Origin: a plasmid
DNA: 64,000 bases
Strand: one strand, 5' to 3'
Sequence record: OW969666.1
Within the stretch, counting starts at the first letter, position 1. The number at the start of each line of letters is the position of its first letter. The notes beneath the pieces were generated by a model, which was given only the letters and a program-made list of their open reading frames with translations, was not told the origin of the DNA and did no database searches. A program made the position numbers and the translations under genes. This document shows, piece by piece, positions 1 to 64,000 of this stretch.

Positions 1-72
1 GCAGAGTTTTTGAAATGTAAGGCCTTTGAATAAGACAAAAGGCTGCCTCATCGCTAACTTTGCAACAGTGCC
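1..72 (+). mobile_element. IS26: IS26 terminal segment (partial copy). Ends with the 14-bp IR (reverse complement GGCACTGTTGCAAA) at 59-72. The rest of the element lies upstream of the window.
   Basis: Positions 1-72 are the exact reverse complement of the first 72 bp of the complete IS26 copies at 2259, 5679, 21697 and 23718. Confidence 0.9.
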
Positions 73-118
73 TTTAAGCGTGCATAATAAGCCCTACACA
101 AATTGGGAGTTAGACATC

Positions 119-718
119 ATGAGCAACGCAAAAACAAAGTTAGGCATCACAAAGTACAGCATCGTGACCAACAGCAACGATTCCGTCACACTGCGCCTCA
201 TGACTGAGCATGACCTTGCGATGCTCTATGAGTGGCTAAATCGATCTCATATCGTCGAGTGGTGGGGCGGAGAAGAAGCACGCCCGACACTTGCTGACGT
301 ACAGGAACAGTACTTGCCAAGCGTTTTAGCGCAAGAGTCCGTCACTCCATACATTGCAATGCTGAATGGAGAGCCGATTGGGTATGCCCAGTCGTACGTT
401 GCTCTTGGAAGCGGGGACGGACGGTGGGAAGAAGAAACCGATCCAGGAGTACGCGGAATAGACCAGTTACTGGCGAATGCATCACAACTGGGCAAAGGCT
501 TGGGAACCAAGCTGGTTCGAGCTCTGGTTGAGTTGCTGTTCAATGATCCCGAGGTCACCAAGATCCAAACGGACCCGTCGCCGAGCAACTTGCGAGCGAT
601 CCGATGCTACGAGAAAGCGGGGTTTGAGAGGCAAGGTACCGTAACCACCCCATATGGTCCAGCCGTGTACATGGTTCAAACACGCCAGGCATTCGAGCGA
701 ACACGCAGTGATGCCTAA
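119..718 (+). CDS. aac(6')-Ib-cr: Aminoglycoside/fluoroquinolone acetyltransferase AAC(6')-Ib-cr (199 aa). An in-frame ATG at 26, inside the IS26 end, could add a 31-aa N-terminal extension.
   Basis: Translation matches AAC(6')-Ib along its full length. It carries GDGRWEEE (Trp102Arg) and TPYGPAVY (Asp179Tyr), the two -cr substitutions. The frame stays open back to ATG 26, which encodes [16 protein letters not shown] from the IS26 end. Confidence 0.93.
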
Positions 719-803
719 CCCTTCCATCGAGGGGGACGTCCAAGGGCTGGCGCCCTTGGCCGCCCCTCATGTCAAACGTTGGGCGAACCCGGAGCCTCAT
801 TAA
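719..803 (+). other. attC recombination site of the aacA4 cassette (approximate bounds).
   Basis: GC-rich imperfect palindrome directly after the aac(6')-Ib stop. Next cassette boundary is GTTAGCC at about 797-803. Confidence 0.45.
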
Positions 804-848
804 TTGTTAGCCGTTAAAATTAAGCCCTTTACCAAACCAATACTTATT

Positions 849-1679
849 ATGAAAAACACAATACATATCAACTTCGCTATTTTTTTAATAATTGCAAATA
901 TTATCTACAGCAGCGCCAGTGCATCAACAGATATCTCTACTGTTGCATCTCCATTATTTGAAGGAACTGAAGGTTGTTTTTTACTTTACGATGCATCCAC
1001 AAACGCTGAAATTGCTCAATTCAATAAAGCAAAGTGTGCAACGCAAATGGCACCAGATTCAACTTTCAAGATCGCATTATCACTTATGGCATTTGATGCG
1101 GAAATAATAGATCAGAAAACCATATTCAAATGGGATAAAACCCCCAAAGGAATGGAGATCTGGAACAGCAATCATACACCAAAGACGTGGATGCAATTTT
1201 CTGTTGTTTGGGTTTCGCAAGAAATAACCCAAAAAATTGGATTAAATAAAATCAAGAATTATCTCAAAGATTTTGATTATGGAAATCAAGACTTCTCTGG
1301 AGATAAAGAAAGAAACAACGGATTAACAGAAGCATGGCTCGAAAGTAGCTTAAAAATTTCACCAGAAGAACAAATTCAATTCCTGCGTAAAATTATTAAT
1401 CACAATCTCCCAGTTAAAAACTCAGCCATAGAAAACACCATAGAGAACATGTATCTACAAGATCTGGATAATAGTACAAAACTGTATGGGAAAACTGGTG
1501 CAGGATTCACAGCAAATAGAACCTTACAAAACGGATGGTTTGAAGGGTTTATTATAAGCAAATCAGGACATAAATATGTTTTTGTGTCCGCACTTACAGG
1601 AAACTTGGGGTCGAATTTAACATCAAGCATAAAAGCCAAGAAAAATGCGATCACCATTCTAAACACACTAAATTTATAA
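849..1679 (+). CDS. blaOXA-1: Class D beta-lactamase OXA-1 (276 aa).
   Basis: Protein MKNTIHINFAIFLIIANIIYSSASASTDIS... including STFK, matches OXA-1. Cassette position between aacA4 and catB3 is as expected. Confidence 0.95.
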   Translation: MKNTIHINFAIFLIIANIIYSSASASTDISTVASPLFEGTEGCFLLYDASTNAEIAQFNKAKCATQMAPDSTFKIALSLMAFDAEIIDQKTIFKWDKTPKGMEIWNSNHTPKTWMQFSVVWVSQEITQKIGLNKIKNYLKDFDYGNQDFSGDKERNNGLTEAWLESSLKISPEEQIQFLRKIINHNLPVKNSAIENTIENMYLQDLDNSTKLYGKTGAGFTANRTLQNGWFEGFIISKSGHKYVFVSALTGNLGSNLTSSIKAKKNAITILNTLNL

Positions 1680-1782
1680 AAAATCTAATGGCAAAATCGC
1701 CCAACCCTTCAATCAAGTCGGGACGGCCAAAAGCAAGCTTTTGGCTCCCCTCGCTGGCGCTCGGCGCCCCTTATTTCAAACG
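1680..1782 (+). other. attC site of the blaOXA-1 cassette (approximate bounds).
   Basis: Imperfect inverted-repeat region ending in GTTAGAC before the catB3 cassette. Confidence 0.4.
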
Positions 1783-1816
1783 TTAGACGGCAAAGTCACA
1801 GACCGCGGGATCTCTT

Positions 1817-2258
1817 ATGACCAACTACTTTGATAGCCCCTTCAAAGGCAAGCTGCTTTCTGAGCAAGTGAAGAACCCCAATATCAAAGTTGGGCGGTAC
1901 AGCTATTACTCTGGCTACTATCATGGGCACTCATTCGATGACTGCGCACGGTATCTGTTTCCGGACCGTGATGACGTTGATAAGTTGATCATCGGTAGTT
2001 TCTGCTCTATCGGGAGTGGGGCTTCCTTTATCATGGCTGGCAATCAGGGGCATCGGTACGACTGGGCATCATCTTTCCCGTTCTTTTATATGCAGGAAGA
2101 ACCTGCATTCTCAAGCGCACTCGATGCCTTCCAAAAAGCAGGTAATACTGTCATTGGCAATGACGTTTGGATCGGCTCTGAGGCAATGGTCATGCCCGGA
2201 ATCAAGATCGGGCACGGTGCGGTGATAGGCAGCCGCTCGTTGGTGACAAAAGATGTGG
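1817..2258 (+). pseudogene. catB3: Chloramphenicol acetyltransferase catB3, 3'-truncated by IS26. 147 of about 210 codons remain.
   Basis: [47 protein letters not shown]... is a xenobiotic acetyltransferase with the hexapeptide-repeat fold. The reading frame runs directly into the IS26 IR at 2259. Confidence 0.85.
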
Positions 2259-3078
2259 GGCACTGTTGCAAAGTTAGCGATGAGGCAGCCTTTTGTCTTA
2301 TTCAAAGGCCTTACATTTCAAAAACTCTGCTTACCAGGCGCATTTCGCCCAGGGGATCACCATAATAAAATGCTGAGGCCTGGCCTTTGCGTAGTGCACG
2401 CATCACCTCAATACCTTTGATGGTGGCGTAAGCCGTCTTCATGGATTTAAATCCCAGCGTGGCGCCGATTATCCGTTTCAGTTTGCCATGATCGCATTCA
2501 ATCACGTTGTTCCGGTACTTAATCTGTCGGTGTTCAACGTCAGACGGGCACCGGCCTTCGCGTTTGAGCAGAGCAAGCGCGCGACCATAGGCGGGCGCTT
2601 TATCCGTGTTGATGAATCGCGGGATCTGCCACTTCTTCACGTTGTTGAGGATTTTACCCAGAAACCGGTATGCAGCTTTGCTGTTACGACGGGAGGAGAG
2701 ATAAAAATCGACAGTGCGGCCCCGGCTGTCGACGGCCCGGTACAGATACGCCCAGCGGCCATTGACCTTCACGTAGGTTTCATCCATGTGCCACGGGCAA
2801 AGATCGGAAGGGTTACGCCAGTACCAGCGCAGCCGTTTTTCCATTTCAGGCGCATAACGCTGAACCCAGCGGTAAATCGTGGAGTGATCGACATTCACTC
2901 CGCGTTCAGCCAGCATCTCCTGCAGCTCACGGTAACTGATGCCGTATTTGCAGTACCAGCGTACGGCCCACAGAATGATGTCACGCTGAAAATGCCGGCC
3001 TTTGAATGGGTTCATGTGCAGCTCCATCAGCAAAAGGGGATGATAAGTTTATCACCACCGACTATTTGCAACAGTGCC
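2259..3078 (-). mobile_element. IS26: IS26 copy 1, complete at 820 bp, with 14-bp terminal IRs.
   Basis: GGCACTGTTGCAAA at 2259-2272 and its reverse complement at 3065-3078. Encodes Tnp26. Confidence 0.97.
2311..3015 (-). CDS. tnpA26: IS26 transposase Tnp26 (234 aa, IS6 family).
   Basis: [69 protein letters not shown]... The identical protein recurs at three further loci. Confidence 0.97.
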
Positions 3079-3121
3079 TCTCGATAGGTATAGTGTTTTG
3101 CAGTTTAGAGGAGATATCGCG

Positions 3122-3982
3122 ATGCATACGCGGAAGGCAATAACGGAGGCAATTCGAAAATTAGGAGTCCAAACCGGTGACCTGTTGATGGTGCATGCCT
3201 CACTTAAAGCGATTGGTCCGGTCGAAGGAGGAGCGGAGACGGTCGTTGCCGCGTTACGCTCCGCGGTTGGGCCGACTGGCACTGTGATGGGATACGCGTC
3301 GTGGGACCGATCACCCTACGAGGAGACTCTGAATGGCGCTCGGTTGGATGACAAAGCCCGCCGTACCTGGCCGCCGTTCGATCCCGCAACGGCCGGGACT
3401 TACCGTGGGTTCGGCCTGCTGAATCAATTTCTGGTTCAAGCCCCCGGCGCGCGGCGCAGCGCGCACCCCGATGCATCGATGGTCGCGGTTGGTCCGCTAG
3501 CTGAAACGCTGACGGAGCCTCACGAACTCGGTCACGCCTTGGGGGAAGGGTCGCCCGTCGAGCGGTTCGTCCGCCTTGGCGGGAAGGCCCTGCTGTTGGG
3601 TGCGCCGCTAAACTCCGTTACCGCATTGCACTACGCCGAGGCGGTTGCGGATATCCCCAACAAACGATGGGTGACGTATGAGATGCCGATGCTTGGAAGA
3701 AACGGTGAAGTCGCCTGGAAAACGGCATCAGAATACGATTCAAACGGCATTCTCGATTGCTTTGCTATCGAAGGAAAGCCGGATGCGGTCGAAACTATAG
3801 CAAATGCTTACGTGAAGCTCGGTCGCCATCGAGAAGGTGTCGTGGGCTTTGCTCAGTGCTACCTGTTCGACGCGCAGGACATCGTGACGTTCGGCGTCAC
3901 CTATCTTGAGAAGCACTTCGGAGCCACTCCGATCGTGCCAGCACACGAAGCCGCCCAGCGCTCTTGCGAGCCTTCCGGTTAG
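3122..3982 (+). CDS. aac(3)-II: Aminoglycoside 3-N-acetyltransferase AAC(3)-II (286 aa; IIa/IId/IIe-type).
   Basis: MHTRKAITEAIRKLGVQTGDLLMVHASLKAIGPVEGGAETVV... matches AAC(3)-II over its full length. It has the usual tmrB neighbour. Confidence 0.92.
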   Translation: MHTRKAITEAIRKLGVQTGDLLMVHASLKAIGPVEGGAETVVAALRSAVGPTGTVMGYASWDRSPYEETLNGARLDDKARRTWPPFDPATAGTYRGFGLLNQFLVQAPGARRSAHPDASMVAVGPLAETLTEPHELGHALGEGSPVERFVRLGGKALLLGAPLNSVTALHYAEAVADIPNKRWVTYEMPMLGRNGEVAWKTASEYDSNGILDCFAIEGKPDAVETIANAYVKLGRHREGVVGFAQCYLFDAQDIVTFGVTYLEKHFGATPIVPAHEAAQRSCEPSG

Positions 3983-3994
3983 AGGCCGTCGACA

Positions 3995-4537
3995 ATGATA
4001 ATCTGGATCAACGGACCTTTCGGCGCCGGAAAGACGACTCTCGCTGAGCGGCTGCGCGATCGGCGTCCGAAATCGCTGATCTTTGACCCTGAGGAAATCG
4101 GGTTCGTGGTGAAAGAAACGGTCCCCATACCAGCGAGCGGAGACTATCAGGATCTCCCCTTGTGGAGGGGACTTACGATCGCTGCGGTCAGCGAGATTCG
4201 CAGGAATTACTCGCAGGACATCATCATCCCAATGACGCTCGTGCACCCGGACTATCTGACTGAGATACTCGACGGGTTAAGGCAGATCGACGATCAGCTG
4301 CTGCACATCTTTCTGATGCTTAACGAGGACCTATTGCGTCACCGGATCTCGAACCAGACCATGCATCCTGACCCGAATCGGAATGCGGAGATTCGAGAGT
4401 GGCGATTAGCGAATGTCGCCCGATGCTTGGCCGCAAGGGAACGGCTTCCGTCCACAACCCGTGTTCTCGATAGTGGTGCACACACCAGCGATGAACTTGC
4501 AGCGATGGTGCTCGACAGACTCGATCAGCGCACCTGA
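3995..4537 (+). CDS. tmrB: Tunicamycin resistance protein TmrB-like ATP-binding protein (180 aa).
   Basis: P-loop GPFGAGKTT near the N-terminus. Conserved partner gene found downstream of aac(3)-II. Confidence 0.82.
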   Translation: MIIWINGPFGAGKTTLAERLRDRRPKSLIFDPEEIGFVVKETVPIPASGDYQDLPLWRGLTIAAVSEIRRNYSQDIIIPMTLVHPDYLTEILDGLRQIDDQLLHIFLMLNEDLLRHRISNQTMHPDPNRNAEIREWRLANVARCLAARERLPSTTRVLDSGAHTSDELAAMVLDRLDQRT

Positions 4538-4607
4538 TCGCCTTAGAGCTGGCTCGGGAAATCTGCACAGCGGGGATAAGTGGAGTTTCTGCCTGACTTC
4601 GGCTTAG

Positions 4608-4940
4608 ATGCCGGGAACAGGAGAGACCATGACGAGACGACCGCGCCGGAACCATAGCCCGGCTTTCAAGGCGAAGGTGGCACTTGCCGCCATCCGAGGT
4701 GAGCAGACGCTGGTGGAGTTGTCCCAGCAGTTCGATGTGCACGCCAACCAGATCAAGCAATGGAAAGACCAGCTCCTTGAGGGGGCGACAGGTGTGTTCG
4801 GCGATGAAACGAAAGCGGAGCCGTCGGGTCCGACCATCGATGTCAAAACGCTGCACGCGAAAATCGGCGAACTGACACTGGAGAACGATTTTTTATCCGG
4901 TGCGCTCGGCAAGGCGGGATTGCTGGGCGGAAAGAAATGA
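4608..4940 (+). CDS. IS3-family transposase OrfA (HTH). Part of a truncated IS3-family element (ISCfr1/ISKpn11-like context).
   Basis: Translation MPGTGETMTRRPRRNHSPAFKAKVALAAIRGEQTLVELSQQFDVHANQIKQWKDQL... Overlaps orfB in the typical -1 frameshift arrangement. Confidence 0.8.
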   Translation: MPGTGETMTRRPRRNHSPAFKAKVALAAIRGEQTLVELSQQFDVHANQIKQWKDQLLEGATGVFGDETKAEPSGPTIDVKTLHAKIGELTLENDFLSGALGKAGLLGGKK

Positions 4941-5678
4941 TCGACCGCGAGCACAAGCTATCCGTCGTGCGCCAGGCGAAGCTTCTCGGCTTCAGCCGTG
5001 GCAGCGTCTACTATCTGCCTCGTCCGGTGTCTGACGGCGATCTGGCCCTTATGCGCCGGATTGACGAATTGCATCTCGACTACCCCTTTGCCGGAAGTCG
5101 GATGTTGCAAGGGCTCTTGAGAGGAGAAGGTCTGGAGACCGGGCGGCGACACGTCGCCACGCTGATGAAGAAGATGGGCATCAAGGCGATCTACCGCCGC
5201 CCGAACACCTCGAAACCAGCGCCAGGGCACATACGAAAGCTGGCAGTCACCCGGCCCAATCAGGTGTGGGCAATGGACCTGACCTACATCCCCATGGCGC
5301 GGGGATTTGTCTATCTGTGCGCCGTCGTGGACTGGTTCAGCCGGAAGGTCTTGTCATGGCGGTTGTCGATCACGATGGAAGCAGCCTTCTGCATCGAGGC
5401 GGTGGAGGAGGCACTTGCCCGTCATGGCAGGCCGGAAATCTTCAATACCGACCAGGGATCGCAGTTCACCTCCATCGACTTCACCGCCGTGCTGAAGAGG
5501 TCACAGATTGCCATCTCGATGGATGGCAAGGGTGCGTGGCGAGACAATGTCTTCGTCGAGCGGCTCTGGCGTTCGATCAAATACGAGGAAGTCTACCTCC
5601 ATGCCTACAAGACTGTGTCCGAGGCACGCGCTGGCATCGCCCGATATCTGAACTTCTACAACACCAGACGCCCACATT
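4937..5678 (+). pseudogene. IS3-family transposase OrfB (DDE integrase domain), 3'-truncated by IS26 copy 2.
   Basis: DDE/rve motifs (AMDLTYIP, DQGSQFTS). The frame runs into the IS26 IR at 5679, ...RRPHW|HCCK. Confidence 0.8.
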
Positions 5679-6498
5679 GGCACTGTTGCAAAGTTAGCGA
5701 TGAGGCAGCCTTTTGTCTTATTCAAAGGCCTTACATTTCAAAAACTCTGCTTACCAGGCGCATTTCGCCCAGGGGATCACCATAATAAAATGCTGAGGCC
5801 TGGCCTTTGCGTAGTGCACGCATCACCTCAATACCTTTGATGGTGGCGTAAGCCGTCTTCATGGATTTAAATCCCAGCGTGGCGCCGATTATCCGTTTCA
5901 GTTTGCCATGATCGCATTCAATCACGTTGTTCCGGTACTTAATCTGTCGGTGTTCAACGTCAGACGGGCACCGGCCTTCGCGTTTGAGCAGAGCAAGCGC
6001 GCGACCATAGGCGGGCGCTTTATCCGTGTTGATGAATCGCGGGATCTGCCACTTCTTCACGTTGTTGAGGATTTTACCCAGAAACCGGTATGCAGCTTTG
6101 CTGTTACGACGGGAGGAGAGATAAAAATCGACAGTGCGGCCCCGGCTGTCGACGGCCCGGTACAGATACGCCCAGCGGCCATTGACCTTCACGTAGGTTT
6201 CATCCATGTGCCACGGGCAAAGATCGGAAGGGTTACGCCAGTACCAGCGCAGCCGTTTTTCCATTTCAGGCGCATAACGCTGAACCCAGCGGTAAATCGT
6301 GGAGTGATCGACATTCACTCCGCGTTCAGCCAGCATCTCCTGCAGCTCACGGTAACTGATGCCGTATTTGCAGTACCAGCGTACGGCCCACAGAATGATG
6401 TCACGCTGAAAATGCCGGCCTTTGAATGGGTTCATGTGCAGCTCCATCAGCAAAAGGGGATGATAAGTTTATCACCACCGACTATTTGCAACAGTGCC
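5679..6498 (-). mobile_element. IS26: IS26 copy 2, complete at 820 bp.
   Basis: Identical to copy 1. IRs at both ends. Confidence 0.97.
5731..6435 (-). CDS. tnpA26: IS26 transposase Tnp26.
   Basis: Identical 234-aa protein. Confidence 0.97.
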   Translation of the reverse strand: MNPFKGRHFQRDIILWAVRWYCKYGISYRELQEMLAERGVNVDHSTIYRWVQRYAPEMEKRLRWYWRNPSDLCPWHMDETYVKVNGRWAYLYRAVDSRGRTVDFYLSSRRNSKAAYRFLGKILNNVKKWQIPRFINTDKAPAYGRALALLKREGRCPSDVEHRQIKYRNNVIECDHGKLKRIIGATLGFKSMKTAYATIKGIEVMRALRKGQASAFYYGDPLGEMRLVSRVFEM

Positions 6499-8744
6499 CT
6501 ATTTTTCGGGGATCTGATTGCCCTCTGGCAATATCATTCAGCACGCCATAGTCGGCATCATGGTCCATTCGCCAGAAAACCGAAGCACCGGCATCAGCCA
6601 GGCGTGGAGAAAACTGGTATCCCAGCAGCCAGAAAAGGCCAAAGACAAGTTCGCTGGCACCTGCTGTATCGGTCATAATTTCGGTTGGATTCAGCCCGGT
6701 CTCCTGTTCCAGAAGACCTTCCAGCACAAAGATAGAGTCCCTCAGCGTCCCCGGTATAACGATGCCATGAAAGCCGGAATACTGATCGGACACAAAGTTG
6801 TACCAGGTGATCCCTCTGTTATTACCAAAGTATTTGCGGTTCGGTCCGGCATTGATTGTTCTGACTGGCGTAACAAAGCGCATTCCATCTGCAGATGCCA
6901 CTTCTCCTCCACCCCATATCTGTGCCAGTGGCAGCGTTGCCTGAAAATCAACCAGTCTGGCATTAGCGCTGGTGATAGTTTCAGCCCGCAGATAGTTCGC
7001 TTTTGTCCAGTTCAGCCGGTGTCGGGTCAGTGCAGGAACATTTGATCTGATCAGTGGTTCCAGACCGATATTGCAGGCTTCAGCCATCAGCACGGCGCTG
7101 ATGCTGACGGGCAGATCATCAACTCTGGCACTGGCTTCACTAGCATGGAAAAACTCATCAGCAAATCCGGTATGGGCGTTAATTTCGAGCAGCAACTCCG
7201 TTAAATCCACCGGAGGGAGTAGATCACTGATCATTTTGCTCAGTCGTTTCAGACTGTCCGGCTCATCAAGACTGGCGAGGGGAGAAATTGTCAACCGGGG
7301 CTTCGGGCCAGAAACATCGAGTTCGACAGCCTCATTTTCGCAAAGACGTGCAGCAACCTGTCTGTAACGACTATCAAGCTGATGACCCAGAGATTTTATT
7401 GCTTCCTGCGGGTCTGTCGGGTGCCCCAAAGAACGATAAACCTTAATCCGGTTTGCCTGCCAGTCAGCACCCTGTAGTAATCTTGCACGAGGATCTCCCC
7501 ACCGGTTACTGCCGGTAACGTAGACATCCCTCCGCCTCAGACTATCCTGCAGTTTACTGAGAAAGCAGAGCGTGTATCCCCTGCGGGTGATATGTTTTTC
7601 CTTGTTAATCACCAGCCGTTTCCATGACCGACTGATAATTTCCGTTGGTGCGTCGTCAAAAAACTGCCGCCGTGAGCTGAACTCCCGGCTGAGGTAGTCA
7701 CAGGCATTCAGAGTGGTAACCCCGGCAGGTGCGGATGAAAATTTAACGGTATTCAGCAGATGGGGCAGGAAACGACGAACGCGCCCGTACTGCTCCACCA
7801 TTTCTTCATGAAAATTATCGTCTGAGGGCCGGGCAATTTCACGGACAAGCGTGATGATTTCAGCCAGCTTTTGCCTTGGGATGTAGCTGAACACCTCAGC
7901 ACGAATCGATTCGTCCGGTGTTTCTTCTTTCAGCAGGTACGAACATGCGCTGGCGAGCGCCAATGCAGATTTATCCAGATCCTTCAGCGAGCGGAGCCGT
8001 TTTTTCTGCCCAATCTTTCTGGCGTCACGGATGATAACGGCCAGCATGGCGTCCAGAACGTCCAATGCATCATCCAGCGCCAGCGTTTCCCATGCAAGGA
8101 CAAAGGCAACCAGAACCGCCATCCTTTTCTGCGGTGACATCCTGGCAATATTGAACACCGAAGTCATACCAGCATAACGTGCGAGATTTTTCAGGCGCAC
8201 AGCCGGGAGTGTACTCAGGTTTTCAGCATGCAGGCCAAAATCGTTCAGAGTTTTCCAGCGTTCAATTGCTTCATTAAACGCCGGACCACTGATGGTCACA
8301 GGGCCCTTTTTCAGTGATTCCAGTAAAGACAGGCGGCTGCAATCAGTTGGCCCCAGCAGCATCTCCAGCTGTGAACGCTGTTCGGCTGACGGTATCAGTG
8401 CCAGTTTGTTCCACAGGCGCAACGTCGCCTTTTCCCTTACCTCTGAAATCAACCGGGTCAGCGTAGTGGCTCCGGGGAGAATAATACGATGTTGCATAAG
8501 CCACCCTGTCGCCAGATCGAAAAGCAGGCCAGGACGTTCGTTGCTTATCCAGCTCCGGGTATATAAAAGACGGGTAAGGCGAAATGTCCAGGGCCAGGCA
8601 AATTCACGATACTGATAGTGCTGACGTATCAGCGCTGCATGCTCACGGCGGGTATTTTCCCTCTGACCGTATTCTGCAAGAACGGTGATATCACGAATCC
8701 CGAGCTGTCTGGCGGTAAAATGCCGGACGCCGGAAGGAATATGA
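6499..8744 (-). pseudogene. tnpA: Tn2/Tn3 transposase TnpA, central and distal portion. It is interrupted upstream by the ISEcp1 unit and truncated at its 3' end by IS26.
   Basis: IPSGVRHFTARQLGIRDITVLAEYGQREN...LMQHRIILPGATTLTRLISEVREK... matches Tn3 TnpA. The frame continues into the IS26 IR, ...RKIGHCCK. Confidence 0.9.
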
Positions 8745-8756
8745 CCTGGGACCTAC

Positions 8757-9089
8757 GTGCGCCCGCACCGACACCCTCACACCTTCGAGCTACTGTTGCC
8801 ATTAAGGGGTCGTTTCGTGGTGCTGAATTTTGACGATCGGGGTACCGTCACCCATCGGGCGATATTGGGGGAAACCTGTACGGTGCTGGAGATGGCCGCA
8901 GGAACCTGGCATGCCGTGCTGTCGCTGGATACCGGTGGCATAATTTTTGAAGTAAAACACGGTGGCTATCAACCCGTGGCTGCCGATGACTATGCGCACT
9001 GGGCTCCAGCGGAAGGAGAACCAGGAACCACGGAGCTTATGGCCTGGTATGCGCAAGCGCAGGTGGGCGACAGCACTTTTGCCGTCTAA
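8757..9089 (+). CDS. wbuC: orf477/WbuC-family cupin-fold protein (Kluyvera-derived passenger downstream of blaCTX-M).
   Basis: 110-aa ORF immediately downstream of blaCTX-M on the opposite strand, as in the canonical unit. Confidence 0.75.
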   Translation: MRPHRHPHTFELLLPLRGRFVVLNFDDRGTVTHRAILGETCTVLEMAAGTWHAVLSLDTGGIIFEVKHGGYQPVAADDYAHWAPAEGEPGTTELMAWYAQAQVGDSTFAV

Positions 9090-9135
9090 GGCGATAAACA
9101 AAAACGGAATGAGTTTCCCCATTCCGTTTCCGCTA

Positions 9136-11715
<2,580 letters not shown>

Positions 11716-11929
11716 TATGATTCATATCGGTGAGGAAGGTGCCCAGAAAACGGACACATCCAATTTGCAGGGCAATGCCCAGACGGTTGTGATCACCTCT
11801 GCTTTTTCCGATAAATTCCTTGTCTGCTTCATCAAGGTGAAAATATCGTGCCAGCTGAAGCTCATCCGGTTCACCGGTGAATCTGCCATAGCTTTCAGTC
11901 TGCTCAGTGGTCAGAAAGTCAACGGGCAT
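11716..11929 (-). pseudogene. tnpA: Tn2/Tn3 tnpA 5' segment (first 71 codons), separated from the rest by the ISEcp1 unit.
   Basis: [71 protein letters not shown], then the junction. Confidence 0.88.
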
Positions 11930-12650
<721 letters not shown>

Positions 12651-12820
12651 TACGCCTATTTTTATAGGTTAATGTCATGATAATAATGGTTTCTTAGACG
12701 TCAGGTGGCACTTTTCGGGGAAATGTGCGCGGAACCCCTATTTGTTTATTTTTCTAAATACATTCAAATATGTATCCGCTCATGAGACAATAACCCTGGT
12801 AAATGCTTCAATAATATTGA

Positions 12821-13693
<873 letters not shown>

Positions 13694-13802
13694 CTGTCAG
13701 ACCAAGTTTACTCATATATACTTTAGATTGATTTAAAACTTCATTTTTAATTTAAAAGGATCTAGGTGAAGATCCTTTTTGATAATCTCATGACCAAAAT
13801 CC

Positions 13803-13840
13803 CTTAACGTGAGTTTTCGTTCCACTGAGCGTCAGACCCC
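13803..13840 (-). repeat. Tn2/Tn3 38-bp terminal inverted repeat (bla-proximal IRR).
   Basis: CTTAACGTGAGTTTTCGTTCCACTGAGCGTCAGACCCC is the reverse complement of GGGGTCTGACGCTCAGTGGAACGAAAACTCACGTTAAG. Confidence 0.88.
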
Positions 13841-13925
13841 TAAAAGAACTTTCCGCTAAGCGATAGACTGAATCGCCACGCGTTTAACAGACACCTCAGA
13901 GTCATTTAAGATGACTTAAAGAGAG

Positions 13926-14210
13926 GTGCCCATGAGCGGTAAGCGTTATCCTGAAGAGTTTAAAACTGAAGCAGTCAAACAGGTTGTTGATCGCGGTTAT
14001 TCTGTTGCCAGCGTTGCAACACGTCTCGATATCACCACCCACAGCCTTTATGCCTGGATAAAGAAGTACGGTCCGGATTCTTCCACTAATAAAGAACAGT
14101 CAGATGCTCAGGCCGAGATCCGCCGTCTCCAGAAAGAGCTGAAACGGGTTACCGACGAACGGGACATATTAAAAAAAGCCGCGGCGTACTTCGCAAAGCT
14201 GTCCGACTGA
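13926..14210 (+). CDS. IS3-family transposase OrfA.
   Basis: MSGKRYPEEFKTEAVKQVVDRGYSVASVATRLDITTHSLYAWIKKY... (HTH, leucine zipper). Confidence 0.8.
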   Translation: MPMSGKRYPEEFKTEAVKQVVDRGYSVASVATRLDITTHSLYAWIKKYGPDSSTNKEQSDAQAEIRRLQKELKRVTDERDILKKAAAYFAKLSD

Positions 14211-14266
14211 GGTACGCCTTTATCCGTGACAACTCCTGTTGCTGGCCTGTTCGCCTGCTCTGTCGG

Positions 14267-15079
14267 GTGCTGGATGTTCATCCCAGTGGTTTTTACGCCT
14301 GGCTTCAGCAGCCGCATTCACAACGCCATCAGGCAGACCTGAGACTGACAGGACAGATTAAACAGTTCTGGCTGGAATCGGGATGCGTCTATGGTTATCG
14401 CAAAATCCATCTGGATCTGCGTGACAGCGGGCAACAGTGCGGAGTAAACAGAGTCTGGAGACTGATGAAACGTGTCGGAATAAAGGCTCAGGTCGGATAC
14501 CGAAGCCCGCGGGCACGTAAAGGCGAGGCCAGTATCGTGTCACCCAACAGGCTCCAGCGACAGTTCAATCCGGATGCTCCTGATGAGCGTTGGGTAACGG
14601 ACATAACCTACATCAGGACCCACGAAGGCTGGCTGTATCTTGCCGTTGTTGTTGATCTGTTCTCACGCAAAATTATCGGCTGGTCCATGCAATCCCGGAT
14701 GACAAAGGACATTGTCCTGAACGCACTGCTGATGGCTGTATGGCGGCGTAATCCCGAAAAACAGGTGCTGGTTCATTCGGATCAGGGCAGTCAGTACACA
14801 AGCCATGAGTGGCAGTCGTTCCTGAAATCACACGGCCTGGAGGGTAGCATGAGCCGTCGCGGTAACTGCCATGATAATGCGGTTGCAGAAAGTTTTTTCC
14901 AGTTGTTGAAACGTGAACGGATAAAGAAAAAGATCTACGGAACGCGGGAAGAAGCCCGCAGTGATATTTTTGATTACATCGAAATGTTTTATAACAGTAA
15001 GCGTCGGCATGGTTCTAGCGAACAGATGTCACCGACAGAATATGAAAACCAGTATTATCAACGGCTCGGAAGTGTCTAG
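14267..15079 (+). CDS. IS3-family transposase OrfB (DDE). Probably expressed as an OrfAB fusion by -1 frameshifting upstream of 14267.
   Basis: [20 protein letters not shown] and NCHDNAVAESFF motifs. Confidence 0.8.
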   Translation: MLDVHPSGFYAWLQQPHSQRHQADLRLTGQIKQFWLESGCVYGYRKIHLDLRDSGQQCGVNRVWRLMKRVGIKAQVGYRSPRARKGEASIVSPNRLQRQFNPDAPDERWVTDITYIRTHEGWLYLAVVVDLFSRKIIGWSMQSRMTKDIVLNALLMAVWRRNPEKQVLVHSDQGSQYTSHEWQSFLKSHGLEGSMSRRGNCHDNAVAESFFQLLKRERIKKKIYGTREEARSDIFDYIEMFYNSKRRHGSSEQMSPTEYENQYYQRLGSV

Positions 15080-15135
15080 ATTATCCGTGGCGATTCAGAC
15101 TGTATGTAAACACAGTATTGCAAGGACGCGGAACA

Positions 15136-15539
15136 TGCCTCATGTGGCGGCCAGGACGGCCAGCCGGGATCGGGATACTGGTCGTTACCAGAGCCACCGA
15201 CCCGAGCAAACCCTTCTCTATCAGATCGTTGACGAGTATTACCCGGCATTCGCTGCGCTTATGGCAGAGCAGGGAAAGGAATTGCCGGGCTATGTGCAAC
15301 GGGAATTTGAAGAATTTCTCCAATGCGGGCGGCTGGAGCATGGCTTTCTACGGGTTCGCTGCGAGTCTTGCCACGCCGAGCACCTGGTCGCTTTCAGCTG
15401 TAAGCGTCGCGGTTTCTGCCCGAGCTGTGGGGCGCGGCGGATGGCCGAAAGTGCCGCCTTGCTGGTTGATGAAGTACTGCCTGAACAACCCATGCGTCAG
15501 TGGGTGTTGAGCTTCCCGTTTCAGCTGCGTTTCCTGTTT
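15136..15539 (+). pseudogene. IS91-family (ISCR-like) rolling-circle transposase, N-terminal 134 codons only. Truncated exactly at a Tn5393-type IR.
   Basis: Zinc-binding N-terminus GRLEHGFLRVRCESCHAEHLVAFSCKRRGFCPSCGARRMAESAALLVDEVLPEQPMRQWVLSFPFQLRFLFG is typical of IS91/IS1294-type transposases. The frame then enters the GGGGTCGTTTGCGGGAAGGGG IR. Confidence 0.65.
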
Positions 15540-15620
15540 GGGGTCGTTTGCGGGAAGGGGCGGAATCCTACGCTAAGGCTTTGGCCAGCGATATTCTCCG
15601 GTGAGATTGATGTGTTCCCA
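15540..15620 (-). repeat. Tn5393-type (Tn3-family) terminal inverted-repeat remnant downstream of strB, as retained in RSF1010-derived sul2-strA-strB segments.
   Basis: GGGGTCGTTTGCGGGAAGGGGCGGAATCCTACGCTAAGG has the GGGG...TAAG Tn3-family IR architecture and abuts the strB 3' end. Confidence 0.55.
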
Positions 15621-15645
15621 GGGGATAGGAGAAGTCGCTTGATAT

Positions 15646-16482
15646 CTAGTATGACGTCTGTCGCACCTGCTTGATCGCGGCCGCGATAGCTAGATCGCGT
15701 TGCTCCTCTTCTCCATCCGCGTTCCAAGCTGCGGAAAGGCACCCATAAGCGTACGCCTGGTCGAGCAGGCGACGCGGATCGACGTCCAGCGCACGAGAGA
15801 ATGCGTCCGCCATCTGTGCAATGCGTCTAGGATCGAGACAAAGGTCGTCTCTGTCAGCCGGATCGTAGAACATATTGGCGGCGCCAAAGCCCACTTCACC
15901 GACCAGACCGACGGGATCTATCACCAGCCAGCCGCGACTGGAGAACATGATGTTTTCATGATGCAGATCGCCATGTAGCCCACGCAGTTCCGAGGCATTG
16001 CTCATCATTTGATCGGCTATAATCGCCGCGTGGACGTAGTCAGTTTGACAACCTGCGTTTTGATCATCGCGCGCCCGCTGAAACAAAGCTGCAAAGCGAT
16101 CCCGGATCGGGAGAAGGGCAGAAGGCAGGGGTTCCTCAGATGCGGCATACAGCTTCGCCATTAGTTCCGCTGCAATTTCGGTCGCCTGGTAGTCGCCGTG
16201 CTCGGCAACGATGTGAGAGAGCATTCGCTCCCCGGCATATTCGAGCAACATCAGATTGTTCTCACGACCGAGCAACCGGACTGCTCCCCTCCCATTGCGC
16301 CATACCAGATAGTCGGCCCCGCGCAGTTCATCAGCAATGTCTTCTATAGGTTTCAATCCCTTGACGATTGCAGGAGTCCCGTCTGGCAATGAAACTTTCC
16401 AAACGAGGCTGGAAAAGGTGTCCGCAATGAGAACAGGTTGCGAAACGTGCCAATGAGCAGGAAAAACAGGCGGCATGAACAT
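15646..16482 (-). CDS. aph(6)-Id: Aminoglycoside 6-phosphotransferase APH(6)-Id (StrB), 278 aa.
   Basis: MFMPPVFPAHWHVSQPVLIADTFSSLVWKVSLPDGTPAIVKGLKPIEDIADELRGADYLVWRNGRGAVRLL... Start overlaps the strA stop (ATGA). Confidence 0.95.
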   Translation of the reverse strand: MFMPPVFPAHWHVSQPVLIADTFSSLVWKVSLPDGTPAIVKGLKPIEDIADELRGADYLVWRNGRGAVRLLGRENNLMLLEYAGERMLSHIVAEHGDYQATEIAAELMAKLYAASEEPLPSALLPIRDRFAALFQRARDDQNAGCQTDYVHAAIIADQMMSNASELRGLHGDLHHENIMFSSRGWLVIDPVGLVGEVGFGAANMFYDPADRDDLCLDPRRIAQMADAFSRALDVDPRRLLDQAYAYGCLSAAWNADGEEEQRDLAIAAAIKQVRQTSY

Positions 16483-17285
16483 CAACCCCAAGTCAGAGGG
16501 TCCAATCGCAGATAGAAGGCAAGGCGTTCGCGGTCGGGGGCTTCGATCCCCAATACATTGAATAGGACAGCGAAGGCGCGCTCTGCTTCATCTGGCGCTG
16601 CCCAGTTCTCTTCGGCGTTAGCAATCATGAGTGCCAAATCGGCATAGCGATCTGCTGTTCCGAGCCGCCCAAGGTCGATCAGACCCGTGCATTGAAGAGT
16701 TTTAGGGTCCACCATGAAGTTCGGCATGCAGGGATCACCATGGCAAACAACCATATCGGTGCGCTCTTGGTCGAGCCGCACCGGTAGCTCTCGTTCGACA
16801 CGAGCCAAAAGATCGAGCTGCGGCGTACTCTTGTCCTCGTCCGGTAAGAAGTCGGGATTGACGGCATTGCGGGACACCACATCAACGGCGCGTCCGAACA
16901 TTCGCGACAGCCTGCGCTCAAACGGACATTGATCAACCGATAGGCTGTGAACAGCGCCAAGTTGCTGCCCCATTGACGGCCACGCTTTGAGCAAATCCGC
17001 TCCAGACAGATCAGCCGCCGGTACTCCCGGAATTGCCGTTATCACCAAGCATGCACCCTCCTGTTCCTCCTGCCAGTTGATGACCTCGGGGCAAGCCACA
17101 CCTCGACCTTTGAGCCAAATGAGGCGGTCACGCTCTCCAGCGAGCTCACCGCGGCGGGAAGCAGGTGCGATTTTCGCGAAGGCATGCCCGTCACCACGTC
17201 GAAAAACAAAATCACCAGATTCTCCGCCTCTGACAGGCAACCAGTCAGAATGCGATTCACCAAAAAAAATATTAGTTCGATTCAA
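16482..17285 (-). CDS. aph(3'')-Ib: Aminoglycoside 3''-phosphotransferase APH(3'')-Ib (StrA), 267 aa.
   Basis: MNRTNIFFGESHSDWLPVRGGESGDFVFRRGDGHAFAKIAPASRRGELAGERDRLIWLKGRGV... Confidence 0.95.
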   Translation of the reverse strand: MNRTNIFFGESHSDWLPVRGGESGDFVFRRGDGHAFAKIAPASRRGELAGERDRLIWLKGRGVACPEVINWQEEQEGACLVITAIPGVPAADLSGADLLKAWPSMGQQLGAVHSLSVDQCPFERRLSRMFGRAVDVVSRNAVNPDFLPDEDKSTPQLDLLARVERELPVRLDQERTDMVVCHGDPCMPNFMVDPKTLQCTGLIDLGRLGTADRYADLALMIANAEENWAAPDEAERAFAVLFNVLGIEAPDRERLAFYLRLDPLTWG

Positions 17286-17345
17286 TGGAGGTTCCTTCAG
17301 TTTTCTGATGAAGCGCGAATATAGAGAAATATCCCGAATGTGCAG

Positions 17346-18161
17346 TTAACGAATTCTTGCGGTTTCTTTCAGCGCCGCCAATACCGCCAGCCCGTCGCGC
17401 AAGGGGCGCGGCTCGTGTGTGCGGATGAAGTCAGCTCCACCTGCGGCGGCGGCAAGCTCTGCAGCGAGTGTCGCGGCCCCGACATCCCCCGGACCACGGC
17501 CTGTGAGCGCGCGCAGAAAGGATTTGCGCGAAACAGACAGAAGCACCGGCAAATCGAAGCGCAGCCGCAATTCATCGAACCGCGCCAGCACCGAGAGCGA
17601 GGTTTCGGGAGCAGCCCCCAGAAAAAACCCCATGCCGGGATCAAGGACAAGGCGGTTGCGTTTGATACCGGCACCCGTCAGCGCCGCGATGCGCGCGTCA
17701 AAGAACGCCGCAATGTGATCCATGATGTCGCCAGCGGGTGCCTCGCGCCGATCTGCCTGCCCGTCTTGCACCGAATGCATAACGACGAGTTTGGCAGATG
17801 ATTTCGCCAATTGCGGATAGAACGCAGCGTCTGGAAAACCGCGAATATCATTGAGATAGGCCACACCACGCGACAAGGCATAGGCTTGCGTCGCGGGTTG
17901 ATAACTGTCGAGCGAGACGGGAATGCCATCTGCCTTGAGCGCGTCCAGCACCGGCGCGATACGCGCGATTTCTGTGTCGGACGAAACAGGCGCGGCGTCG
18001 GGATTGCTGGATGCCGGACCGAGGTCGATCACATCTGCCCCCTCGGCCATCAGCTTACGCGCCTGCGCAATGGCTGCGTCTGGCGCCAGATACCGGCCTC
18101 CATCGGAGAAACTGTCCGAGGTTATGTTGACGATGCCGAAAATGATGAGCGATTTATTCAT
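17346..18161 (-). CDS. sul2: Sulfonamide-resistant dihydropteroate synthase Sul2 (271 aa).
   Basis: MNKSLIIFGIVNITSDSFSDGGRYLAPDAAIAQARKLMAEGADVIDLGPASSNPDAAPVSSDTEIARIAPV... Confidence 0.95.
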   Translation of the reverse strand: MNKSLIIFGIVNITSDSFSDGGRYLAPDAAIAQARKLMAEGADVIDLGPASSNPDAAPVSSDTEIARIAPVLDALKADGIPVSLDSYQPATQAYALSRGVAYLNDIRGFPDAAFYPQLAKSSAKLVVMHSVQDGQADRREAPAGDIMDHIAAFFDARIAALTGAGIKRNRLVLDPGMGFFLGAAPETSLSVLARFDELRLRFDLPVLLSVSRKSFLRALTGRGPGDVGAATLAAELAAAAGGADFIRTHEPRPLRDGLAVLAALKETARIR

Positions 18162-18489
18162 GGGGGCTTCTATAATAATAATAATCGAGCATGAGTCTCA
18201 TACGGATGCTCGGGTCGAAAGGGAATCCCCAGGCGAGTAACCTGTTTGCGGTGCTCCATTAGCTGCAGGAGCAGAATAGCATACATCTGGAAGCAAAGCC
18301 AGGAAAGCGGCCTATGGAGCTGTGCGGCAGCGCTCAGTAGGCAATTTTTCAAAATATTGTTAAGCCTTTTCTGAGCATGGTATTTTTCATGGTATTACCA
18401 ATTAGCAGGAAAATAAGCCATTGAATATAAAAGATAAAAATGTCTTGTTTACAATAGAGTGGGATCGGAGACGAAGAAGGACAAGGTAC

Positions 18490-18570
18490 ATGCTGACCGA
18501 TACCAAGCTGCGCAATCTCAAGCCCAGGGACAAACTCTACAAAGTGAATGACCGGGAAGGTCTCTATGTG
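18490..18570 (+). pseudogene. 5' fragment (27 codons) of a P4-type tyrosine integrase gene, interrupted by a Tn21-family inverted repeat.
   Basis: MLTDTKLRNLKPRDKLYKVNDREGLYV resembles the arm-binding N-terminus of P4-like integrases (MxLTDxKIRxAKP...GLYL). The frame is broken at the GGGG of the IR. Confidence 0.35.
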
Positions 18571-18592
18571 GGGGTCGCCTCAGAAAACGGAA
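18571..18592 (+). repeat. Outer 20-22 bp of a Tn21-family 38-bp inverted repeat (GGGGTCGCCTCAGAAAACGGAA). It is split from its inner part at 19920-19935 by an IS5075-like insertion.
   Basis: Matches Tn21 IR GGGGTCGTCTCAGAAAACGGAAAATAAAGCACGCTAAG with one mismatch. The inner part AATAAAGCACGCTAAG is found at 19920-19935, immediately before the tnpA stop. Confidence 0.6.
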
Positions 18593-19919
18593 TCTATGGT
18601 CACTCCCGTTTTTGCAACACCGATTTTGACGACAAGTTGGCTTGCTTGAATCTATCCGGCGTCTGAATGGGATTTTATTCCCGCGCCTCGATGAGTTCCG
18701 CGCCTGATGAACCTCCAGAAAATATACGGCTTCAATGAGCCTTTCCGTTTTACAGGTTCCTCAACAGGCCGGTGGGCCGTTAGTATCATCAATATCAGTA
18801 TTCGCAAAACCAGATGAATGATTGTTTAAACTGGTGTATTTCTGCCTTTATGCTTCGTAAGTTTGCTGTCGCGCCGTCAGTGCCCAGGCTATTCTGGCCA
18901 GCTTGTTTGCCAGAGCACAGGTGACGACAAAGTTGCTTTTCCGACACAACAACTCCCTGACCCAGTCGGCCAACTTGCCAGACTGGTGTTCCAGTTTTTG
19001 TATGAATACCCTGGCACACTGAACCAACAAAGTTCGGATCTTTTTGTTGCCCCGCTTGCTAATCCCTAACAATGTCGTCCGACCTCCCGTGCTGTACTGT
19101 CGGGGTACCAGCCCTGTTGCCGCCGCAAAGTCACGGCTGCTGGCGTACTGCTTCCCGTCGCCAATCTCAGTTGAAATAGTACTGGCAGTCAGCGTTCCAA
19201 CGCAGGGAATACTCAGCAAGCGCTGTCCAACCTCATCTTCGTCCAACTTTCGTTTCAACTGAGATTCCAGATCTTTAATCTGCTCAACAAGATAGTGATA
19301 ATGCTGTTGTAATTTCAGCAGTAACTGGCTGAGATAAAGAGGCAAACTACTGTCCTCAAGAAGGGTACTCAGTCGACTAATAACGGCAGCACCTCGCGGA
19401 ACGCTGATACCAAATTCCAGCAGAAAAGCATGCATCTGATTAGTTGTTTTCACCTTATCCTGAACCAGGGATTCACGGACACGATGCAGAGCTCGCATTG
19501 CCTGCTGAGATTCGGTTCTGGGCTGCACGAAACGCATAGATGGACGTGATGCTGCTTCACAGATAGCTTCAGCATCAACGAAGTCATTTTTGTTGCTTTT
19601 AACGAATGGGCGGACAAATTGCGGTGATATCAGCTTTGGAAAATGCCCTAACTCTTCCAGCTTGCGTGCCATAAAGTGAGAACCGCCACAGGCTTCCATC
19701 GCGATGGTTGTTGCCGGGCATGTCGCCAGAAATTCGATTAGCTTTGGTCGGGTGAATTTTTTACGGTAAACGGCCTTCCCACGATGATCCTGACAATGAA
19801 TATGGAAAGAGTTCTTACCCAGATCGATACCAATAAGCGCAATGTTTTCCATGATGGTTCTCCGAATGAAAGCCTGTCCTCAGCATAGTACTGGGAAGGA
19901 GGGAGTGACCATCTCATTA
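18593..19919 (-). mobile_element. IS5075: IS5075/IS4321-like element (IS110 family, IS1111 group), about 1327 bp. Inserted in the terminal IR of a Tn21-family transposon. Ends are approximate.
   Basis: 334-aa IS110-family transposase MENIALIGIDLGKNSFHIH... Location inside a Tn21-type 38-bp IR is the known target specificity of IS4321/IS5075. Confidence 0.8.
18848..19852 (-). CDS. tnp: IS110-family transposase (IS5075/IS4321-type), 334 aa.
   Basis: N-terminal RuvC-like DEDD region (GIDLGKNSFHIH...ACGGSHF) and C-terminal helix-hairpin domain. Confidence 0.85.
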   Translation of the reverse strand: MENIALIGIDLGKNSFHIHCQDHRGKAVYRKKFTRPKLIEFLATCPATTIAMEACGGSHFMARKLEELGHFPKLISPQFVRPFVKSNKNDFVDAEAICEAASRPSMRFVQPRTESQQAMRALHRVRESLVQDKVKTTNQMHAFLLEFGISVPRGAAVISRLSTLLEDSSLPLYLSQLLLKLQQHYHYLVEQIKDLESQLKRKLDEDEVGQRLLSIPCVGTLTASTISTEIGDGKQYASSRDFAAATGLVPRQYSTGGRTTLLGISKRGNKKIRTLLVQCARVFIQKLEHQSGKLADWVRELLCRKSNFVVTCALANKLARIAWALTARQQTYEA

Positions 19920-19930
19920 AATAAAGCACG

Positions 19931-21696
19931 CTAAGCCGGTTGCAGCGGTCGTAGCGGCCTGAACTTGCCCGCGCCGATCTTGGCGCTGCTGCGCCAGAGG
20001 TAATCGCCGGTGAGGTTGATGTGCTCCCAACCGAGCGGCGACAGGTACTGCAACAGCGCGTCATCAACGGCATGGCCGTTGCCACGCAGCGCGTGCGCAG
20101 CCCGTTCCAGATAGACCGTGTTCCACAACACGACGGCAGCCGTTACCAGATTGAGGCCGCTAGCCCGGTAGCGCTGCTGCTCGAAACTGCGGTCGCGGAT
20201 TTCACCCAGGCGGTTGAAAAACACTGCCCTGGCCAGCGCATTGCGCGCCTCGCCCTTGTTCAGGCCGGCATGCACGCGGCGGCGCAGTTCCACGCTTTGC
20301 AGCCAGTCCAGGATGAACAGCGTGCGCTCGATGCGGCCCAGCTCGCGGAGCGCCACGGCCAGGCCGTTCTGGCGTGGGTAGCTGCCGAGCTTTCGGAGCA
20401 TCAGGGAGGCCGTCACCGTGCCCTGCTTGATCGAGGTGGCCAGCCGCAGGATTTCGTCCCAATGGGCGCGGACGTGCTTGATGTTGAGCGTGCCGCCGAT
20501 CATGGGTTTCAGCGCGTCATAGGCGGCGTCGCCCTTCGGGATGTAGAGCTTGGTGTCGCCCAGGTCGCGGATGCGCGGCGCGAAGCGGAAGCCCAGGAGG
20601 TGCATCAGGGCGAAGACGTGATCGGTGAAGCCCGCCGTGTCGGTGTAATGCTCCTCGATCCGCAAGTCGGACTCGTGGTACAGCAGGCCGTCGAGCACGT
20701 AGGTCGAATCGCGCACGCCGACGTTCACGACCTTGGTGTGAAATGGCGCGTACTGGTCAGAAATGTGGGTGTAGAACGTCCGCCCTGGGCTGCTCCCGTA
20801 TTTCGGGTTGATGTGGCCGGTGCTCTCGGCCTTGCTGCCGGTGCGGAAGTTCTGGCCGTCCGACGATGAGGTGGTGCCGTCGCCCCAGTGCTCGGCGAAG
20901 GGATGGCGGAACTGTGCGTTGACCAGATCGGCCAGCGCCGCCCCGTAGGTTTCGTCGCGGATGTGCCAGGCTTGCAGCCAAGCCAGCTTGGCGTAGGTCG
21001 TGCCGGGGCAAGACTCCGCCATCTTGGTCAGGCCCAGGTTGATCGCGTCGGCGAGGATCGTGGTCAGCAACAGGTTCTTGTCTTTGGCCGGGTCGCCCGA
21101 TTTCAGATGCGCGAAATGCCGAGTGAAGCCCGTCCATTCGTCCACCTCCAGCAGCAGTTCGGTGATCTTGACGTGCGGCAGGATCATTGCCGTCTGGTCG
21201 ATCAGCGCTTGGGCGGTGTCGGGTACCGCCGCGTCGAGCGGCGTGATCTTCAAGCCTGACTCGGTGATGATGGCGTCCGGCAGCTCGTTGGCCGTCGCCA
21301 TACGGTTGACGGTGGCAAGCTGTGTTTCCAGCAGCGTCAGCCGGTCGTTCAGGTACCGGTTGCAGTCGGTGGCCACGGCCAGCGGCAATTCGCTGGCCTG
21401 CTTGAGGCTGGCGAATTTCGCGGGCGGCACCAGGTAGTCCTCGAAGTCCTTGAACTGGCGCGACCCCTGCACCCAGATGTCGCCGGAACGCAACGCGTTC
21501 TTCATCTCCGACAGCGCGCACAGTTCGTAGTAGCGCCGGTCGATGCCGGTGTCGGTCATGACCAGCTTCTGCCAGCGCGGCTTGATGAACTCGGTCGGCG
21601 CGTCGGCGGGCACCTTGCGGGCGTTGTCGCTGTTCATGCCGCGCAGCACCTCGATGGCGTCGAGCACGTCCTTCGCGGCGGGAGCGGCCCGCAGCT
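19931..21696 (-). pseudogene. tnpA: Tn21-family transposase TnpA, C-terminal 588 codons. 5'-truncated by IS26 copy 3. The stop codon lies inside the IR.
   Basis: ...[25 protein letters not shown]. Stop TAG sits within CTTAGCGTGCTTTATT of the Tn21 IR. The upstream frame runs into the IS26 IR. Confidence 0.88.
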
Positions 21697-22516
21697 GGCA
21701 CTGTTGCAAAGTTAGCGATGAGGCAGCCTTTTGTCTTATTCAAAGGCCTTACATTTCAAAAACTCTGCTTACCAGGCGCATTTCGCCCAGGGGATCACCA
21801 TAATAAAATGCTGAGGCCTGGCCTTTGCGTAGTGCACGCATCACCTCAATACCTTTGATGGTGGCGTAAGCCGTCTTCATGGATTTAAATCCCAGCGTGG
21901 CGCCGATTATCCGTTTCAGTTTGCCATGATCGCATTCAATCACGTTGTTCCGGTACTTAATCTGTCGGTGTTCAACGTCAGACGGGCACCGGCCTTCGCG
22001 TTTGAGCAGAGCAAGCGCGCGACCATAGGCGGGCGCTTTATCCGTGTTGATGAATCGCGGGATCTGCCACTTCTTCACGTTGTTGAGGATTTTACCCAGA
22101 AACCGGTATGCAGCTTTGCTGTTACGACGGGAGGAGAGATAAAAATCGACAGTGCGGCCCCGGCTGTCGACGGCCCGGTACAGATACGCCCAGCGGCCAT
22201 TGACCTTCACGTAGGTTTCATCCATGTGCCACGGGCAAAGATCGGAAGGGTTACGCCAGTACCAGCGCAGCCGTTTTTCCATTTCAGGCGCATAACGCTG
22301 AACCCAGCGGTAAATCGTGGAGTGATCGACATTCACTCCGCGTTCAGCCAGCATCTCCTGCAGCTCACGGTAACTGATGCCGTATTTGCAGTACCAGCGT
22401 ACGGCCCACAGAATGATGTCACGCTGAAAATGCCGGCCTTTGAATGGGTTCATGTGCAGCTCCATCAGCAAAAGGGGATGATAAGTTTATCACCACCGAC
22501 TATTTGCAACAGTGCC
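21697..22516 (-). mobile_element. IS26: IS26 copy 3, complete at 820 bp.
   Basis: Identical sequence and IRs. Coordinates set from the tnpA ORF offset. Confidence 0.95.
21749..22453 (-). CDS. tnpA26: IS26 transposase Tnp26.
   Basis: Identical 234-aa protein. Confidence 0.97.
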   Translation of the reverse strand: MNPFKGRHFQRDIILWAVRWYCKYGISYRELQEMLAERGVNVDHSTIYRWVQRYAPEMEKRLRWYWRNPSDLCPWHMDETYVKVNGRWAYLYRAVDSRGRTVDFYLSSRRNSKAAYRFLGKILNNVKKWQIPRFINTDKAPAYGRALALLKREGRCPSDVEHRQIKYRNNVIECDHGKLKRIIGATLGFKSMKTAYATIKGIEVMRALRKGQASAFYYGDPLGEMRLVSRVFEM

Positions 22517-22532
22517 CTGTTTAGAGTACTAT

Positions 22533-23033
22533 ATGCGCCTGCAACAGTGGGCCACCGAAAATATTAAAAAACTGCTTTATCTCGCGGGGGATGACGCGGT
22601 GATTAATTACGGGAAAATGCGGCTGGAATTTTTGCAGAAAGCACTGGCGCAGGATACCTCCGGTGACTTCTGCTTTCGTGTGCTGCATCCGGAAGTGTCT
22701 GGCCCGCCGGATATGAAAAAGGCTTCCGCCGGGTACCGTGACTTTATTATCGGTAACAGAGCGTTGCTGGATCTGGTGAATTCAGCCGGTGAAGGGGCTC
22801 CGGTTGCGCATTATTCCGCTGATGAAATTCAGTCATTATTTTCGGCACAAATACAGGGGTCGGTGGATAAATACGGCGATAGTTTCCTGACGGATGATCC
22901 GTATGTGCTGGCGGAAGACAAGCTGCAAACCTGTCAGATGGAAATTGATTTAATGGCGGATGTGCTGAGAGCACCGCCCCGTGAATCCGCAGAACTGATC
23001 CGCTATGTATTTGCGGATGAGTGGCCGGAATAA
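22533..23033 (+). CDS. Hypothetical protein. Probably a 5'-truncated remnant of the gene upstream of catA2, because the open frame begins inside IS26.
   Basis: ORF 22512-23033 opens within the IS26 IR. First internal Met is at 22533. No recognisable motifs. Confidence 0.35.
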   Translation: MRLQQWATENIKKLLYLAGDDAVINYGKMRLEFLQKALAQDTSGDFCFRVLHPEVSGPPDMKKASAGYRDFIIGNRALLDLVNSAGEGAPVAHYSADEIQSLFSAQIQGSVDKYGDSFLTDDPYVLAEDKLQTCQMEIDLMADVLRAPPRESAELIRYVFADEWPE

Positions 23034-23182
23034 ATAAAACCGGGCTTAATACAGATTAAGCCCGTATCGGGTATTATTACTGAATACCAGACAGCTTACG
23101 GAGGACGGAATGTTACCCATTGAGACAACCAGACTGCCTTCTGATTATTAATATTTTTCACTATTAATCAGAAGGAATAACC

Positions 23183-23717
23183 ATGAATTTTACCCGGATT
23201 GACCTGAATACCTGGAATCGCAGGGAACATTTTGCCCTTTATCGTCAGCAGATTAAATGCGGATTCAGCCTGACCACCAAACTCGATATTACCGCTTTGC
23301 GTACTGCACTGGCGAAAACCGGTTATAAGTTTTATCCGCTGATGATTTACCTGATCTCCCGGGCTGTTAATCAGTTTCCGGAGTTCCGGATGGCAATGAA
23401 AGATAATGAACTGATTTACTGGGAACAGTCAGACCCGGTCTTTACTGTCTTTCATAAAGAAACCGAAACATTCTCCGCACTGTCCTGCCGTTATTTTCCG
23501 GATCTCAGTGAGTTTATGGCGGGTTATAACGCGGTAACAGCAGAATATCAGCATGATACCAGGTTGTTTCCGCAGGGAAATTTACCGGAGAATCACCTGA
23601 ATATATCATCGTTACCCTGGGTGAGTTTTGACGGATTTAATCTGAATATCACCGGAAATGATGATTATTTTTCCCCGGTTTTTACAATGGCAAAGTTTCA
23701 GCAGGAAGGTGACCGCG
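23183..23717 (+). pseudogene. catA2: Chloramphenicol acetyltransferase CatA2-type, 3'-truncated by IS26 copy 4. 178 of about 213 codons remain.
   Basis: MNFTRIDLNTWNRREHFALYRQQIKCGFSLTTKLDITALRTALAKTGYKFYPLMIYLISRAVNQFPEFRMAMKDNELIYW... is type A CAT. It lacks the C-terminal catalytic His region. The frame enters the IS26 IR at 23718. Confidence 0.85.
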
Positions 23718-24537
23718 GGCACTGTTGCAAAGTTAGCGATGAGGCAGCCTTTTGTCTTATTCAAAGGCCTTACATTTCAAAAACTCTGCTTACCAGGCGC
23801 ATTTCGCCCAGGGGATCACCATAATAAAATGCTGAGGCCTGGCCTTTGCGTAGTGCACGCATCACCTCAATACCTTTGATGGTGGCGTAAGCCGTCTTCA
23901 TGGATTTAAATCCCAGCGTGGCGCCGATTATCCGTTTCAGTTTGCCATGATCGCATTCAATCACGTTGTTCCGGTACTTAATCTGTCGGTGTTCAACGTC
24001 AGACGGGCACCGGCCTTCGCGTTTGAGCAGAGCAAGCGCGCGACCATAGGCGGGCGCTTTATCCGTGTTGATGAATCGCGGGATCTGCCACTTCTTCACG
24101 TTGTTGAGGATTTTACCCAGAAACCGGTATGCAGCTTTGCTGTTACGACGGGAGGAGAGATAAAAATCGACAGTGCGGCCCCGGCTGTCGACGGCCCGGT
24201 ACAGATACGCCCAGCGGCCATTGACCTTCACGTAGGTTTCATCCATGTGCCACGGGCAAAGATCGGAAGGGTTACGCCAGTACCAGCGCAGCCGTTTTTC
24301 CATTTCAGGCGCATAACGCTGAACCCAGCGGTAAATCGTGGAGTGATCGACATTCACTCCGCGTTCAGCCAGCATCTCCTGCAGCTCACGGTAACTGATG
24401 CCGTATTTGCAGTACCAGCGTACGGCCCACAGAATGATGTCACGCTGAAAATGCCGGCCTTTGAATGGGTTCATGTGCAGCTCCATCAGCAAAAGGGGAT
24501 GATAAGTTTATCACCACCGACTATTTGCAACAGTGCC
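23718..24537 (-). mobile_element. IS26: IS26 copy 4, complete at 820 bp.
   Basis: Identical sequence. IR at 24524-24537. Confidence 0.96.
23770..24474 (-). CDS. tnpA26: IS26 transposase Tnp26.
   Basis: Identical 234-aa protein. Confidence 0.97.
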   Translation of the reverse strand: MNPFKGRHFQRDIILWAVRWYCKYGISYRELQEMLAERGVNVDHSTIYRWVQRYAPEMEKRLRWYWRNPSDLCPWHMDETYVKVNGRWAYLYRAVDSRGRTVDFYLSSRRNSKAAYRFLGKILNNVKKWQIPRFINTDKAPAYGRALALLKREGRCPSDVEHRQIKYRNNVIECDHGKLKRIIGATLGFKSMKTAYATIKGIEVMRALRKGQASAFYYGDPLGEMRLVSRVFEM

Positions 24538-25121
24538 AGTTTGCGTGCAATACGGTTTCCCACGCCCCAGATCTCTTCGACCGGCTGCAGTGAAAGCAGT
24601 TTCCGCGTTCGCTGAGGATTCCCCCTGGTCAGGGCGAGCACACCACGAAACTGTTTCCACTCCTTTGAGGCCCACTGGGCTGATTTTGCCAGGGTTTTCG
24701 TCGGCCCGGCACCCACGCCGATGGTCAGACGGGTACAGTCATACACGTGCTGGCGCAGCTGCCGGCCGAAGTCCTCCAGGTCCATGCAGTGCTCAACGCC
24801 GGTCAGGTCGAGGAACATCTCGTCAATCGAATACTGTTCCACCCTTGGGGCCAGCTCCTCCAGGCAGCTCATCACGCGCGCTGACATCGAGGCATAAAGT
24901 TCATAGTTGCTTGAGAACGCGTATATTTTTTCCGGATACGTTTCGTTTTTCATCTGAAACCACGGCATGCCCATTTTGATCCAGGGCTTTGCCTCGGCAC
25001 TTCTTGCGATAACGCAGCCATCGTTATTACTGAGCACCACAACCGGCTTTCCTTTCAAATCCGGGCGGAAAACACGTTCGCAGCTGGCATAAAAGCTGTT
25101 CACATCGGCCAGGGCAAACAT
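24538..25121 (-). pseudogene. umuC: Y-family error-prone DNA polymerase subunit UmuC/MucB-like. N-terminal 194 codons only, 3'-truncated by IS26 copy 4.
   Basis: [45 protein letters not shown]... is the UmuC/MucB/ImpB N-terminus. The frame runs into the IS26 IR. Confidence 0.85.
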
Positions 25122-25552
25122 CAGTACATCTCCCTCGGGCGGTGGATGATGTGCGTGACGACGCCAAAGATATCCAGATCGTCCGGGTCGGGATAAATCG
25201 GCGGCCAGGCGGCGTTCATTGGCTGCAGCGTCAGTCGTGGCGTCAGCAGAAGCCGTTTAACCGTAAACTCCCCCTGCACACTGGCCACAACAATATCGCC
25301 GTGCCGGGGCTTCTCTGCACTGTCCACAACCAGCAGATCGCCATTGTAAAGGCTGCCGTCGGACATGCTGTCACCGCTGGCACGGAGATAGTAAGTCGCG
25401 CTTGGGTGCCGTATGCAGTAATCATGGAGATCCAGGTCGGACTCGACATAGTCAGCGGCAGGGCTCGGAAAACCGCAGCTGGCCAGGTCTGCAAACAACG
25501 GATGGGCCTGTGGCGGGAGTGCTTTCCCGGTGCTGAAAAGCTGCAGTTTCAT
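25121..25552 (-). CDS. umuD: UmuD/MucA-like SOS mutagenesis protein (LexA-type S24 peptidase fold), 143 aa.
   Basis: ...[53 protein letters not shown]... with a Ser/Lys dyad context. Overlaps the umuC start (ATGA). Confidence 0.85.
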
Positions 25553-25576
25553 CTTTCCTCCTGACGTCTAAATATA

Positions 25577-25592
25577 CTGGATATGCATACAG
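25577..25592. promoter_or_regulatory. LexA (SOS) box CTGGATATGCATACAG upstream of umuD.
   Basis: CTG-N10-CAG palindrome located 25 bp upstream of the umuD start. Confidence 0.55.
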
Positions 25593-25780
25593 TATATTTA
25601 ACAGCGTGAGGATAATCCAGATCACCTGCTTCATGAACAGGGTGAGTAACCTAAGTTACTCAAAATGCTATTTAATATCATTATGGAACATTTAAATTAC
25701 TCATAATGAGAAGTATGGCTTTTATTTTGCCATTTTGCTCTTATAATATGTATCAAATTGAGTTTAATTGACGGAGCATA

Positions 25781-26755
25781 ATGATGAATATTTACTGCGA
25801 TGATGGTTCAACTAATGTTAAGCTGGCATGGTTTGAAGGAAACGAGCTGCAGACCCGGGTTTCTGCTAACTCCTTCCGGCATGGCTGGAAAGTGGCGGAA
25901 TTCAGTGCCGCAACGTTCAACTATCAGGTGGGCACGCTGAAATACACCTGGGACAGCGTCAGCCGGGATGCCATCCCGACAACAAACGTGGAATACCAGT
26001 ACGGTGATCTCAACCTGCTGGCCGTGCATCATGCCCTGCTGAACAGCGGACTTGAGCCGCAGCCGGTGAGCCTGGCCGTGACGCTGCCCCTGAGCGAGTA
26101 TTATGACGGGGACTGCCAGCGGAACGAGGAGAACATCCGACGCAAACGAGAAAACCTGATGCGTGAGCTGGTTCTGAATAAGGGCAGGGCATTTACCGTA
26201 ACGGACGTGAAGGTGATGCCTGAATCACTGCCGGCGGCGTTCTCCCGTCTCGCGGAGCTGAAGCCCGGACCCGCTGAGACCACCCTGATTATCGATCTCG
26301 GCGGAACCACGCTCGATGCCGGCGTGATTGTCGGACAGTTTGATGATATCAGTGCGGTACACGGCAATCCGTCTGTCGGCGTGTCACAGGTCACCCGCGC
26401 AGCTGCAGGCGCGCTGCGGGCTGCAGACAGCGAAACCAGCGCGCTTATTGCTGACACGGTCATCCGCAACCGCAATGATCGTCAGTATCTGCAGCGAGTG
26501 ATCAACGATGCCGGAAAAATTGACGATGTTCTGAACAAAATTACAGAGGCAATCACTTCCCTGGGCGCGCGTGTCACCAGTGAGCTGACGGTCTTCAGGA
26601 GCGTTAACCGGGTATTCCTGGTCGGGGGAGGGGCATCCCTCATTGAAGAGGCTATCCGTCAGGCCTGGCCTCTGGCTCCTGACCGTATCGAGGTTATCGG
26701 CGATCCGCAGCTGGCGCTGGCCAGAGAGATTGCCCTTTACAATAAAGAGGACTAA
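25781..26755 (+). CDS. parM: Actin-like plasmid segregation ATPase ParM/StbA (324 aa).
   Basis: MMNIYCDDGSTNVKLAWFEGNELQTRVSANSFRHGW...VAVHHALLNSGL... is colinear with R100 StbA/ParM (IDDGSTNIKL..., AVHHALLTSGL). Confidence 0.9.
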   Translation: MMNIYCDDGSTNVKLAWFEGNELQTRVSANSFRHGWKVAEFSAATFNYQVGTLKYTWDSVSRDAIPTTNVEYQYGDLNLLAVHHALLNSGLEPQPVSLAVTLPLSEYYDGDCQRNEENIRRKRENLMRELVLNKGRAFTVTDVKVMPESLPAAFSRLAELKPGPAETTLIIDLGGTTLDAGVIVGQFDDISAVHGNPSVGVSQVTRAAAGALRAADSETSALIADTVIRNRNDRQYLQRVINDAGKIDDVLNKITEAITSLGARVTSELTVFRSVNRVFLVGGGASLIEEAIRQAWPLAPDRIEVIGDPQLALAREIALYNKED

Positions 26756-26757
26756 AC

Positions 26758-27420
26758 GTGCCGGACGGCCAGTATTCTTTCTATCTGCACAGCGACGATC
26801 GCACCGACATCACGGCGATGGCGACCATCAGCACCATCTCACAGCCCCTGCGCGGTGACTTCATTCGGACCGCCGCCACCGCCGGGGCGGTGATGTACCA
26901 GACGGATGCCCGTTTACCGGCGCTGATCCCGGTGTTCTTTGACGGACATCTGAGTGCCATCCGGCTTTGTGCCGTGATGGCGCTGGTATCCGGCACCTGG
27001 TCTTCACTCTCAGGACTTCCTGATGAGCCTGATGGTGGCGTTGCTGCTCTGGCCATGTCACCGGAGACCGAATACCAGCGCCGGCGTTACACCCTGACGC
27101 TTCAGGATGACCGGAGCAGTGAACGGGTTGAGCGTGTGCTGACGGGCGTGTCATCCCGCCTGCGCGGAGAGCTGCTGAGAAACCTGATAATCACCGGTCT
27201 GGCCCTGCATACGACCGCACCGGAGCTGCCGCGTCTGCTGGCCAGCATGCCGGTACCGCCCGGCACGGTCAGCGAGTTGCAGGTTCTGGTTCAGCAGATG
27301 GCCGATACGGCTGACGTGAGTATGGCTGCAGTGCCGGCGAAACCTGCGGAGCCTGCCGCACCGGTATCCGCTGAAGCGACCAGCATAAAGAAAAATATGC
27401 GCCGGGCATTCGGAGACTAG
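26758..27420 (+). CDS. Putative partition adaptor downstream of parM (StbB/ParR position). 220 aa with an Ala/Pro-rich C-terminus. No clear RHH motif seen.
   Basis: Gene position and translational coupling with parM. GTG start at 26758. Confidence 0.4.
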   Translation: MPDGQYSFYLHSDDRTDITAMATISTISQPLRGDFIRTAATAGAVMYQTDARLPALIPVFFDGHLSAIRLCAVMALVSGTWSSLSGLPDEPDGGVAALAMSPETEYQRRRYTLTLQDDRSSERVERVLTGVSSRLRGELLRNLIITGLALHTTAPELPRLLASMPVPPGTVSELQVLVQQMADTADVSMAAVPAKPAEPAAPVSAEATSIKKNMRRAFGD

Positions 27421-27423
27421 AGC

Positions 27424-27687
27424 ATGTCAGTGATTAAACAAAAAGCAGTGCAGTGCATTCATAACTTTCTGCGGGCCCGGAACGTGCCTGAATCTCAGTG
27501 GCCGGAACGGGTCAAAAAGACCGGCAGGGGAATGATACTGGCTGGCGTGGCCGTCGTGGTTCCTGGCGTTCTGGTTGATAACATCTCACTGCCGGTGACA
27601 ATCGCGATGCAGGTCTGCTATGCCTCACTGATCGGCCTCGGGGTTCTCCTGGCGTTTGACGAGAAAAAACCAGAGGGGCGGGGATGA
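27424..27687 (+). CDS. Small hypothetical membrane protein (87 aa, two predicted TM segments).
   Basis: Hydrophobic stretch GMILAGVAVVVPGVLV...AMQVCYASLIGLGVLLAF. Translationally coupled to the preceding gene. Confidence 0.3.
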   Translation: MSVIKQKAVQCIHNFLRARNVPESQWPERVKKTGRGMILAGVAVVVPGVLVDNISLPVTIAMQVCYASLIGLGVLLAFDEKKPEGRG

Positions 27688-27715
27688 ATATGAACATTAA
27701 CCTGAAGGAAACAGT

Positions 27716-27919
27716 ATGCAGCTTGAAGAACTGACAGGAGACGAACGTACGCTGGTCGTTGTGGCACTGCAGGCGTTGTTCCGCGAGAGATTATCCGCAT
27801 CAAATGCCGTCTTTACGGTATGTAGCCTGTCCGGAAAAGAGCAGCCGCCGGAAGATATTTTTGGGCTGCGTGAAGTAGAGGATGCGCTGAGACGTATTGG
27901 TGCAGCTCCTGCGCGTTAA
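27716..27919 (+). CDS. Hypothetical small protein (67 aa).
   Basis: ORF with RBS-like AAGGAAACAG upstream. No recognisable motifs. Confidence 0.3.
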   Translation: MQLEELTGDERTLVVVALQALFRERLSASNAVFTVCSLSGKEQPPEDIFGLREVEDALRRIGAAPAR

Positions 27920-28079
27920 ATCCGGTCCCGTACACTTCAGAAAAAAACGGCAGAGTGACATCTCATCCCTGCCGTCAAAACTAAACGCTTAATTTTTCGG
28001 CGATTATAATGTATTGTTTTGTGATGTAAATCACATTTTAATTTAATGTGAAATTTTTCCTCCGCTTTATATCTCCCGT

Positions 28080-28270
28080 AAAAAATTACCCGCCGTGCCT
28101 TCACGCTAACCCGGCCGCTGCGGTCGCAAGGGTTCACGTTGTCTCCGTCCTCACCCGTTCGCGCCCTGCACGGTGCATTCAGCCCGTGAAGGGCTTGCGC
28201 TGCGGCTTCGGCGTCTCCCTGGCGTCCTCCGCTTTACGCCGTGTTTTTGTGGCGGCACGGCGCAAGAGGG
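28080..28270 (+). repeat. Frpo-like leading-region single-strand promoter / ssi-type repeat, copy 1 (approximate bounds).
   Basis: About 190-bp GC-rich element CCTTCACGCTAACCCGGC...GGTTCACGTTGTCTCCGTCCTCACCCGTTCGC...CACGGTGCATTCAGCCCGTGAAGGGCTTGCGCTGCGGCTT...TTTTGTGGCGGCACGGCGCAA with extensive dyad symmetry. Present three times in direct orientation, each just upstream of a gene. Confidence 0.55.
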
Positions 28271-28293
28271 TGCCGGATGCTGAGGACACAACC

Positions 28294-28761
28294 ATGTTCA
28301 GACTGACCTGTATTGAACCCGATAACGGCGAGTTTGCCGTCTATATCAATCACCATTACCTGGGGAGTGAAGATGCCAGCGGAGAGCGACTTTCTCTGGG
28401 GGAGGTTCTGGAGCAGCTCTCCCTGCTGCCGGGCGTGGAATTACAGACCCTGCTGGAACCCGTACCGGAGTGCGATGACTGGTGCTGGAACGACATCGCC
28501 GATCGCGTCCTGCCGCCGCGTCCTGCATGTCGTGATGATGTGACGGTAGCAGGGCTCATCGCCAGGCTGAAGCAGTACCCACCGGATGCACTGTGTATGG
28601 GGACGTTCTGGCTGGAAGATGATTTTCTGTCGCTCGATAGCAGTCTGTCGGAGGAGGAAATTGCAGAAGCCATGCGTATCGGCGACCACAGCCACGATGC
28701 AGGCATCGGTTTTAATTGGGACACGCTGCAGTTCGCTATCGACCACGTGAAGGGGCGCTGA
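28294..28761 (+). CDS. Hypothetical leading-region protein (155 aa), acidic.
   Basis: ATG directly after Frpo-like copy 1. The computed ORF 28048-28761 runs through the repeat, so the internal start was chosen. Confidence 0.5.
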   Translation: MFRLTCIEPDNGEFAVYINHHYLGSEDASGERLSLGEVLEQLSLLPGVELQTLLEPVPECDDWCWNDIADRVLPPRPACRDDVTVAGLIARLKQYPPDALCMGTFWLEDDFLSLDSSLSEEEIAEAMRIGDHSHDAGIGFNWDTLQFAIDHVKGR

Positions 28762-29059
28762 AAAAAAGGACACCATCCGGGGAGGGGGTGTCCTGAAGCC
28801 ATGCAATTCGTTACAGGTGAAAACCCTTAAGATGTTTTCGGCGCTGATAATCACATAATCACTTCGCACTTTCACCTGCCATATATCCGAATCAAAAAAA
28901 AGACGTCTCCGGTCGGGGACGTCCTGAAATCAAAGGCACACATGTCAGATAACGGCGCGAATCCATTATCAGCGTGCATTCTGCCATACACTCACGTACT
29001 CATCAGCTACCAGAACCGGTACCGAAGGATGTCGGTTCCCTCCGCCTTATTGCCGCCAG

Positions 29060-29280
29060 CCGGCGGCGTGTTCAACGCCGTGCCTTCACGCTAACCCGGC
29101 TGCTGTGGTCGCAAGGGTTCACGTTGTCTCCGTCCTCACCCGTTCGCACGTTTCACGGTGCATTCAGCCCGTGAAAGGCTTGCGCTGCGGCTTGCGGCGT
29201 CGCCCCTGCGCCCTCCGCTTTTCGCCGGGTTTTTGTGGCGGCACGGCGCAACAGGGTGCCGCATATCAGAGAGGAGTGTG
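29060..29280 (+). repeat. Frpo-like repeat, copy 2.
   Basis: Near-identical to copy 1 (CCTTCACGCTAACCCGGCTGCTGTGGTCGCAAGGGTTCACGTTGTCTCCGTCCTCACCCGTTCGCACG...). Confidence 0.55.
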
Positions 29281-29283
29281 TCT

Positions 29284-29976
29284 ATGTCCCGTTTTATTCT
29301 GGGTGACTGCGTGCAGGTGATGTCCCGTTTTCCGGCACGTGCCGTCGATTTTATTCTTACCGATCCACCGTACCTGGTTGGCTATAAGGACCGTACCGGC
29401 CGCACCCTGGCCGGGGACAACTCTGCCGAATGGCTCCAGCCCGCCTGTCATGAAATGTACCGCGTGCTGAAAAATGACAGCCTGATGGTGAGTTTCTATG
29501 CCTGGAACCGCGCGGATCTGTTTCTGAATGCGTGGAAAACGGCCGGTTTCCGGGTGGTTGGCCATATCGTCTTTGCCAAGAGCTACGCCTCAAAATCGAC
29601 GTTCGTGGGTTACACCCATGAGAGCGCCTACCTGCTGGCGAAGGGAAGGCCGCAAACCCCGGACCGTCCCATCCCGGACGTGATCCCCTGGAAATACACG
29701 GGCAACCGACATCACCCGACGGAGAAGCCGGTGCAGAGCCTGCGGCCGCTGATTGAATCGCTCACGCGTCCGGGGGCTATTGTCCTTGACCCGTTCGCCG
29801 GCAGCGGCTCCACCTGCGTGGCCGCCGCCGAAGCCAGCCGCCGCTATATCGGGATCGAGATGCTTGAGCAGTACCACGCCGCCGGCGTTCGACGTCTGGC
29901 ACAGGTTGAACGGGCAAGAAGGATGCCGGCGGCCAATGACGGCGCGTTTTACCCCGACTGGCCGGAGGCGGCATGA
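29284..29976 (+). CDS. Orphan DNA methyltransferase (230 aa), N6-adenine/N4-cytosine class, DPPY motif. No cognate restriction enzyme adjacent.
   Basis: ILTDPPYLVGY (motif IV) and LDPFAGSGSTCVAA (motif I, FxGxG). Located in the leading region directly behind a Frpo-like element. Confidence 0.85.
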   Translation: MSRFILGDCVQVMSRFPARAVDFILTDPPYLVGYKDRTGRTLAGDNSAEWLQPACHEMYRVLKNDSLMVSFYAWNRADLFLNAWKTAGFRVVGHIVFAKSYASKSTFVGYTHESAYLLAKGRPQTPDRPIPDVIPWKYTGNRHHPTEKPVQSLRPLIESLTRPGAIVLDPFAGSGSTCVAAAEASRRYIGIEMLEQYHAAGVRRLAQVERARRMPAANDGAFYPDWPEAA

Positions 29977-30194
29977 ACTACCCGGGCCTTGAACACCTGC
30001 GCGCGGACGTGGCCGCGCTCAGCAATGCCATGTGTGACGTGCGGATGCTGCTGAACCGCCTCGAATCGCAGCACCGGCACGACGCGGCAACGCTTACCGA
30101 ACGTATGGCTGCGCAGACTCTGCGCCGGATCAACACCCTGCTTCTTGAAGCCTACCGCGAAGCCCTGGTGCTGGACGAAACCTTTCAGGACTGA
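29973..30194 (+). CDS. Hypothetical small protein (73 aa). Translationally coupled to the methyltransferase (ATGA overlap).
   Basis: ORF overlap and a coiled-coil-like sequence. Confidence 0.35.
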   Translation: MNYPGLEHLRADVAALSNAMCDVRMLLNRLESQHRHDAATLTERMAAQTLRRINTLLLEAYREALVLDETFQD

Positions 30195-30249
30195 CTGACC
30201 CTGCCGGGCTGATGCCCGGCCTGTAACCCCTTACAAGAGAGAACAAACG

Positions 30250-30672
30250 ATGTACGGAACCCGCGAAGAACTTTGTGTACAGCTTAAAAACATGTTCACG
30301 TTTGACGAACCCCTGGTCCTGCTGGTCTGGACGGAAGAGGGGATTAGCGTGGCCTGCCGTGAAGCCCAGCCAGAACCGGACGGGGCTGAAATCCGGAATC
30401 TGATGAAGGCGATCGGCGAAATGAAAATGACGCAATACCGCCAGGAGGGGGTAAATAATCTGACTGTCAGCGATCTCCTGGCCCGTCAGTGGGAAGTGGC
30501 AAACCGTCAGGTGAGTGTTCCGGCGGTACTCCTGTCCCGCGTCCTGCGTAACTATGAATGCGAGCTGGAAAACCGGATCGGTATGGCCTGGGAAGCCGGG
30601 CGGCAGGAGCCTGAATCCGTCAGGAATGAGCTGAAGGACGTTCACGCATTACAGGAGACGCTGGCCGCGTAA
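30250..30672 (+). CDS. Hypothetical leading-region protein (140 aa).
   Basis: ORF with RBS GAGAGAACAAACGATG. No recognisable motifs. Confidence 0.45.
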   Translation: MYGTREELCVQLKNMFTFDEPLVLLVWTEEGISVACREAQPEPDGAEIRNLMKAIGEMKMTQYRQEGVNNLTVSDLLARQWEVANRQVSVPAVLLSRVLRNYECELENRIGMAWEAGRQEPESVRNELKDVHALQETLAA

Positions 30673-30829
30673 GGGAGAGAGCCGGGGTAACGCCCCGGCA
30701 ACCGGTGGCCATCCACTGCGAAAAGGATGTCAGTGCCTTTCGCTTTTATCCGCCGCTGCCCTCCGGGCCACGTCGGGACAATGAAACTCCTCTGAAGCTC
30801 CGTGCGGTGACGGCATGCGCCGTGACTTC

Positions 30830-31010
30830 ACTGTAGCCCGGCCGCATCGGCCACAAGGGTTCGCTTACGCCTCCGTCCTCACCCGTTCGCACCCTTCACG
30901 GTGCATTCAGCCCGTGAAGGCTTTGCGCTGCGGCTTGCGGCGTCGCCCCTGTGTCCTCCGCTTTTCGCCGGTTTGTCGTGTCGTCACGGCGATGCCGGAA
31001 CCGAGAATAT
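30830..31010 (+). repeat. Frpo-like repeat, copy 3.
   Basis: GCCCGGCCGCATCGGCCACAAGGGTTCGCTTACGCCTCCGTCCTCACCCGTTCGCACCCTTCACGGTGCATTCAGCCCGTGAAGGCTTTGCGCTGCGGCTTGCGGCGTCGCCCCTG... Confidence 0.55.
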
Positions 31011-31028
31011 GTTAACCGTGGAGGATCT

Positions 31029-31457
31029 ATGAACCAGACCGTGACCTGTGATGCTGTTCGTCTTGAGGGTGCGCAGCGCCTGACTTTCCTGCCTGATTTG
31101 TTTGGCGGCGATTTTATGACGTCCGAGGCATCCGTGTACGCCTACGCCCAGCGTTACTGCCCTGAGTATCAGGGGGGATTCTGGCAGTTTTACCGGCTGC
31201 CGGAAGGCGGCGGATATATGGCGCCTGACGTGGAGAGCCTGACCCTGTGCAATCCGGACAACTGGTTTGAGGAGACTGTCAGCGGGGAAGTGGCGGGGAT
31301 CATCCTCACGGCGCTGGTACTGAATCACCGGAGCTGGCACCACAGCAACCATGACCATGAAGAACTGTGCCGCCACTTCTGCCGTCGCTATGAGCAGCTT
31401 ATGGCATTTGCTGACACCCATCCGGAAAGCGCCACCATCTGGCGTGCCCTTGACTGA
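31029..31457 (+). CDS. klcA: KlcA/ArdB-family antirestriction protein (142 aa).
   Basis: RLTFLPDLFGGDFMTSEASVYAYAQRYCPEYQGGFWQFYRLPEGGGYMAPD...FADTHPESATIWRALD is colinear with RK2 KlcA (RLSFLPG...LRRLCPDYRGGYWHFYQLSNGGFYMAPE...AAGHAESGAIYRAID). Confidence 0.75.
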   Translation: MNQTVTCDAVRLEGAQRLTFLPDLFGGDFMTSEASVYAYAQRYCPEYQGGFWQFYRLPEGGGYMAPDVESLTLCNPDNWFEETVSGEVAGIILTALVLNHRSWHHSNHDHEELCRHFCRRYEQLMAFADTHPESATIWRALD

Positions 31458-31499
31458 CTGACCACGGGCGGTGATGCCGCCCGATAAAAGGAGAAAAAC

Positions 31500-31910
31500 A
31501 TGATTGGTACAGCAAGAGAAATTGCCCTTGAAATGTTCAGACATTCCGACCTCGATGGCGAGAAATACGTTTTCGCCTGCTGGAATCGAAATGACATTCG
31601 TTGCGTCTGCCTTGACTGGGATTTAACCGATGAGGAACTGGATGAAGTCCTGCGTCGGCTAAGTTCATGCCTTGAAAGTGGCGCGGATATCGGCCAGATA
31701 CGGGCGATTGTCGAAACCATGCTCGATGAGCGACGCGAGAAGCGAACCGTGACTATTCCCGCGAAATCGCTGGCCTTAGTCATGCAGCTTGCAGGACGGG
31801 AGATGCAACGTATCGCAGTATGCGCGGAGGATGGCGGCGGATCAGCTGAAGAAACCCTGAAAGAAGAAAACGACGTCATGATGCGCCTGCGCGCGGCGCT
31901 CGATGCCTGA
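31500..31910 (+). CDS. Hypothetical leading-region protein (136 aa).
   Basis: ORF with RBS AAGGAGAAAAACATG. Confidence 0.45.
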   Translation: MIGTAREIALEMFRHSDLDGEKYVFACWNRNDIRCVCLDWDLTDEELDEVLRRLSSCLESGADIGQIRAIVETMLDERREKRTVTIPAKSLALVMQLAGREMQRIAVCAEDGGGSAEETLKEENDVMMRLRAALDA

Positions 31911-32334
31911 CAGAGAAACCGGAGGCATTGCCTCCGGAAACAGAACAAAAGGAGAACACCTTGCAACTGTCACCGGAAACCCGCAGCATCCTGCGCCAGT
32001 ATAAAACACTTATCAACGAGCGACGTCGCGAATCCGGACTCAGCCCCGTAACCACAGCTAAAGTGCTTGAAGAGATCTGCGAATCGGCTACCCGCCAGTG
32101 CGCCGTCTATCTTTGCGGCCACTTCATTCTCCAGGGCGGTCAGGGGGATGCACAGTAAATAATCCGGGCGGGGCATAGGCGCCGCCTGTTCGCGCGCGAA
32201 AACCCTGTCATCCCTTCGGGCTGACGGACGGTAAGGCCAGCGCCTGCGGCGCTGCCCCCTCCCGCCCGGATGTAAGCCCGGAGAGATGCAGATGAAAGGC
32301 ATTGTGAGGGCAAATTGTCACGGATACGGTCCTG

Positions 32335-32434
32335 CGTGGCGTGGCGTGGCGTGGCGTGGCGTGGCGTGGCGTGGCGTGGCGTGGCGTGGCGTGGCGTGGC
32401 GTGGCGTGGCGTGGCGTGGCGTGGCGTGGCGTGG
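32335..32434. repeat. Perfect pentanucleotide microsatellite (CGTGG)x20, 100 bp.
   Basis: Read directly: cgtggcgtggcgtgg... uninterrupted from 32335 to 32434. Neither strand shows a convincing gene through it; both overlapping ORFs are repeat translations. Confidence 0.95.
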
Positions 32435-32469
32435 CGGCTCTGAAACCCGATCAGCAAATCCTCTGAAAA

Positions 32470-32962
32470 CACCTGAATCCCACTTCTGGCCCCCTTCGGC
32501 TCCCGGCCAGCGCTGCTGTCCGGTCGTCGAGCCCCACTCCGCCAGGGCGGCCGCTGCGCACCCGCCGGGCTCCGCCGAACCCCTCCGGGTTTCGGGCTGA
32601 CGCTAGGGTCTGATGGCGAAGGTCAAGGGCTGCGGCTTCTCCGGCCGTGCCGTCCGGAACGCCTTCACCGCGCCGGCTGATGCCGTCGCTTTAATGGCGC
32701 CACGCCGTTCCGACGTGTCGGGTGTGTGCATCCTGTTCCCCCGGTGAAGCCATCCCCCGTGCGTCCTCACGCGGAGGGCTTGTCGTAGCACCGTCGGGTC
32801 GTCATCCAAGGGGTGAAATGCACTCCGCCAAAACTTTTTGCGTGCCGCAAAAACTTTAGTCTCCGCCCCTTTCCTTCCTCCCTTCGCCGTTGCTCCTTTG
32901 CCCTTTGCCGCGAGAGAACTCACCAGGGAGATGGACAACCATCACCACAGGAGAAAACCAGG
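32470..32962 (+). repeat. Leading-region repeat module A (about 500 bp). Carries a palindromic operator and a conserved RBS/leader that runs into the downstream small ORF.
   Basis: Shares long identical stretches with 36500-37066 and 39520-40088. Contains the near-palindrome AAAACTTTTTGCG-TGC-CGCAAAAACTTT at about 32834-32862. Confidence 0.7.
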
Positions 32963-33235
32963 ATGCACACACGAAACGTCAACGTCAAAACCGCCGCTCC
33001 CGAATCTTCCAGGAAGATGGGGGAAGAACAAAACCCTGTTTCTGTCGCACGGGAGTGGGTGGCTCAGGCCACTTCGCTGAAAGCGGGTGTCACCGTCACC
33101 CTGTCCGATGTGTCCCGATACGGAGACGTTCAGGTGGAGATCCGCACCAACGGAACGCTTAACTGGCGCGACTGGTCGTTTGAACCGGATTTTCTTTTTG
33201 AACTGAAACGCAACCTGCAATACGTGCAGCTTTAA
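32963..33235 (+). CDS. Small protein (90 aa) with the conserved module leader MHTRNVNVKTAAPESSRK.
   Basis: ATG preceded by GGAGAAAACCAGGATG. The first 17 residues are shared with the ORFs at 37067 and 40089. Downstream sequences are unrelated. Confidence 0.45.
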   Translation: MHTRNVNVKTAAPESSRKMGEEQNPVSVAREWVAQATSLKAGVTVTLSDVSRYGDVQVEIRTNGTLNWRDWSFEPDFLFELKRNLQYVQL

Positions 33236-33278
33236 CCGGAGGCCGGATGTCCGGCCTTAACCCAGAGAAGGAGGAAAC

Positions 33279-33644
33279 ATGCAGAACCTTAACACCCGTC
33301 CGGCGACCCGTAAGGTCGGGCAGAGCACTGAAATCGTGAAGCTGCTGCGCATTCAGGCCAGCGACACCCACGTGGTCGAGTTTGACAACGTGGACACCCG
33401 ATTTAACGACTGCAACAACTGGCAAGTGATGGCAGGAGGCAAACGTGTCCTGTTCAGCAACCGCATGTATGAGCGTTTTTCAGATGTGAAATCGGGGATC
33501 GTGGCAACGATCAACGTGTGTGAAAACAGCGGCAGCGTAACGGATAACGCGATGCTGGAAGGGGCAAAAGTCATGATGCAGGTTCTTGATGGCTATCCGT
33601 CCTTTGCAGCACTGGCAGCACACCCGAAACGCATTACCGGTTAA
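33279..33644 (+). CDS. Hypothetical protein (121 aa).
   Basis: ORF with RBS AAGGAGGAAACATG. Confidence 0.45.
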   Translation: MQNLNTRPATRKVGQSTEIVKLLRIQASDTHVVEFDNVDTRFNDCNNWQVMAGGKRVLFSNRMYERFSDVKSGIVATINVCENSGSVTDNAMLEGAKVMMQVLDGYPSFAALAAHPKRITG

Positions 33645-33711
33645 CCGAGTGCCGTGACCGGAGGGCAATCCGGCCACGGCTAACCACAACTATCACTGAG
33701 AGGTAAAAATC

Positions 33712-35724
33712 ATGGTCGCCACCAATACTACGGCAAAAAAACCAGCCAGGACCACCCGTCAGACAAAATCTGCGGAAAAAATCGCGCAGTCTACCGAGCA
33801 GAAGCTCGTCCAGCTGCTCGCTGATACGCCCGTGCAAATCTTCCCGTACTCCCGCCTGTCACACACTGACTTAAACACGCGCATCATTCCGCATACCGAT
33901 CAGGAAGTGGAAGAGATGGCAGACAGCATTCAGGCAATGGGCATCCTCCAGAACCTGATCGGTGCAGAACTGCCGGACGGTACGATCGGCATTGTCGGCG
34001 GGGAAGGTCGTCGCAGAGGCACAGGCATTCTGGTGATGCGCGGTGTGCTCGATGCAGACACGCCGTTTGTTCCGGTGAAAGTCCTGCCCGTTGAGATGGC
34101 TGTGGCGGCCTCGATGATCGAGAACGGTCGACGTAAAAACATGCATCCCGCCGAGCAGATTATCGGTTTTCGTACCCTTCAGCAGGAAGGTAAAACGGCC
34201 TCTCAGATCGGCGCACTGATGGGCTATCACCCGCGCCACGTTCAGCGCTGCCTGAAGCTGGCGAATCTTGCCCCCTCCCTGCTGGATGCGCTGGCGCGGG
34301 ATGAAATCTCCCTTGAACAGTGTGAAGTCCTGACACTTGCTGATACCCATGAGCGTCAGGAGCAGGTCTGGAAAGAGGCTGTTGAACAGTGGCGCGATCC
34401 TGCCGTACAGACTCTGCGCAAAATGGTGACCGACGACAAGATGGCCATCAGTCACCCGATGTTTGAGTATGTGGGTGAGGAAGCCTATACCGCCGCTGGC
34501 GGTACGCTGACCGCCGACCTGTTCAGCGACAAGGACAGCACCTTTGCCGATGCGGCGCTGGTTAAATCTCTGCTGGCTGGCAAGCTCACCGTGCTCGCCG
34601 CTCGCGTTAAGCAGGAGCAGGGCTGGGGCTGGGCTGAGTTCCGTATGACGGAACTGCGTGCCAGCGGTGAGGACGGTGAACAGTACCGTTTTGCGATGCC
34701 GAAAGCTGTCCTGACGGAAGAAGAACAGAAGCGCGTCAGTGAGCTGGAAGAACAAATGGAAGCCACTGAAAGCTACGATGACGAATACGAGCTTCAGCAG
34801 GATATCGATGACATTTACTGCGAGGCGCAGTACCGCGAAGCCACGCCGGAATTTCGCGCCGCGCACGGAATCTGGGTGTCATGGGACGGTAGCAATTTTC
34901 AGGTTCAGCCTGGTATCCGCAAGCTGACCGACGAAGACCGGGTAGCTGAAGAACAGGCGCGTCAGGAACGTGAAAGCAATGTGATCAGACACACCACGCC
35001 TGAAATTCCCGCCGACGCTTATCCGGCAACGCTGGTAAAAGCTATGTCAGCCGAACGGACTCTCGCCGTTCAGGCCGAACTGGCGGGTCGTCCCGACGTA
35101 TCGGTGGCGCTCCTGACGTGGACACTGTGCCTCAGTATGTTTGATCGCAGCTACGGTAAACGCAGCGAACCGCTGAAAGCCTCCGTGTCCTCGAATCAGT
35201 ATCACCTTGCATCACTGGCTCCATCCGGTGAAGAAGGGAAGGCGCTGACGGCGCTCAAAGCGCAGAAAGAGGCGCTTCAGGCAACGCTGCCCGAAAACTG
35301 GCATCTCGATTTCACCTGGCTGCTTTCATGGTCAGCGGAGCAGGTGAACACCCTGCTGGGATTCTGTGCAGCGCACGGTATCAACGGTATTCAGGAACGT
35401 ATGTACAACCATACGCAGAAAAGCGAACTGGACGGGCTGGAAGCGGCGCTGGACTTTGACCTGCGCAAATGGTGGCAGCCGGATGCTGAGAGCTACTTCG
35501 GCAAGCTCACCATCCCCCAGATTGGCAAAGCCTACGAAGAAGCCGGACTCAGTGCCCGCGCTGGAGAGATTGTGAAGCTCAAGCGCCGCGATGCGGCGAA
35601 GGCCGCCGAGCAGGATCTGAATGCTCAGGGCTGGCTGCCTGACTGGATGGTGCGCACATCACCAGCCGCTGAGGCTGAAGAAGCCACCGAAACCGACGCT
35701 CACACCACTGACCACGCTGCTTAA
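33712..35724 (+). CDS. ParB/sulfiredoxin-like nuclease-domain protein of the leading region (670 aa).
   Basis: ParB-N-like region (...GILQNLIG...VGGEGRRRG...) and a large acidic C-terminal extension. Position upstream of psiB is typical for F-like plasmids. Confidence 0.7.
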   Translation: MVATNTTAKKPARTTRQTKSAEKIAQSTEQKLVQLLADTPVQIFPYSRLSHTDLNTRIIPHTDQEVEEMADSIQAMGILQNLIGAELPDGTIGIVGGEGRRRGTGILVMRGVLDADTPFVPVKVLPVEMAVAASMIENGRRKNMHPAEQIIGFRTLQQEGKTASQIGALMGYHPRHVQRCLKLANLAPSLLDALARDEISLEQCEVLTLADTHERQEQVWKEAVEQWRDPAVQTLRKMVTDDKMAISHPMFEYVGEEAYTAAGGTLTADLFSDKDSTFADAALVKSLLAGKLTVLAARVKQEQGWGWAEFRMTELRASGEDGEQYRFAMPKAVLTEEEQKRVSELEEQMEATESYDDEYELQQDIDDIYCEAQYREATPEFRAAHGIWVSWDGSNFQVQPGIRKLTDEDRVAEEQARQERESNVIRHTTPEIPADAYPATLVKAMSAERTLAVQAELAGRPDVSVALLTWTLCLSMFDRSYGKRSEPLKASVSSNQYHLASLAPSGEEGKALTALKAQKEALQATLPENWHLDFTWLLSWSAEQVNTLLGFCAAHGINGIQERMYNHTQKSELDGLEAALDFDLRKWWQPDAESYFGKLTIPQIGKAYEEAGLSARAGEIVKLKRRDAAKAAEQDLNAQGWLPDWMVRTSPAAEAEEATETDAHTTDHAA

Positions 35725-35761
35725 TACCGGAGGCCGCCGCCTTCGGGCGGCGGGAACAGAC

Positions 35762-36187
35762 ATGACTATGCAATATGACCTGAACCAAATCAACAAACTG
35801 ACCGCCTCCGACCTGGAGTTTATCCGTCAGCAGGGCGAGGACGCGCGCCGCGCTCTCAGCGATACCGTGACCGGCCTCCTGTCCACACCAGAAGGATGGC
35901 GCGTCTGCGCCGAATACCGCAGCGAGTTCGGCGGCTTCTTCCCCGTCCAGTGCCGCTTCAGCGCGGACGGCAGTGATGACTGGCATCTGTGCGTGTGCAG
36001 CTCCGGCGAAGTCTCACCGTACTGGCTTCTGGTGCTGCTCTCCTCCGGCGGGGAAGTGGTGTGTACCCTTTACCAGAGCGACACGCTCCAGCCTGACCGG
36101 ATACCTGACACGGAAATCGCTTTGCGAAATCCGGTACAGGGACACGGACAGGGAGGTGGCAGCTTTTATGGCTTACGAATCCGCTAA
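35762..36187 (+). CDS. psiB: PsiB-like plasmid SOS inhibition protein with an abnormal C-terminus (141 aa). Homology to PsiB ends near codon 105.
   Basis: [17 protein letters not shown]...[20 protein letters not shown] parallels F PsiB ([17 protein letters not shown]...[20 protein letters not shown]). The last 36 residues are unrelated and overlap a hok-like reading frame. Confidence 0.7.
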
Positions 36188-36191
36188 GTAG
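36098..36191 (+). pseudogene. hok: hok/gef-family toxin gene remnant, 3' half only. Lacks the start codon and TM region. In the +1 frame relative to psiB.
   Basis: [29 protein letters not shown] matches the Hok C-terminus ([29 protein letters not shown]). Followed at 36192-36220 by a GC-rich hairpin CCCCGGCGGGGGGAAACCCCCGCC, like the hok mRNA 3' fold-back element. Confidence 0.65.
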
Positions 36192-36499
36192 CTAACCCCG
36201 GCGGGGGGAAACCCCCGCCATTCAGGGGCTGAGATTGTGTGGACATGCCTGAAGCGCCTTTATGAAGGGGTTGCCGGTTCGCCGGTAGCCCCTTTTTCCT
36301 TCCCGACGCGACCGCACGCCTGAACCTCCGGGAAGGGCTGTTCCCCTGCGGGGAACGGGGGAAGGGGGACGCGCCTTCGGCGCTGCCCCTCTGCTCCCTC
36401 TGCCTGATCCTCCCCCCTGCCTGTCCTGCCTGATTTTGTTGAATTCGAAACTCTGTGAGCTACCTGCTCATACCGGGCTTCAGCCTGGTGTGCCCGATG

Positions 36500-37066
36500 T
36501 TCTTTATCCCGGGCGTCATATCCGGCGTCCTGCCGGTTAACTTTCGCATCTGCAGCTCCGTGGCTATAACCCGAAAACAGGGCAGGGCGATGGCCCCCTT
36601 CGGCTCCCGGCCCGCGTGGCGGTCCGGTCGTCGAGCCCCACTCCGCCAGGTCGGCTGCTGACGCACCCGCCGGGCTCCGCCGAACCCGCAAGCGGTTTCG
36701 GGCTGACGCTAGGGTCTGATGGCTGAGGTCAACCCCCTGGCTTGCACCGGCCGGAGGCCGGGCCGCCCTGAGCGCGCCGGCGGAGCCGTCGCTTTAAGGC
36801 CGCCACGCCGTTCCGACGTGTCGGGTGCGTGCATCCTGTTCACCCGGTGAGGCCATCCCCCGTGCGTCCTCACGCGGAGGGCTGCTTGTAGCACCGTCGG
36901 GTCGTCATCCAAGGGGTGAAATGCACTCCGCCAAAACTTTTTGCGTGCCGCAAAAACTTTTGTCTCCGCCCCTTTCCTTCCGCCCTTCGCCGTTGCTCCT
37001 TTTGCCCTTTGCCGCGAGAGAACTCACCAGGGAGATGGACAACCATCACCACAGGAGAAAACCAGG
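36500..37066 (+). repeat. Leading-region repeat module B.
   Basis: Long identity with modules A and C, including the AAAACTTTTTGCG-TGC-CGCAAAAACTTTT palindrome (about 36938-36968) and the RBS/leader. Confidence 0.7.
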
Positions 37067-37381
37067 ATGCACACACAAAACGTCAACGTCAAAACCGCCG
37101 CTCCCGAATCTTCCAGGAAGATAGGGGGAAAAACCGTGTCGTACACGATCCTCGTCGCTGAGCAGAAAAAAAACTCAGCGGAGGAACCTGATGTTCTGGA
37201 GTTCAGCAGCCTGGCTGAGCTGAAGAAACTGCGCAGACGCTGCCCCGAAACGATGCGCTGCACCTATTTCTACGCCCTCAGCAGCGGCGTCGATAAACAG
37301 TTCCGCCATATCCATGTGGCTGAAGCTGACCACTTCAAACAGTTTGTGCGCCTGATCGCGCGTGCAGGTATCGACATTTAA
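37067..37381 (+). CDS. Small protein (104 aa) with the conserved leader MHTQNVNVKTAAPESSRK.
   Basis: Same leader as 32963 and 40089. Confidence 0.45.
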   Translation: MHTQNVNVKTAAPESSRKIGGKTVSYTILVAEQKKNSAEEPDVLEFSSLAELKKLRRRCPETMRCTYFYALSSGVDKQFRHIHVAEADHFKQFVRLIARAGIDI

Positions 37382-37441
37382 ACACGGTTCACCCCGTGCG
37401 GCAGCCGCCGCACGGAACCTCATAAGACAGGAGCCAGAAAT

Positions 37442-37903
37442 ATGAACGTTAACACCCCGGCCGCTGCACCAATGGCCTTTTTCGTTCCGTCCCATAACGC
37501 CGTTTATGACCGCGCAACCCAGCTGGAAGGGCAGTGGGTGACTCAGCGTGAAGCGATAACGCTGGAATCCCTGCGCCGTCTCTATCCGGATGCGGAGCTG
37601 ATCCCCGCGACTCTGGTTCAGGAAAAGCAGAATGACGGCTATCGCCGTCCCTGGGTGGAAATCACCGGGGCCCGGTACATCGACCAGCTGGAAACGCTGC
37701 CGCCAGTGGACTGGTGCAGAGGGTATGGCGGGGAGTCGTTCAAATCGATGGAGTTTACGGGCGGGGATGTGACCGCAATTTTCGTCCGGTACGGCGCGCG
37801 TTTCTTTGAGTGCCATGACCTGCACACCCGCCATCACCGGGAGCTGATTGGCGACGTGATCGCCCGTTTCTGTCTCGATGCGCCGCTGAATTCCGCGCAT
37901 TAA
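37442..37903 (+). CDS. Hypothetical protein (153 aa).
   Basis: ORF with RBS GGAGCCAGAAATATG. Confidence 0.5.
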   Translation: MNVNTPAAAPMAFFVPSHNAVYDRATQLEGQWVTQREAITLESLRRLYPDAELIPATLVQEKQNDGYRRPWVEITGARYIDQLETLPPVDWCRGYGGESFKSMEFTGGDVTAIFVRYGARFFECHDLHTRHHRELIGDVIARFCLDAPLNSAH

Positions 37904-37984
37904 AAAAGCAGGGTTGCCCCTGCTTTCTCAACGCCGGGTAGCCGCAGCAACGGTGAACCGGCAATCACAACCAAAGTAAGGAGA

Positions 37985-38191
37985 TTGATCGTGAAATTTG
38001 ACCCGCAAACTGTCGCACAGGCGAAGGCATTTGTAAATGCCCTCCGCGCCGGAAAACGCGCTCGCGTACCCGCGCTGCGCTTCTCACAGTGGCAGCCGTT
38101 CCTGTCCGTGGTAAATGCCGAAACGGGCTACGCCACCGATGCTGACTGTGGTCTGGCTGTCAGCGTCTACCCGGCGCTTGGACTGGCTTAA
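37985..38191 (+). CDS. Hypothetical small protein (68 aa).
   Basis: ORF with RBS AAGGAGATTGATCGTG (GTG start). Confidence 0.35.
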   Translation: MIVKFDPQTVAQAKAFVNALRAGKRARVPALRFSQWQPFLSVVNAETGYATDADCGLAVSVYPALGLA

Positions 38192-38231
38192 CAGGAGACG
38201 GCCGCCTGCGGGCGGCCGGTAAGGAGAAACC

Positions 38232-39023
38232 ATGTCACAACTGAGTTTTGAATCCCTGTTCCTGGCAGACCAGGCTGATCTGCAGCCGCGGGCTTCCGCA
38301 CCGGCCCGGATGCTGTCGCCAGCTGAGGCGCGTAAACAGTTCGCCAGTGTGTTCCGGCAAACGGCGAAAAATATGCGCCGTTCCGAAGTGTTCAGTGACT
38401 TCATCACCCTGGCAGCCAGCGAGCTGGATCTGGCCCGTATTCGTTCGCCGGAGAACATCGAAAACAGCCGTCGCATCTGCGCACGGTATCAGCCGGACGA
38501 TTTAGACGCCATGAAGCAGCTGTTCTGCCTGTTGGTTGAGGGGCTGGCGGGTGACATTCATGATTTCCTCGGCGCTCTGTATATGGAGCAGGAGCTGGGC
38601 GCGGACGAAATGGGGCAGTATTTCTCTCCGTCCTGCATCTCCCGTCTGATGGCCGGACTACTCATGCCCGGCGCTCAGGAGACGATAAAGCGTGAGGGGT
38701 GGATGACGCTCGATGAGCCAGCCTGCGGCAGCGCCGGTATGGTCATTGCCTTTGCATACTGGATGGCTGAAGCGGGATATAACCCGTCTGAACAGCTATA
38801 TGCCACCTGCACCGACATCGATCCAATGGTGGCTGATATGGCCTTTATCCAGCTGGCTCTGCTGGGTATTCCCGCGAAAGTCGTGACCGGTAATACGCTG
38901 ACCCTGAAAGCGAACCGCGTGCGTTACACCCCCGTGTATTACTTCAATGACTGGCAGGGCCGTCTGGCATTTCGCAGTCGTCTGGATGCAATGAAGAACT
39001 TTCTGGCCACCGTGGCCGCCTGA
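38232..39023 (+). CDS. SAM-dependent N6-adenine DNA methyltransferase-like protein (263 aa; HsdM/N6_Mtase-like catalytic region). Orphan.
   Basis: LDEPACGSAGMVIAFAYW is SAM-binding motif I. No specificity or restriction subunit nearby. Confidence 0.65.
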   Translation: MSQLSFESLFLADQADLQPRASAPARMLSPAEARKQFASVFRQTAKNMRRSEVFSDFITLAASELDLARIRSPENIENSRRICARYQPDDLDAMKQLFCLLVEGLAGDIHDFLGALYMEQELGADEMGQYFSPSCISRLMAGLLMPGAQETIKREGWMTLDEPACGSAGMVIAFAYWMAEAGYNPSEQLYATCTDIDPMVADMAFIQLALLGIPAKVVTGNTLTLKANRVRYTPVYYFNDWQGRLAFRSRLDAMKNFLATVAA

Positions 39024-39064
39024 CTGACAGAGCGGCAGGGCAGACCTGCCGCAGGGAGATAAAA

Positions 39065-39400
39065 ATGACAAGCAACACACTGAACGCTGTTCCGGCGACC
39101 GTGCTGGAGACCATGGCAGAATGCCTCAACGGCCAGCCTGAACCGCTAAAAATCCGCAACAACGACGATCACGCTGCACTGGCTGCAGATGTGCTCTGGC
39201 AGTTTGCCCGAAAAACCGGGCTGAACAGGGAAAGCGAGAGCGTGCAAACCGTCATCACTGATTTTCTGGCCAATCTTCTGCACCTGTGCAAACAGTGCGA
39301 TCCTGACGGGGCAGGTATCGACGGATTTAATGCCCTGCTGAATATGGCCATGATGCATTATGAGCAGGAAAACGGAGGTGACAGCGAAGAACCAGTTTGA
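39065..39400 (+). CDS. Hypothetical protein (111 aa).
   Basis: ORF with RBS GGGAGATAAAAATG. Confidence 0.4.
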   Translation: MTSNTLNAVPATVLETMAECLNGQPEPLKIRNNDDHAALAADVLWQFARKTGLNRESESVQTVITDFLANLLHLCKQCDPDGAGIDGFNALLNMAMMHYEQENGGDSEEPV

Positions 39401-39519
39401 TCGGGAGTCTGTGCCCTGGTGGATGCCATCAGGGCAACCGCAAAAAAACGCTTCCCCTTCGGGGAAACAGGGAGGGCGAAAGCGCCTCCGGCGCTCCTGC
39501 CATTCCCCGCTACCGTACT

Positions 39520-40088
39520 TCTCTCCTTACCTGCCTTCAGAACCGGCGTCCTGCTGGTCAACTTTCTCAGCTGCAGCTTTGTTATGGCCATAACCCGAAA
39601 GCAGGGCAGGGCGATGGCCCCCTTCGGCTCCCGGCCCGCGTGGCGGTCCGGTCGTCGAGCCCCACTCCGCCAGGTCGGCTTCTGACGCACCCGCCGGGCT
39701 CCGCCGAACCCGCAAGCGGTTTCGGGCTGACGCTAGGGTCTGATGGCTGAGGTCAACCCCCTGGCTTGCACCGGCCGGAGGCCGGGCCGCCCTGAGCGCG
39801 CCGGCGGAGCCGTCGCTTTAAGGCCGCCACGCCGTTCCGCCGTGTCGGGTGCGTGCATCCTGTTCACCCGGTGAGGCCATCCCCCGTGCGTCCTCACGCG
39901 GAGGGCTGGTCGTAGCACCGTCGGGTCGTCATCCGAAGGGTGAAATGCACTCAGACAAAAGTTTTTGCGTGCCGCAAAAACTTTTGTCTGCGCCCTTCTC
40001 CTGCCACCCCGCCGTCGCTCCTTTTGCCCTTTGCCGCGAGAGAACTCACCAGGGAGATGGACAACCATCACCACAGGAGAAAACCAAA
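39520..40088 (+). repeat. Leading-region repeat module C.
   Basis: Contains the perfect palindrome CAGACAAAAGTTTTTGCG-TGC-CGCAAAAACTTTTGTCTG (about 39951-39989) and the conserved RBS/leader. Confidence 0.7.
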
Positions 40089-40382
40089 ATGCACACACGA
40101 AACGTCAACGTCAAAACCGCCGCTCAAGAATCTACCGGAAGATGTGATTCAAACCTCACCACGTCCCAGTTCACGGATCTGTTCTGCTGGGTCCTGGCAG
40201 CATCGGAAGGGGAGCCACAACCGACAATTTTTACGCCGCCAGAGAATGCCACTGAGCTGACGTTAATTAATGACGAATGCCCGGATTATATCTCTGTCTG
40301 GGTTGTAGATGGTCGCCCGGTGGCAGCTGCAATGCCGCTGGATAATTTTCACCGCGTTATTCCTTCATCACTTACTAAATAA
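40089..40382 (+). CDS. Small protein (97 aa) with the conserved leader MHTRNVNVKTAAQES.
   Basis: Same leader as 32963 and 37067. Confidence 0.45.
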   Translation: MHTRNVNVKTAAQESTGRCDSNLTTSQFTDLFCWVLAASEGEPQPTIFTPPENATELTLINDECPDYISVWVVDGRPVAAAMPLDNFHRVIPSSLTK

Positions 40383-40398
40383 TCAGGAGTAAATAAAA

Positions 40399-41220
40399 AT
40401 GGTCAGTTTCGCAAGCCGCTATCGTATGCCTGTCTCGATCCGTAAAGACCGTCCGCTGACAAATGAGGAATTACAGCTCATCGTTCCGAGCGCGTTCTCA
40501 TCGGATAAACACGATTCACGCTCTGAACGTTATACATATATCCCGACCATAAATATTCTTGACCGTTTACGTGATGAAGGGTTTCAGCCGTATTATGCAA
40601 CGCAGTCACGCACACGTGACCAGGATAAACGAGAATTTACAAAACATATGCTTCGCCTGCGTCGTCATGACCAGATTAACGGGAAAGAAGTACCGGAAAT
40701 TATTCTGCTGAATAGCCATGATGGTTCAAGCAGCTATAAAATGATCCCCGGTATGTTCCGTCAGGTTTGCAGTAATGGTCTGGTTGCATGGAAGGATTTT
40801 GGTGAAATCCGCGTACCCCACAAAGGGGATATTGTCGGGCAGGTTATTGAAGGCGCTTACACGGTGCTGAAAACATTTGACGCGGTTGATGAAAATATTG
40901 ACCTCATGAAAAGCATTCAGCTTACTTTGCCTGAGCAGCGACTTTTTGGTGCGACCGCTCTGGAACTTAAGTACGATGGAAAACCAGCGCCGATTACGCC
41001 GGAGCAAATTATTAACCCACGCCGGGTACTCGACAGAGGCCAGGATTTATGGACCACGTTTAACGTAGTACAGGAAAATGTGATCCGTGGGGGGATTCGT
41101 GGCAGAACGCAAAAAGGGAAGGTGGCCAGAACGCGGGAAGTCACCGGAATTGATGGTGACATCAAATTAAATCAGGTGCTCTGGAAAATGGCGGAGGAGT
41201 TTGCAAAACTGAAGGCCTGA
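40399..41220 (+). CDS. DUF932-family protein (273 aa), a common leading-region gene of conjugative elements.
   Basis: Size and conserved blocks (IPTINILDRLRDEGF...LLNSHDGSSSYK...) fit DUF932. Called from memory of the family, not from a search. Confidence 0.55.
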   Translation: MVSFASRYRMPVSIRKDRPLTNEELQLIVPSAFSSDKHDSRSERYTYIPTINILDRLRDEGFQPYYATQSRTRDQDKREFTKHMLRLRRHDQINGKEVPEIILLNSHDGSSSYKMIPGMFRQVCSNGLVAWKDFGEIRVPHKGDIVGQVIEGAYTVLKTFDAVDENIDLMKSIQLTLPEQRLFGATALELKYDGKPAPITPEQIINPRRVLDRGQDLWTTFNVVQENVIRGGIRGRTQKGKVARTREVTGIDGDIKLNQVLWKMAEEFAKLKA

Positions 41221-41248
41221 AAATTAAGCCGCTCAACAGAGCGGCTTT

Positions 41249-41788
41249 TTACTGCCCGCTATGTAACGAGGTCGTTTCCGCAATTTGCATTGCATGCTCC
41301 TTTCCCGCAGCTGGCGCCAGACGTTCAGAAAGTAGCTTTTTTCTGGCCAGCAATACACGATATATATTTTTGATATCCTGAGCATACGCCTTGCGCTGCG
41401 CAATGAGCTTTTTGCTCGGCCCCGTATTATACATCCCTACGCTGTCCCAGTTTTTTCCGTATGACCTGAAGTTGTGCGCCAGTACCCATGCACCCGTATA
41501 AACGCAGATGCATGGATCATTCAACAGTCGCTCACGGGTAATATTGAAATTTTTAAGTTTACCGTAATGGGAACTGTTCACCTGCATCCCGCAGACATCT
41601 TCTGTTCCATTCCTGTTTGATCCATTTATCGCACCCGGCTTAAGTCTGCTCTCTTTAATTGAAATTGACATAAGCAGCAGCGGATCAATTTGATAATCTT
41701 TCCCGGCCTGATCAAAGCACATCTGGGGAGCTGCGCCAGCAGACATGGAAAGGGTCAGCAATGCCGCAGGTAGTATCGATATTTTCAT
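41249..41788 (-). CDS. Lytic transglycosylase (F gene X/orf169-like), 179 aa with signal peptide.
   Basis: MKISILPAALLTLSMSAGAA... signal. Core SISIKESRLKPGAINGSNRNGTEDVCGMQVNSSH is the Slt-domain catalytic Glu region. Sits next to oriT as in F. Confidence 0.8.
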   Translation of the reverse strand: MKISILPAALLTLSMSAGAAPQMCFDQAGKDYQIDPLLLMSISIKESRLKPGAINGSNRNGTEDVCGMQVNSSHYGKLKNFNITRERLLNDPCICVYTGAWVLAHNFRSYGKNWDSVGMYNTGPSKKLIAQRKAYAQDIKNIYRVLLARKKLLSERLAPAAGKEHAMQIAETTSLHSGQ

Positions 41789-42361
41789 GGTTTGGCCTTT
41801 TAACGAAATACACGGGCTCTGGAGAGTCGCCTTAAAAAATACCCCGACGGATCGTCGTAATCAAGTTAATTCACTACAAACGCGCGTGAGCGCTCTCCTG
41901 AAGGGATTTAACACCCGTCCGAAATAAACATATCAGAGCAGTAGACGGTATTAACACGCCGCTCTTTATTAACCCCTTAAAACATCACACCCCACGCAAG
42001 ACTTTGTCTTGCAGATTTTTCTTTTAATTTCAGGTGCATATCTGTGATAAATTTGCGCGTTATTGAAGTGTGACCGTCTAATGTCGCACACACCGACACT
42101 ACACTATCGTATAATCCTGATACCTGTTAGTGTCGGTATGTCACACATGTATCGTACAATTGTAGATATGCTTTAATTACATTGAATTATATATCGCACA
42201 GTGTCACACTGTCGCACATCCTGGTGCTGGATTGTACTACTGTACAAAACAGAGATTCGCAGCAGTATCAACCCATTACACCTTTGCACAGCATTTTGAT
42301 AAACCACCAACAGGCCATATGTAGTGTCGGTTCCGACACTAACTTAAAACAGGTAAGAAAT
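41789..42361. promoter_or_regulatory. oriT: oriT / traM promoter region (contains nic, IHF/TraY/TraM binding sites; individual sites not resolved).
   Basis: Intergenic region between gene X and traM. Several inverted repeats, for example GTGTCGCACACACCGACAC and AGTGTCGGTTCCGACACTAAC. AT-rich. Confidence 0.5.
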
Positions 42362-42757
42362 ATGGGAAGAGTCGGTATCTACCTTAAAGATAAAATTGAA
42401 CGCGAGGTTCGCGATATTATTCAACAAGACCTGCAAAACGGTGCCACCGCAGGAGAAGCAAACATGTCAGCCACCTGCAACGAATTAATCAGGCTTGGGC
42501 TTCTGGTTTATAAACGCGATGGCGAGGATGGCAATCATTTCGATATAGAAGGATACCGAAGGGACCTCATAAGAAAAGCAGCAGGTTCACGCGAAGGTAC
42601 AGTTCTTATTGCCACACTACTTGCTGAGATGTATTTAAAAATGACAGGAAAAGATGGCGAAGGAAGGTTGGAAGATACACTTGATATGATTTTAAACGGC
42701 ATAAACACAGCCGAGGATGAGGCGGAAACAAGACACTTCATCAACGAAAAGAAATAA
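42362..42757 (+). CDS. traM: Relaxosome accessory protein TraM (131 aa).
   Basis: MGRVGIYLKDKIEREVRDIIQQDLQNGATAGEANMSATCNELIRLGLLV parallels F TraM MAKVNLYISNDAYEKINAIIEKRRQEGAREKDVSFSATASMLLELGLRV. Confidence 0.75.
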   Translation: MGRVGIYLKDKIEREVRDIIQQDLQNGATAGEANMSATCNELIRLGLLVYKRDGEDGNHFDIEGYRRDLIRKAAGSREGTVLIATLLAEMYLKMTGKDGEGRLEDTLDMILNGINTAEDEAETRHFINEKK

Positions 42758-42789
42758 ATCCACGAGCCGGAAACCCCGGCTCGAATCGA

Positions 42790-43476
42790 TCACTGGGATG
42801 ACTTTTCATCCCACGGAAGGTCACTTTTCTCCACCTCTCTTATTTTTTCCTTCAGAAACACCTCGAACTCCATACAAAGAACTTTAAGCGCCTGCGCATC
42901 CTCGTTCTGGTCAAGTAACCTTTCCGTAAAATAACCCAGCGTATTCATCAGACGGGTAAGCATTTCGTCATTAAGACTACGGTTATGAACCTTCGCCATC
43001 GCCCTGATTTCATCCGCGAGATTCTCAGGAATACGCATGCTGTAGCCAGTTGTTTTCCCTGGAAGTAAAATTCTTTCACCCTCACGCCACACCCACAACT
43101 GCTCCTGTTTGGGCGGGACTTTAACATCTTCCGCAACATCAACGGATTCACCATCAAGTAATTTCCCCAGCCACTCCTCAAATTTCACCGCCAGTGCAAT
43201 GAGACGCTCACCCTCCGCATTTTTAATGACAGGCTTGCCTGGCTGGTAATTCAGCGACAATAAAAGCCTGGCAATAATTTCCTCATTCACGCTTCTGTTG
43301 CCAGCTCTGGCACATATTCTCAGCTCCATAAGCAGATTATCCGGAGCACGCAACCGCCACTCCACCGCTTCACCTGGCTGGAACTTACGTGGACGGCCGC
43401 GACCATCCAACAATTTCTCTTTAACTTTCATAGCTATAGATCCCGGAGGCCATTTCCATACTTTCTGGTCAACCAA
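42790..43476 (-). CDS. Putative transcriptional regulator with two tandem Arc/MetJ-type ribbon-helix-helix repeats (228 aa). Encoded antisense to the tra operon, where traJ/traY would be expected.
   Basis: Two copies of the R-x-P-x-N-L-x(4)-L/I-R-x-x-A-x-x-x-N-R-S-x-N-x-E motif (RAPDNLLMELRICARAGNRSVNEEIIARLL and RIPENLADEIRAMAKVHNRSLNDEMLTRLM). Confidence 0.5.
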   Translation of the reverse strand: MVDQKVWKWPPGSIAMKVKEKLLDGRGRPRKFQPGEAVEWRLRAPDNLLMELRICARAGNRSVNEEIIARLLLSLNYQPGKPVIKNAEGERLIALAVKFEEWLGKLLDGESVDVAEDVKVPPKQEQLWVWREGERILLPGKTTGYSMRIPENLADEIRAMAKVHNRSLNDEMLTRLMNTLGYFTERLLDQNEDAQALKVLCMEFEVFLKEKIREVEKSDLPWDEKSSQ

Positions 43477-43627
43477 GCCTACTCACTTACATATTCGGAT
43501 AAATCTGAATGATTCCAAAAAGTGTGACATGTGTCACAGTTTTTTTTTTTTAGGGTCATGGGAAAATTGCGCCCGCGTAAACAAGCACTTACGCGAGTCA
43601 CTTTTGTTTACTTCGGAGAAAACAATC

Positions 43628-43981
43628 ATGTTAACCAAAGGCAGTGCCCTTAACGTCGGTAAGGGATGGGCGGTAGCGTCTTTATTCCGCAAAGCACGCG
43701 AAAATCGCCAGGCTAAATTTTACTTAAAGTCAGCAGGCGCTTTTTTAATTGCACTTATGGTCACTCACCCGGCATTTGCCGGCGGAACCGACCTTCTTTC
43801 CTCACAGAACACCACGGTTAATTCCACCTTCGGCTCTGGCTCTTCATTGATTAAATGGTTCTATATCGCCGAAATCATCATGGGCCTGTTTATTTACATC
43901 AAGGCCCGCTCACCGCTGGTATTCGTCGGTATCGTAATGGCAATCATCTTTACCCGTGTCGCCTTCGGCATCGCGAGTTAA
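43628..43981 (+). CDS. traA: F-type propilin TraA (117 aa).
   Basis: C-terminal GTDLLSSQNTTVNSTFGSGSSLIKWFYIAEIIMGLFIYIKARSPLVFVGIVMAIIFTRVAFGIAS parallels F pilin GNTTVKATFGKDSSVVKWVVLAEVLVGAVMYMMTKNVKFLAGFAIISVFIAVGMAVVGL. Confidence 0.8.
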   Translation: MLTKGSALNVGKGWAVASLFRKARENRQAKFYLKSAGAFLIALMVTHPAFAGGTDLLSSQNTTVNSTFGSGSSLIKWFYIAEIIMGLFIYIKARSPLVFVGIVMAIIFTRVAFGIAS

Positions 43982-43984
43982 ACG

Positions 43985-44287
43985 ATGAATGGGGAAGAAG
44001 ATAAATATAACTTCCCGGAAACAATGAACCAGCAGGACCGCTATTTTGGCTTGCCAGTTGATGAGTTAATTGTTACCGCACCCCTTCTCATTCTGGGGGT
44101 GCTTAACAATCTGTCAGTTGAACTTGGCGTTATAGCGGGAATCCTCTGGTTCATCGTCAGATATCTGAAAAAAGGGCAGGGGTCGTACTGGTTACTTAAT
44201 TTCTGTTACTGGCACCTGCCATCACTTTTATTCAAAGTAACCTTTCGCCAGATACCTGATTCTAGTTTCCGGCACTGGAGGGCATAG
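43985..44287 (+). CDS. traL: TraL (100 aa), pilus assembly.
   Basis: Order traA-traL-traE-traK-traB. Size and hydrophobic core. Confidence 0.7.
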   Translation: MNGEEDKYNFPETMNQQDRYFGLPVDELIVTAPLLILGVLNNLSVELGVIAGILWFIVRYLKKGQGSYWLLNFCYWHLPSLLFKVTFRQIPDSSFRHWRA

Positions 44288-44292
44288 TTTTC

Positions 44293-44874
44293 ATGAAACT
44301 GAATATTAAAGGAGAGCGCGATAAACAACTCCGCTATGCGTTTATTGGTCTTTCAGCTTTAACTTTACTTATGGGGGCAGGCAACGTACTGACAGGTTCG
44401 CTTGCATGGTATTTTGCCACCACCCAGAAAACCATTACCACACCATTAACATTTAACCGCCCCTTCGCATCAGATTCAAAAGGTGTCGATGCCCCAGGCC
44501 TGACACAATTCGCCGCCTCCTTTATTTACTGGCGACTGAACGTCACCCCGGAAAACATCGACAACAACCAGAAAATGATTCTTGGATTCGTCCCTTCCGA
44601 CGAACGGGACGAACTCAAGAAAGCTCTGGATATTGAAGCTGAACGCATAAGGAAAGCAGGCATCTCCACTCAGTTCGACACGAAAGAAATTCGCGTCATG
44701 GATGATGGCTCCGTGCAGTACAGCGGAGTTCTGAAATCCTCCACCACTAACGGCGTAATCATCACGCCATTAAAAGACCAGGAAAAAACCTACCGCCTGA
44801 AACTGAGTTATGAGAACGGTGTGATTAACCTCCACAGCTTCGAAGAACTCCAGCCGGTATCCACCACCAACTAA
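44293..44874 (+). CDS. traE: TraE (193 aa), pilus assembly.
   Basis: N-terminal TM segment, size and position in operon. Confidence 0.7.
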   Translation: MKLNIKGERDKQLRYAFIGLSALTLLMGAGNVLTGSLAWYFATTQKTITTPLTFNRPFASDSKGVDAPGLTQFAASFIYWRLNVTPENIDNNQKMILGFVPSDERDELKKALDIEAERIRKAGISTQFDTKEIRVMDDGSVQYSGVLKSSTTNGVIITPLKDQEKTYRLKLSYENGVINLHSFEELQPVSTTN

Positions 44875-44885
44875 CAGGACTGCCC

Positions 44886-45626
44886 ATGAAATTTCGTATT
44901 TCACCGGCAGCTGCTGCTGTGTTTCTGGCAGCGGGATTATTTAACAGCGGCCTCCGGGCCGCTTCCGCACCCGCAGCCATTCCGTTTGAGAACGACGCCG
45001 CCTTTAACGTCACTCTCAGCAACACCAACCCGAGCAAGGTTGTTGTCGACGGAGAACTCATTACCAGCATCAGCGGACCAACCGGTGCCTATGACCAGAG
45101 CCAGACCGACGACGGAGCACTCATTCTGTCTCCACTTGTCAGCCAGAACTTCACGCTGTTTATTCAGACCGATCGCGGCTCATCCCTGAGCCTTAACATC
45201 AGGCCGCAGCCAGGTAACGGGAAAACACTGCGCTTCACTCCGATGTCGCCACCACTTCGCAAGAACGACGATGCGAAGACATGGGAAGAAGGGCAGACCT
45301 ACGAAAAAACACTGGTCGCACTGTCCCGCGCCGTAGTCAACGGTCAGGTGCCGGACGACTACCAGGAGTATCCGGTCAGCCGCATGCCTGCATACACACC
45401 CGCCAGTGATGTACGCCTGACACCGGAACGCCAGTTTGTTGGTAACCACCTGCGCGTTGTGCGCTACCGGATGAGCAACCCTGGCAGCATCACCCGCAGC
45501 CTGCGCGAGCGCGATTTCTGGCACAAGGGCGTCCGGGCCGTGATGCTGTCGCAGAACCAGCTTTATGCCGGTGGCGAAGGCTACGCCTGGATTGTGTTTT
45601 CAGATGACGGAGACACCCGCCCATGA
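44886..45626 (+). CDS. traK: TraK (246 aa), secretin-like periplasmic protein.
   Basis: Signal peptide, size and position in operon. Confidence 0.7.
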   Translation: MKFRISPAAAAVFLAAGLFNSGLRAASAPAAIPFENDAAFNVTLSNTNPSKVVVDGELITSISGPTGAYDQSQTDDGALILSPLVSQNFTLFIQTDRGSSLSLNIRPQPGNGKTLRFTPMSPPLRKNDDAKTWEEGQTYEKTLVALSRAVVNGQVPDDYQEYPVSRMPAYTPASDVRLTPERQFVGNHLRVVRYRMSNPGSITRSLRERDFWHKGVRAVMLSQNQLYAGGEGYAWIVFSDDGDTRP

Positions 45627-46120
45627 GTCTGAATAAAAACCTGAAAACCCGGCGCAAACAGCTGGCCATTCTTGCCGCCGTTATCACGGGAGGCGCCGCC
45701 GCCACGAGCGGCGTTATCTGGTACGGGCAACATCAGCAGGAACAGAAACAGCCCGCGCCGGTCGCCACCCCAAACATGACCGGTGTGGTCACGGCAGCGT
45801 TTAACCAGCAGGTTAATGATGCCGCACTGGCACAGCAGCAGGCCAAGACCTCCGCACTTGAGGACAGGCTCGCCACGCTCACCCAGCAGTTTGCACAGAA
45901 CAAGCTCACCACCGAGCAACAACTGGCCAAAAAGGATGAAGAAATTCAGCGCCTGAATGACCAGCTAACGAAAGCCCCCGGCAGCAAAACGACCACTGGC
46001 CAGCAGACACCACCTGCCGGACAGAACGGAACACCACTCCCCGGTCCCGTTGCTGCCGGTCAGGCCCGGCCAGTGGCTGGATGCGGAGTTCAGCGCCATT
46101 TCGGATGCCGTTCTTCGTGA
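45623..46120 (+). pseudogene. traB: TraB, N-terminal about 150 codons only. The conserved C-terminal domain is missing (deletion or frame loss near 46080).
   Basis: N-terminal TM segment plus Gln/Pro-rich coiled-coil region typical of F TraB. The ORF ends at 165 aa against about 475 aa expected. Confidence 0.65.
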
Positions 46121-46170
46121 TGGGCGCCAGCCACATTCCGGCGACACCATTAACTAAGGAGGCACTGCAT

Positions 46171-46659
46171 ATGTCGTATAAAACCAGGCTGGATGTTATC
46201 GAAGAAGACCTGAACAAATGGCGTGCCGGGAAAAAGATTTACAAGTACCGGCGGTTTTTGATGCCCACAGCGCTCGCACTTCTGCCTTGCAGTATTTTTC
46301 TCTACGGTGTTTTTCATAATAAGGCTGTATTTGTCGTTCTGGGCTTCATGCTCGCCTTCCTCCTGTTCCGGCTCTTTACAGGAAAAGAAGATACCCCGGA
46401 CACCTGGGAGGATCGAATCAATCAGGCATTGCTGTCCTACAGCCCAATGAATCAGGACGCGTTCGAAAAACTGTGCCGCACCGTAAATGAGAAGAGGGCA
46501 ATAGAGCCTGATGATGTTGCTGTATGGCTCAAGGACGAAAAAGAAGCACGTGCGCTTTTCAGGCGTCAGCGAGATGAACGGCAACGCTACAGTTTCACTA
46601 AATGGCTGGATAAACGGGAGTCTGACCAGAAAGCTGAATGTAATGAGGAGGACAAATGA
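46171..46659 (+). CDS. Hypothetical membrane protein (162 aa).
   Basis: Two TM segments, then a Lys/Glu-rich tail. RBS AAGGAGGCACTGCATATG. Confidence 0.4.
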   Translation: MSYKTRLDVIEEDLNKWRAGKKIYKYRRFLMPTALALLPCSIFLYGVFHNKAVFVVLGFMLAFLLFRLFTGKEDTPDTWEDRINQALLSYSPMNQDAFEKLCRTVNEKRAIEPDDVAVWLKDEKEARALFRRQRDERQRYSFTKWLDKRESDQKAECNEEDK

Positions 46660-47009
46660 AGCGCACAACCGCAGTTGTGCTGATTCAGTACCCCTCATCT
46701 TGCTACCGCCGGGATGGGCAGCGCACTGGACTCTTTATTTGGGTCTGCGACCGGGCGCGGTGAAGAAAGCTTCCAGGTGGCAAAGAAAAAGGCCCTCGCT
46801 GATAAAGACCCCTGGCATGCCTGGCTGGAATTGTCTGCCAGTGACCCGGGCGATATCTCCAGCGATATCCGAGAACAATACAGCGAGCTGGCAGCTTCAC
46901 TGGTTCTGAGCGCAACCCGGAAAAATAACGGTCAACGTAATTAATTTGTACCAGAACCTTCTCATTCGTTTTTCACCACAACCCTGAAATTCCAACCGGA
47001 GTTACCCCC

Positions 47010-47243
47010 ATGAAAAAACTACTGGGTGCTGCACTGCTGTGCAGCGCACTGACCGGCTGCGCCGGTCTCAATTCTGATTTCGACTGTAACAAGACCGCGA
47101 CCGATCAGTGCCTGACCACCGGTGAGGCCAATAAGCTGGACACGGACGATAACTTTCATCAGCCGGCTGTGGTCGAGTTCGTGAAAAACAAATCCCACTG
47201 GGATGAAGAAAGCTACCGCGTTATCGGGGAGGGTGGGGAATGA
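47010..47243 (+). pseudogene. traV: TraV lipoprotein remnant (77 aa against about 171 aa in F).
   Basis: Lipobox LTGCAG. CAGLNSDFDCNKTATDQCLTTGEANKLD and DNFHQPAVVEFV parallel F TraV CAGTSTEFECNATTSDTCMTMEQANEKA and DVYHQPSSVFFV. The central region is absent. Confidence 0.6.
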
Positions 47244-47494
47244 GCAGCCACTACGTTTCCGGCAGGAACGGCATCGATCATCCGGTGAAATCATTCACCC
47301 ATACACGGAAAGGAACGGCGCAAATCACCGCCACACAGTCAGTCGATACCGACGATGAAACGCTGGCCGTTCTGAGCGTGAGCTGTGGTTGGCAGATTAA
47401 GACTGCCGGTGATGCAGCGCACACCGGGCAGATGAACGAAGAGAAACTGCGTCGCCTGGAATTAATCCGGGCCGCTGCGGAGGGTCGAAAATGA
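47240..47494 (+). CDS. Hypothetical protein (84 aa).
   Basis: ORF only. Confidence 0.25.
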   Translation: MSSHYVSGRNGIDHPVKSFTHTRKGTAQITATQSVDTDDETLAVLSVSCGWQIKTAGDAAHTGQMNEEKLRRLELIRAAAEGRK

Positions 47495-47545
47495 GTTTTG
47501 TCGACAACCTGATGGATATGCTGAAAAACGGGAAAGAGGAAGACG

Positions 47546-50500
47546 GTGCCGCTACGGCCCGCGAGAATCTTTCCCAGACAGCCGGTCTGGCTCGACAGCA
47601 AAACGCGCCGCATGCCCGGTTCATACCGTCCCGGCATGGTGCTTGAAGATCGCGCGGACGCAAAAGAGCGTAAGTCCTATGTGATTGACCGGGTGCATGA
47701 GGATACGCGAGTCCTCTCGCTCATCGATGGTGATGGCGTGCTGACCCGGATGAAAATCGGTGATATCAGCGCTGACTGGCGTCTCTTCAGCCGTGAAACC
47801 CTCAGCGTGGCCACCGGCGAAAAACTGCTGTCCGTGGCGGGCGACCGCGAGCACAGCCTGAAGGCCAAAGATCGTCTTGAGGTGACCGGGATAAGTGAAA
47901 AGGGGATTGAGGTGAAACGGGGGGAAGACACCCTGACGCTGCCAAAAGACCAGCCGCTCTATCTGTCACATGCTTACGTGACCGCGCCGGGTGGACGGGA
48001 TAACGACACCGGGGTGGTCCTGGCCGCGCTGAACAGCCGCGACATATCGACCCAGACCATGAACTCATTGGCACAGAGTGGCCACCGGGCGGAAGTGTTC
48101 ACAGCCGAAGTACAGGACCGGGCTGAAGCCCGGCTGCAGCGCATGAAGACAAATGCCTCTCCCGTGCAGCTGGTCAGAAACCTGAGCGGTCACCAGGACA
48201 TCAGTCAGGCGGTTGATTCACTACATGACAGAGTCCGGACTGACGCGGGCCTGGCCGTCTGGCGTGCCATTAACGACCAGCGCACCGTGGTGATCAGCGA
48301 GCTTAAGCTGGCGACGGAAGCGCAGAAATATCATCCCGACCTTGAAGCCATCGGGAATGAAATTGGCGCGATGATTAAAAATGGCGAGCTGTTGTCCGTA
48401 TCCGCAGGGGGAGAGCCGGTACTGGTTTCCCGGTCCACCTGGGAGATGGAGAAAGCCATTCTGCGTGTGGTGGAGGAAGGGAAAGGTACGCAGCAGCCGT
48501 TGCTGGAACAGGTACCGGAGGCCGTGCTGAACGGCCTGACGGATGGACAGAAAAAGGCGACCACCCTGGTGCTGGGTACCACGGATCAGTTTATCGGGAT
48601 TCAGGGCTATGCTGGCGTGGGGAAAACCACTCAACTGAAGGCGGTGATATCTGCACTGGAGACCCTACCGGCGGACGTTCGTCCGGTGATGACGGGGCTT
48701 GCTCCTACGCACCAGGCGGTGAAAGAAATGAGCGACGTCGGTGTCCGGGCGCAGACCATCAAATCCTTTGTCGTTGAGCATGACCAGGCGACGGCCGGAG
48801 GCGGGAAGCCTGACTATAAAGGACAGGTGTTTCTTATCGATGAGTCATCAATGGCAGGCAACCAGGATACGGCGGCACTGTTCCAGGCCATTGCCAGCGG
48901 CGGCGGACGTGCAGTCTCGATGGGGGATATCGACCAGTTTGAAGCGGTCGACGTGGGCGCGCCGTTTAAGCTGATGCAGGAGCGCAGCCCGATGGATGTG
49001 GCCATCATGAAGCAAATCGTCCGTCAGAAAGACCTGCAGCTGCGCGGCGCCGTTCACGACATCATTGATAACCGGATCGATGCGGCCCTGCAGCGGATTG
49101 AAACCCAGCCGGCTGACCGCGTGGCGCGTAGCGCTTCAGCCGCGCTCCCGGAGAGTGCGATTCAGGAAACGGAAACGCCTGTTAACGACATCGTGGCTGA
49201 CTGGAAGGACCGGACACCGGAGGCGCGGTCCCGTACGCTCATCATTGCGCAGCTGAACGCCGACCGTAAGGCGATAAATGCCGGCATCCATGCCACGCTG
49301 GCAGCGCGGGGAGAACTGGGGGAGAAGGCCATTAAGGTGCCTGTGCTCGATAAAATCACCCATACCCGCCATGCGTTCAATAAAACAGAGGCCTGGGAGC
49401 CGGGAATGGTGGTTAAACGCGGTGACCGCTACCAGGATGTGGTGGCCGTTGACCGTAACGGCAGCACGGTGACGGTACGTGATGAGGAAGGGAAGATTGC
49501 TCTGGTTTCACCGAAGGAGCTGATCACCGGTGACGTGCAGCTGTTTCGCCGCAGCGAGATGGAAGTCCGTTCCGGCGATCTGCTTAAGTTCACGGCGACC
49601 GATCGCGAACAGGGGCAGATGGCCAACCAGCGCTATACGGTGGAGTCGGTCAGCGAGGAGGGGAATATCCGTCTGAAGGGGGAGAACGGTCGCGTCACCA
49701 TCAATCCGGAGAAGGTCCGGGCGCAGCAGCATCTCGACTACGGCTGGGCCGTCACCGGCTACGGCGCACAGGGGGCCAGTAGCGATTATGTCATTGCGCT
49801 TGAGGGCACGAAAGACGGACGTAAGGCACTGGCTTCCCGTCGTGCCTTCTACATTTCAGCCTCACGCGTGAAAGAGCACGTCCAGATATACACCGACGGG
49901 AAAGCGGACTGGGTTAAGGCGGTAAAAACGCCGGAGCGTGATATCAAAACGGCGCACGATGCGCTGGCACCAGAAACGCAGCGCAAACAGGCGAAAGCCA
50001 TCTGGGCAATGGGGCAGCCGGTGAATAAAACGGCCATCGGTCGCGCCTGGGTGCGCCATCAGGGCATGCAGGATGCGTCACTGACGGCAAAAATCATCCC
50101 GGCCACCCGGCGCTTTCCTGAACCGGCGCTGGCGCTGCCGGTGTATGACAACAATGGCAGGAGTGCGGGCCTGGCCCTGGTTTCCCTGGTTGCCAGCCCG
50201 GAAGGACGGATGACGCAGGGTGAGACCCGGATGGTCATGACAGAACGCGCCCGTGGCGCCGTGCTGCAGCGGAGTCAGTCCGGAAACACGATAGTGGCCA
50301 GCGACCTGACGGCTGCACTCGATGCAGTACGAAATAATCCAAAGGACGGCGTGGTCTGGCAAACCGGTGATGAACCACCTTCAGCATGGCTGCTTAAGGT
50401 AAGCGGTGGGACAAAACAGGATGTGTCACCAGGTATTGTCTCCACGCTGACGGACGAACAGAGCGTACAGCAGCTGCGTGAGCAAATGCTGGCAGACCTG

Positions 50501-50881
50501 GTTCGCAATGAAGAAGCCAGTCGGAGCAGGCAGCCGGAGTCGTTGCTAGCGGAAGTTCCACAGGAAGAGGTGATCAGACTGAAACCGGAAGACATTAACC
50601 CGCGTAAACCGGAACCACTCAACCCAGATGCAGATGTAATCGCCAGGGTGAGAGGTGAGGAAAACACCGATGGACGGGAAATAAAAGCCGCTGCAGGCGT
50701 CAGAAGTGAGCTGGAAGGTGCTGACAAGGCATCCGGTGAACAGTCGCGGGCATCGCGTGTGATTGCAGATCTGGCAAACGCGGAACGCGACATGCTCAGG
50801 GCGGCAGAAAATACTGAACGCGGCCGCACGCCGGAGCGTGAAGAACAGACTCTCACCCGAACCATTCAGAAAGAACGTTAA
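47546..50881 (+). pseudogene. traI: TraI relaxase-helicase, helicase/C-terminal portion only (about 1080 codons). The N-terminal relaxase (trans-esterase) domain is absent.
   Basis: RecD-like helicase motifs IQGYAGVGKTTQ (Walker A) and FLIDESSM (Walker B), AVTGYGAQG, plus a long acidic C-terminus as in F TraI. No HUH/relaxase motifs upstream. The frame opens only at 47546. Confidence 0.8.
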
Positions 50882-50908
50882 TCCCCTTTTGACCATGAGA
50901 ATCAATCT

Positions 50909-51694
50909 ATGAAAGCAAACAAATTAACTGCATTAATAGTTACAACATACATTGGCTTTGTTTCAATGGCACACGCTTCGGCCCCTCAGGCGGTATTCAG
51001 TCCGGAGCAGGAGGCTCGTATCGGAGAAATCGCTGCCGACTATCTGATCTCCCACCCGGAGATTCTCGTGACGGTCAGTCAAAAGCTGCAGGAACAGCAG
51101 GAGGTACGTAAGCAGAAAATGTTTGCACTCAGCGTGATGGAGAATCAGGCGAACCTTCTGCATGATCCGGACACACCGGCTTACGGGCCTGAAAATGCAA
51201 AAGTCGCGGTGATTGAATTCTTTGATTACCAGTGCGTGTTCTGCAGCCGCTTTGCGCCGGAGCTGGAGAAGGTTATGAAAGCGCAGCCGGACGTCCGCTA
51301 CCACTTTAAGGAGTGGCCAATTTTTGGTGGTCGCTGGGAAGCTTCATTTCAGGCAGCACAGCAGGGGCTGACGGTCTGGCAAAAGAAAGGGCCGCAGGCC
51401 TATGTCACCTATCACAATGCCATCTACGCCACCGGTCATAATGAAGGCAAACTGACGGCGGAGGATATTCACGGAGCAGCGTCAAAGGCGGGACTGACCA
51501 CCCCAGCTCCTGGCGACCATACCGCATCCCTGGAGAAAAACAGTAACCTGGCTGAGGCGCTGGGACTCACCGGAACGCCGGGGATCATCGTCATGCCCGT
51601 TAGCGGAGCGACTCCTGATACCATCACGGTTTTCCCGGAAGCCGTAACCGCTGAAAGACTCCAGGCAGCAATCCTGAAAGCCACGGCCAGATAG
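50909..51694 (+). CDS. DsbA-family thiol:disulfide oxidoreductase (261 aa, signal peptide, CxxC).
   Basis: Thioredoxin-fold active site FFDYQCVFCSRF. N-terminal signal MKANKLTALIVTTYIGFVSMAHA. Confidence 0.7.
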   Translation: MKANKLTALIVTTYIGFVSMAHASAPQAVFSPEQEARIGEIAADYLISHPEILVTVSQKLQEQQEVRKQKMFALSVMENQANLLHDPDTPAYGPENAKVAVIEFFDYQCVFCSRFAPELEKVMKAQPDVRYHFKEWPIFGGRWEASFQAAQQGLTVWQKKGPQAYVTYHNAIYATGHNEGKLTAEDIHGAASKAGLTTPAPGDHTASLEKNSNLAEALGLTGTPGIIVMPVSGATPDTITVFPEAVTAERLQAAILKATAR

Positions 51695-51794
51695 AGGATT
51701 TCAATTTCCTGTTTGCTGTGCCAGCCACATATGCAACCAACTTTTTTTAGCATATAGTTAAGTTCAGTAGTAAAATGCAGCGCCTCGTCGAGAG

Positions 51795-52346
51795 ATGATG
51801 ATTATGGAGTCCGTCGTCGTGAAATTTAAAATCCAGCACTTGCAGGCCGCAGTGGCACTGGTTCTTGCCAGTTTCCAGCCGCAACCCAAAGCGGTTGCGT
51901 GTCAGCCTACGATTGTTGAACGGGTTTACGAAATGGGCTCCAGAGTCAACAAAACCGATATCAGCGAGCTCACTGTTGCTCTCAATGACGTAGCTGAAGA
52001 ATTACGCTCAAGTCGCATTGAGCTGGCCCGGTATGCAGACAGCGATTTCTCCGGCGCTATCAAAGTCGCCAGCGACATCAGAAATCATACTATCCATGTC
52101 GCAGGTATCGCAGAGTCCTTTGTTCTGATGTTGCCGGAAAAAAACATCATTCAGTCGTATGACAGGAATTCTGTTGAGTTTGCGTTCTTTAAGGCCATTA
52201 AGATGGTCAGTCTTGCGACCAAAAACTACCTTAGTCTGATTGATCAAATCACGCGAACGACAGAAGTGCGTGACTCTGGAATCAACCTCTCGGCCATGAA
52301 TCACCTGCTGGATTCAGGCGACAGGGCTGCGGCCAAATGGCGTTAA
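51795..52346 (+). CDS. Hypothetical protein. Candidate antitoxin or partner of the downstream YafO-like toxin. 183 aa if it starts at 51795; a later start is possible.
   Basis: Overlaps the downstream gene start by 10 bp. Confidence 0.35.
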   Translation: MMIMESVVVKFKIQHLQAAVALVLASFQPQPKAVACQPTIVERVYEMGSRVNKTDISELTVALNDVAEELRSSRIELARYADSDFSGAIKVASDIRNHTIHVAGIAESFVLMLPEKNIIQSYDRNSVEFAFFKAIKMVSLATKNYLSLIDQITRTTEVRDSGINLSAMNHLLDSGDRAAAKWR

Positions 52347-52753
52347 CGGCTGAGTACAGTCATGTCACGTGGGATTCGTTTTTCCAGCCCACGTTTGCCG
52401 TTTACCCTGAGCTGGAGAGTCAGCTACAGGCAGAGTTCATCACGTATAAATCAACTGGCGCACCGTCGAATCTCCTTGGAAGGGACGCCCCCTTTGATTT
52501 CCCGCCATTCGCTGTCGATGCTAACGTCCAGCATATTCACGTTAATCTGCATTTCCAGCTCACCTGGAGTGCCAGACAAGAGAATTACAACCGTACCTCA
52601 GATCATTATCTCATTTACACAGAACACATGTGGGATAGCGGCCGCTTTCTGCTGATGGGGCTGATAACACCGGCTCATGAACGTATGCCAGCGAGAGATA
52701 CCCGGTTACTCAGCTACTTTTCTGAAGTTGCAGAAGATTTTCACGCTTCATAA
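52337..52753 (+). CDS. YafO-like type II toxin (ribosome-dependent mRNA interferase family), 138 aa.
   Basis: GRDAPFDFPPF...QHIHVNLHF...RTSDHYLIYTEHMWDSGRFLLMGLITPAHERMPARD is colinear with E. coli YafO (GRDALYDD...AHIHLANENN...RTSDAHLVYCQG...WLLIAILKPEPHKLARD). Confidence 0.55.
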   Translation: MALTAEYSHVTWDSFFQPTFAVYPELESQLQAEFITYKSTGAPSNLLGRDAPFDFPPFAVDANVQHIHVNLHFQLTWSARQENYNRTSDHYLIYTEHMWDSGRFLLMGLITPAHERMPARDTRLLSYFSEVAEDFHAS

Positions 52754-52965
52754 CCCTCAAAATCACATATGGTACCCGGCGAAAGAACGAAAAGGACCGG
52801 CCATCCCGCATATCCAAACCACCCCGGTTCAGAAGGGGAAGCAGGATAACCGGCAGACCTACTTTAACGGAAGTTCCACTGTTGAACCATTCGAGAAAAT
52901 CGCGCAGCCTGCGAGCATCTTTGCACACTATCTTGTTAACTTATCATCTTGGTATGTTATTAAGT

Positions 52966-53985
52966 TCATATCAGATCCAGACGGTCACGAGCCGTGCGCA
53001 GGCGCGCTTCGCCGCGGCGATCGTACTGCTGGGTGGTGGTGACGCTGGCATGCCCCATGGCATCCTTTACAGTGATTAAGTCCTCGCCGTTATCCAGCAT
53101 GGAGGTCGCAAAGGTTCGCCTTAAATCGTGCGGTGCGCATTTTGCAATCCCAGCCAGGCGCTGGCGCACCTGCAGGACATGGTACACCGTCTGGTCGGTA
53201 AGCCGGTCGTTCGTCAGGGTGTCAAAGCGGCGGATACGGGTGAATAGCGGCCCGTCTTTTTCTCCCCGCACGTCATCGATCCACTTTCTGAGCCGCTGCC
53301 AGGTGCCCGCCGGCATATAGGCCAGCCTTTCCTTGTTCCCCTTACCCAGTACCCTGAGCGCCCGCTCATCTGTGACAATGTCACACAAATCGAGCCCCAC
53401 GGCCTCCGAGCGTCGCAGGCCGCAGCCGAGAATGACACCCAGCATCGCCGCATCGCGCACCCCAATGCTGGAGTCATCGGCCTCGCAAGCACCGAACAGC
53501 GCCCGGATCTCCTCCGGCGGCAGGGCCCGGCCGCGCGGAAGACGGCTGCCGCGCAGGTTACGGACCGCCCGGATGTGCTGGAAGCTCTCCACGTCCATCA
53601 GCCTGAGCATCCAGGCTTCCTTCGCCACGCCCTTGAGTGCCGAAAGATAGGTGTTGACGGTGGCGGTGGCCCGGCCGGTGTCGCGCAGCAGTTCGGTCAC
53701 GGCCATCACGTGATGGCGCCGCAGGCTGCCCCAGCTGCAGGACTCCAGGGAGGCAGCTCCGAGCATAACGGCGACGATGTTCAGGAACGAGGCCATGGTC
53801 TGCCGGCTGCGGTGGGAATTGAGTGAAAGCAGGTAGGCCCGGGCCGGGCTGACCGGGGCATTCTCACCTGACAGCGCCGGCAGGAATTCCTCACTGGCTG
53901 CGGGCAGACTCAGCTCCGGTTCGTCATCGGGAATCAGGATCATGTCGGGCTCCGTCCGGCGCGCTGCGTAAAAAATCGGGGGCAA
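52966..53985 (-). CDS. Tyrosine site-specific recombinase/integrase (339 aa, XerC/XerD-like).
   Basis: Catalytic-domain motifs LRRSEAVGL (Arg I), HDLRRTFATSML (His-x-x-Arg II) and GHASVTTTQQY (His-Tyr). Confidence 0.85.
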   Translation of the reverse strand: MPPIFYAARRTEPDMILIPDDEPELSLPAASEEFLPALSGENAPVSPARAYLLSLNSHRSRQTMASFLNIVAVMLGAASLESCSWGSLRRHHVMAVTELLRDTGRATATVNTYLSALKGVAKEAWMLRLMDVESFQHIRAVRNLRGSRLPRGRALPPEEIRALFGACEADDSSIGVRDAAMLGVILGCGLRRSEAVGLDLCDIVTDERALRVLGKGNKERLAYMPAGTWQRLRKWIDDVRGEKDGPLFTRIRRFDTLTNDRLTDQTVYHVLQVRQRLAGIAKCAPHDLRRTFATSMLDNGEDLITVKDAMGHASVTTTQQYDRRGEARLRTARDRLDLI

Positions 53986-54166
53986 ACTTACTGTCAGAGC
54001 GTACCGCAGAAAGTCTACTTTTTCAAAGGTACATTTTAATAAGCAGAAAAAACTGAAACCATTCTTCGGTCATTGCAGCTCGAACAGCTGTTGACGGTCA
54101 GATTCGGGTAGGTGCCTGTACGCTGTAACGCTGCTAATTTAGCTTAACCACCATAATAAAGAGGGA

Positions 54167-55327
54167 ATGTTAACAATGAATCAAAAATGGAAGACGCTGT
54201 TAATTTCGGTATTAACTCCGTCTGGCATCATATCAGGGATCGCGCTGACTGTGCTCTGGGGATATTTCAGTCGTCTTGACAGACTCGATGTTTTCTTTGA
54301 GGTGATGAGCATCAAGAGTCTATTCGCTATGGTCTGCTGCGCAGCCGTATTCTCATTAGCGATTCTGTTATTTATCTTTTTTATAATCTCTATATTCATG
54401 CCGATTATCATTCCTCTGGACATCAATAATCTTCCTACATACAATAAAATTCAGAATAACTTTTTATCGATACTGATGCTGTCAGGACTGTTCCCGATGG
54501 CGTTTATCTATGTATTTTACTATGCTTTCGATTTCAGCCAGGCCGTAAAAAATAATTCAGGCTGGCTGTCTTTGCTAAGTATCGGTGTACTGACCATAAT
54601 TATTTCCTGCCTGATAAGCCGAAAATATCTAGAACACGACTTATCAATTAAAAATACGAAGGTGAGATGGATGCGGCGATGCCAGATTTATGTGGCCATC
54701 CCGCTCTGTATAGCACTGCTGGCGCATCTTCAGGTGTTTCCACTGGAAATAGTATTCAGGAATATTTCTGCTTCAACTGAAAAGGTAAGTTTCAGGATCG
54801 TGGCCGGAATGGCGTTCATGTCTTATATGGTTTTTTTTATGACAATTTTGCCTGGCCTCGTTTACCTCAGAATGGATGCCAAGGATAAACTCCCCAAAAA
54901 AATTAGCACTTCCCTGATAGTGTCTCTGATGATACTGTTATTTATTTCTACAAAAATAACTGTTTTACCTGTTATATTTACTCATTCCGTCATTAAACTT
55001 TCAGGTATAAGTGATTTCAGCACCCACAGCTATATTATAAAATCTAGCGAGTATCCGGAGGAGTTTTTTTCTAATTCAGTTTGGGATAGGAAAAAAATCA
55101 AAGCAGGAGAATATTACTCGGTTCGGGCTGTTTCTATATTTACCACCAATCAATTCAGTTTTCTTTGCCCTGAAGAAATAATCAAATCCTATAGGGAAAG
55201 CTGGAAATTTAATCCGCTGGATTCTGAGTTCGATACAGATGTCAGGCTTAAACTCCAGAAAGATGCCGCTTACTGCGTACCGGTTTCAGCGACAGCTGTA
55301 AAACGCTGGGATGTTCCACTCCAGTAA
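54167..55327 (+). CDS. Unknown polytopic inner-membrane protein (386 aa, about 9-10 TM helices). Encoded in an AT-rich (low-GC) segment.
   Basis: Long ORF with a strong hydrophobic periodicity. Local base composition is clearly lower in GC than flanking DNA. RBS AGGGAATGTTAACAATG. Confidence 0.6.
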   Translation: MLTMNQKWKTLLISVLTPSGIISGIALTVLWGYFSRLDRLDVFFEVMSIKSLFAMVCCAAVFSLAILLFIFFIISIFMPIIIPLDINNLPTYNKIQNNFLSILMLSGLFPMAFIYVFYYAFDFSQAVKNNSGWLSLLSIGVLTIIISCLISRKYLEHDLSIKNTKVRWMRRCQIYVAIPLCIALLAHLQVFPLEIVFRNISASTEKVSFRIVAGMAFMSYMVFFMTILPGLVYLRMDAKDKLPKKISTSLIVSLMILLFISTKITVLPVIFTHSVIKLSGISDFSTHSYIIKSSEYPEEFFSNSVWDRKKIKAGEYYSVRAVSIFTTNQFSFLCPEEIIKSYRESWKFNPLDSEFDTDVRLKLQKDAAYCVPVSATAVKRWDVPLQ

Positions 55328-56059
55328 CCGAAGTTTGCAACTTCGTTCCTAATAAGGGTATAAGTACGAAACTTATACCCTTCATTATCATTTCCCGGTA
55401 GATTTACTGGGTTTCAATCCGGGTGTATTACCGGGCGTATCCTTATTATCGCGACGACGTTGATCTGGCTTTCCTGTTGACTTGGCAATTGGTTTGGGAC
55501 CTGGTTTTAAACCCATGATACGGATTCCTGAGTTTCAGAGGGACATCCTCAATATACATATATGGGATCCACTGTACCTTATCAAGTTATAAACGCAAAA
55601 TGTTCCCGACAGATGACCGGTACGGAAGATTATATCTCTGCCGATCAAGGATGCGTCGAAAAAATGGAGTATACCGCTCCAGAACTGGCGACTGGCGATT
55701 AGTGGTTTTATTATCGAGTTCGGTGACTGCCTTAGCGATCACCTTTCATATATTGGAAGTTACACAGAATTTCAGGCTTAAAAAAACAAAAGGAACATCT
55801 TGAGAACCTTTAGAGGATAAATCTGATTGTTTTGCCGGATTAAACTTCACTATTTATTAAAATTCGCATTTTGCAGCTTCGCTCCCACTAGGCCGTAAAG
55901 GAGGGCGGCAGGGTAGAGCCACAAAACTATTCACTTTTATAAACAACTTGAGCTTTGCGCATTAAACCCTTGCCGCAGGCGGTGAACCGCATATCCGGCA
56001 CAGACAGTCAGTTTTTCTGGCAGCTTAAATTTGACACAGCTTAATATAGTGATTCATTA

Positions 56060-57358
<1,299 letters not shown>

Positions 57359-57368
57359 CCACTACACG

Positions 57369-58871
57369 TTAGTTTTCTACTAACTGAACGACGACTAGCC
57401 TGCCGCCTTCCTCCTTTGACAGAACAAACTGAGCGTTATTCGTCAGTTCAATTTTTTCACCAATGGCAATCTGTCGTTTATCCGGTAATGACATAAGCCC
57501 ATTTATGCCTTCATTTACTAACCACCACTGATCGTTATGGAAAACAAAATACCCAACTCGTTTCCTTTGTGCATCGGTTGTGCGCTCATTTGGCGCAATG
57601 AGGCGATTCACATGCCACGCATAGATTGACTGCCCGCTCCACACCATCAACCGGTGATCGTCAGGACGATAACTGCCTTCCTTTCGGGATGAATATAAAT
57701 TTAGAACCGGTAATTTACCCTTGTATGGCGTACCGCAGTAGGGACAAACCGGCTTTGTCTTACCTGAGAAAACGTACCATTTCTGTTCACACGCCTTGTT
57801 CTGGCAGGGCTGTATCAGATCGACTGTTTTAACCAGGGCACTTTCCCACTCATCGGCGGTCGGGCGTTTAGTGGCATCGTGTAAGCCATCAATAAAGGCG
57901 CGTTCAAACAAAGGCGTCAGATAAGGGCCCATGATGGTGTAAGGAATTTTCTCCGGGTCAGCCCAGGGCAGTGAAAAGGAGGATAGCTGACTGACTTTGA
58001 CTGCATTGCTTTTGTCTGTCGGATGTTCAATGAAGAGTGCCTTCTCACCCATAGATAAGGTCTCATCACGTACTTCATCCGACATGTCATGTATTTTTCC
58101 GCCACGTAGCGGATGACGGAAGAACAGATACATGTAGATAAGCACCGACAGCGCATGACGGTCAGTAGAAATGCTTGGCAATACGCGGTTCGGATCCTCT
58201 TTGGAAAGATGGCTGGTTTTCACCACTTCCGGAGCGATAAAATCCGGGGTGCCCACGACGTCGGGAGGATACTTTCCAGGGACAACCAGGCCGTCTACGT
58301 CAATGATGCAGGCATGTCCCATTTCTGGATCGATAAGCACGTTTTTATAGCTTAGATCGCTGTGACAGAGACCTGCCGCATGCATCCTTCTGACGGCTCT
58401 TGTTAGCAGCAGACAGACCTTGAGATAGGTAAGCGTATTGCCTCGTTCACGTGGGTCGAGAAATTTATTCTGGTTGCTGGCGCTGGCAAACCATTTGCCT
58501 TCCTTTTCACGGCCTTTTATGCCAAGAAAATCATCGTTTTTAGAGCCGTATTTAAAGAAAAAGTAGCTTTTGTAGGTTGGAACCACGATGCCGATTTTAT
58601 CCCCATGCTCAACAACGTGGGTCGGCCAGCAAAACAGGTCCTTCCAGTATTCACCTCCGGACTGGCCAAAAATGTTTTGCCTGTAGCGTCCGGTGATCAT
58701 ATCAATCCGATCCCGGGCCTGCTCGTTCTGCGGTTTATGATAAAAAGCGACGACGTATGATTTATCAGGCGAGAAGTAAACATCCTTCATCGAGCCCGAA
58801 CCAATTACCTCGTCAACATACTGGACTGTTTCGCCGTCCTTTGTTTTGCACGTAACAATATTTGCCATATT
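57369..58871 (-). CDS. Hanks-type Ser/Thr protein kinase (about 500 aa). Has a C-terminal zinc-ribbon and FHA-like region. Last gene of the TerY-P-type operon.
   Basis: Catalytic loop HSDLSYKNVLID, DVDGLV (DFG-equivalent), GTPDFIAPE (APE) and N-terminal VIGSGSMKDVY (Gly-rich loop). C-terminus has CQNKACEQKW...CPYCGT (4 Cys), then a block resembling an FHA core (GYFVFHNDQWWLVNEGINGL...IGEKIEL). Confidence 0.8.
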   Translation of the reverse strand, partial: NMANIVTCKTKDGETVQYVDEVIGSGSMKDVYFSPDKSYVVAFYHKPQNEQARDRIDMITGRYRQNIFGQSGGEYWKDLFCWPTHVVEHGDKIGIVVPTYKSYFFFKYGSKNDDFLGIKGREKEGKWFASASNQNKFLDPRERGNTLTYLKVCLLLTRAVRRMHAAGLCHSDLSYKNVLIDPEMGHACIIDVDGLVVPGKYPPDVVGTPDFIAPEVVKTSHLSKEDPNRVLPSISTDRHALSVLIYMYLFFRHPLRGGKIHDMSDEVRDETLSMGEKALFIEHPTDKSNAVKVSQLSSFSLPWADPEKIPYTIMGPYLTPLFERAFIDGLHDATKRPTADEWESALVKTVDLIQPCQNKACEQKWYVFSGKTKPVCPYCGTPYKGKLPVLNLYSSRKEGSYRPDDHRLMVWSGQSIYAWHVNRLIAPNERTTDAQRKRVGYFVFHNDQWWLVNEGINGLMSLPDKRQIAIGEKIELTNNAQFVLSKEEGGRLVVVQLVEN

Positions 58872-58893
58872 GATCACCGAAGAAGCGTATCCC

Positions 58894-60534
58894 TTACCAC
58901 AACACCGCAATAGTGCGGTCATCGTGGTTCCCTGTGGAGAAAAAGTTAAGCCAGTCGCCTAACCTCTCAGGCGCAATACTGGCGTCTGTAAGGACAGGGA
59001 TGAGCTCATCAAGGAGACGGGTCCATTTTTCGTCACTGCGAAGCCCGTTATCTGTCTCAAACAGAGGGTCTGATACGCCATCTGTCATGAGGATCAAGTG
59101 AGATACATCATTCCATTTACCCACGCTGATGCGGCCGCTAAACGAGGGGTCTGCGATAATGCTCTGGTCAAGAAAGCGGGTTTGTCCTGCGTATTCTCCG
59201 CTATCGGGATTTCCCAGTATCCTGACTTTACCGGAAGGGCTGTATGCACCTATCGCACCATCACCAAGCCAGAATGCAGCCGCAAACAGCTCATTATCAG
59301 TTCGTAGCGCTACAGTTGCCAGTAGGGTTGTTGAATAGGATTTCACAGGTTGTTCTGCACAAATGGCTTCGTTCTGGATACTGTTGACCGCGAGCGTAGC
59401 TGCCTGTTTAAAATGATGAAGCATGGCGTTTATGGTTGCCTGCTGATCGCTCCCTTCCCACGCCGTGATGTGCTGCTTTAGATGGACGCCTTTCAAACCA
59501 CTGAGCTGATTGAAAAGGTAATCGCCAGCCGTTTGGACTGCAATCCGGGAGCCTTCCCGGGAATTTACCGCACTACCGGCCCCGTCTGCGACCAGCATGA
59601 CAGACCATCCTGTTTCCTGGCAGTGGTTGATATAGAAGTCGTCATCTCTGAAGCTCCCGGCATGCTCATGAGATCGTCCCCGGCGACTGGCGGCAGCAAT
59701 ACGTATGTCACCCCTGACCAGGCCAGCAGCGTCCAGATGGGACTTAGGGTAGGAAGCGCCTGCTGGTGGCTCTACCACCTTCCACAGGCTTCTCGGATCG
59801 GGATTGACTATAAAAAGCTGTTTTGTTTCGCATTCGTCGTGCGAAGCGCATGACCAGAGTACTGAAAGCTCTATATCGCCGCTTTCGGTGGGTGTACCTG
59901 TCAGCAACTTATGCTCTTTGTCAAAGGTCAGGCCAATGTTCCTGGGAAAGACAACGTCCCTGACAGTAGCCTGCTGGCCCTCATCCAGAACTATAGCAAC
60001 CGGCGAAGAGAAACGTTCGCCTGCGCGGGCGTTGGGAATAACTATTTTAGCTCTCGGGGGAACGGCAGGTGGCACAGCTAATCCGGCCCGCTGCTGGCCT
60101 GTCGGTATCTGCCCGGGTTTTAATACCAGGGAAGACAGGTTTTCGTCTTCCCTCTGTGCTGGTTTATCAAATTCGTAATAAGGCATCAGCTTCCAGAACG
60201 GAGGATGAGGTTCATTTTCTGGCAGGGGTTGCAGTAATGGTGTATCGGTAGCGTCAATGCCCGGGTTATCTGCATCACTTACGACCGTTTGTTGCTGATC
60301 GGAAAGGCTGGATGCTGACGAGGGGGCGATCTCTGCGTCGTTATAACCTTCGCTAACCCGCGCAGATAAACCCTGTGCAAGGCTCTCAATCCGCTCTTTA
60401 AGCCGCATAATCTCTTCAGTAAGGGAAGGGTCGTGCGATAGAAGAAAAAGCCGCTCACCTTCTACAGGGTGGCCCAGCTCAGACAGCACTAAGCGGATAA
60501 TCTTCTCTTCAAGTAAAGCATTTTGCGACATCAA
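58894..60534 (-). CDS. PP2C-family Ser/Thr phosphatase (546 aa). Has a long N-terminal coiled-coil/Pro-rich region.
   Basis: C-terminal half carries PP2C-like metal-binding blocks: RRGRSHEHAGSFRDDDF, LVADGAGS, MTDGVSD, NHDDRTIAVLW. Stop overlaps the kinase upstream region. Start overlaps the preceding vWA gene by 4 bp. Confidence 0.75.
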   Translation of the reverse strand: MMSQNALLEEKIIRLVLSELGHPVEGERLFLLSHDPSLTEEIMRLKERIESLAQGLSARVSEGYNDAEIAPSSASSLSDQQQTVVSDADNPGIDATDTPLLQPLPENEPHPPFWKLMPYYEFDKPAQREDENLSSLVLKPGQIPTGQQRAGLAVPPAVPPRAKIVIPNARAGERFSSPVAIVLDEGQQATVRDVVFPRNIGLTFDKEHKLLTGTPTESGDIELSVLWSCASHDECETKQLFIVNPDPRSLWKVVEPPAGASYPKSHLDAAGLVRGDIRIAAASRRGRSHEHAGSFRDDDFYINHCQETGWSVMLVADGAGSAVNSREGSRIAVQTAGDYLFNQLSGLKGVHLKQHITAWEGSDQQATINAMLHHFKQAATLAVNSIQNEAICAEQPVKSYSTTLLATVALRTDNELFAAAFWLGDGAIGAYSPSGKVRILGNPDSGEYAGQTRFLDQSIIADPSFSGRISVGKWNDVSHLILMTDGVSDPLFETDNGLRSDEKWTRLLDELIPVLTDASIAPERLGDWLNFFSTGNHDDRTIAVLW

Positions 60535-61573
60535 CCTCTCCCTCTGTTTACGTCGAAGTTAGTGTTTCCGCCATCATTGCTGAATGACAGACCTGTTTCA
60601 CACCACGGGCAGATCACGTCATCCGGGCCGTCAATGCACAGCAATTTTCCGCATGAGCACAGGGCAAACGCACTGGCATTACCGCAGTGAGGGCAACCCG
60701 GTACGCCATGCAGTTCGCTGGTGTTTACCTGCAAACCGGTAGCGGTGGCATCTGACCATGCAAAATAGTCCTCATCGATGGGATAGCATCCGGCAATATT
60801 AAAGCTGTTCAGGTTCAGGCTGAAATCGAGCCCGGAAATCCTTGCTGGTGGCCGTTCATACTTCATCAGATACGGACGACGGGTCTTGCTGCAACGGCCG
60901 GTAAGCGTAACGCAGATTTCGTCGTACGCTTTTACTGGCTCGTCCTTGGCCAGCCGGACTATGTATTCAGTCTGGCTGAGCTCAGGTTGTTTGTCGTCTC
61001 CGACGCTGCGGCTGTGCGCCGTAACCGAGGCTGTGATCCATTTGATGAAGCGGGTAAAGTCCCCTTCCTGAGACTCGGTGAACAGCATGACATTCTCTGT
61101 CAGTTGCCGCAGGGTATTCAGGTCCGCTGACGGCCCCAGGCCAACGGCAATGAGATTCACTTTACTCGCGTAGTGATCCTTCCAGCGCTTCACTTCTGCG
61201 GTTGTGTCGTCAGTCGGACGTCCGTCGGTAAGGAGATACACGACGGGTTTCCAGTCGCCTTTAGCCTCATGAGTGGTTTTTCTGACCTGGGTATCAATTT
61301 GTACGGTCAGCTCACGCAATGCGGCCCCAAGGCTCGTACCGCCGCCAACGGGAAGGCGGGGAGGGTAGAACGAGGCAATTTCGTGAAGAGGTACAATCGT
61401 ACGGGCTACACCGGCAAATGCGATTACCGAAACCCAGGCTGTTTCAAGTGCGTGTGGATCCTTTCTTAAATCTCCGACGATCATTTGCAGACCATCAGTC
61501 ATTTTTTTCAGGTTTTCACCAATCATGGACTCTGAACAGTCCAGGACAAAAAACACGGGAAGGCGTCTCATAA
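60531..61573 (-). CDS. TerY-like von Willebrand factor A (vWA) domain protein with a C-terminal double-CxxC zinc-ribbon extension (347 aa).
   Basis: N-terminal MRRLPVFFVLDCSESM (MIDAS motif DxSxS), ...LLTDGRPTD. C-terminus CPHCGN...CSCGKLLC...CPWCETG. RBS AGGAAAATTATG. Confidence 0.8.
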
Positions 61574-61656
61574 TTTTCCTCGTACGGCTGGTACGGCCAG
61601 CAGAAAACGTTGCTGTACAGAAAGGTGCTGCCCGGAAAGCAGCACCTTTCTGTCTG

Positions 61657-62295
61657 TCAGAGCACCAGCTGGATTTCTGGTGGAGGAGGGGGAAGGGTAT
61701 CAGTTCCGTTATTGATCCCCGCGCTTGTGCTGCCGGAAGACACGCTGGCCGATACCCATTTAAAGAAACCTGCAAACGCGGTTGAATCTAGCGTCTCCAG
61801 AGACACAACCTTATCGGTGAGCTGTTTTAAGTGCTCATGGCCTGCTTTAGGACCAACGGCGCAGGCAATGATGGATCCGAATCCCCGGCCGCGAATCGCT
61901 TTTACCGCTTCACCGTACGCCAGGGCATCAGAAGGGGTTCCATCAGTCATCAGGAATACCAGAGGACGCCAGTCTCCTTTTGTATCACCATCTGAGCGAC
62001 GTACATCCCGTTCAACACACTGCATCAGACATTCAAGGGCAGCACCGGTGAACGTCCCGCCTGCGCTTGGCACAACGATATCAGAAAACTGGAAGTCTTC
62101 CAGCGGCGTGAGAGGAATGAACTCACGCGCCCCATTGTCATAGGTGATAATGGAGATATGAACGCTTTCGAGGGCGTAGGGATCCTGGCGAAGAGCGCTA
62201 AGCATCGCCTGAATTCCAACGTTAACGGAATGGATGGACTCACCGCGCATCGAGCCGGATGTGTCGATAACAAGGTAAACAGGCAGGCGGCGCAT
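61657..62295 (-). CDS. terY: TerY-family vWA domain protein (212 aa).
   Basis: MRRLPVYLVIDTSGSM (MIDAS), ...VFLMTDGTPSD..., C-terminal LPPPPPE. Start overlaps the terD-like stop. Confidence 0.85.
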   Translation of the reverse strand: MRRLPVYLVIDTSGSMRGESIHSVNVGIQAMLSALRQDPYALESVHISIITYDNGAREFIPLTPLEDFQFSDIVVPSAGGTFTGAALECLMQCVERDVRRSDGDTKGDWRPLVFLMTDGTPSDALAYGEAVKAIRGRGFGSIIACAVGPKAGHEHLKQLTDKVVSLETLDSTAFAGFFKWVSASVSSGSTSAGINNGTDTLPPPPPEIQLVL

Positions 62296-62936
62296 CACAT
62301 GTAATTCCTCAGGTGCGAGACAAACGAATCTGATTCTGAAGGCTCACCAATTGCCCTGAGTTTCCAGCCTGTAGCCTCGCGTATCAGCTCGGCAAAAACC
62401 ATGGAGCGCTGGCTGGCGAAGGCGGGTCCGCCAGAAAGATCGAATCGTGCCATTTCAATATTACGGGCATCTACTGCCCGGATGAAGGCATTCTGAACTT
62501 TACCAAAGTGCTGCTGGAGCTTTTCACCATTGTAGATCTGAACGATGAACACAATTTTCTCGTACTGAGCGTCAAGGGAATTCAGGCGCACAATAATTTG
62601 CTCATCGTCACCGTCACCGGCTCCGGTTCGGTTATCGCCCGTCAGCCAGATATTTCCTGACTTATGGCGAAGGCTGTTGAAAAAGATGATATCGCCATTC
62701 ACAAGCGTTGGTTTACCATTTTCCACATTGCCGAGATCGGTCACCTTTCCGGCTGAATTACACAGGAAAGCGATCACATCAAGGTCGTATTCTTCTTCTT
62801 TTTTACCAAAGATCCCGCCGAGGAAACCTTTCTTTTCCTCATTAATATCCCAACCCAGGCCGATAGTAACGGACGAGAGATCGTATTCATTTTTTTTCAG
62901 GCTTACGCCCTGGCCTTTGCTCAGACTGACAGACAT
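62295..62936 (-). CDS. terD: TerD-family (TerD/TerX/TerZ) stress protein (213 aa).
   Basis: MSVSLSKGQGVSLKKNEYDLSSVTIGLGWDINEE... is the characteristic TerD-domain N-terminus, with acidic Ca-binding-like DxD clusters (GDNRTGAGDGDDE). Confidence 0.85.
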   Translation of the reverse strand: MSVSLSKGQGVSLKKNEYDLSSVTIGLGWDINEEKKGFLGGIFGKKEEEYDLDVIAFLCNSAGKVTDLGNVENGKPTLVNGDIIFFNSLRHKSGNIWLTGDNRTGAGDGDDEQIIVRLNSLDAQYEKIVFIVQIYNGEKLQQHFGKVQNAFIRAVDARNIEMARFDLSGGPAFASQRSMVFAELIREATGWKLRAIGEPSESDSFVSHLRNYM

Positions 62937-62958
62937 GACATCCCCTTAATTAATAAAA

Positions 62959-63597
62959 TTATAAGACCACGTTTACTTCTGGCGGCGGCGGTGGCAGGTC
63001 TTCAAGACCGATCACTTCTTTTTTGCTGGACTCCACTTTCTGACTGCCTACCGAAATGCTCGCACTGACCCATTTAAAGAAAGCTTTAATCGTCGAACTG
63101 TCAGCTGTATCGAGCTGAACCACGATTTCAGTGATTTCTTTGAGGACGCTGGTATCGGCATCATGCCCGGCTGCACATGCCACAACAACGCCGGTTCTGG
63201 CCGCTTTAAAGTCATTCAGGCCTTTACGCCAGTCATCATTCGGACTTCCATCCGTCATCAGGAATACAAGGGGACGCCAGTCACCTTTAGTGTCAGCCGT
63301 CGTTTTCTGTACTTCTTTGGCAATGGAGCTGGCCGTCAGGGTAAGCGCTTCGCCAAGAGAGGTGGTGCCGCTGGCTGTTAGTGCTGGCATCTGGAAACTC
63401 AGGAGGTCTGTCAGGGGGACTGCCTGTCGGGCTGAAGAATCAAAGGTGATCACTGACACGTAAGCCGTTTCGAGTGCATACGGATCCTGTTTCAGCGTGG
63501 TAAGCAGCGTCTGAACGCCATTCTTAACCGCTTCGATAGGCTCTCCGTGCATAGAGCCGGACGTGTCGAGTAGCAGATATACGGGTAAGCGTCTCAA
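62959..63597 (-). CDS. terY: TerY-family vWA domain protein (212 aa). Probable TTG start. Paralog of 61657-62295.
   Basis: (M)RRLPVYLLLDTSGSM, ...VFLMTDGSPND..., LPPPPPE tail. RBS AAGGAATTACATTTG is conserved with the paralog's GAGGAATTACATGTGATG. Confidence 0.8.
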   Translation of the reverse strand: MRRLPVYLLLDTSGSMHGEPIEAVKNGVQTLLTTLKQDPYALETAYVSVITFDSSARQAVPLTDLLSFQMPALTASGTTSLGEALTLTASSIAKEVQKTTADTKGDWRPLVFLMTDGSPNDDWRKGLNDFKAARTGVVVACAAGHDADTSVLKEITEIVVQLDTADSSTIKAFFKWVSASISVGSQKVESSKKEVIGLEDLPPPPPEVNVVL

Positions 63598-64000
63598 ATG
63601 TAATTCCTTCTTAAGAGATCGGAAGAGGAGAGTAGTTTCAGGAAGAGGCCAGAGTTTGTAGATTTGATAAAACGGCACGACATCTGTCGGGTGGAGATTA
63701 AATACTCAGAAGCGGCATTAAAGAAATAAGTTAACCACCATTGAATTACCGACATGTGAATGGCCTCTTATCAGAGAAAAAAATTCAGACCGTACTGGAA
63801 TATAAGATTTCTGAAAAAAACTCCGGCAAAAATAAACTTTCTTATGTATGAAAATCATCATACATCACAGATCTGCATGAATGGAGTGTAAATCGCCCAA
63901 AGATTGATGTGTAGCACAAGAGGATGTCAAGACACCAGGTTTTGTAGGCAGAAAGGCGCTGCTGACATTGCGGGAGGAGAATAGATCAAAACTCCGTCAC

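Follow-up and report, generated by a model that had tools for sequence, protein, structure and literature searches.

A TerY-P-type phosphorylation cassette of the enterobacterial ter locus on an IncFIB/IncFII plasmid

A 64,000-nucleotide stretch of plasmid DNA (OW969666.1; "the window" hereafter means this whole stretch) ends in a block of minus-strand genes that encode vWA, TerD-family, PP2C phosphatase and Ser/Thr kinase proteins. This composition raises the question of whether the block is a self-contained antiphage system, in the manner of TerY-P triads, or a signalling accessory of the ter locus.

Layout, identity and distribution of the cassette

Six intact genes form one tight, transcription-compatible array in the order terY1-terX-terY2-terY3-PP2C-STK, with gaps of 22, -1, 85, -1 and 25 nt when RefSeq starts are used, in keeping with the close packing and minus-strand co-orientation described by an earlier sequence-only reading. 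That reading counted seven genes, but its own list holds six, RefSeq annotates six, and no extra ORF fits the gaps. It also had the cassette run off the window edge, placing the promoter-proximal end at or beyond 63678, the longest-ORF start of terY1. This start has no homologue support and is very probably wrong, because a TTG at 63597, situated after an AAGGA Shine-Dalgarno sequence, yields the 212-aa MRRLPVY... protein of all relatives. The operon start therefore lies inside the window, most likely at terY1 63597, and the cassette does not run off its edge. Between this start and the window end lie ~400 bp of AT-rich, ORF-free non-coding DNA (63598..64000, minus strand; GC 0.42). We infer that this leader is probably the promoter region of the cassette, a status left at this level because a consensus scan of 63598..64000 returned no sigma-70 site.

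As the earlier reading expected, genes of the terZABCDE type follow shortly beyond the window: in the plasmid's public record, terW (record 144064-144528, ending 64 bp beyond the window and 466 bp upstream of the cassette) is accompanied by DUF4236, HpcH, StiP, HAD and PRTase genes, terZABCDE and terF. The block is the terY1-terX-terY2-terY3-PP2C-STK accessory part of the classical enterobacterial ter (tellurite/phage-inhibition/colicin-resistance) locus, the same TerY-P phosphorylation module that Anantharaman, Iyer and Aravind described in 2012. It is already known, having been published and named as part of terWY1XY2Y3 (PMC11003894) and of terY-CYXYW-ZABCDEF (PMC12054061), and it occurs intact on more than 1000 sequenced enterobacterial plasmids.

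Comparison with IncHI2 ter clusters reinforces this assignment. R478, pKL53-L and related enterobacterial ter islands match the cassette gene for gene and in sequence of genes, with 99.7% nucleotide identity; pP136-1 has this gene order as well, and the IncHI2 cluster shares the onward neighbours of the cassette, namely terW, the PRTase/HAD/StiP/HpcH module and terZABCDEF. Here, in contrast, the host replicon is pECL_A, an IncFIB/IncFII and not an IncHI2 plasmid, an IS3 element follows the kinase stop, and a 386-aa membrane protein is encoded beyond it where the IncHI2 counterpart has CoiA/Hha. A 7-kb query comprising the cassette and its flanks (57000-64000) found 1200 PLSDB plasmids, and 324 E. 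coli genomes out of 5426, that cover at least 80% of it. DNA identity was 100% to NC_014107.1 (137000-144000) and to many Enterobacter plasmids, and 99.7% over 95% of the query to pKL53-L (NZ_CP030920.1) and other IncHI2 plasmids, as the proposed likeness to IncHI2 ter loci had implied. Taken together, domain calls, ter neighbours and IncHI2 identity uphold the reading of the block as a ter-associated TerY-P phospho-signalling module.

Of 80 species loci, 70 have the order Y1-X-Y2-Y3-PP2C-STK. It is fixed from Enterobacterales to Acinetobacter, Chromatiaceae and Nitrosomonas, and the median kinase identity across genera is 83%. Other ter-associated genes lie within 10 kb in 66 of the 70 order-conserved loci and are lacking in four; coupling to Ter is frequent, not obligatory. 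Minimal vWA-PP2C-STK triads, whose kinase combines a zinc ribbon with an FHA fold, are present in distant loci. Among individual loci, one in Chromatiaceae is flanked by toxin-antitoxin and housekeeping genes, and terZABCDE is absent nearby in some. The locus is carried on mobile elements, next to an integrase.

Domain architecture of the six proteins

Pfam profile scans of the cassette proteins recovered the vWA, TerD, PP2C and kinase domains that had been called from the letters. The stand-alone vWA proteins terY1 (62959..63597; VWA E 3e-14; WP_001388628.1) and terY2 (61657..62295; VWA E 1.5e-11; annotated in RefSeq) are each 212 aa long and end in tails, LPPPPPEVNVVL and LPPPPPEIQLVL respectively, that are kept across species loci. 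Between them lies the 213-aa TerD-family gene terX (62295..62936; TerD E 1.3e-52; WP_000116681.1), which takes its name from the terWY1XY2Y3 nomenclature (PMC11003894) and whose stop is overlapped by the terY2 start in an ATGA. The third paralogue, terY3 or "terY-C" (60531..61571; 346 aa), joins a vWA domain (E 1.2e-13) to a cysteine-rich, metal-binding TerY_C domain (E 3.3e-52) with the pattern CPHC...CSC...CPWC, consistent with the double-CxxC zinc ribbon previously noted on one vWA protein, and ends in FDVNRGRG. Its start at 61571 follows RefSeq; the longest ORF, reaching 61775, is unsupported and would overlap terY2. In an alignment of the three paralogues the MIDAS motif (D-x-S-x-S...T...D) is intact in terY1 and terY2 and its residues are invariant in all three.

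The PP2C phosphatase (58894..60531; 545 aa; PP2C_2 E 1.3e-46) begins with a helical bundle at about residues 7-60 and a disordered linker (61-133), followed by an Ig-like/cadherin-like sandwich at about 160-245. The sandwich is predicted with pLDDT >90 in an AF2 model of residues 1-284, and its Foldseek matches are SraP, dystroglycan and Rib domains. The PP2C_2 catalytic domain (285-530) retains conserved acidic motifs, with RDDD, ADGAGS, TDGVSD and HDDRT nearly invariant.

The 499-aa kinase (57369..58868) scores above the Pfam gathering threshold (Pkinase E 6e-10) and has a Hanks-type C-lobe (HSDLSYKN, IID, GTPDFIAPE) whose catalytic loop, DFG-equivalent and APE motifs align to PDB kinases. 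The HSD, KN, IID and APE motifs are conserved, although HxD/N motifs are lost in some distant homologues, and the N-lobe is atypical in that the VAIK position holds no Lys. The zinc ribbon assigned to this protein stands, with four family-invariant Cys (C..x4..C, CPxC). The "FHA-like" C-terminus holds at the level of fold, as roughly the last 115 aa, after the ribbon, form an 11-strand beta-sandwich of the FHA type, but not at the level of sequence profile: FHA PF00498 gave no match in the window kinase at E<=10 and matched just one of 39 diverse homologues (E 0.21), and a family profile found no PDB FHA chain. A WH His and one Asn are near-invariant family-wide, no other signature residue is so kept, and the canonical GR/SxxH signature is not evident, with close homologues reading GQS at the expected GR. 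Given the lack of profile detection, a canonical signature that is not evident and the near-invariance of WH and Asn alone, binding of phospho-Thr by this domain is at most putative.

An improbable variant would dispense with such binding altogether. It supposes that the FHA-fold domain has lost the canonical phospho-Thr pocket and instead docks the strictly conserved C-terminal TerY tails (LPPPPPE-phi-x-phi-V-L) and, since the VAIK lysine is absent, that the kinase uses a WNK-like glycine-loop lysine (GSGSMKDVYF), so that the cassette would be a phospho-independent scaffold and atypical-kinase device. That it could act without terZABCDE would be suggested by the four loci, out of 70, where no ter-associated gene is found within 10 kb.

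A proposed phospho-switch for the Ter machinery and competing explanations

We hold, with moderate confidence, that the block is both part of the ter locus and a phospho-switch. The kinase and PP2C would form a push-pull phospho-Ser/Thr switch acting on the TerY vWA proteins and possibly TerX, with the kinase FHA-fold domain and the PP2C Ig-like domain as putative docking modules. The MIDAS, TerD and TerY_C sites may make the assembly state of the TerY/TerX complex dependent on divalent cations. The output would tune or restrain the neighbouring Ter machinery, that is, the TerC/TerD membrane-associated complex and the PRTase/StiP/HpcH metabolite module, and it is this machinery that would deliver resistance to stress, tellurite and phage. 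The kinase substrates and the cassette output are ones that we infer, and our search of the literature found no experiments on the cassette's kinase, phosphatase or substrates.

Published work offers several points of contact. A metal-sensing phosphorylation switch has been hypothesized for TerY-P, as cited in PMC11090510, and the Deinococcus vWA-STPK-FHA-PP2C operon displays FHA-mediated kinase/phosphatase antagonism in which FHA docking sets the balance (bioRxiv 10.64898/2026.01.23.701218). That operon, D. radiodurans DRA0331-DRA0334 (vWA, STPK, FHA protein, KI-FHA-PP2C), resembles the cassette in uniting all four classes, but its FHA is a separate canonical protein, also found fused to the phosphatase, whereas here the FHA fold is fused to the kinase and has no evident canonical signature; unlike the cassette, it has no TerD or TerY_C proteins. 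PMC12054061 describes every ter operon gene of K. pneumoniae as Zn(II)-inducible and, citing Whelan 1995, assigns the phenotypes for tellurite, phage and colicin to insertions in terZ/C/D/A and not in terY.

Alternatively, the cassette could be a self-contained antiphage system of the type described by Gao et al. 2020, sensing infection and blocking especially T7-like podophages without terZABCDE. The Gao et al. system, for which tests were made in E. coli and P. aeruginosa, is built from the same kinase, phosphatase and vWA classes; protection by TerY-P triads is described for T7-like phages (PMC7699616) and, in P. aeruginosa, for Autographiviridae, with most cells surviving. The earlier statements that the triad was predicted computationally and that antiphage activity has been reported for TerY-P-type triads agree with PMC11090510, PMC7699616 and the P. 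aeruginosa study. The four loci with no ter neighbour within 10 kb, the Chromatiaceae locus among toxin-antitoxin and housekeeping genes, and the occurrence on mobile elements beside an integrase would also fit autonomy. Against it, ter genes surround the cassette in 66 of the 70 loci, and there are six genes here, not three. As summarized in PMC11090510, the triad of Anantharaman et al. comprises a TerY vWA protein, PP2C and a kinase with a C-terminal zinc ribbon, all adjacent here; the cassette expands it with three vWA paralogues and TerX, and shows an FHA fold after the kinase zinc ribbon. The same paper gives the kinases of the tested systems an OB-fold C-terminus, as opposed to the zinc ribbon and FHA fold found here. 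With a cutoff as loose as E<=10, no PADLOC model matched the vWA, TerD or PP2C proteins, although our copy may lack TerY-P models, and its weak kinase matches were to mad6, PD-T4-6 and MkoA alone. Because the tested kinases carry an OB fold and the PADLOC models find no match here, the tested defence systems represent a different branch whose antiphage phenotype cannot simply be transferred to the cassette, and we regard autonomous defence as unlikely.

Less likely still is that the block serves mainly as an antitoxic "protection" module that restrains otherwise toxic terZABCDE products, as proposed for the R478 terW/X/Y region, rather than in stress signalling. The R478 terXYW region is reportedly, from the work of Whelan et al. 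in 1997, able to protect E. coli from ter cluster toxicity. Constant linkage to ter genes favours such a role, as does the better survival in tellurite of constructs with terXY1W plus terZABCDEF relative to terW-terZABCDE alone (PMC11003894). However, pNT3B carries terX-Y1-W alone (PMC11003894), and since it lacks terY2, terY3, PP2C and the kinase, the kinase/phosphatase pair is dispensable for this effect; moreover, terZABCDE is not nearby in some loci. The antitoxic role also overlaps the phospho-switch explanation and does not exclude it.

The IS3 element at the kinase 3' end

An IS3-family insertion sequence of 1258 bp (56109..57366, plus strand) was delimited by its inverted repeats and identified by a RefSeq IS3 family transposase. 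It has 26-nt terminal inverted repeats (56109-56134 and 57341-57366, TG...CA), a 3-bp target duplication, CGT (56106-56108 and 57367-57369), and a two-ORF transposase (orfA, 56145-56492; orfB, up to 57358). As the sequence-only reading had it, the element directly follows the kinase stop, its target duplication overlaps the stop by one nucleotide (57369, the last base of TAA), and the operon is undisrupted, the insertion lying outside coding sequence. With all coding sequence intact, the element would be a bystander. The notion that the cassette is decaying cargo, its kinase a pseudokinase and the IS3 insertion a mark of lost function, could appeal to the atypical N-lobe, the HxD/N losses in distant homologues and the IS at the 3' end, but it is strongly countered by the insertion's position, the conserved HSD, KN, IID and APE motifs, the median 83% kinase identity across genera and six intact ORFs identical to widespread RefSeq proteins, and we consider it scarcely credible. 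In the IncHI2 plasmid pP136-1, the corresponding IS-free junction is contiguous at 97% identity.

Gene content and setting of the cassette

Open reading frame listing and RefSeq annotation both give six co-oriented minus-strand coding sequences, where the sequence-only reading had counted seven genes; the gaps of 22, 85 and 25 nt in which a seventh was sought are empty. With RefSeq starts, these are terY1 (62959-63597; Pfam VWA), terX (62295-62936; TerD, E 1e-52), terY2 (61657-62295; VWA), terY3 (60531-61571; VWA and TerY_C, E 3e-52), the PP2C phosphatase gene (58894-60531; PP2C_2, E 1e-46) and the kinase gene (57369-58868; Pkinase, E 6e-10, exceeding the gathering score), and the intergenic distances from terY1 to the kinase are 22, -1, 85, -1 and 25 nt. 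The domains anticipated for these proteins, namely VWA in three of them, TerD, TerY_C, PP2C_2 and Pkinase, were recovered by Pfam, but FHA was not. Because terY1 most likely starts at a TTG codon at 63597 and not at 63678, which is its longest-ORF start, the cassette begins inside the window rather than running off its edge as had been proposed. This TTG is preceded by AAGGA, and its product is the 212-aa MRRLPVY... protein common to all relatives. Upstream of the cassette, the window has roughly 400 bp of AT-rich DNA that is non-coding; a scan for consensus promoters and terminators upstream of terY1 and downstream of the kinase gave no convincing match. Gene count and window edge aside, the locus described earlier is real and was read well.

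By megablast, 57000-64000, comprising the cassette and its flanks, matches plasmid pECL_A of Enterobacter cloacae ATCC 13047 (NC_014107.1, 137000-144000) and many E. hormaechei plasmids over its entire length at 100% identity, and the window therefore corresponds to pECL_A 80001-144000. The plasmid is conjugative, of type IncFIB/IncFII, and has chrBA, several toxin-antitoxin pairs, an F-type tra region and several IS3-family elements. As had been predicted, terZABCDE-type genes lie past the window: in the public record, terW and a metabolite module (read on the cassette strand as terW, a DUF4236 gene and genes for an HpcH-type lyase, StiP, HAD and PRTase) are followed by divergently transcribed terZ, terA, terB, terC, terD, terE and terF. 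Together with the cassette, these genes constitute the classical ter cluster, and the block has been named terWY1XY2Y3 (PMC11003894) and terY-CYXYW (PMC12054061). At a cut-off of at least 80% coverage of the 7-kb query 57000-64000, cassette and flanks occur in 1200 PLSDB plasmids and in 324 of 5426 complete E. coli genomes, where the matches are mostly IncHI2 plasmids at 99.7% identity, pKL53-L among them.

Conservation of gene order across species

A genome-collection scan with the single kinase protein returned 588 confirmed relatives, the best 80 species loci of which were analyzed; 70 of these best 80 carry exactly the order terY1-terX-terY2-terY3-PP2C-kinase. Other ter-associated genes lie within 10 kb of the cassette in 66 of the 70, four have no ter-associated neighbor within that distance, and on a Chromatiaceae contig the only genes on either side of the cassette are toxin-antitoxin and housekeeping genes. 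The arrangement of ter neighbors in the species loci depends on lineage: terW and the metabolite module lie upstream of the cassette in Enterobacterales, the metabolite module and TerD paralogues lie downstream in Acinetobacter and Gilliamella, and TerD lies upstream, with or without TerC, in Chromatiaceae, Nitrosomonas and Zoogloeaceae. Kinases that share this architecture but are more divergent belong to minimal vWA-PP2C-kinase triads, and one such triad adjoins a series of TerD genes and a gene for a cation ATPase.

Divergent minimal triads also carry a small ORF of 77-79 aa after the kinase (positions in their own loci: 9501-9734 in one triad, 4505-4744 in a second), whereas the kinase of the window is not followed by one; that of the second triad begins MRRLPAF..., resembling a truncated TerY N-terminus. 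Separately, in a genome labeled Bacteroidota (CACSKA010000014.1, 'Chryseobacterium sp. 18061') the ter block is present in its entirety, and its kinase shares 97% identity with that of Enterobacter; this probably reflects contamination or very recent transfer.

Architecture of the TerY, phosphatase and kinase proteins

The three vWA paralogues share 41-49% pairwise identity and keep the MIDAS residues, and TerY3 additionally bears the Cys-rich TerY_C domain. TerY1 and TerY2 end in a common tail, LPPPPPE[VI][NQ]xV[L] (C-terminal peptides LPPPPPEVNVVL; codons 62959-62997 in terY1 and 61657-61695 in terY2), which is present in 68-69 of the 70 species loci and recurs in TerY proteins of the divergent minimal triads, while TerY3 differs, ending in FDVxRG[RK]G. 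The tails resemble docking peptides and are candidates for such a role. The idea that the invariant Glu of the TerY tail is an obligatory MIDAS ligand was discarded, as Q-G occupies this site in a divergent TerY.

The phosphatase is the fastest-evolving member of the cassette, with a median identity to the window protein of 50% across loci, versus 83% for the kinase. In the AF2 model its residues 1-284 form a short helical bundle, a disordered linker of ~70 residues and a confident Ig-like sandwich (pLDDT >90) whose Foldseek matches are SraP, dystroglycan and Rib domains. Divergence of the phosphatase is concentrated in this N-terminal helical, linker and Ig-like part.

When a profile of full-length kinases was compared with the PDB, the kinase C-lobe aligned to known kinases through an HSD-LSYKN catalytic loop, an IID equivalent of DFG and a GTPDFIAPE version of the APE motif, and the N-lobe was too divergent to align. 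The VAIK position has no Lys, strand beta3 reading VVAFY (58735-58750, residues ~39-45), and the glycine loop, GSGSMKDVYF (58780-58810, residues ~22-32), has a conserved Lys in place of the usual third Gly. This combination is reminiscent of WNK kinases, and we flag the glycine-loop lysine only as a possible lead. The catalytic HxD...N is lost in some distant kinase homologues (HGALSARN, FSDLSYNT, YSQLSLLS) that still have the zinc ribbon and the domain with the FHA fold; these homologues probably act as pseudokinase scaffolds.

The FHA-like C-terminus ascribed to the kinase held at the level of the predicted fold but failed every FHA test run at the level of sequence. Against Pfam, the isolated C-terminus gave no FHA match, its sole hit being the zf-CHCC zinc-finger family below threshold (E 0.12); scanned individually, 1 of 39 family members gave a weak FHA match, and the 39-sequence profile found only spurious ELMO1 matches among PDB sequences (E 0.3). 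Across 49 diverse homologues, near-invariance is limited to a WH and a single Asn. Modeling points to an FHA fold that lacks the FHA sequence signature. Zinc ribbon and FHA fold are not often found together: of 1.84 billion representatives, 331 clusters have this module, which is almost always terminal on kinases of ~500 aa.

Relation to TerY-P, proposed function and the adjoining IS3 element

The cassette has all the defining features of the TerY-P triad as set out in PMC11090510, namely a TerY vWA protein, a PP2C phosphatase and a kinase ending in a zinc ribbon; the same text gives the hypothesis of Anantharaman 2012 that the triad is a metal-sensing phosphorylation switch. The cassette is already published, named and extremely common, and the window provides another copy rather than a new kind of system. 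What is added are refinements of a known module that offer concrete handles for experiments: the predicted FHA fold without its signature, the Ig-like phosphatase module, the conserved TerY tails, the possible glycine-loop lysine and a quantified six-gene synteny across distant Proteobacteria.

The catalytic motifs and metal sites are intact, docking-type domains are present, the order of the genes is fixed, and the cassette is linked to ter. We consider a composite mechanism somewhat better than an even bet, in which the kinase and phosphatase would toggle Ser/Thr phosphorylation of one another or of the TerY and TerX proteins, clients would be recruited through the FHA-fold and Ig-like domains, divalent cations at the MIDAS, TerD and TerY_C sites would gate assembly, and the output would modulate the adjoining Ter machinery. 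A Deinococcus vWA-STPK-FHA-PP2C operon provides experimental precedent for FHA-mediated kinase/phosphatase push-pull (bioRxiv 10.64898/2026.01.23.701218). Identification of the locus is nearly certain; its mechanism is moderately uncertain.

An unlikely alternative, though the strongest of those weighed, is a stand-alone phage-defense system. TerY-P triads protect against T7-like phages (PMC7699616), and in P. aeruginosa they protect against Autographiviridae; a few of the species loci lack ter neighbors. However, in the phage-defense versions of Gao et al. 2020 an OB fold replaces the kinase zinc ribbon (PMC11090510), PADLOC made no TerY-P call at E<=0.01 or E<=10 and matched none of the vWA, TerD and PP2C proteins, and the TerY-P phage phenotype cannot simply be transferred to the six-gene ter version. 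A little less probable still is a protection or antitoxic module for terZABCDE, which overlaps with the composite mechanism that we prefer. In PMC12054061, whose abstract gives all ter operon genes as Zn(II)-inducible, deleting terC makes K. pneumoniae less resistant to phage, Zn and Mn. Few accessory gene sets are as widespread as the ter locus on O157-type islands and on the resistance and virulence plasmids of enterobacteria, yet its biochemical function is unclear after 30 years, and no part of it is less studied than the TerY/PP2C/kinase block; since related triads are bona fide phage defense, knowing the kinase substrates would help explain why pathogens maintain ter.

That the cassette is decaying cargo is very improbable, its reading frames being intact beside the IS3 element. 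The 26-nt inverted repeats of this element lie at 56109-56134 and 57341-57366 and its CGT flanking repeats at 56106-56108 and 57367-57369, base 57369 being the last base of both the kinase TAA and the repeat, exactly the one-nucleotide overlap first described. Disruption of the operon was rejected: the coding sequence is untouched at the junction, and after in-silico removal of the element the restored junction is contiguous at 97% identity in the IncHI2 plasmid pP136-1. An Rfam isrC match (RF01387, 146 bits; 56177-56299, plus strand) falls within orfA of the IS3-family element and reflects the insertion sequence, not an independent sRNA gene. Between a tyrosine recombinase and the element lies a 386-aa low-GC (about 0.40) ORF with many hydrophobic segments, annotated hypothetical (54167-55327, plus strand), and IncHI2 plasmids have CoiA/Hha at the matching position. 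Two more IS3-family elements, ISSen4-like and ISEc52-like (5890-7010 and 8687-9855), adjoin relBE and hok toxin-antitoxin genes and the chrBA chromate-resistance genes.
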